15,571 bases of DNA, from assembly GCA_964373695.1 (NCBI GenBank), contig CAYJVT010000019.1, positions 1-15,571 on the forward strand. Reading direction: 5' to 3'. A program made the position numbers and the translations under genes. Below, one piece after another: positions 1-15,571 of the stretch. Below the pieces are notes generated by a model that saw only the letters and a program-made list of their open reading frames with translations, did not search any database and was not told the origin of the DNA. Within the stretch, counting starts at the first letter, position 1, and every line of letters starts with the position of its first letter. The DNA comes from an uncultured archaeon. Lineage in GTDB: Archaea > Aenigmatarchaeota > Aenigmatarchaeia > GW2011-AR5.

Positions 1-2
1 AC

Positions 3-668
3 AACATCGCTTTTGGGGCTCTGATAATTTTGGTTTTGATGCTTGTAGCAAATAACTTTCTTATAACGACTGCCTATGCAACTGCCGACACAGCCAGCGT
101 AAACGGCGGCAGCATAAGCATAAAGCCAGGGTTTGAATACGGTTCTAAAGTAACATTGAAGCCTATGCCTCTAGAAACAGGAGAATCTCCGAGATTTCAA
201 GGCTACAGGACAATGGTAAAGCCTTTGCCGACTATCAGCGAACTTTCGCTTTCACCATCAACAGGCGATGTCGTGCAGGATCTTGTCAATAATGTTGTTC
301 CAAGAGGGACGCCATGGTACGGACAGGAAGCAGGTGTCAGCTTTGATGATCCTATACAGGCGCAGCAGCTTTGGGCAAGAGCCAGATCCGTAAAGCTCGA
401 TGGTGCGCAGGAGCAACGATGGAGCAGAATAGTGAATTCCTTTACTTGCGACTACTGCTGCGGGTCTCCACAGAATCCGACCATAATAACGCGCTGTGGC
501 TGCGCGCATTCAGCGGCTGCACAGGGCATGGCGAGATGGTTCATAAAGAATTATGGCGACGAATATTCTGATGAGGAGATATACGGAGAAATGGCACGAT
601 GGTACGCATTATGGTATCCTGGACCTACTGTAAAGAGAATCGCAGAGGAACTGCAGGCTAAAAATTAG
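3..668 (+). CDS. Membrane-anchored/exported Cys-cluster protein (CDYCCG...CGCAH), 5'-truncated by the window edge
   Basis: The frame is open from base 3 (NIAFGALIILVLMLVANNFLI, a hydrophobic anchor), so the TTG at 30 is not necessarily the start. The C-terminal domain is FTCDYCCGSPQNPTIITRCGCAHS. Stop TAG at 666-668. Confidence 0.8.
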   Translation, partial: NIAFGALIILVLMLVANNFLITTAYATADTASVNGGSISIKPGFEYGSKVTLKPMPLETGESPRFQGYRTMVKPLPTISELSLSPSTGDVVQDLVNNVVPRGTPWYGQEAGVSFDDPIQAQQLWARARSVKLDGAQEQRWSRIVNSFTCDYCCGSPQNPTIITRCGCAHSAAAQGMARWFIKNYGDEYSDEEIYGEMARWYALWYPGPTVKRIAEELQAKN

Positions 669-679
669 GTGGTGACTTT

Positions 680-1141
680 ATGGCAAAAAGAAAAAGCAAA
701 ATCAGCGATATCTTGGAAGAACGAAGTTCTTCGAGATCTCAAAGAAGCAAAGCTTCTTTGCATAAAATGTTTGGAATTATGATAGGTGTAGCTTTAACGC
801 TCAGCGCCATATGGATAATCAGTGCAGTATCCGTTTCCTTTGCGCAAGAAGATGTAAGAAATTATATGATGTCAGGCATGATGCCTGTGGCGAATAATCA
901 AGAAATTATGATGAGTGATGCGATGCCCGATAATGAGATGTCAGGGAATATGATGCACTCAATGATGATGGGCGGAAATGGCATGTCGAAATGCATGAAA
1001 ATGATGAATCAGGCTATGGATGACGGTAAAATCACGCAAGAGGAAATGGAAGAAATGATGGGGCAAATGGACAAGGACGGCGACGGGCTATGCGATTATT
1101 GCGGCATGTCTGTTGAGATGTGTAGAAGAATGATGGGTTAA
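680..1141 (+). CDS. Exported Met-rich protein with C-terminal EF-hand-like/CxxC motif; putative Cu(I)/Ag(I)-binding protein
   Basis: GGTGA at 671-675 precedes the ATG. One hydrophobic segment (MFGIMIGVALTLSAIWIISAVSVSFA). About 29 Met in 153 aa by hand count. C-terminus DDGKITQEE...MDKDGDGLCDYCGMSVEMC. Confidence 0.85.
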   Translation: MAKRKSKISDILEERSSSRSQRSKASLHKMFGIMIGVALTLSAIWIISAVSVSFAQEDVRNYMMSGMMPVANNQEIMMSDAMPDNEMSGNMMHSMMMGGNGMSKCMKMMNQAMDDGKITQEEMEEMMGQMDKDGDGLCDYCGMSVEMCRRMMG

Positions 1142-1155
1142 TAGTGGTGATGAAA

Positions 1156-1194
1156 ATGAAAAATAAAAAGCAAAAGAAAGGGGGTTGTTGCTAA
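1156..1194 (+). CDS. Candidate micro-ORF MKNKKQKKGGCC (12 aa; 14 aa if started at ATG 1150)
   Basis: GGTGA at 1146-1150 lies 5 nt before ATG 1156. Its TAA (1192-1194) overlaps the ATG of the next gene (TAATG). It fills the whole intergenic gap. Confidence 0.4.
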   Translation: MKNKKQKKGGCC

Positions 1195-1409
1195 TGGAAA
1201 GAAAAGAACTGCTGATGACGCTGATGATAGGCGTGCTTTTGCTCACAACAGCCATGCAGACAGTTGCATTGGCAGGTATGAACAACGGGCAAGTTTCATT
1301 GAGTGCAAAAAGCGTTGCAAGCAGCCCAACACAAAGCTCGAGCGCGCCGGCAACAAGCGGCTCAACAGGAAGCTTAGCAAACCTGCCGAGCATGGTAGGC
1401 GGCTGTTAG
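1194..1409 (+). CDS. Small exported protein with Ser/Thr/Ala linker ending in LPSMVGGC
   Basis: ATG 1194 is preceded by GGGGGT (1180-1185). Signal-like segment LLMTLMIGVLLLTTAMQTVALA, a low-complexity S/T/A/G linker, and a single terminal Cys. Confidence 0.8.
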   Translation: MERKELLMTLMIGVLLLTTAMQTVALAGMNNGQVSLSAKSVASSPTQSSSAPATSGSTGSLANLPSMVGGC

Positions 1410-1422
1410 CTGAAAAACAGAC

Positions 1423-1443
1423 AGAAGCACCTTCGGTGCTTCT
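1423..1443. repeat. Perfect inverted repeat/hairpin AGAAGCACC-TTC-GGTGCTTCT (9-bp stem, 3-nt loop)
   Basis: Read directly in the 1410-1465 intergenic gap. Confidence 0.8.
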
Positions 1444-1465
1444 ATGCACACATGGTTGATGGTGA

Positions 1466-2860
1466 ATGAGCAAGAAAACATTAGATGTTGTTTTATATAT
1501 TTTTATAGCATCGGCAATTGTAATTTCTGTTTTAAATATTTCACTCATCACAGGCCGTAGCGAAAAAGTCAACGAGGCTATTAGGCTGGCTGAACAGCAG
1601 AATCAGCCTGCTAAACTTGAATTAATAAAGATTGGCGCTTCTTCTTGTCAAAATTGTTTTGATATAAACCCGGTTGCAGAAAACCTCAAGAAAGCTAACG
1701 TTAATGTCACTTCTGAAAGGTCTGTAGATTTTTCATCCGACGAAGCAAAGCAGCTTATCCAACAATATAATATTGAGAAAGTGCCTACAATCATAGTTCT
1801 AGGCGAAGTCAATAAATCCTCTGTTGTCAGTCTTTGGAGCCAGAACTGGCAAGTAGAGATGAAAGACGGCACGCAGGTTTCGGCTGTTTATTCGGCTGCT
1901 GCTTTGCCGTACATGGATGCTTCCGGCAATATTAAGGGGCTTGTTTCCATTACCCATGTGGTGGACGAGTCTTGCCCACAGTGTGCAGATCTTACGCAGG
2001 TAATAAGTTTCTTCAAGCAGCAAAGCGTAAAGTTCTCAGGCGAAAAAACAATTGATTACACATCTTCAGAGGCCAAAGGTCTGATATCTAAGTTCGGAAT
2101 CCAGAAAGTCCCTGCACTGATCATTTCTAAGGATATCCTGGATTATCCAGCTATATCGCAAGTATGGAGCCAGTTAAACGCGACCGAGAAGCAGGGCTTC
2201 TACGCGCTGCATACTACTGTGCCGCCATACAGGGATTTGGCAACAAATAAAATAGAAGGTTTGGTGTCAGTAATATATCTTAATGATAGTACATGCTCAA
2301 GCTGCTACAACGTTCAAGCTAATAAGCAAATATTGGAGAGAAACTTCGGTTTAGTACTTGTAAACGAAACTACTGTTGATATAAGTTCGGATTCTGGAAA
2401 AGCGCTCATAAAACAATATAATATCACTAATGTTCCAATTATGCTTGCTTCTCCAGAAGCCAGCCTTTATGTAGCACTTGTTCAAGCATGGGCTCAAGTC
2501 GGCAATGTTTCTAGTGACGGATGGTTTGTGATGAGGAGCCCAGAAATTTTAGGAACGTACAAGGATTTGAGCAAAGGAGTTGTGGTAAATCAAATAACAG
2601 TATATGGCGGTGAATTTGAATTCCAGCCGAATTCAATTCAAGTTAAGAAGGGCGAGACCGTTCGCTTAACTTTCATAAACGCTGGAACGGTTGAACATGA
2701 TCTTGTTATAGACGAGCTAAATGTTAGAACCCAACGCTTGCAGCCACGCGCGGCAGAAACCATAGAGTTCATTGCGGATAAAACAGGAACATTTTCATTC
2801 TATTGCTCTGTAGAAGGACACAGGCAGCAGGGCATGGAAGGGAAGTTTACTATAAGCTAG
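1466..2860 (+). CDS. Membrane-anchored protein with three thioredoxin/glutaredoxin-like CxxC repeats and a C-terminal type-1 copper cupredoxin domain
   Basis: N-terminal TM segment. CxxC at C61-C64, C170-C173 and C277-C280, each followed about 45 aa later by a (K/N)VP cis-Pro-type motif (P107, P216, P324). The C-terminal domain has the cupredoxin pattern FEFQPNSIQVKKGETVRLTFIN...H411...C447xxxxH452xxxxM457. Confidence 0.9.
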   Translation: MSKKTLDVVLYIFIASAIVISVLNISLITGRSEKVNEAIRLAEQQNQPAKLELIKIGASSCQNCFDINPVAENLKKANVNVTSERSVDFSSDEAKQLIQQYNIEKVPTIIVLGEVNKSSVVSLWSQNWQVEMKDGTQVSAVYSAAALPYMDASGNIKGLVSITHVVDESCPQCADLTQVISFFKQQSVKFSGEKTIDYTSSEAKGLISKFGIQKVPALIISKDILDYPAISQVWSQLNATEKQGFYALHTTVPPYRDLATNKIEGLVSVIYLNDSTCSSCYNVQANKQILERNFGLVLVNETTVDISSDSGKALIKQYNITNVPIMLASPEASLYVALVQAWAQVGNVSSDGWFVMRSPEILGTYKDLSKGVVVNQITVYGGEFEFQPNSIQVKKGETVRLTFINAGTVEHDLVIDELNVRTQRLQPRAAETIEFIADKTGTFSFYCSVEGHRQQGMEGKFTIS

Positions 2861-2868
2861 GTGACGAA

Positions 2869-3351
2869 ATGAATGGAACAAGTGAGAGAAATATTCTATT
2901 GTTCGGACTTGTGGGTTTAATTCTTATCATTGCTGCTGGTATTGCTTATGTGCAATGGTTCCAAAAACCAGCAGATTTGCAGGCTTACAGTACACCGTCT
3001 CCGGAAGAAGTTGTAAGGCAGTATTTTGAGTCGTGGAACAACAAAGACTGGCCGAATATGTATGCAACGCTGTCGGACGGCTTCAAAAAGATAGACCCTG
3101 ATGCAAAGGATATGGCAACATTCAGGAGTTTCGCAAGCTCACAAGGCATAGAAGGCGTTAATATGTTGAGCATAAAAGAAACTTCAAATGACGGAACAAC
3201 AGCAAGCGTGGATTATTCTGTTGAATTTATTTTGGGTGACGGAAGCACAAGGCCTTTCAGCGGCAGCTTCACGCTGAAATTCAGGCAGGGGGACATAATT
3301 CCGGGGTGGAAAATGATACACCCTTACGGGCCTAATGTCGATACTTCGTAG
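2869..3351 (+). CDS. Membrane-anchored NTF2/SnoaL-like fold protein
   Basis: ATG 2869 follows GGTGA (2860-2864); the ORF-track extension to 2803 overlaps the previous gene. TM segment ILLFGLVGLILIIAAGIAYV, then SPEEVVRQYFESWNNKDWPNMYATLS, typical of the start of NTF2-like domains. Confidence 0.75.
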   Translation: MNGTSERNILLFGLVGLILIIAAGIAYVQWFQKPADLQAYSTPSPEEVVRQYFESWNNKDWPNMYATLSDGFKKIDPDAKDMATFRSFASSQGIEGVNMLSIKETSNDGTTASVDYSVEFILGDGSTRPFSGSFTLKFRQGDIIPGWKMIHPYGPNVDTS

Positions 3352-3867
3352 GTGATTATAATTAAGAAAAAATTAACGAAACAAAAACTGAAAGCGCGGT
3401 CAATTATTATAGGCAGCATAGCAGCTTTCTCAATTTTTGCCGCATTCGGAATCGTTACAGTGCTTCTGCCAAACGAGTTCTTTATCAGAATGACTCCGGT
3501 ATACGTCTATGATTACATATTTCTTGTTATGACGTCTATACTTTCTGGCGCTTACATAGGATTGTGGTACTACACAAAAAAGACGCAGACGAAGTGCAAT
3601 TACGCAGCAACAGGCGGAGCCGTCGGCGGCTTCTTATCTTTCGGCTGCGCAATCTGCAACAAGCTTCTGATTCTTTTGCTGGGCGTAACTGGTGTTGTAG
3701 CGTATTTCATGCCGATACAACCGATACTCGGTGTTGTTAGCGTGGCTTTGCTTGCCTATGCAGTCTATATGCAATCAAAGACTTTGTTGTCGAGAGGCAG
3801 GATTCATTGCCATACAGCAGAGCACCTCGAATCTGGCATGATGGCTACCTTTACTGTAAATAATTAA
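3352..3867 (+). CDS. Multi-pass membrane protein with an intramembrane CxxC (GCAICNK), MerT-like arrangement
   Basis: About four hydrophobic segments, the motif GGAVGGFLSFGCAICNKLLILLLG, and a C-terminal HCHTAEH. The start codon is uncertain (GTG 3352 or downstream). Confidence 0.8.
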   Translation: MIIIKKKLTKQKLKARSIIIGSIAAFSIFAAFGIVTVLLPNEFFIRMTPVYVYDYIFLVMTSILSGAYIGLWYYTKKTQTKCNYAATGGAVGGFLSFGCAICNKLLILLLGVTGVVAYFMPIQPILGVVSVALLAYAVYMQSKTLLSRGRIHCHTAEHLESGMMATFTVNN

Positions 3868-3882
3868 TGATGGTGGAAAATT

Positions 3883-4635
3883 ATGGACAATACAGAAAAA
3901 TTTGCATTTGGGTTCTTGGGCATAGCTGCAATAATTGCTATATTTGCAATGCTCTCTGCATTCAACATAATTACACTGGGTACGAGTCAAGCAGCTTCTA
4001 CTACCACCCAAAATGTGATGGGTCAGCGCTTGACAAGAATGAGTCTAACGTCTTTTGATGCGGCACTGGCAAAGCAATTCATGGACAAGGACGGCGATGG
4101 CAGGTGTGATGTGTGTGGCATGGACGTGCAGATTTGCATGGACAGCGGCCAGATTCAATGCAATATGGATTCCAAGTCAACAATTGGTATTCTTGGCTCG
4201 CAACATATACATGCAGACTGGAAAGTATATATAAATGGCAAGGCACTGGACGACAGCTTCTTAGACTCTTTGGCTATGGACATGTCAAAAATGGACAACA
4301 AATTGACAAGCAGCTTCATACATCTTGACAAGGGCGCCCCCGCCCCAGAAAAGACAGGAGATTTGCTGCATATGCACGCAATCGGCGTTCCTCTATGGAT
4401 ATTCTTCAAAAGTGTTGGCATGGATTTCAGCAAGGACTGCTTGACACTAACTTCTGGCGAGAAATTCTGCAATGATGGTCAAAGAACCTTGAAATTCTAT
4501 GTAAACGGCAAGCCGAATAATGAATGGGAAAATTACGTGTTCAACGACTTGGATAAAATCCTGGTCTCATATGGGGATGAAACCGACTTAAGCCAGCAAT
4601 TAGGTTCAAAAACAGATTTTGCAAAGAATCATTGA
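3883..4635 (+). CDS. Membrane-anchored protein with a DKDGDG-CxxC module and a His-rich (HxH) C-terminal domain
   Basis: N-terminal TM segment. MDKDGDGRCDVCGMDVQIC at aa 67-85. His at 108, 110, 147, 163 and 165. C-terminal FCND...LKFYVNG...WENY..ND.DKI is shared with 5977..6621. Confidence 0.85.
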   Translation: MDNTEKFAFGFLGIAAIIAIFAMLSAFNIITLGTSQAASTTTQNVMGQRLTRMSLTSFDAALAKQFMDKDGDGRCDVCGMDVQICMDSGQIQCNMDSKSTIGILGSQHIHADWKVYINGKALDDSFLDSLAMDMSKMDNKLTSSFIHLDKGAPAPEKTGDLLHMHAIGVPLWIFFKSVGMDFSKDCLTLTSGEKFCNDGQRTLKFYVNGKPNNEWENYVFNDLDKILVSYGDETDLSQQLGSKTDFAKNH

Positions 4636-4641
4636 TATTTC

Positions 4642-4866
4642 ATGAAAAGGAAAAATAATAGCAAAGCAGTCGTAATGATTGTATCAGGAACAGCACTGGT
4701 ACTGGTTGTTTCATTGACAGAGGGCTTTGCGAATGCCGCGGCAAACGCATTCAACCACATAATAAAAGACTTTACGTCAGAGCTGCCCGTGCATGCATAT
4801 ATCGCAGGCGCTATTCTTAGCATTCGGACTGTATACTCGTGCAAGGAGGAATTGTGGTCACGATGA
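4642..4866 (+). CDS. Small hypothetical membrane protein (74 aa)
   Basis: Starts 6 nt after the previous stop and has two hydrophobic stretches. Its TGA overlaps the next gene's ATG (ATGA at 4863-4866). Confidence 0.6.
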   Translation: MKRKNNSKAVVMIVSGTALVLVVSLTEGFANAAANAFNHIIKDFTSELPVHAYIAGAILSIRTVYSCKEELWSR

Positions 4867-5330
4867 AAAGAAAGCTTTCAGGAAAAAATAGTAAGATTCA
4901 TAAAGAAAAATTCCTTAGCCTGTTTAGCGGGTTTTCTGGTATCTTGAGCTTTCTGGGTGGATGGCAGATTTGCCATAATTTATGCCTAGGCATTATAGCC
5001 CTGTTGTCAATGATAGGCATAGCAGTAGTTGGCATGCCTTTGCTGTTTTTGACGCAATACGCTGTATACTTCTGGTCAATAGCAGTATTGCTGTTGATGC
5101 CGACTCTCGTTATTTACTGGAAAAACAGAAGATGCATGTCTAATAAGCTCATTCTATTTAATATGGGCATAGTGATTGTCAGTGTGCCTTTTGCTCAGCT
5201 GCAGGCTTACCAGATTGCATTCTGGGTTGTCGGGGGAATTTTGATTGCGGGCTCTGTATGGATGTTTACAAGGCACAGATTTCAGAGAAACAATAAAAAT
5301 CTGGCTTCCGGTGCTATTTTAGTGCCTTGA
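4863..5330 (+). CDS. Multi-pass membrane protein with a CHxxC motif in the first helix region (MerC-like arrangement)
   Basis: ATG 4863 is coupled to the upstream stop. Motif GGWQICHNLCLGII, about 4-5 hydrophobic segments and an extra loop Cys (RRCMS). Confidence 0.8.
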   Translation: MKRKLSGKNSKIHKEKFLSLFSGFSGILSFLGGWQICHNLCLGIIALLSMIGIAVVGMPLLFLTQYAVYFWSIAVLLLMPTLVIYWKNRRCMSNKLILFNMGIVIVSVPFAQLQAYQIAFWVVGGILIAGSVWMFTRHRFQRNNKNLASGAILVP

Positions 5331-5448
5331 CTAAGAGCCTCCGCGCTTCCGGCGTCAATGAATTTTTCAGGTCCTTTGTGCATATGCAGATGCAGCAGTC
5401 GCACGCAGGGCAGACTCCGCCAGTGCAGCACGGTTTTTTTCTTGCCAT
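5314..5448 (-). CDS. Cys-rich metallothionein-like small protein, 44 aa: MARKKPCCTGGVCPACDCCICICTKDLKNSLTPEARRLLVKALK
   Basis: Translated by hand on the minus strand. ATG at 5448-5446, GGAGG 7 nt upstream (5460-5456), TAG at 5316-5314. Eight Cys lie in residues 7-23. It fills an otherwise empty gap and is below the ORF-track length cutoff. Confidence 0.75.
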   Translation of the reverse strand: MARKKPCCTGGVCPACDCCICICTKDLKNSLTPEARRLLVKALK

Positions 5449-5473
5449 AACATCGCCTCCATTTTAATAGTTT

Positions 5474-5497
5474 CTTCTGTATACTAATTGACAGAAG
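5474..5497. promoter_or_regulatory. Inverted repeat CTTCTGT-N10-ACAGAAG; candidate operator in the divergent promoter region
   Basis: Perfect 7-bp arms between the divergent starts at 5448 (-) and 5521 (+). Flanked by AT-rich TATA-like tracts at 5462-5469 and 5501-5507. Confidence 0.5.
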
Positions 5498-5520
5498 CGG
5501 AATTTAAGGTGGGCAGTTTC

Positions 5521-5895
5521 ATGGCAGAAACCAGTTTACGCGTAGTAACCAACGGAGAAAAATGCAGAATGAAGGGCAGCGGCTACTGCCCGAAGCCTCT
5601 GGAGCAGGCGGCAGTTTTCTTGAATAAAAAGTGGGCGCTTAGCATTATAGTGACAATCGGCAATTTCGGCAACTTGAGATTCAACGACCTTCTGGGAAGA
5701 ATTGAAGGCATTACGCAGAAAACATTATCAGAAAGATTGAAAGAGCTTGAGCGATATAACTTGGTAGCCAGGCAAGCTTTTTCAGAAAGACCGCCGCGCG
5801 TAGAATATTCGCTGACAAAAAATGGCCATAGATTTAGAAAGGCTGTTTTGCCGCTGCTGAAGCTTGCAGAATCCCAGACCTTTATTAAAAATTAA
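5521..5895 (+). CDS. HxlR-family (MarR/DUF24-type) winged-helix transcriptional regulator with N-terminal Cys
   Basis: YCP...KKWALSII...LRFNDL...GITQKTLSERLKELE...PPRVEYSLT is the HxlR-family signature. ATG 5521 (GGTG upstream) is preferred over TTG 5488. Confidence 0.92.
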   Translation: MAETSLRVVTNGEKCRMKGSGYCPKPLEQAAVFLNKKWALSIIVTIGNFGNLRFNDLLGRIEGITQKTLSERLKELERYNLVARQAFSERPPRVEYSLTKNGHRFRKAVLPLLKLAESQTFIKN

Positions 5896-5909
5896 GGTAT
5901 ACAAACTCT

Positions 5910-5924
5910 GTAAAAGTTTTATAT
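5910..5924 (+). promoter_or_regulatory. Candidate archaeal BRE/TATA promoter (GTAAAAG-TTTTATAT) for the 5977 gene
   Basis: Purine-rich run immediately followed by a TTTTATAT box, upstream of a GGTGA RBS at 5967-5971. Confidence 0.4.
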
Positions 5925-5976
5925 TAATCGGAATACACGGTAAGAAATGGAATCTATAAAGAGGTTGGTGATTTAA

Positions 5977-6621
5977 TTGGTCGAATTCAAGTGCAACGAA
6001 TGTGAAAGGAATTTTTCTTCTCAGGAATCCCTGGGTCAGCACAACAGGGACAAGCACGGCCTCGGAGGGTCGCAGTCAAAACATGAACTAAAACAGCTCA
6101 AAAAACAGGAGAGAGAAAAACAACATTCTTTTGAACAGAGAAAAGTATATAAGTCGAAGTTAATTAAGCGCAGCATGTATGTGGCAATTCCTGTATTCAT
6201 AATAGCTGCCGTATTTGTGTTCGTTTCTTCGCAGCCTCCTGCAATAAACGCCAATTCGGTTGCCGCCGCCGAAATTCCAGGAGTCCCTATACACTGGCAT
6301 CCGGCGCTGACTATAATATTAAACGGCCAGCAGCAGACAATACCTTCTAATCTGGGGTTGACCGGCGTGCATCAGCCAATACATACGCATGATAGTACAG
6401 GAGTTCTTCATTACGAAATTAATAATCCAACGCCGGAAAACATGCCGCTGCGCTATTTTTTTGAAAGGGTATGGAGAAAACAATTCACCGGCACATGTAT
6501 AATGGGCTATTGTAATGACGATTCCGGAACCGTAAAGATGTACGTTAATGGCAGGGAAAATTTTGAGTTTGAAAATTACATACCCAATGATAAGGACGAT
6601 ATACGAATAGAGTTCAGCTAA
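5977..6621 (+). CDS. C2H2 zinc finger - TM - His-rich (HxH) domain protein, paralog of 3883..4635
   Basis: FKCNECERNFSSQESLGQHNRDKH (C6, C9, H22, H27), a basic helix, TM MYVAIPVFIIAAVFVFV, then IHWH...IHTH...LH and YCND...KMYVNG...FENY.PND.D.I. TTG start lies 5 nt after GGTGA. Confidence 0.88.
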   Translation: MVEFKCNECERNFSSQESLGQHNRDKHGLGGSQSKHELKQLKKQEREKQHSFEQRKVYKSKLIKRSMYVAIPVFIIAAVFVFVSSQPPAINANSVAAAEIPGVPIHWHPALTIILNGQQQTIPSNLGLTGVHQPIHTHDSTGVLHYEINNPTPENMPLRYFFERVWRKQFTGTCIMGYCNDDSGTVKMYVNGRENFEFENYIPNDKDDIRIEFS

Positions 6622-6629
6622 AAAACATT

Positions 6630-6858
6630 TTGCTGAAATCCGGCGGCAGGCCTGGAAAGGAAAAAGTCGGCATTGTCGGCGCTTTTCTGGGCATCTTCAC
6701 GTCCGCATGCTCGATATGTTATCCTATAGTCAAGGTGAAAGCCGGCGGCTTTCACCTTCCTGCCTTTCAGGGGCGCCGAATTCCATGCTGCAAGCATAGC
6801 CCTGCTATTGCTTTCGGTATTTTTCACTTCAAGAAGCATAGAATGCAACAAATGCTGA
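6630..6858 (+). pseudogene. Frameshifted small two-TM CxxC membrane protein (MerT/MerF-like layout)
   Basis: The frame starting at 6630 gives ...VGIVGAFLGIFTSACSICYPIV. The +1 frame from about 6742 gives PAAFTFLPFRGAEFHAASIALLLLSVFFTSRSIECNKC* (TGA 6856-6858). The frame switch falls within the palindrome at 6732-6758. Confidence 0.65.
6732..6758. repeat. Perfect palindrome AAGGTGAAAGCCG-G-CGGCTTTCACCTT (13-1-13)
   Basis: Arms checked base by base; they are exact reverse complements. Confidence 0.95.
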
Positions 6859-6860
6859 AC

Positions 6861-7730
6861 TCATTTTTTCTTCTTTGCTTCCGGGCCTTTCATCTTCATC
6901 GAAACTAACACCAGAACGACCCCTATCAAAAGAACCGCCGCCGAATACAGCATCATGCTGGATGCGAACACGTCCATGACGGCCGCAAGAAGCGAAAGGA
7001 CGGCTTCCGAAGACTCCAGCTGTGATTTCAATGCCGTTGTCACTATGCCTGTGAGGACGAAAGACGTGGCAACCATGGTGGCGCCTGATATAGCGAGCGT
7101 GCCGCCCACCCATCTTGGCATGTATTTCGCTGATTTCCTTGTGAGGAATATCATGAGGAGCAGGAGCAGTGCGGAAAGTGCTGCAAGGCCGTACAGGGCG
7201 CTCCAGAAGATGCTGACGCCGCTTCTAAACTTGTCCATAGCGTCCTTGAGCTGCGGCAGGGCCTCCAGCATGTCGATTTTGTCTGGTATTTCGGCGCTGT
7301 TCAGCGTGGCGTCCGCGAACTGCGCCCTGCTGACCCCGGCAGGGAAGCATTCCGGCGATGTCTGGCTTGTCGGGGTGACGCCTGCGGGGCATGCCGGTAT
7401 TTCGTTTATCCTGGCGAGAAGCAGCGACCTTATCTGGTTCCTGTCAATCTCTATCGAGATGTCGGGTTCGTCTGTTTCGCCCCTTATGTAGGCAAGGGCG
7501 TTCGCCATCATCCTGTCAATATTAGATTTCAGGAAGTCCTTGGTAAAAAGGCTCGCTACACCGCCGTTTTCAGACAGCATTTGCGGCAGCTTGTCGTAAA
7601 TACCTTCCTTCTCGAATGCCGATATGTAGACTCCGGGGTAAAGCATGGAAGTTGCCGCCGAGCCTGCTATCACGAGCGGTATGACAATGATAAGGATGAA
7701 AGAAATCACGCCCAGCGCCACTTTTCCCAT
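6861..7730 (-). CDS. Hypothetical membrane protein (N-terminal anchor, helical soluble domain with two Cys, three C-terminal TM segments)
   Basis: 289-aa ORF with coherent hydrophobic segments. Its stop is convergent with, and 2 nt from, the 6858 stop. Confidence 0.8.
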   Translation of the reverse strand: MGKVALGVISFILIIVIPLVIAGSAATSMLYPGVYISAFEKEGIYDKLPQMLSENGGVASLFTKDFLKSNIDRMMANALAYIRGETDEPDISIEIDRNQIRSLLLARINEIPACPAGVTPTSQTSPECFPAGVSRAQFADATLNSAEIPDKIDMLEALPQLKDAMDKFRSGVSIFWSALYGLAALSALLLLLMIFLTRKSAKYMPRWVGGTLAISGATMVATSFVLTGIVTTALKSQLESSEAVLSLLAAVMDVFASSMMLYSAAVLLIGVVLVLVSMKMKGPEAKKKK

Positions 7731-7899
7731 TCAAAGACTATGCAAACCGCAGTTTATAAGTGTTTTCCGGAGCGAAGGATGCGCTTGTCCTCCTCCACGA
7801 CGATTCCTGCCACTTTTTCGCAAGTCATCTGTAAAGAGCGAAGCAAAAGAATAAAAATTGTTGCTCTTGATTATTTTGAAAGCCATGTGAAAATCCATG

Positions 7900-7915
7900 G
7901 TTACTATATAGTGAC
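7900..7915. promoter_or_regulatory. Near-perfect 16-bp palindrome GTTACTATATAGTGAC in a divergent intergenic region
   Basis: The core ACTATATAGT is a perfect palindrome, with one mismatched pair in the flanks. Confidence 0.35.
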
Positions 7916-7936
7916 AAATATATATGATAGCCAATA

Positions 7937-7952
7937 GAAAAGTATTTAAATA
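7937..7952 (+). promoter_or_regulatory. Candidate BRE/TATA promoter (GAAAAG-TATTTAAATA) positioned for a leaderless start near ATG 7974
   Basis: TTTAAATA is centred about 26 nt upstream of the ATG, the canonical archaeal spacing. Confidence 0.5.
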
Positions 7953-7973
7953 ATACCTAATAAGTAGTAACAA

Positions 7974-8834
7974 ATGATACCTATGGCGAGGCAGAAAGAA
8001 CCGAAAAAGGCCAGACCGGCCGGAAAGGCACCGGCCGCTAAGAAACCTGAACAGACAAAAATAGGCGTAAAATTTGAAAGAAGCCCGGATGGTTTTGTTC
8101 TTAGGGCGACTAAGGGAGACATTACAGGGGAATTGTTTTTTGCTCCTGATGGAAGCTATCAGTACGCAGGAATAGGCGGCGAGTATTTTAGGAATCATGC
8201 CGATGCCGGACTGTCGCATTTTCTGGATTCAATATTGAATGGAAAGGCTAATGCCAGGCTGAACAGGAATCCGAATGATGCCGGAAAGTATGTGAGAATG
8301 CTTGTTTCTGGTTGTAGGTCGACTTATCCTGCCAATTCAGGAATCATTGAACGTCTTGAAGTCGATGAAACCATGAGATACCTGCAGGAAAGCGAAAGGG
8401 TCAGGCCCGGAAGTCCGGAGGAAAAAGACGGAGGAAAGATTTATGTTTTAGGCACAGGAGGACCCGATGCAGTAACAGTAAGACAGGGAGAAGATAATCT
8501 GCAAAAAGGCGCTCAGGAAGCCGCCGGAAGACAGCCCGATGGAAGCGGGAAAAGGTATAAAACCGAAGATGAAAGACAGACGGCAGCATATGCTCTGGGC
8601 GCAAGAGCTTCTGAGACTTACGGAAGAAAAGGAATCGAACTAAACGGCGATGCAAAAAGCTATAGTAGAGTGGGTGATATTCTGGCGAGAGCCGGTCTCG
8701 CTGAATACAGAGCTCAGTTTATGAATGGTTATAGAAACGCCAGAAGAGATGCTGCTGAAAGCAGCGCAAGAGATAGAATTGAAGGAACCAAAATTGTCAC
8801 AGAAACGGAAGACCTGTCATATCTGTTCAAATAA
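7974..8834 (+). CDS. Hypothetical soluble protein of unknown function (286 aa)
   Basis: Long ORF with a Lys/Ala/Pro-rich N-terminus and no TM segment. No family recognised. Start is ATG 7974 or 7983. Confidence 0.7.
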   Translation: MIPMARQKEPKKARPAGKAPAAKKPEQTKIGVKFERSPDGFVLRATKGDITGELFFAPDGSYQYAGIGGEYFRNHADAGLSHFLDSILNGKANARLNRNPNDAGKYVRMLVSGCRSTYPANSGIIERLEVDETMRYLQESERVRPGSPEEKDGGKIYVLGTGGPDAVTVRQGEDNLQKGAQEAAGRQPDGSGKRYKTEDERQTAAYALGARASETYGRKGIELNGDAKSYSRVGDILARAGLAEYRAQFMNGYRNARRDAAESSARDRIEGTKIVTETEDLSYLFK

Positions 8835-9074
8835 TTACCGTCTCTTTTTTTCCTGCCTTCCTATTGTCAGGTAAAGGAAAAATCCAATTACAGGCACAAG
8901 CGTGAGCACGAGAAGCCACAGTATCCTCCATTCGTTCTGATTCTTTGCGGAAAGGATGTCGGCAAGGGCCCATATATAGATTATGAGCGCTATCAGAAGG
9001 ACGCCCAGCATGTAGTCTCCCATATAACCCGCCATTCCGCTCCATCCATAACCGTTCATCATGTCCCAGAACAT
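8835..9074 (-). CDS. Small membrane protein with a PLDc N-terminal (cardiolipin-synthase N-terminal-like) domain
   Basis: IYIWALADILSAKNQNEWRILWLLVLTLVPVIGFFLYLTIGR matches the PLDc_N pattern. Start is placed at ATG 9074 because a TTTATAAATAA box lies about 26 nt upstream on the minus strand (9104-9094). Confidence 0.8.
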   Translation of the reverse strand: MFWDMMNGYGWSGMAGYMGDYMLGVLLIALIIYIWALADILSAKNQNEWRILWLLVLTLVPVIGFFLYLTIGRQEKKRR

Positions 9075-9196
9075 AATTAACCATTGCCGGAACTTATTTA
9101 TAAAGGCCTGAGCAAATATTCTTCGGGTGCTAACATCTGAAACGGGATAAATTCCATTCAGATTTTTCAAATCAAGATTAGCGGGGTGTTTGAAAT

Positions 9197-9448
9197 ATGA
9201 CAAAAATATGGAAAAGGAACGGGAAGATGCAGGCCTTCAGCAAGGCAAAGGTTCTGAAGTCGTGCAGGAGATGCGGCGCATCGATGCAGCAGGCGAAGTA
9301 TGTCGCCGATGAGGTAGCCGGCAAGGTGAAGTCGAAGCGCGTCGTGAAGGCCCAGGACATGTCGAAGATAATCCTGTCGGCCCTGAGGAACACGAACAAG
9401 CGCGCTGCGGCAAGCTTTCTGAAATACAAGAAGGCCAAGTACGCCTGA
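9197..9448 (+). CDS. Stand-alone ATP-cone domain protein
   Basis: MTKIWKRNGKMQAFSKAKVLKS matches the ATP-cone start (V-I-K-R-D-G-x-x-x-x-F-x-x-x-K-I pattern). The whole 83-aa protein is one domain. GGGGTG lies upstream. Confidence 0.8.
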   Translation: MTKIWKRNGKMQAFSKAKVLKSCRRCGASMQQAKYVADEVAGKVKSKRVVKAQDMSKIILSALRNTNKRAAASFLKYKKAKYA

Positions 9449-9465
9449 TTTCTTCTTTTTTATTT
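9449..9465 (+). terminator. Oligo-T tract after the ATP-cone gene; candidate archaeal terminator
   Basis: TTTCTTCTTTTTTATTT immediately follows the stop codon. Confidence 0.4.
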
Positions 9466-10038
9466 GTTCAAAATTCTTTTCGTTAATAGAGGCACCGATA
9501 CCAGTATTACCCAGCCTGCTATGACAACTATGTTTATCTGGAATATTTTCAGGGTGACATATGGGATGTTATAGACCCATTCCCACACGAACGTATTGGG
9601 GATTTCATGGATGAAGGCGTTTACCAGCGTCGTCAGAACTATTGCCGGCGCCAGCGAGCCTGTTTTCTTGCTTATCATTATGAAAGATTCGCGGACGAAG
9701 AAAAACGCAAACGGATAGCCGACGAGAAAGACGTGAACGAATTCATCCATCAGGTTAAAGGACGGATATTTTCACAGGCCAATGGCAAACCTTCCGACTA
9801 TTTCAATCAGTATCGTGAACAAAAGGTAAATTCCGTACGTCTTCAGGATATACTTACTGTCATTTTTCAGTATGGAATCGTTCTTCAGCCTGCAGTTGGC
9901 GTACGCAAGGAACAGCGTTCCTCCGACAACGAAATAGCTGTACCAGATGGTGTTCGAGTAAAATACCGCAGAAATTATGCCGTAAATGGCGAGCAGAAGG
10001 CCGATTATTCCGATGATATGGAAATGTCTTTTCATCAT
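9460..10038 (-). pseudogene. Multi-pass membrane protein interrupted by one in-frame TGA (9772-9774)
   Basis: ORF-track entries 9772..10098 and 9460..9750 are in the same frame. The junction reads GRFAIGL-TGA-KYPSFNL-MDEF with no other stop. Likely start is MMKRHF at 10038/10035. Confidence 0.7.
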
Positions 10039-10050
10039 TACACCATTCTG

Positions 10051-10097
10051 CAAAAAGCAAAGCTTTTTGAGAATCTTGAAGAAGCTATGCTTCTTCA
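10051..10097. terminator. Two tandem hairpins at the end of pdhC (8-3-8 at 10051-10069; 9-3-9 at 10077-10097)
   Basis: CAAAAAGC-AAA-GCTTTTTG and TGAAGAAGC-TAT-GCTTCTTCA. The second straddles the pdhC stop codon. Confidence 0.5.
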
Positions 10098-11338
10098 CGG
10101 ATCATCATGTGGGGGTCCTCGAGGTGCTCTATGAGCTCATTCATGAATTTTGCGGCCTCCGCGCCGTCAAGCACGCGGTGGTCGAACGACAGCGACAGCG
10201 GCATGAACCTGCGCGCGACGATTTTGCCCTTGTGCACCGCCGGCTTCTCGCGTATCCTGCCCACTGCAAGTATTGCGGCCTCCGGGTAATTTATTATCGG
10301 CGTCGCAAAGATGCCGCCTATGCTTCCGATGCTCGTTATCGTGAACGTGCCGCCCTGCATGTCCATTATGTCGAGCTTCCGCTCCTTCGCCTTCTGTGCA
10401 AGCAATTCAATTTCCTTCGCGAGCTGGGGTATGCTTTTGCTGTCCGCCCCCTTGACTACAGGAACGACAAGCCCCTCGCCGACGTCCACGGCGATGCCGA
10501 TGTTGTAGTACTTCTTTAATATTATCTCTTCATGTTCCATATCAAGCGTTGCATTGAGGTAAGGATGCTTTTTCAGCGCTGCTATGACAGCCTTTGCGAT
10601 GAATGGCAGGAATGTCAGGTGAACGCCCTTCAGCTTATCTTTTTCCTTCTCTCTTATGTTGTATAGATGCGTCACGTCGGCCTCGTCCATATGGGTGACA
10701 TGCGCCGCATTCTGCATGGATTCTGCCATCTTCTTCGCCGTGGCCTTCCTTATCCCCTTCAGCGGCACATGCTCTATGTAGCCGAATATGTCGTATTTCT
10801 TCACGACTTTTGCTTCGGGCGACGCTTCATGCTTGTCTATCGGCTTTGCCTCTTCGGAGCCAGCGTGCCTCCGGACGTCCTCCTCGGTGACGCGGCCCTC
10901 GGCCCCTGTTCCTTTCATGTCGTCTAGATTGACGCCCAGATTCTTTGCAAGCCTTCTTGTGGCCGGCGTGGCAAGAGCGTGCGGCATTGGCCTTTCAAGG
11001 GATTTTTCTCTGGCCGGCCGCGCCTGTTCTTCTTCGGCTTCCGGCAGCTGCCCAACGACGGATGAAGTGTATTTCTTTGCCGGTGTCTTTATTTTTTCGC
11101 CTGCAGATTCTCCTATGGTCACAAGAGTTTCCCCCACTTTGACAGTATCCCCGGCCCTGTGGTGTATCTTCGTGACCGTTCCTGAGTAGGGCGACGGTAT
11201 CTCGACCACGGCCTTGTCTGTCTCTATTTCTGCTATCACATCATGCTCCTTTATCCTGTCCCCTTCCTTCACGAGCCATCTGACTATCTCGCCTTCAGTT
11301 ATGCCCTCGCCTACGTCTGGAAACTTGAATTCAGGCAC
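10085..11338 (-). CDS. pdhC: 2-oxoacid (pyruvate) dehydrogenase E2, dihydrolipoamide acyltransferase
   Basis: Single lipoyl domain (ETDKAVVEIPSP), E3/E1-binding domain (ATPATRRLAKNLGVNL...GTGAEGRVTEEDV) and catalytic DHRVLDG. The GTG start overlaps the pdhB stop. Confidence 0.96.
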   Translation of the reverse strand: MPEFKFPDVGEGITEGEIVRWLVKEGDRIKEHDVIAEIETDKAVVEIPSPYSGTVTKIHHRAGDTVKVGETLVTIGESAGEKIKTPAKKYTSSVVGQLPEAEEEQARPAREKSLERPMPHALATPATRRLAKNLGVNLDDMKGTGAEGRVTEEDVRRHAGSEEAKPIDKHEASPEAKVVKKYDIFGYIEHVPLKGIRKATAKKMAESMQNAAHVTHMDEADVTHLYNIREKEKDKLKGVHLTFLPFIAKAVIAALKKHPYLNATLDMEHEEIILKKYYNIGIAVDVGEGLVVPVVKGADSKSIPQLAKEIELLAQKAKERKLDIMDMQGGTFTITSIGSIGGIFATPIINYPEAAILAVGRIREKPAVHKGKIVARRFMPLSLSFDHRVLDGAEAAKFMNELIEHLEDPHMMIREEA

Positions 11339-12300
11339 TAGAACACCACCGTCCTGTTTATAGCGTCTATTATCTTTTCTGTCGAAGGGATAAAATAATT
11401 TTCAAGCTTCGCAAGGGGCATCGGCACGTCCGGCCCTGTTACGCGGGCGACCGGGGCTTCAATGCTGAGAAAGGCCCTTTCCATTATCTGCGAGGCTATT
11501 TCCGCGCCGAGGCCGCACGTCCTCCACGCCTCATGCACTATGACGGCGCGTCCGGTCTTCTCCACGGACTTCTTTATTGTCTCCGTGTCCAGGGGAGAGA
11601 GGCTTCTTACATCAATGAGCTCGCATTTATGCTTCGTCTTCTTCACGGCTTCGTTGCACTGCTTCATCATGGCGCCCCACGATATCACCGTGACGTCGCT
11701 TCCTTCCTGCACGACATCAGCCTTCCCTATCGGGATGGTGTATTCATCCTCCGGGACTTCCATCTTTATCGCCCTGTAGACGCGCTTCGGCTCCATGAAA
11801 ACAACAGGGTCCGGCTCGCGTATCGAAGATACCAGCAGGCCCTTGGCGTCGTAAGGATTGGAGGGCGTCACGACCTTTATGCCGGGCATGTGAACCAGAA
11901 GGGCCTCCGGGCTTTCCGAGTGGTGCTCTGGCGCGTGTATGCCTCCTGTGTATGGCACCCTTAATGTCAAGGGAACGTGGAATCTTCCCCTCGTTCTCGT
12001 CCGTATGCGCGCCGCATGGGTGACAAGCTGGTCGAATGCCGGGTACAGGAATCCTTCGAACTGTATCTCGGCGACAGGCTTCAATCCGTTGACGGCCATG
12101 CCTATCGAAGTGCCTACTATGGCCGATTCCGCGAGCGGCGTGTCTATCACGCGCCCGGGGAATTTGTCATAAAGGCCTTCGGTGACGCGGAATACGCCGC
12201 CGTTCACGCCTACATCCTCGCCCAGCACTACCACGGACTGGTCCTTCTCCATCTCCTGCCTCAGCGCGAGGTTTATGGCCTGGACCATGTTCATTATCAT
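11338..12300 (-). CDS. pdhB: 2-oxoacid (pyruvate) dehydrogenase E1 beta subunit
   Basis: GEDVGVNGGVFRVT, DTPLAESAIVG, EIQFEGF, HHSESPE and LIDVRSLSPLD motifs. ATGA overlap with the pdhA stop. Confidence 0.96.
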   Translation of the reverse strand: MIMNMVQAINLALRQEMEKDQSVVVLGEDVGVNGGVFRVTEGLYDKFPGRVIDTPLAESAIVGTSIGMAVNGLKPVAEIQFEGFLYPAFDQLVTHAARIRTRTRGRFHVPLTLRVPYTGGIHAPEHHSESPEALLVHMPGIKVVTPSNPYDAKGLLVSSIREPDPVVFMEPKRVYRAIKMEVPEDEYTIPIGKADVVQEGSDVTVISWGAMMKQCNEAVKKTKHKCELIDVRSLSPLDTETIKKSVEKTGRAVIVHEAWRTCGLGAEIASQIMERAFLSIEAPVARVTGPDVPMPLAKLENYFIPSTEKIIDAINRTVVF

Positions 12301-13340
12301 TTTCTCATCTGCTCCTGCAATGCCTGCGTCGGCTTCTCATATACATACTTGAACATGTCTTCTTTCACGGGAACAGGCATATCCTCGAACGCCTTTACCG
12401 CTGCCTGCACGCGCTCCGTCGCGTTCTTTGTGAGCTTCTTTTCCGAGTCGGCGTTCCATACCTTCCTCTTTTCCATATACTTGCGCAGCCTCTCTATCGG
12501 CTCTCTTTTTTTCCATTCTTCCAGCTCTTTCTCGCTTCTGTATTTTTTCGCGTCGTCCGCCGTGGTATGGTCCCCCAGCCTGTAAGTGAGGCACTCTATC
12601 AGTGTTGGCCCGTTTCCGGCGCTCGCTTTCTCCAGCGCGTCGAGCGTTGCCTTGTATACCGCGAATATGTCGTTCCCGTCCACCTGGACGCCCTCAAACC
12701 CGAAAGCCACGGCCTTCTGCGCTATCGTCCCGGCTGCAGTCTGCTTCTTCACCGGCATGGAAATAGCCCACTGGTTGTTCTGGCATATGAAGACGACAGG
12801 CGCCATGAATACGCCGGCGAAATTCATCGCCTCCAGGGTGTCGCCTTCGGAAGTAGCGCCGTCGCTGAAATAAGCTATAGTCGAGTATTTCTCTTTCTTC
12901 ATCCTGGCCGCCATGGCGAAGCCGACGGCATGGAGCGGCTGGGTGCCCACCGGAATCGAAACGGAGAAGCAATTGATGCCCGGGGGTATGTGATTTCCCC
13001 TCTCGTCGCCGGCCCAGTATGCGTACATGAGGTGCATCGGCATCCCCCTCGTGAGATAGGCGGCTCCTTCCCTGAACGCCGGGAACATCCAGTCATCCTT
13101 CCGCATCGCATATGCGGAGCCGACTTGCGCCGCTTCCTGCCCGAGTATGGAGGCATAAGTGCCTATTCGTCCCTCACGCTGAAGCTTGAGCGCATTGGCA
13201 TCGAATATGCGGGCCGTGACCATGAATTCATACATTTTTTTCGCGTCTTCATCCTTCACAGGAGGCGTGCTGCACTTTCCCGTCTCGTCAAGCAGCTGGA
13301 GCTTGCGGACGCTGAAAGACATCTTCTCGTCGTATGCCAT
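12297..13340 (-). CDS. pdhA: 2-oxoacid (pyruvate) dehydrogenase E1 alpha subunit
   Basis: QREGRIGTY, GQEAAQVG, the ThDP-binding (S)DGATSEGD...NN motif and TYRLGDHTTADD. Substrate specificity (pyruvate versus branched-chain) cannot be fixed from sequence alone. Confidence 0.94.
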   Translation of the reverse strand: MAYDEKMSFSVRKLQLLDETGKCSTPPVKDEDAKKMYEFMVTARIFDANALKLQREGRIGTYASILGQEAAQVGSAYAMRKDDWMFPAFREGAAYLTRGMPMHLMYAYWAGDERGNHIPPGINCFSVSIPVGTQPLHAVGFAMAARMKKEKYSTIAYFSDGATSEGDTLEAMNFAGVFMAPVVFICQNNQWAISMPVKKQTAAGTIAQKAVAFGFEGVQVDGNDIFAVYKATLDALEKASAGNGPTLIECLTYRLGDHTTADDAKKYRSEKELEEWKKREPIERLRKYMEKRKVWNADSEKKLTKNATERVQAAVKAFEDMPVPVKEDMFKYVYEKPTQALQEQMRK

Positions 13341-13410
13341 AAGAATAGTATCCGGCCGGCGGTAAAAAAAGGTTTTTCATGGATATATATGGGGAAAATA
13401 ACAATTAATT

Positions 13411-15504
13411 ATGAATGCCGCTGGAAAAGAGCTTTTGGCAGTAATCCTTCTTGTGCTATTCGCATTTTTTATCTCGTCGTATTCGGAATTCATAAAGACG
13501 GGAAATGCCATATCGCGCGATAGCGGATTGCCTTCATGGGCCCAGTCATGGGCGGGCGTGCCTCACGATGTCCAGACAGGAGACACACTCGTTGCTGCAT
13601 CGATTAGAAACAGCAGGCTGACAGTAAACGCCAAAGGGGACTATATATGGCGGACAGGATACTTGTGGAATGCGGGAACAAGAAGCTGGAAGCGTTTCAC
13701 GTTTCCCCAGGAAAGCCAGTATAGTGGTTGGGCAAGCGGCAGTGCAAGAACTGAAATTCCTCTGGCAGAACAGGACATCATAAACGGCGAAAATTATGTT
13801 CTTGCGTATACGTGCAGCTGGAAAAATGAAAGATGGTATTGCGGATGTCTCAATGAAAATACCTGCGGAAGATGGCAGCTGCAGACTTTCACCGCGCGGA
13901 AGTTCGACAGCAGCGTGCAGGAGGACATGTCGCAGCTTATAGGAAATCCTGAGGCTGTGCCTAGACTTAATCTTGCTGAAGTGATTGTGAGAACCCATGG
14001 ATATGCTGATGAACCCAAAGCCGACTTCAATTCTGATGACATCATAGATTTTGAAGATTTCTTCATGTTTGCAGACGCTTTCGGCACGGCCGACAGAAAA
14101 TTTGATTTGAGCGGCAACGGCATGGTTGATTATGATGATTTCTTCATATTCGCGGACAATTTCGGGAAGACAACCAGTGATTTTCATCTGGAAAAAATAG
14201 AATACGTCAAAGATGTGCGCAAGATAAATATATGCGTTCAATATATCGGAAACAATACCGAATCTATTGAAGACCGCACTTATCCTTATCAGGCGGAAGT
14301 AAGAATTCCCGGAACGAGTTATTTTAAAGTCAAGGAAAGCGCAGTGCGCAGACTGATGAACGAGGACTGCAAGTATCCCTTGGTTGATGGGCCTCTTTCA
14401 CAGGACCAGTTTTCGGAGATATCAGCCAGATATCCGGACGGGGACGTGCCGGTAGAAATCAGCCTCAGGATTCCGGGAATTTTCGGCGAGGATTGGGTAT
14501 GGCAAAAGTTCGGAAAGATGAAAATTCCGGTTGTCAGGTTAAGGTTATATGCAGATAATTACGAATACAAAATCGGGATTGTCCAGTCAGTTGCCCCCGG
14601 ATTTGACCTTTCGAGAAAAAAAGTATGTCTATATAGAGATGAAAATGGTCATTATGGACCAATAGGCAACGGGAATGACGAGAATTGCAGAAGATGGGGA
14701 GCCGATGTTTCATACAATATTGCGGATCTTATATTCTCGGACAATCCTTACACTACAATCAGCAACATGGGTGATGCTGGGGCTTCCAGAAATGTCTATT
14801 CTTTGAAGCATCTGGGAAAATTCTGGGAGAATTTGCTGAAAAAACACGGGATAACGGATACGGTGCTGAAGAAAAACCCAAGATTTTCGGTGACATTTCT
14901 GCCCATGATGGAAAAGGAAAATACTTTTGGAAGCAGCGATGTTGCGCCTTTCGAGGAGTTTTTTGATGACTCTGTAAGGGAAGCCGGACTAAACCTGGAT
15001 GAGTTTGATTTTATCGTCTACATAAGATATTATTCCCCTGAAACAGAAATAGGATTCAGGTCGTTTGCACTAACAAAGGAAGCTTACGTGTCATTCAGAC
15101 TATCATCCGAAGATATTGTTAAAAATAGGGAATTTATAACGACTGCGCATGAGTTAGGGCACATAATGTTTGATCTCGCAGATTTGTATGACGGATTCGG
15201 AATACAGTATCCCGAGGGAGTTCCGGACCCAGTTCGCTTTCCGCAGACAAAGGCGTGCCTTATGGCACAAACCTTCGGGCTCAAAAAGATAAGCGATACC
15301 CTTGTTCAGCAGTATATATACAGCTACAACCCCGAGGATTATGTATTGTGCGTCGACGACATAGTCGGGATTGTAGGGGCGGAAAACCCAGCCTGCCCGG
15401 TGTCGGACTTCTATTCTGCAAGATGCGGCCAATACTGCACATCTCTCAATTACCTGAGCTGCAGTAAAGGTACTATTGCCCGGATGGTAGAAAAAGATTA
15501 TTAG
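13411..15504 (+). CDS. Large secreted multidomain protein: Trp/Cys-rich N-terminal domain, dockerin/EF-hand-like repeat and zinc-metallopeptidase-like domain
   Basis: Signal/TM segment then TGNAI. ADFNSDDIIDFEDFFMFADAFG...FDLSGNGMVDYDDFFIFADNFG (aa 204-252). HELGHIMFDLADLY (H580 onward), a candidate Met-turn CLM (M618) and a Cys-rich tail. Confidence 0.85.
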   Translation: MNAAGKELLAVILLVLFAFFISSYSEFIKTGNAISRDSGLPSWAQSWAGVPHDVQTGDTLVAASIRNSRLTVNAKGDYIWRTGYLWNAGTRSWKRFTFPQESQYSGWASGSARTEIPLAEQDIINGENYVLAYTCSWKNERWYCGCLNENTCGRWQLQTFTARKFDSSVQEDMSQLIGNPEAVPRLNLAEVIVRTHGYADEPKADFNSDDIIDFEDFFMFADAFGTADRKFDLSGNGMVDYDDFFIFADNFGKTTSDFHLEKIEYVKDVRKINICVQYIGNNTESIEDRTYPYQAEVRIPGTSYFKVKESAVRRLMNEDCKYPLVDGPLSQDQFSEISARYPDGDVPVEISLRIPGIFGEDWVWQKFGKMKIPVVRLRLYADNYEYKIGIVQSVAPGFDLSRKKVCLYRDENGHYGPIGNGNDENCRRWGADVSYNIADLIFSDNPYTTISNMGDAGASRNVYSLKHLGKFWENLLKKHGITDTVLKKNPRFSVTFLPMMEKENTFGSSDVAPFEEFFDDSVREAGLNLDEFDFIVYIRYYSPETEIGFRSFALTKEAYVSFRLSSEDIVKNREFITTAHELGHIMFDLADLYDGFGIQYPEGVPDPVRFPQTKACLMAQTFGLKKISDTLVQQYIYSYNPEDYVLCVDDIVGIVGAENPACPVSDFYSARCGQYCTSLNYLSCSKGTIARMVEKDY

Positions 15505-15517
15505 TCGTAATTAATAT

Positions 15518-15571
15518 TCAGAATTCAAAAATTCTTGAGCCCTCGTCTCCGTACAGTTTCTCGTTGAAGAA
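15518..15571 (-). CDS. Possible 3' end of a gene entering from beyond the window (...FFNEKLYGDEGSRIFEF*)
   Basis: Open minus-strand frame from the window edge to TGA at 15520-15518, convergent on the 15504 stop. Only 17 codons are visible. Confidence 0.35.
   Translation of the reverse strand, partial: FFNEKLYGDEGSRIFEF

Follow-up and report, generated by a model that had tools for sequence, protein, structure and literature searches.

We analysed a 15,571-nt stretch of DNA (hereafter the window) from a DPANN archaeon (Aenigmarchaeota-type) with a genome of 1.0 Mb. The gene at 1466-2860 encodes a protein of 464 aa, which the original prediction read as three tandem thioredoxin-like CxxC domains fused to a type-1 cupredoxin; profiles, models and homologues agree on this architecture (Table 1). 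The protein contains seven cysteines in all, namely the pairs C61/C64, C170/C173 and C277/C280 together with C447. Homologues of 455-478 aa cover 97-100% of its length in 15 of 17 cases and 91% in the two distant ones, and this nearly end-to-end alignment supports the assigned start codon. The public records for homologues carry only the label 'cupredoxin domain-containing protein'. Our survey of the literature on thioredoxin-cupredoxin fusions, on copper in Aenigmarchaeota and on disulfide, thioredoxin and cupredoxin in DPANN found no characterised protein or paper with a triple-thioredoxin plus cupredoxin layout, in agreement with the earlier remark that no characterised protein with this architecture is known. 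A search of the ESM Atlas returned no usable match.

Table 1 Features of the 464-aa protein gene and of the neighbouring genes (window coordinates, nt)
Feature	Position	Strand	Details
Whole gene	1466..2860	+	464 aa plus stop: anchor helix, three thioredoxin-fold units, predicted type-1 cupredoxin
N-terminal signal-anchor helix and stalk (residues 1-46)	1466..1603	+	Sequence; AlphaFold model
Thioredoxin-fold unit 1 (residues 47-155)	1604..1930	+	CQNC nt 1646-1657; cis-Pro P107
Thioredoxin-fold unit 2 (residues 156-263)	1931..2254	+	CPQC nt 1973-1984; cis-Pro P216
Thioredoxin-fold unit 3 (residues 264-371)	2255..2578	+	CSSC nt 2294-2305; cis-Pro P324
Predicted type-1 cupredoxin domain (residues 372-464)	2579..2857	+	Profile matches, ligands, structure match
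Cupredoxin ligands	H411 2696-2698; C447 2804-2806; H452 2819-2821; M457 2834-2836	+	
71-aa partner gene, upstream	1194..1409	+	TM helix, Ser/Ala/Pro linker, invariant C-terminal VGGC (tethered thiol)
Cys-motif (CC...C.C) extracytoplasmic domain, upstream operon gene	3..668	+	Cut by contig start
Anchored NTF2/SnoaL-like protein, downstream operon gene	2869..3351	+	160 aa
CxxC membrane protein	3352..3867	+	C-terminal 21 residues (nt 3802-3864) stem from the end of a deleted multicopper oxidase

The three thioredoxin-fold units comprise about 108 aa each and show 27-28% identity in pairwise alignment. The columns invariant across all three include C..C, V-P, W.Q and Y.D, which bears out the repeats described from the sequence earlier, with their CQNC, CPQC and CSSC pairs and their VP and PYxD-type motifs. 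Specifically, unit 1 matches Pfam Thioredoxin (PF00085, 34.3 bits against a cut-off of 23.5) and unit 2 matches Glutaredoxin (PF00462, 24.5 bits against 22.9), the same Pfam search also returned PF13192 (33.4 bits against 24.8), and unit 3 was assigned to the thioredoxin fold because it shares 27% identity with the others. None of the six CxxC cysteines varies among the 120 homologues, which reach down to 37% identity, and as judged from this alignment such invariance is far beyond chance, while the residues between the cysteines vary freely. The cis-Pro positions P216 and P324 are likewise invariant, and P107 is kept in 119 of the 120 homologues. The AlphaFold models reach a pLDDT of 94-95; in a DSSP trace of the models (pLDDT 95) each CxxC lies after strand 1 and before helix 1, and the cis-Pro positions, expected in the loop ahead of strand 3, fit as well. 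Because a VIA search with the whole model was filled by cupredoxin matches, the thioredoxin part was refolded and searched alone. Nearly all of the 50 matches listed are then thioredoxin-fold proteins or domains, and every one of these 50 aligns to one unit or spans units; the single-unit matches are modest (Z 4.3-5.8, rmsd ~3 Å, about 63-80 residues). Foldseek with the array retrieved arrays of the PDI, PDO and QSOX kinds, with E values from 6e-8 to 1e-4. The thioredoxin fold of the repeats, on which the original prediction had staked itself, is thus upheld by the profiles, the CxxC/cis-Pro anatomy and the structure matches. Together, three units that each carry a putatively catalytic CxxC and a cis-Pro loop are best explained as a PDI-like array.

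The C-terminal domain is a predicted type-1 (blue) copper cupredoxin. It matches Cupredoxin_1 (PF13473) with 45.3 bits against a cut-off of 27 and Copper-bind (PF00127) with 32.2 bits against 21.2, and its C-x4-H-x4-M loop and upstream His motif align to the N-terminal cupredoxin of the Hyphomicrobium nitrite reductase 2DV6 (E 2e-14). The full His/Cys/His/Met ligand set claimed for this domain was located at H411, C447, H452 and M457, and is retained in 17 of the 18 fused homologues. The model superimposes on the copper-bound structure 4HCF with Z 16.7 and an rmsd of 0.9 Å over 88 residues, in line with a Greek-key β-sandwich. Most of the nearest relatives of the domain stand alone as anchored cupredoxins of 130-200 aa.

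At the N-terminus, a hydrophobic stretch at about residues 8-29 is preceded by K3/K4, and the AlphaFold model folds residues 4-46 into a single helix. With this anchor helix and positive N-terminus, the protein is probably membrane-anchored and its ectodomain faces outward. All eight N-x-S/T sequons reported earlier (N24, 80, 116, 238, 273, 300, 319, 347) are present, and roughly half of the homologues share those at N80, N116, N238 and N319. The archaeal host and the anchor layout fit a surface protein, as in the accompanying proposal of an N-glycosylated archaeal surface protein, and the host genome contains an STT3/AglB match. The enrichment in sequons is mild, since shuffles of the same sequence give 3.9 ± 1.8 and 3% of them reach eight, and N24 sits within the anchor helix.

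Comparison with known systems places the protein close to several families. PDO (P. furiosus 1A8L, 1J08, 2HLS, 2AYT; TIGR02187; archaeal and Aquificales) also consists of tandem thioredoxin-fold units with their own CxxC each; the TIGR02187 HMM aligns across units 1-2 (residues 43-223, E 6.5e-9), and the Foldseek matches include 1A8L, 1J08, 2AYT and 2HLS. However, the 464-aa protein scores 35.4 bits and does not reach the equivalog cut-off of 185 bits. PDO is a two-unit, soluble, cytoplasmic protein, whereas the protein here has three units, an N-terminal hydrophobic helix and a probable location outside the cell, as well as extra β-hairpins and the fused cupredoxin. Linear arrays of thioredoxin folds are also found in the eukaryotic PDI family and QSOX, and the best Foldseek matches are 8PKO_B, ERdj5, ERp44, PDI and QSOX fragments. 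The domain arrangement differs, with an rmsd >15 Å over the whole array, and unlike PDI all three units here have catalytic motifs and no b-type domains occur. QSOX resembles the protein in fusion logic alone, as thioredoxin domains joined to an electron-disposing redox-cofactor module; that module is Erv/FAD (Erv/ALR) in QSOX and type-1 copper here, with no Erv/ALR FAD domain in the Pfam search. By its sequence, the triple-thioredoxin array would represent a single-chain, all-catalytic PDI-like layout in a prokaryote that is still unnamed.

The ScsB/ScsC, DsbD/DsbC and CcdA/TlpA systems share with this protein an extramembrane thioredoxin-fold CxxC component, a copper-stress gene context and the proximity of CcdA and Redoxin. 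That thioredoxin folds can service copper proteins has precedents in TlpA, which acts on CoxB (a CuA cupredoxin), and in ScsC, which acts on CueP. In contrast to these systems, the protein here has three units in one chain, no separate oligomerisation domain and no DsbA-type helical insert; Pfam gave no match for the latter (PF01323), and the only helices that the models place after strand 3 and before the following unit are short. The copper protein is also fused here and has a single-Cys type-1 site, where CoxB has CuA. As for the cupredoxin itself, the fold agrees with the Cupredoxin_1 (PF13473) structures of B. anthracis (4HCF) and Hyphomicrobium (2DV6, 6TFD), with Z 16.7 and 14.8 and an rmsd of 0.9-1.2 Å, and the C-x4-H-x4-M loop and H-C-H-M ligands are shared with the 4HCF/2DV6-type domains; here, however, the domain is appended to the C-terminal end of a thiol-redox array and neither stands alone nor belongs to a nitrite reductase. 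CopI is likewise a cupredoxin in a copper-resistance context and is the best NCBIfam match of the protein, but at 38.5 bits against a cut-off of 280 (residues 377-417) the match is weak and the score does not make the protein a CopI member.

The gene is the third of an operon that is conserved in loci with and without the cupredoxin. The operon comprises a divergent BlaI-like repressor and M48/M56 protease (a BlaI/BlaR-like pair), the Cys-motif membrane protein, the tethered-thiol peptide, the thioredoxin array and the NTF2-like protein. The gene for the 71-aa VGGC peptide lies directly upstream of the triple-thioredoxin gene in every locus reaching far enough. The Cys-motif protein, 447-485 aa long in relatives, is kept upstream of fused and unfused forms alike, and the NTF2/SnoaL-like gene is syntenic in the loci of five close relatives (L001, L003, L007, L017, L018). 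Soft-metal motifs abound in the operon, including a Met-rich protein, CxxCGM (YHS-like) modules, CxxC in membrane helices with a weak MerTP match, and the tethered Cys. The NCBIfam search of the neighbouring genes gave nothing meaningful. A CopY-type copper sensor was considered for the regulator and rejected, as the Penicillinase_R proteins have no Cys motif. With its tethered-thiol peptide and its membrane proteins bearing CxxC, this conserved, uncharacterised stress operon may constitute a new envelope system of copper/thiol homeostasis.

Among 301 genomes sampled from the phylum, 58 (about a fifth) encode the triple-thioredoxin array. Judging from the homologues, the array is the ancestral part and the cupredoxin an optional module: 18 of the 120 homologues are fused and the other 102 have no cupredoxin, among them the closest one (83% identical, in the same operon slot). 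The unfused forms are not truncated artefacts, as they end in a natural Gln-rich tail with the next operon gene directly after, and the fused forms are not one clade, as both kinds interleave on the thioredoxin tree. Cupredoxins are joined to CxxC thioredoxin-fold domains in at least four layouts, one of them with the unrelated thioredoxin-like DUF929 family in reversed domain order, and some of these fusions have long Gln-rich linkers; in relative locus L005, a free cupredoxin is encoded two genes upstream. The cupredoxin is also the more conserved part (82-96%, against 72-79% for the thioredoxin part), as exemplified by homologue P0052, which is 64% identical in the cupredoxin and 35% in the thioredoxin part. 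Because of this higher conservation and the disagreement between its tree and the thioredoxin tree, the cupredoxin behaves as a mobile cassette. No residue of the thioredoxin body was found to track the fusion state, the junction (residues 370-372) alone being different, which together with the Gln-rich linkers argues against a fixed docking interface.

We also inspected the surroundings for copper and thiol-redox genes. The triple-thioredoxin gene is found in copper islands, and its neighbours repeatedly include genes for Cu-ATPases, a multicopper oxidase, YHS/TRASH/HMA proteins and CcdA/Redoxin. Specifically, YHS/HMA P-type ATPases occur in relative loci L001, L006, L016 and L018, and TRASH, DUF302 and MerT-HMA genes are also among the neighbours. 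Pfam identified CcdA/DsbD_TM or DsbD_2 within 8 kb in L003, L005, L006 and L023, and a CcdA-like ORF in L021 was read by eye only; Redoxin was identified by Pfam in L001, L006 and L023. The window contains no CcdA gene, and the three CcdA-like genes of the host genome lie on other contigs. In L001 and L007, a multicopper oxidase gene immediately follows the fused form, and none was seen in the four unfused loci read. The host genome has lost this oxidase, of which the window contains a remnant. Since it is missing from the host and from three of the five other genomes with a cupredoxin-fused form (triple or double thioredoxin), occurring in only two of them, the multicopper oxidase was rejected as an obligate partner. 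No VKOR was found in the host genome (91% complete), and in L021 a VKOR-like gene (called by eye) and a DsbA-like gene adjoin the fused form.

DPANN archaea, whose genomes are tiny and which have no respiratory chain, nevertheless possess copper proteins of unclear role (PMC10936187). From its sequence, the fused protein may plausibly couple thiol chemistry to one-electron copper transfer, as the original prediction proposed. Such coupling is favoured because cupredoxins recur with CxxC thioredoxin folds in multiple layouts and because the gene sits in copper islands. An obligate coupling is disfavoured, since most homologues, the closest included, have no cupredoxin and no residue of the thioredoxin body tracks fusion, and further because the multicopper oxidase is deleted in the host genome. 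The CcdA and Redoxin neighbours make a reductive role at least as likely as an oxidative one. The reading to which we give about an even chance is that the 464-aa protein is a PDI/ScsC-like thiol exchanger of the envelope that acts during copper stress and has the blue copper as its one-electron partner. Under copper or oxidative envelope stress, the array would repair or protect the cysteines of exported proteins, much like DsbC and ScsC in bacteria, which DsbD/CcdA supplies with electrons, and the Cys-rich proteins encoded in its own operon are candidate substrates. The blue-copper domain would be an optional plug-in that trades single electrons with the array. It may take electrons from reduced CxxC pairs and relay them onward, with a multicopper oxidase or another copper centre as acceptor; alternatively, the array may keep the Cys ligand of the copper domain reduced and loadable with copper. 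The recurrent fusion of blue copper to a catalytic thioredoxin fold thereby yields a concrete hypothesis, thiol chemistry wired to one-electron copper at the cell surface, that can be addressed with a single soluble recombinant protein.

A more strictly oxidative scheme, raised in the original prediction as an alternative oxidant for disulfide formation, borrows the logic of QSOX, with copper in place of flavin. Here the CxxC units would oxidise substrate dithiols and be re-oxidised by the blue copper in single-electron steps; the copper would hand the electrons to a multicopper oxidase and on to O2, and the step that DsbB or VKOR carries out with quinone would be replaced. By established redox potentials, electrons pass downhill when they move from a dithiol to type-1 copper. 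The scheme also agrees with the lack of a VKOR match in the host genome, with the multicopper oxidase or its remnant beside fused forms and in none of the four unfused loci read, with the repeated fusion itself and with the QSOX oxidoreductase fragments among the Foldseek matches listed for the array. We nevertheless hold it to be rather unlikely, because the oxidase partner is missing from the host and most other fused-form genomes, most homologues have no cupredoxin, the CcdA and Redoxin neighbours hint at a reductive feed, and nothing such as a flavin is present to convert two-electron into one-electron steps. In L021, moreover, the VKOR-like and DsbA-like genes beside the fused form argue that the fusion is no substitute for VKOR/DsbA there. 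Slightly more doubtful still is the full version, in which a copper pathway independent of quinones would be centred on the fused protein and run from exported cysteines through the CxxC array and blue copper to a multicopper oxidase or other copper acceptor and O2; if true, it would provide an oxidative-folding route for DPANN without respiratory chains and a job for orphan cupredoxins.

The two modules might instead be functionally independent and share one anchor, fused just for co-expression or co-localisation in the copper response, with the array as a disulfide isomerase or chaperone and the cupredoxin as a CopI-like copper-binding or cuprous-oxidising protein. The gain or loss of the cupredoxin between very close orthologues, its cassette-like conservation and discordant tree, the absence of detectable co-adapted residues and its mostly free-standing relatives all point this way, as does CopI as best, though weak, NCBIfam match. 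This too seems a fairly improbable account, as the CopI score is far under the cut-off and fusion specifically to CxxC thioredoxin-fold partners, in at least four layouts including the reversed DUF929 one, is hard to explain without a functional link. That the CxxC pairs are metal ligands, capturing Cu(I) at the surface as MerP or ScsC do and passing it to the CxxC membrane proteins or to the oxidising copper domain, we regard as very unlikely. The thioredoxin-fold ScsC is reported to bind Cu(I), and the operon is full of soft-metal motifs; however, thioredoxin folds that are redox-active typically have such a conserved cis-Pro loop and such a PDI-like layout, the positions inside each CxxC are free to vary, and the motifs have no accompanying His or Met ligands. 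Hardly credible, finally, is that the pairs form inert, structural disulfides in a glycosylated surface protein whose copper domain is the only functional part. The probable extracytoplasmic location, the sequons and the absence of cysteines beyond the CxxC pairs and the copper ligand would suit it, but CxxC at a helix N-terminus with an invariant cis-Pro is a catalytic rather than a stabilising arrangement, and every homologue keeps all three motifs.

The gene at 1466-2860 (+) is one uninterrupted open reading frame of 464 residues, which consists of four parts. The hydrophobic N-terminal helix has two lysines ahead of its hydrophobic stretch, so the body beyond this anchor probably faces outward. 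The anchor is followed by three units of ~108 residues, which share 27-28% pairwise identity and common columns including C..C, V-P, W.Q and Y.D. The protein contains exactly seven cysteines, namely the three CxxC pairs and Cys447. Unit 1 matches Pfam Thioredoxin (34.3 bits; cut-off 23.5), unit 2 matches Pfam Glutaredoxin (24.5; cut-off 22.9), and residues 377-463 match Cupredoxin_1 (45.3; cut-off 27) and Copper-bind (32.2; cut-off 21.2). The copper loop aligns with the N-terminal cupredoxin of Hyphomicrobium nitrite reductase (2DV6) with E 2e-14. The three CxxC units and the cupredoxin with a His/Cys/His/Met ligand set, as read in the original prediction, are all present.

Features of the thioredoxin-cupredoxin protein, its operon and further genes of the same genome (window positions unless residues or a contig are named)
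Feature	Position	Strand	Description
Operon part 1			Divergent BlaI-like repressor (Penicillinase_R) and M48/M56 membrane protease
Operon part 2	3-668 (second half only)	+	447-485 aa protein or two split genes; outside domain with Cys motif
Met-rich protein	680-1141	+
Operon part 3, VGGC protein	1194-1409	+	71 aa (59-76 aa across loci); membrane helix, flexible Ser/Ala/Pro linker, C-terminal VGGC
Operon part 4, thioredoxin array gene	1466-2860	+	Fused to cupredoxin
Anchor	residues 1-46	+	One long helix (AlphaFold model); hydrophobic ~8-29, preceded by two lysines
CQNC	residues 61-64		Unit 1
CPQC	residues 170-173		Unit 2
CSSC	residues 277-280		Unit 3
Copper ligands	His411, Cys447, His452, Met457		C-x4-H-x4-M loop
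Operon part 5	2869-3351	+	160-aa NTF2-like anchored protein in close relatives; ~220-aa gene at this place in more distant loci
Operon part 6			Beyond part 5, downstream: genes for CxxC membrane proteins and for proteins that carry YHS-like CxxCGM and HxH motifs
Chimeric ORF	3352-3867	+	CxxC membrane protein joined to oxidase end
HxH-domain protein	3883-4635	+
2-oxoacid dehydrogenase set	10085-13340	-	E1 alpha, E1 beta, lipoyl E2
Second cupredoxin	contig C31:4143-4397 (locus L009)	-	CuA-type C-x3-C-x3-H-x2-M motif

In the AlphaFold model of the whole protein (71 homologues as input; mean pLDDT 93.9, pTM 0.76), the copper domain fits copper-bound 4HCF at Z 16.7, with an rmsd of 0.9 Å over 88 residues. 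The repeat region was modelled separately (pLDDT 95.3); each modelled repeat runs strand, CxxC, helix, strand, helix, cis-Pro, strand and an extra β-hairpin. Of the 50 VIA matches listed for the array, nearly all are thioredoxin-fold proteins or domains, with modest Z values of 4.3-5.8, and they cover residues 5-102, 114-208 or 221-318 (numbering of the trimmed model). Foldseek returns multi-thioredoxin arrays, namely PDI, ERdj5, ERp44, QSOX fragments and the archaeal PDOs 1A8L, 1J08, 2AYT and 2HLS. Together, these matches identify the repeats, as modelled, as thioredoxin folds, which counters the first refuting condition set in the original prediction, a lack of this fold in the repeats.

The protein belongs to the thioredoxin-fold and Cupredoxin_1 superfamilies. 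The NCBIfam archaeal protein disulfide oxidoreductase model spans units 1-2 far below threshold (35 versus 185 bits), and since the scores for PDO (TIGR02187) and CopI both lie far under their cut-offs, it is a member of neither family. It has no helical insert, unlike the DsbA/ScsC type, and no Erv domain, unlike QSOX. The original prediction knew of no characterised protein with this architecture, and our literature search found no paper on this thioredoxin-cupredoxin fusion or on the triple array. The pairing of two already known domain kinds in the window protein is real and conserved, and it is uncharacterised. Orphan cupredoxins of DPANN archaea have been noted as a puzzle (PMC10936187), and the second cupredoxin of the window genome resembles the orphan 'nosZ-like' proteins reported there.

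All eight predicted N-x-S/T sequons were found. Shuffles of the protein sequence contain 3.9 ± 1.8, and eight were reached in 3% of shuffles. N24 lies inside the anchor helix, and the sequons N80, N116, N238 and N319 are also present in about half the homologues. The window genome has an STT3/AglB match. N-glycosylation is plausible from sequence.

Searching 5.8 billion proteins, we obtained 223 relatives and analysed the best 120. The few named sources among these 120 are almost all labelled Aenigmarchaeota or DPANN archaea, and named fused homologues carry the sole label 'cupredoxin domain-containing protein'. About 18 of the 120 are full-length fusions (455-494 aa); the remainder (~350-400 aa) have the same anchor and triple array but lack the copper domain, with exactly six cysteines in 98 of 102. 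Seventeen fused forms keep the copper ligands intact, and P0036 has lost them (Ser, Asp and Leu instead). One fused homologue on a 3.8-kb contig, P0038, bears the Nitrospirota name 'Ca. Mariimomonas ferrooxydans' (a bacterium) as its source label and nests on the tree among homologues whose other named members are archaeal; the contig is probably mis-binned, transfer being less likely. Among 301 species-level genomes of the phylum, the family occurs in 58, with the full-length fusion of window type in four, a two-unit fusion in G117 and a fusion with a different cupredoxin in G001. The window gene is the sole family member in its genome (1.02 Mb, 91% complete).

Cupredoxin fusion is optional in this family, and such domains have become attached to thioredoxin folds on several occasions. 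In the tree of the array, forms with and without the copper domain are intermixed, and the nearest relative of the window protein is the unfused P0010, 83% identical and in the same operon slot. In unfused proteins the C-terminus is a natural Gln-rich tail, after which the next operon gene follows directly. In close relatives the copper domain is better conserved than the array (82-96% versus 72-79%), and in P0052 the array is 35% and the cupredoxin 64% identical to those of the window protein, a mismatch indicating that the two parts have separate histories. In P0046 and P0053, a Gln-rich linker leads to a cupredoxin of another type (33-37% identical, C-x2-H-x4-M loop); two-unit arrays with a cupredoxin occur in L021:4308-5453, P0150 and P0151, and P0161 has the reverse layout, with the cupredoxin before a DUF929 domain with a CPFC motif; DUF929 is placed in the thioredoxin-like clan (PMC3091736). 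The nearest relatives of the window cupredoxin domain are mostly stand-alone cupredoxins, anchored and 130-200 aa long. L005 encodes a free cupredoxin (44% identity to the window domain) two genes upstream of the array. The cupredoxin-first fusion to DUF929 (CPFC) at L023:4373-5428 sits in an island that also has genes for a Redoxin, a DsbD_2-type protein and an HMA protein; an unfused triple array with a small upstream gene of its own lies there too. Beside the L021 fusion, L021:5496-6751 encodes a DsbA-like protein with a C2H2 zinc finger and a membrane helix and, as second gene, a small membrane protein whose Cys spacing, judged by eye, resembles that of VKOR.

The operon is the same for fused and unfused genes, and its window copy is cut by the contig start. 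The repressor has no Cys motif. The VGGC protein gene lies directly upstream of the array gene in all 10 loci reaching far enough, fused or unfused; its C-terminal motif is near-invariant (VGGCG in one copy), and the product is a predicted tethered single thiol. The membrane half of the 447-485 aa protein, which has a CxxC in its L021 copy, is weakly paralogous to the 3352-3867 product (21-30% identity), and both proteins could be membrane partners of the array. The otherwise unrelated 680-1141 and 3883-4635 products share a 19-residue DKDGDG-CxxCGM module (YHS/TRASH-like), 68-84% identical to that of 3883-4635 orthologues in relatives' loci. HxlR and PadR regulators recur around the operon. 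Nearby genes encode copper P-type ATPases with YHS/HMA domains (L001, L006, L016, L018), multicopper oxidase (L001, L007), TRASH, DUF302 and MerT-HMA proteins (L001), Redoxin (L001, L006, L023; Pfam), and CcdA/DsbD_TM or DsbD_2 (L003, L005, L006, L023 by Pfam; a CcdA-like ORF in L021 by eye). The window genome has three CcdA-like genes on other contigs and two P-type ATPases.

Three catalytically equipped thioredoxin folds and an intact predicted type-1 copper site thus share a membrane anchor, and the array gene lies in a stress-type operon embedded among copper-homeostasis genes. Under copper or oxidative stress, the array would swap disulfides with cysteines of exported proteins, and the blue copper would swap single electrons with the array; we give this general picture an even chance. 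Bacterial DsbC and ScsC carry out such disulfide exchange when supplied by DsbD/CcdA. Within the general picture, we lean towards a CcdA-fed, reductive or isomerising role of the array, with the copper domain as either an exit for electrons or a client domain with its Cys ligand kept reduced. Thioredoxin folds servicing copper proteins have precedents in TlpA on CoxB and ScsC on CueP.

The copper-based oxidase relay originally proposed fits the multicopper oxidases adjoining fused forms and the lack of VKOR, for which the 91% complete window genome gave no match. However, that genome gave no match to multicopper oxidase either, including Cu-oxidase_3. Residues 1-146 of the chimeric ORF are a 78% orthologue of the 150-aa CxxC membrane protein directly upstream of the oxidase in L001 and L007, and its last 21 residues are the end of that oxidase (HCH...H...GMM copper motif, 81% identical). 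By sequence comparison, the window locus has lost this oxidase by deletion, together with the MerT-HMA gene present in L001. The oxidase is also absent in three of five other genomes with the fused form, and we consider the relay unlikely. It is equally doubtful that array and cupredoxin are independent modules on a common anchor. The recurrence of fusions with CxxC thioredoxin folds speaks for a functional link, whereas easy gain and loss, and no residue inside the array body that tracks fusion state, argue against obligate, rigid coupling. The six CxxC cysteines are invariant in all of the best 120 relatives, where the cis-prolines are invariant or nearly so; we rate these pairs as very improbable Cu(I) ligands, and find inert structural disulfides scarcely credible.

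Elsewhere in the window, the 2-oxoacid dehydrogenase set is complete, which is notable in a DPANN genome of 1 Mb and consistent with life exposed to oxygen.

Follow-up and report, generated by a model that had tools for sequence, protein, structure and literature searches.

The described systems that appear functionally closest to the locus reported here are the bacterial metallothioneins with adjacent repressors and the Hg(II) carriers of mer systems, which are small cytosolic or periplasmic proteins, namely MerP, NmerA and the Sulfolobus TRASH protein. Among the former, MymT (about 5 kDa) is close in size to the protein described below. Characterised sensors of the HxlR family (HxlR, YodB, HypR and QsrR) respond to aldehydes, quinones and oxidants and not to metals, and the known targets of this regulator family are enzymes such as reductases and dioxygenases. 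We know of no metallothionein that has been characterised from an archaeon. The DPANN archaea have tiny genomes and a little-known stress physiology. A survey of a Haloferax genome found no metallothionein (PMC9240420), and archaeal mer operons are under the control of ArsR-type repressors (PMC3466566).

This work describes a 44-aa mini-protein with eight cysteines that is encoded on the minus strand of a 15,571-nt contig (CAYJVT010000019.1) from an uncultured archaeon of the Aenigmatarchaeota; this whole stretch of DNA is referred to as the window. The mini-protein gene is genuine and strongly constrained, and its conservation pattern and its associations with regulators and other neighbours are direct observations. 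On balance, we lean towards the view that the mini-protein is a cytosolic thiolate binder for soft metals, either a sink or a chaperone, and metallothionein-like in function.

The coding sequence spans positions 5314 to 5448 on the minus strand with its ATG at 5448-5446, as supported by the ORF itself, its orthologues, dN/dS and the helices of an AF2 model. A Shine-Dalgarno sequence, GGAGG (CCTCC on the plus strand), is located on the same strand at 5456-5460, 7 nt 5' of the ATG, and the orthologues carry GGAGG or GAGGTGA at the same distance. The 44-aa minus-strand ORF with a strong GGAGG ribosome binding site, as proposed in the initial annotation, is thus borne out by the ORF list and the sequence. 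The span given there, 5314-5460, was right at position 5314, whereas 5460 is the end of the Shine-Dalgarno sequence, which that span takes in, and the coding sequence stops at 5448. The protein is composed of a basic N-terminus, a 17-residue Cys core and a two-helix tail. Its cysteines are residues 7, 8, 13, 16, 18, 19, 21 and 23, and the spacing read earlier from the sequence, CC-x4-C-x2-C-x-CC-x-C-x-C with eight Cys in 17 residues, exactly matches the translation. The C-terminal tail is Cys-free, with the sequence previously noted, ...LTPEARRLLVKALK, and comprises two short helices in the AF2 model. At its 3' end, the ORF overlaps the convergent gene at 4863-5330 by 17 nt (5314-5330); this overlap had also been pointed out, and it is present in the window but only occurs in loci having that neighbour. 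The ATG-to-ATG gap with the divergent HxlR gene, which starts at 5521, amounts to 72 nt.

A six-frame search of 100 related genomes identified the same ORF in nine further genomes of the same GTDB family (75-86% identity), and these nine orthologues keep the ATG, the Shine-Dalgarno sequence, the stop codon and the Cys pattern. Selection was assessed with the Nei-Gojobori method, applied pairwise to the 10 orthologues. Over all 44 codons the mean dN is 0.12 and dS is saturated, resulting in a dN/dS of about 0.09. Codon positions 1, 2 and 3 have 21, 14 and 42 variable columns, respectively, and thus 42 of the 44 third positions vary. None of the eight Cys is replaced in any of the 10 orthologues, and seven of the eight corresponding codons alternate between TGC and TGT, which is the combination of conserved Cys and synonymous variation that the initial annotation had suggested looking for. 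Given the dN/dS, the third-position variation and the TGC/TGT switching, antisense or alternative reading frames do not explain the conservation. Homologous ORFs, the lack of which had been named as an argument against the gene, were found at 37 non-redundant loci. The Cys pattern is identical in 31 of these, and the other six add a ninth Cys (CPCC for CPxC).

The 37 orthologous loci belong to DPANN archaea, namely Aenigmatarchaeota and MAGs labelled Woese- or Nanoarchaeota, and the hosts are tiny groundwater DPANN archaea. Among 185,579 species genomes, a pattern scan located 26 loci, all of them in MAGs labelled Aenigmatarchaeota, Woesearchaeota, Nanoarchaeota or 'Nanobdellati', or auto-labelled. 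Five tested genomes with the mini-protein fall outside the GTDB phylum of the window. Within this phylum the distribution is patchy: a profile search of all 371 genomes detected the gene in 17, all from a single class and divided among four families.

No Pfam or NCBIfam family matches the mini-protein at E ≤ 0.1, and a PDB profile search with the family alignment returned chance matches only (kalata B2 and exendin, E about 1). Among 1.84 billion protein representatives, a profile search retrieved only four unnamed small proteins, all of the same family, to which a word-based protein search added four more unnamed relatives. The ESM Atlas contained no usable match, and no longer or fused forms were found among 8000 scored candidates, which is weak evidence. 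The exact sequence of the window mini-protein is absent from a collection of 15 billion proteins, which fits a gene left uncalled in the source assembly. It had been expected to be unannotated and easily missed by gene callers, and indeed the exact sequence is uncatalogued and its relatives are called elsewhere without a name. The remark that it is unlike SmtA likewise holds, with no match to SmtA or any other catalogued family in Pfam, NCBIfam, the PDB or the 1.84 billion representatives. Judged by these searches, the mini-protein belongs to no known metallothionein family, and no published description of it was found in literature searches.

The mini-protein has a mass of 4.76 kDa and a pI of about 9.1. 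Cys accounts for 8 of its 44 residues (18%) and for 47% of the 17-residue core. Phe, Trp, Tyr and His are absent from the window protein, and 31 of the 37 members have no aromatic residue or His. In its low mass, its high Cys content, the presence of CC, CxC and CxxC motifs and the scarcity or absence of aromatic residues and His, the protein has the composition expected of a metallothionein. Neither a transmembrane (TM) segment nor a signal peptide is predicted, and the protein is probably located in the cytoplasm. In the AF2 model, which was based on an alignment of 16 sequences (mean pLDDT 65), residues 1-24 have no regular structure; residues 1-20 have a pLDDT of about 52-54 and the Cys core is unstructured. 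Helices are formed by residues 25-30 and 33-43, and a thioredoxin-like fold is not present in the model. Ile22 is invariant and residue 20 is Ile or Val, both alternating with Cys in a C-I-C-I-C stretch. Together with Leu27, Leu31, Leu38, Leu39 and Leu43, these residues may build a docking face or a small hydrophobic core. The proposal of a new archaeal metallothionein or metal-cluster family therefore stands in part: the gene is genuine, archaeal (DPANN) and uncatalogued, whereas the C-I-C-I-C stretch and the helical tail are atypical of metallothioneins.

Divergent from the mini-protein gene, at 5521-5895 on the plus strand, lies a gene for an HxlR-family regulator (PF01638, E 3.7e-21) with two N-terminal cysteines, Cys15 and Cys23. 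In alignments, Cys23 corresponds to the N-terminal 'CPK' cysteine of Bacillus subtilis YodB (5hs7) and to a cysteine of HxlR from the same species (7bzd). In a neighbourhood census based on clustering the ORFs up to 3.5 kb from each of the 37 loci, an HxlR gene was present in 23 loci, always on the opposite strand and usually less than 110 nt from the mini-protein gene. The head-to-head arrangement with a Cys-containing HxlR regulator, first recognised in the window, is thus confirmed there and recurs well beyond it. Ten genomes of the GTDB family have a window-type HxlR orthologue, and nine of them also encode the mini-protein. In the exception (G001), which belongs to the same genus as the window genome, the same HxlR promoter region drives a 422-aa fusion of a membrane domain and CcdA, and this membrane domain is Cys-rich with the motif C-x-CC-x4-C.

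The 72-nt divergent gap contains an inverted repeat, (A/T)TAGT-N11-ACTAT, at 5467-5487, which overlaps both promoters and is a candidate HxlR operator. Among the 13 loci with an HxlR at least 67% identical to that of the window, 12 have this repeat 39-45 nt 5' of the mini-protein ATG, and these loci represent three GTDB families. More distant loci contain another palindrome, of the TACTTT...AAAGTA type. Based on this sequence conservation, HxlR probably binds the palindrome at 5467-5487. A different repeat, CTTCTGT-N10-ACAGAAG, was rejected as a general operator, as only the window and its nearest relatives have it; across families, the shared element is (A/T)TAGT-N11-ACTAT.

The commonest neighbour of the mini-protein, in 23 of the 37 loci, is a 4-TM membrane protein of about 160-170 aa, designated TM170. 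TM170 ORFs are located on the strand of the mini-protein in 21 of 26 cases, and in 17 of the 37 loci TM170 starts -3 to +52 nt after the mini-protein stop on the same strand, which suggests that both are co-transcribed in these 17 loci. In the alignment of the family, a CxxC (mostly CPxC) halfway along TM3 is invariant, and a second CxxC is usually present near the C-terminus. Judged by the predicted charge distribution, the C-terminal tail presumably faces the cytoplasm, as do the N-terminus and the loop between TM2 and TM3. The window copy, with the invariant intramembrane CxxC, is encoded at 3352-3867 on the plus strand, 1.5 kb from the mini-protein, and clusters with the downstream genes of other loci. 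A 92-aa ORF at 6630-6908, also on the plus strand, joins the TM170 cluster by blastp and is apparently a truncated copy. A relationship of TM170 to the MerT, MerE or MerC transporters was considered, but the MerT and MerE profile matches are sub-threshold, sporadic and at noise level. The Pfam MerT and MerE profiles failed to single out TM170 in five genomes and gave equally weak matches in control genomes, and the MerT/MerE/MerTP lead was therefore downgraded. An AF2 model of TM170 (pLDDT 73) retrieved only generic helical bundles with Foldseek against the PDB and with a wide VIA-align search (Z ≤ 8.8); no VKOR, DsbB, CcdA or MerF signal was found in these fold searches, which excludes none of them. 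A complex prediction for the mini-protein of one locus (L002) and its downstream TM170 scored 0.00 without control runs and weighs neither way.

Convergent with the mini-protein gene in the window is a gene for another 4-TM membrane protein (4863-5330, plus strand), whose TM1 begins with a C-H-x2-C motif and which has no match in Pfam or NCBIfam. Membrane proteins of this type neighbour the mini-protein in 9 of the 37 loci, and their genes flank MerA in loci L036 and L085. His-rich extracytoplasmic proteins are encoded nearby in 16 of the 37 loci. The cluster also includes a thioredoxin-cupredoxin fusion and CcdA/DsbD_TM, and in relatives P-type ATPase fragments with a HAD hydrolase domain.

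Such surroundings also suit a reading in which the mini-protein binds no metal and serves as a thiol redox or electrophile buffer. Its many thiols would then be consumed sacrificially or oxidised reversibly, or it would exchange electrons, as donor or acceptor on the cytoplasmic side, with a membrane thiol-disulfide relay (CcdA or the CxxC-bearing 4-TM protein); an HxlR redox sensor would switch it on. HxlR is the commonest regulator and its conserved Cys aligns with the 'CPK' Cys of YodB; CcdA/DsbD_TM genes occur in 11 of the 37 loci, in three of which the CcdA (DsbD_TM) gene is situated between HxlR and the mini-protein gene on the strand of the latter; thioredoxin-like genes are frequent in the cluster; and in the exceptional genome G001 the HxlR promoter drives the Cys-rich fusion to CcdA. 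All of these observations favour a redox function. Eight Cys in 17 residues, however, are more than a redox relay needs, and the lack of a thioredoxin-like fold in the model points the same way, as do the alternative regulator and the reductase found at some of the loci.

This alternative regulator is an ArsR-family protein (PF01022, 3.5e-15), the gene of which replaces HxlR upstream of the mini-protein in five loci (L029, L038, L048, L050 and L061). It is located on the same strand, at most about 30 nt 5' of the mini-protein gene, and in L029 a single base separates the ArsR stop from the mini-protein start. The linked ArsR carries C-terminal Cys motifs. MerA was detected above the cut-off in 10 of the 371 genomes of the phylum, and in 8 of these 10 MerA loci an ArsR gene is found directly 5' of merA. 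The merA-linked and mini-protein-linked ArsR proteins are 45-60% identical and have the same architecture and common C-terminal Cys motifs (e.g. CKKC). The comparison of the mer loci indicates that the same ArsR type precedes either MerA or the mini-protein directly, depending on the lineage, and that TM170 accompanies both. In G309, for instance, a TM170-family gene follows merA, and this arsR-merA-TM170 operon lies 3.5 kb from a unit of HxlR, mini-protein and TM170.

In the locus most syntenic to the window (L036), a MerA gene is located 663 nt from the mini-protein gene, between genes of the 4863 and 3883 types. Its 476-aa product scores 567.6 bits with TIGR02053 (cut-off 454.45) and has a C-terminal vicinal Cys pair, and on these sequence features it is a bona fide mercuric reductase. 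MerA is thus found near the mini-protein, at 0.7-3.5 kb, in two loci. The MerA proteins near the mini-protein comprise 471-489 aa, align from model position 1 and have no N-terminal HMA domain, next to which a separate Hg carrier would make sense. Only two of the 17 genomes with the mini-protein in the phylum scan have MerA, and no MerA, ArsD or Acr3 was detected in the window genome, which is 91% complete and holds two P-type ATPases and CcdA homologues. With respect to the redox function, a mer-type ArsR with a Cys-rich tail points to a thiophilic metal signal, and the MerA genes at two loci argue in the same direction. We therefore regard a redox or electrophile buffer as unlikely, although it is the alternative that deserves most attention.

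The exchange of regulators bears on another alternative as well, in which the mini-protein is an adaptor or regulator carrying Zn or an Fe-S cluster: the Cys core would hold a structural or sensory cofactor and the tail would dock on the repressor or a membrane protein, thereby modulating signalling. The amphipathic two-helix tail and the invariant Ile would be in line with a folded mini-domain with a protein-binding face, and such a partnership could account for the strict association with a single HxlR orthologue seen inside the GTDB family. Mini-proteins that are 75-85% identical are, however, also paired with the unrelated ArsR in the five loci, which makes a specific partnership with HxlR unlikely. 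Moreover, the Cys spacing corresponds to no known Fe-S or zinc-ribbon motif and has no sequence match in the PDB. An adaptor of this kind seems to us quite improbable.

Conservation and gene context led us to reject the two remaining explanations. A RiPP-like precursor of a secreted or modified Cys-rich peptide would likewise be short, Cys-rich and stand-alone with small membrane proteins nearby, but we give it hardly any credence: no RiPP maturase, protease or exporter gene (no radical-SAM, YcaO, lanthipeptide-type or peptidase gene) is present among the recurrent neighbour clusters of the 37 loci, there is no signal or leader-like hydrophobic segment, purifying selection acts strongly along the entire sequence, tail included, and the Cys core is N-terminal, unlike in most precursors. 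A regulatory leader ORF or a chance ORF without functional product, suggested by the frequent position of the gene directly before another gene, has the smallest probability of all, in view of the dN/dS over 44 codons, the conserved Shine-Dalgarno sequence, start and stop, and occurrences without a co-directional downstream gene such as in the window, where the next gene is convergent.

For the soft-metal thiolate binder that we prefer, the following mechanism can be proposed. A Cys-bearing repressor would release the shared divergent promoter, upon which the mini-protein is made; this repressor would be of the HxlR type in the window genome and, in other lineages, of the ArsR type that precedes archaeal merA, so that regulation of the mini-protein by its adjacent repressors appears probable. 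Soft, thiophilic metal ions would be bound at a thiolate site or cluster built from the eight invariant Cys; the foremost candidates are Hg(II) and Cu(I), with Cd, Zn and As(III) as further options. The mini-protein may act as cytosolic acceptor or buffer for ions that cross the CxxC-lined membrane proteins, after which these ions would be either held, as in a metallothionein-like sink, or handed on, as by a chaperone. MerA, where present, could receive metal from the mini-protein, which would be a sink where no reductase exists. The C-I-C-I-C stretch and the amphipathic two-helix tail could provide a small hydrophobic core or docking surface. A chaperone or relay partner fits the close linkage with membrane proteins at least as well as a sink does.

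The Cys-rich composition, with CC, CxC and CxxC motifs, is typical of metal-thiolate proteins and favours the soft-metal reading, which is strengthened by the mer-type ArsR that replaces HxlR, by the CxxC-bearing membrane partner and by the MerA genes near two loci. It is weakened by the lack of detectable MerA, ArsD and Acr3 in the window genome and by the low number of genomes with MerA, by the non-metal signals of the characterised HxlR sensors, by the patchy distribution within the phylum, and by the invariant Ile between Cys and the conserved helical tail, which are unusual for metallothioneins. The mini-protein is short enough for synthesis, which renders the hypothesis directly testable.

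A wider proposal, which we put forward tentatively and consider rather less than probable, is that the mini-protein provides Archaea with their first family of the metallothionein or metallochaperone type. Confined to DPANN, it would be the cytosolic partner of an undescribed CxxC membrane relay under interchangeable HxlR or mer-type ArsR repressors, standing in for NmerA or MerP where MerA is present and being the only soft-metal sink where MerA is absent. The mini-protein would show how DPANN cells deal with thiol stress or with metals of the mercury or copper type, and it would define a new small metal-binding scaffold composed of a Cys8 core and a helical hairpin.

The mini-protein is small, Cys-rich and putatively cytoplasmic like SmtA of the SmtB-SmtA pair, BmtA/PmtA and MymT, and like them it combines CC, CxC and CxxC motifs with a lack of aromatic residues. 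As in SmtB-SmtA, the gene is found beside that of a winged-helix repressor of a metal- or thiol-sensing kind, which in five loci belongs to the ArsR/SmtB family. In contrast to the bacterial metallothioneins, it has no sequence relationship to them, no His ligands and another Cys spacing. It further differs in having the C-I-C-I-C stretch and the helical tail, in being usually paired with HxlR and in often being followed by a membrane protein gene.

The Hg(II) carriers of mer systems resemble it as small thiol proteins that are accompanied by membrane proteins with Cys pairs, an ArsR-type regulator and, in two of the mini-protein loci, MerA (PMC3466566). Unlike NmerA, MerP and the TRASH carriers, the mini-protein has no HMA or TRASH domain or motif (GMTCxxC; C-x19-22-C-x3-C), contains eight Cys instead of two or three and occurs mostly in genomes without MerA, including that of the window. 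A shorter likeness concerns ArsD, which binds As(III) through Cys12, Cys13 and Cys18 (PMC12415280): the first three Cys of the mini-protein have the same CC-x4-C spacing, although this is a short motif only. The ArsD family PF06953 matches neither the mini-protein nor the window genome, the thioredoxin-like fold is lacking and the ArsA, ArsB and Acr3 context is not seen with the mini-protein.

With the HxlR, YodB, QsrR and HypR systems, finally, the locus shares the divergent pair of regulator and target, a palindrome in the short gap between them and a conserved N-terminal Cys in the regulator. The target differs, being a poly-Cys mini-protein that is encoded alone or with a CxxC membrane protein or CcdA; for the HxlR regulators this would be a target of a new type.

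In the intergenic region between the peptide gene and its divergent HxlR regulator gene (window positions 5449-5520), the initial annotation had singled out the repeat CTTCTGT-N10-ACAGAAG, which is conserved no further than among the window's nearest relatives. Conservation is found instead for (A/T)TAGT-N11-ACTAT (positions 5467-5487). Within the same region, the TATA-like tract of each gene overlaps the SD region of the opposite gene. The conserved HxlR-divergent promoter is also found in G001, a genome of the window's genus, where it drives a gene for a 422-aa fusion protein (L072:164-1432, minus strand), composed of an N-terminal Cys-rich multi-TM domain, with the motif C-x-CC-x4-C, and a CcdA/DsbD-like domain. 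A free peptide gene was not found in this genome, which is 81% complete.

Another peptide frame (L057:3926-4177, plus strand) lacks an obvious start, extends beyond the usual stop and overlaps a CcdA-like match; this may reflect a gene fusion, a shifted frame or faulty assembly. Locus L029 carries a HicB-HicA toxin-antitoxin pair (positions 562-995, plus strand) immediately 5' of its arsR-peptide unit, and this adjoining pair hints that the unit lies in a mobile or variable region. Six loci (L039, L042, L043, L047, L053 and L054) are labeled 'uncultured Methanosarcinales archaeon', yet they encode a DPANN-type HxlR and the peptide, with identities to the window of up to 84% for the peptide and 77% for HxlR. 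Automatic labeling has probably assigned these records to the wrong organism, or else their bins contain a mixture. The window itself encodes a 92-aa ORF (6630-6908, plus strand) that clusters by blastp with TM170, the family of four-TM proteins with an intramembrane CxxC. With only about half the number of residues usual for TM170, this ORF appears to be a second copy that has been truncated.

A bona fide mercuric reductase, MerA (TIGR02053, 567 bits; C-terminal ...SCC..), is encoded at L036:2071-3501 (JACQKZ010000024.1, minus strand), between a 4863-type gene (4-TM membrane protein) and a 3883-type gene, both types named after genes of the window cluster. The L036 cluster is collinear with that of the window except for the merA insertion; the window has no MerA, and the equivalent place between its 3883 and 4863 genes is occupied by a 74-aa ORF (4642-4866, plus strand) without a family match. 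Genes of the 3883 and 4863 types likewise flank merA in L085, one of the MerA loci of the phylum (L079-L087), and a TM170-family gene comes next after merA in genome G309. In 8 of the 10 DPANN MerA loci, an ArsR-family gene lies directly 5' of merA, the same ArsR-then-merA order as in the Sulfolobus-type mer operons.
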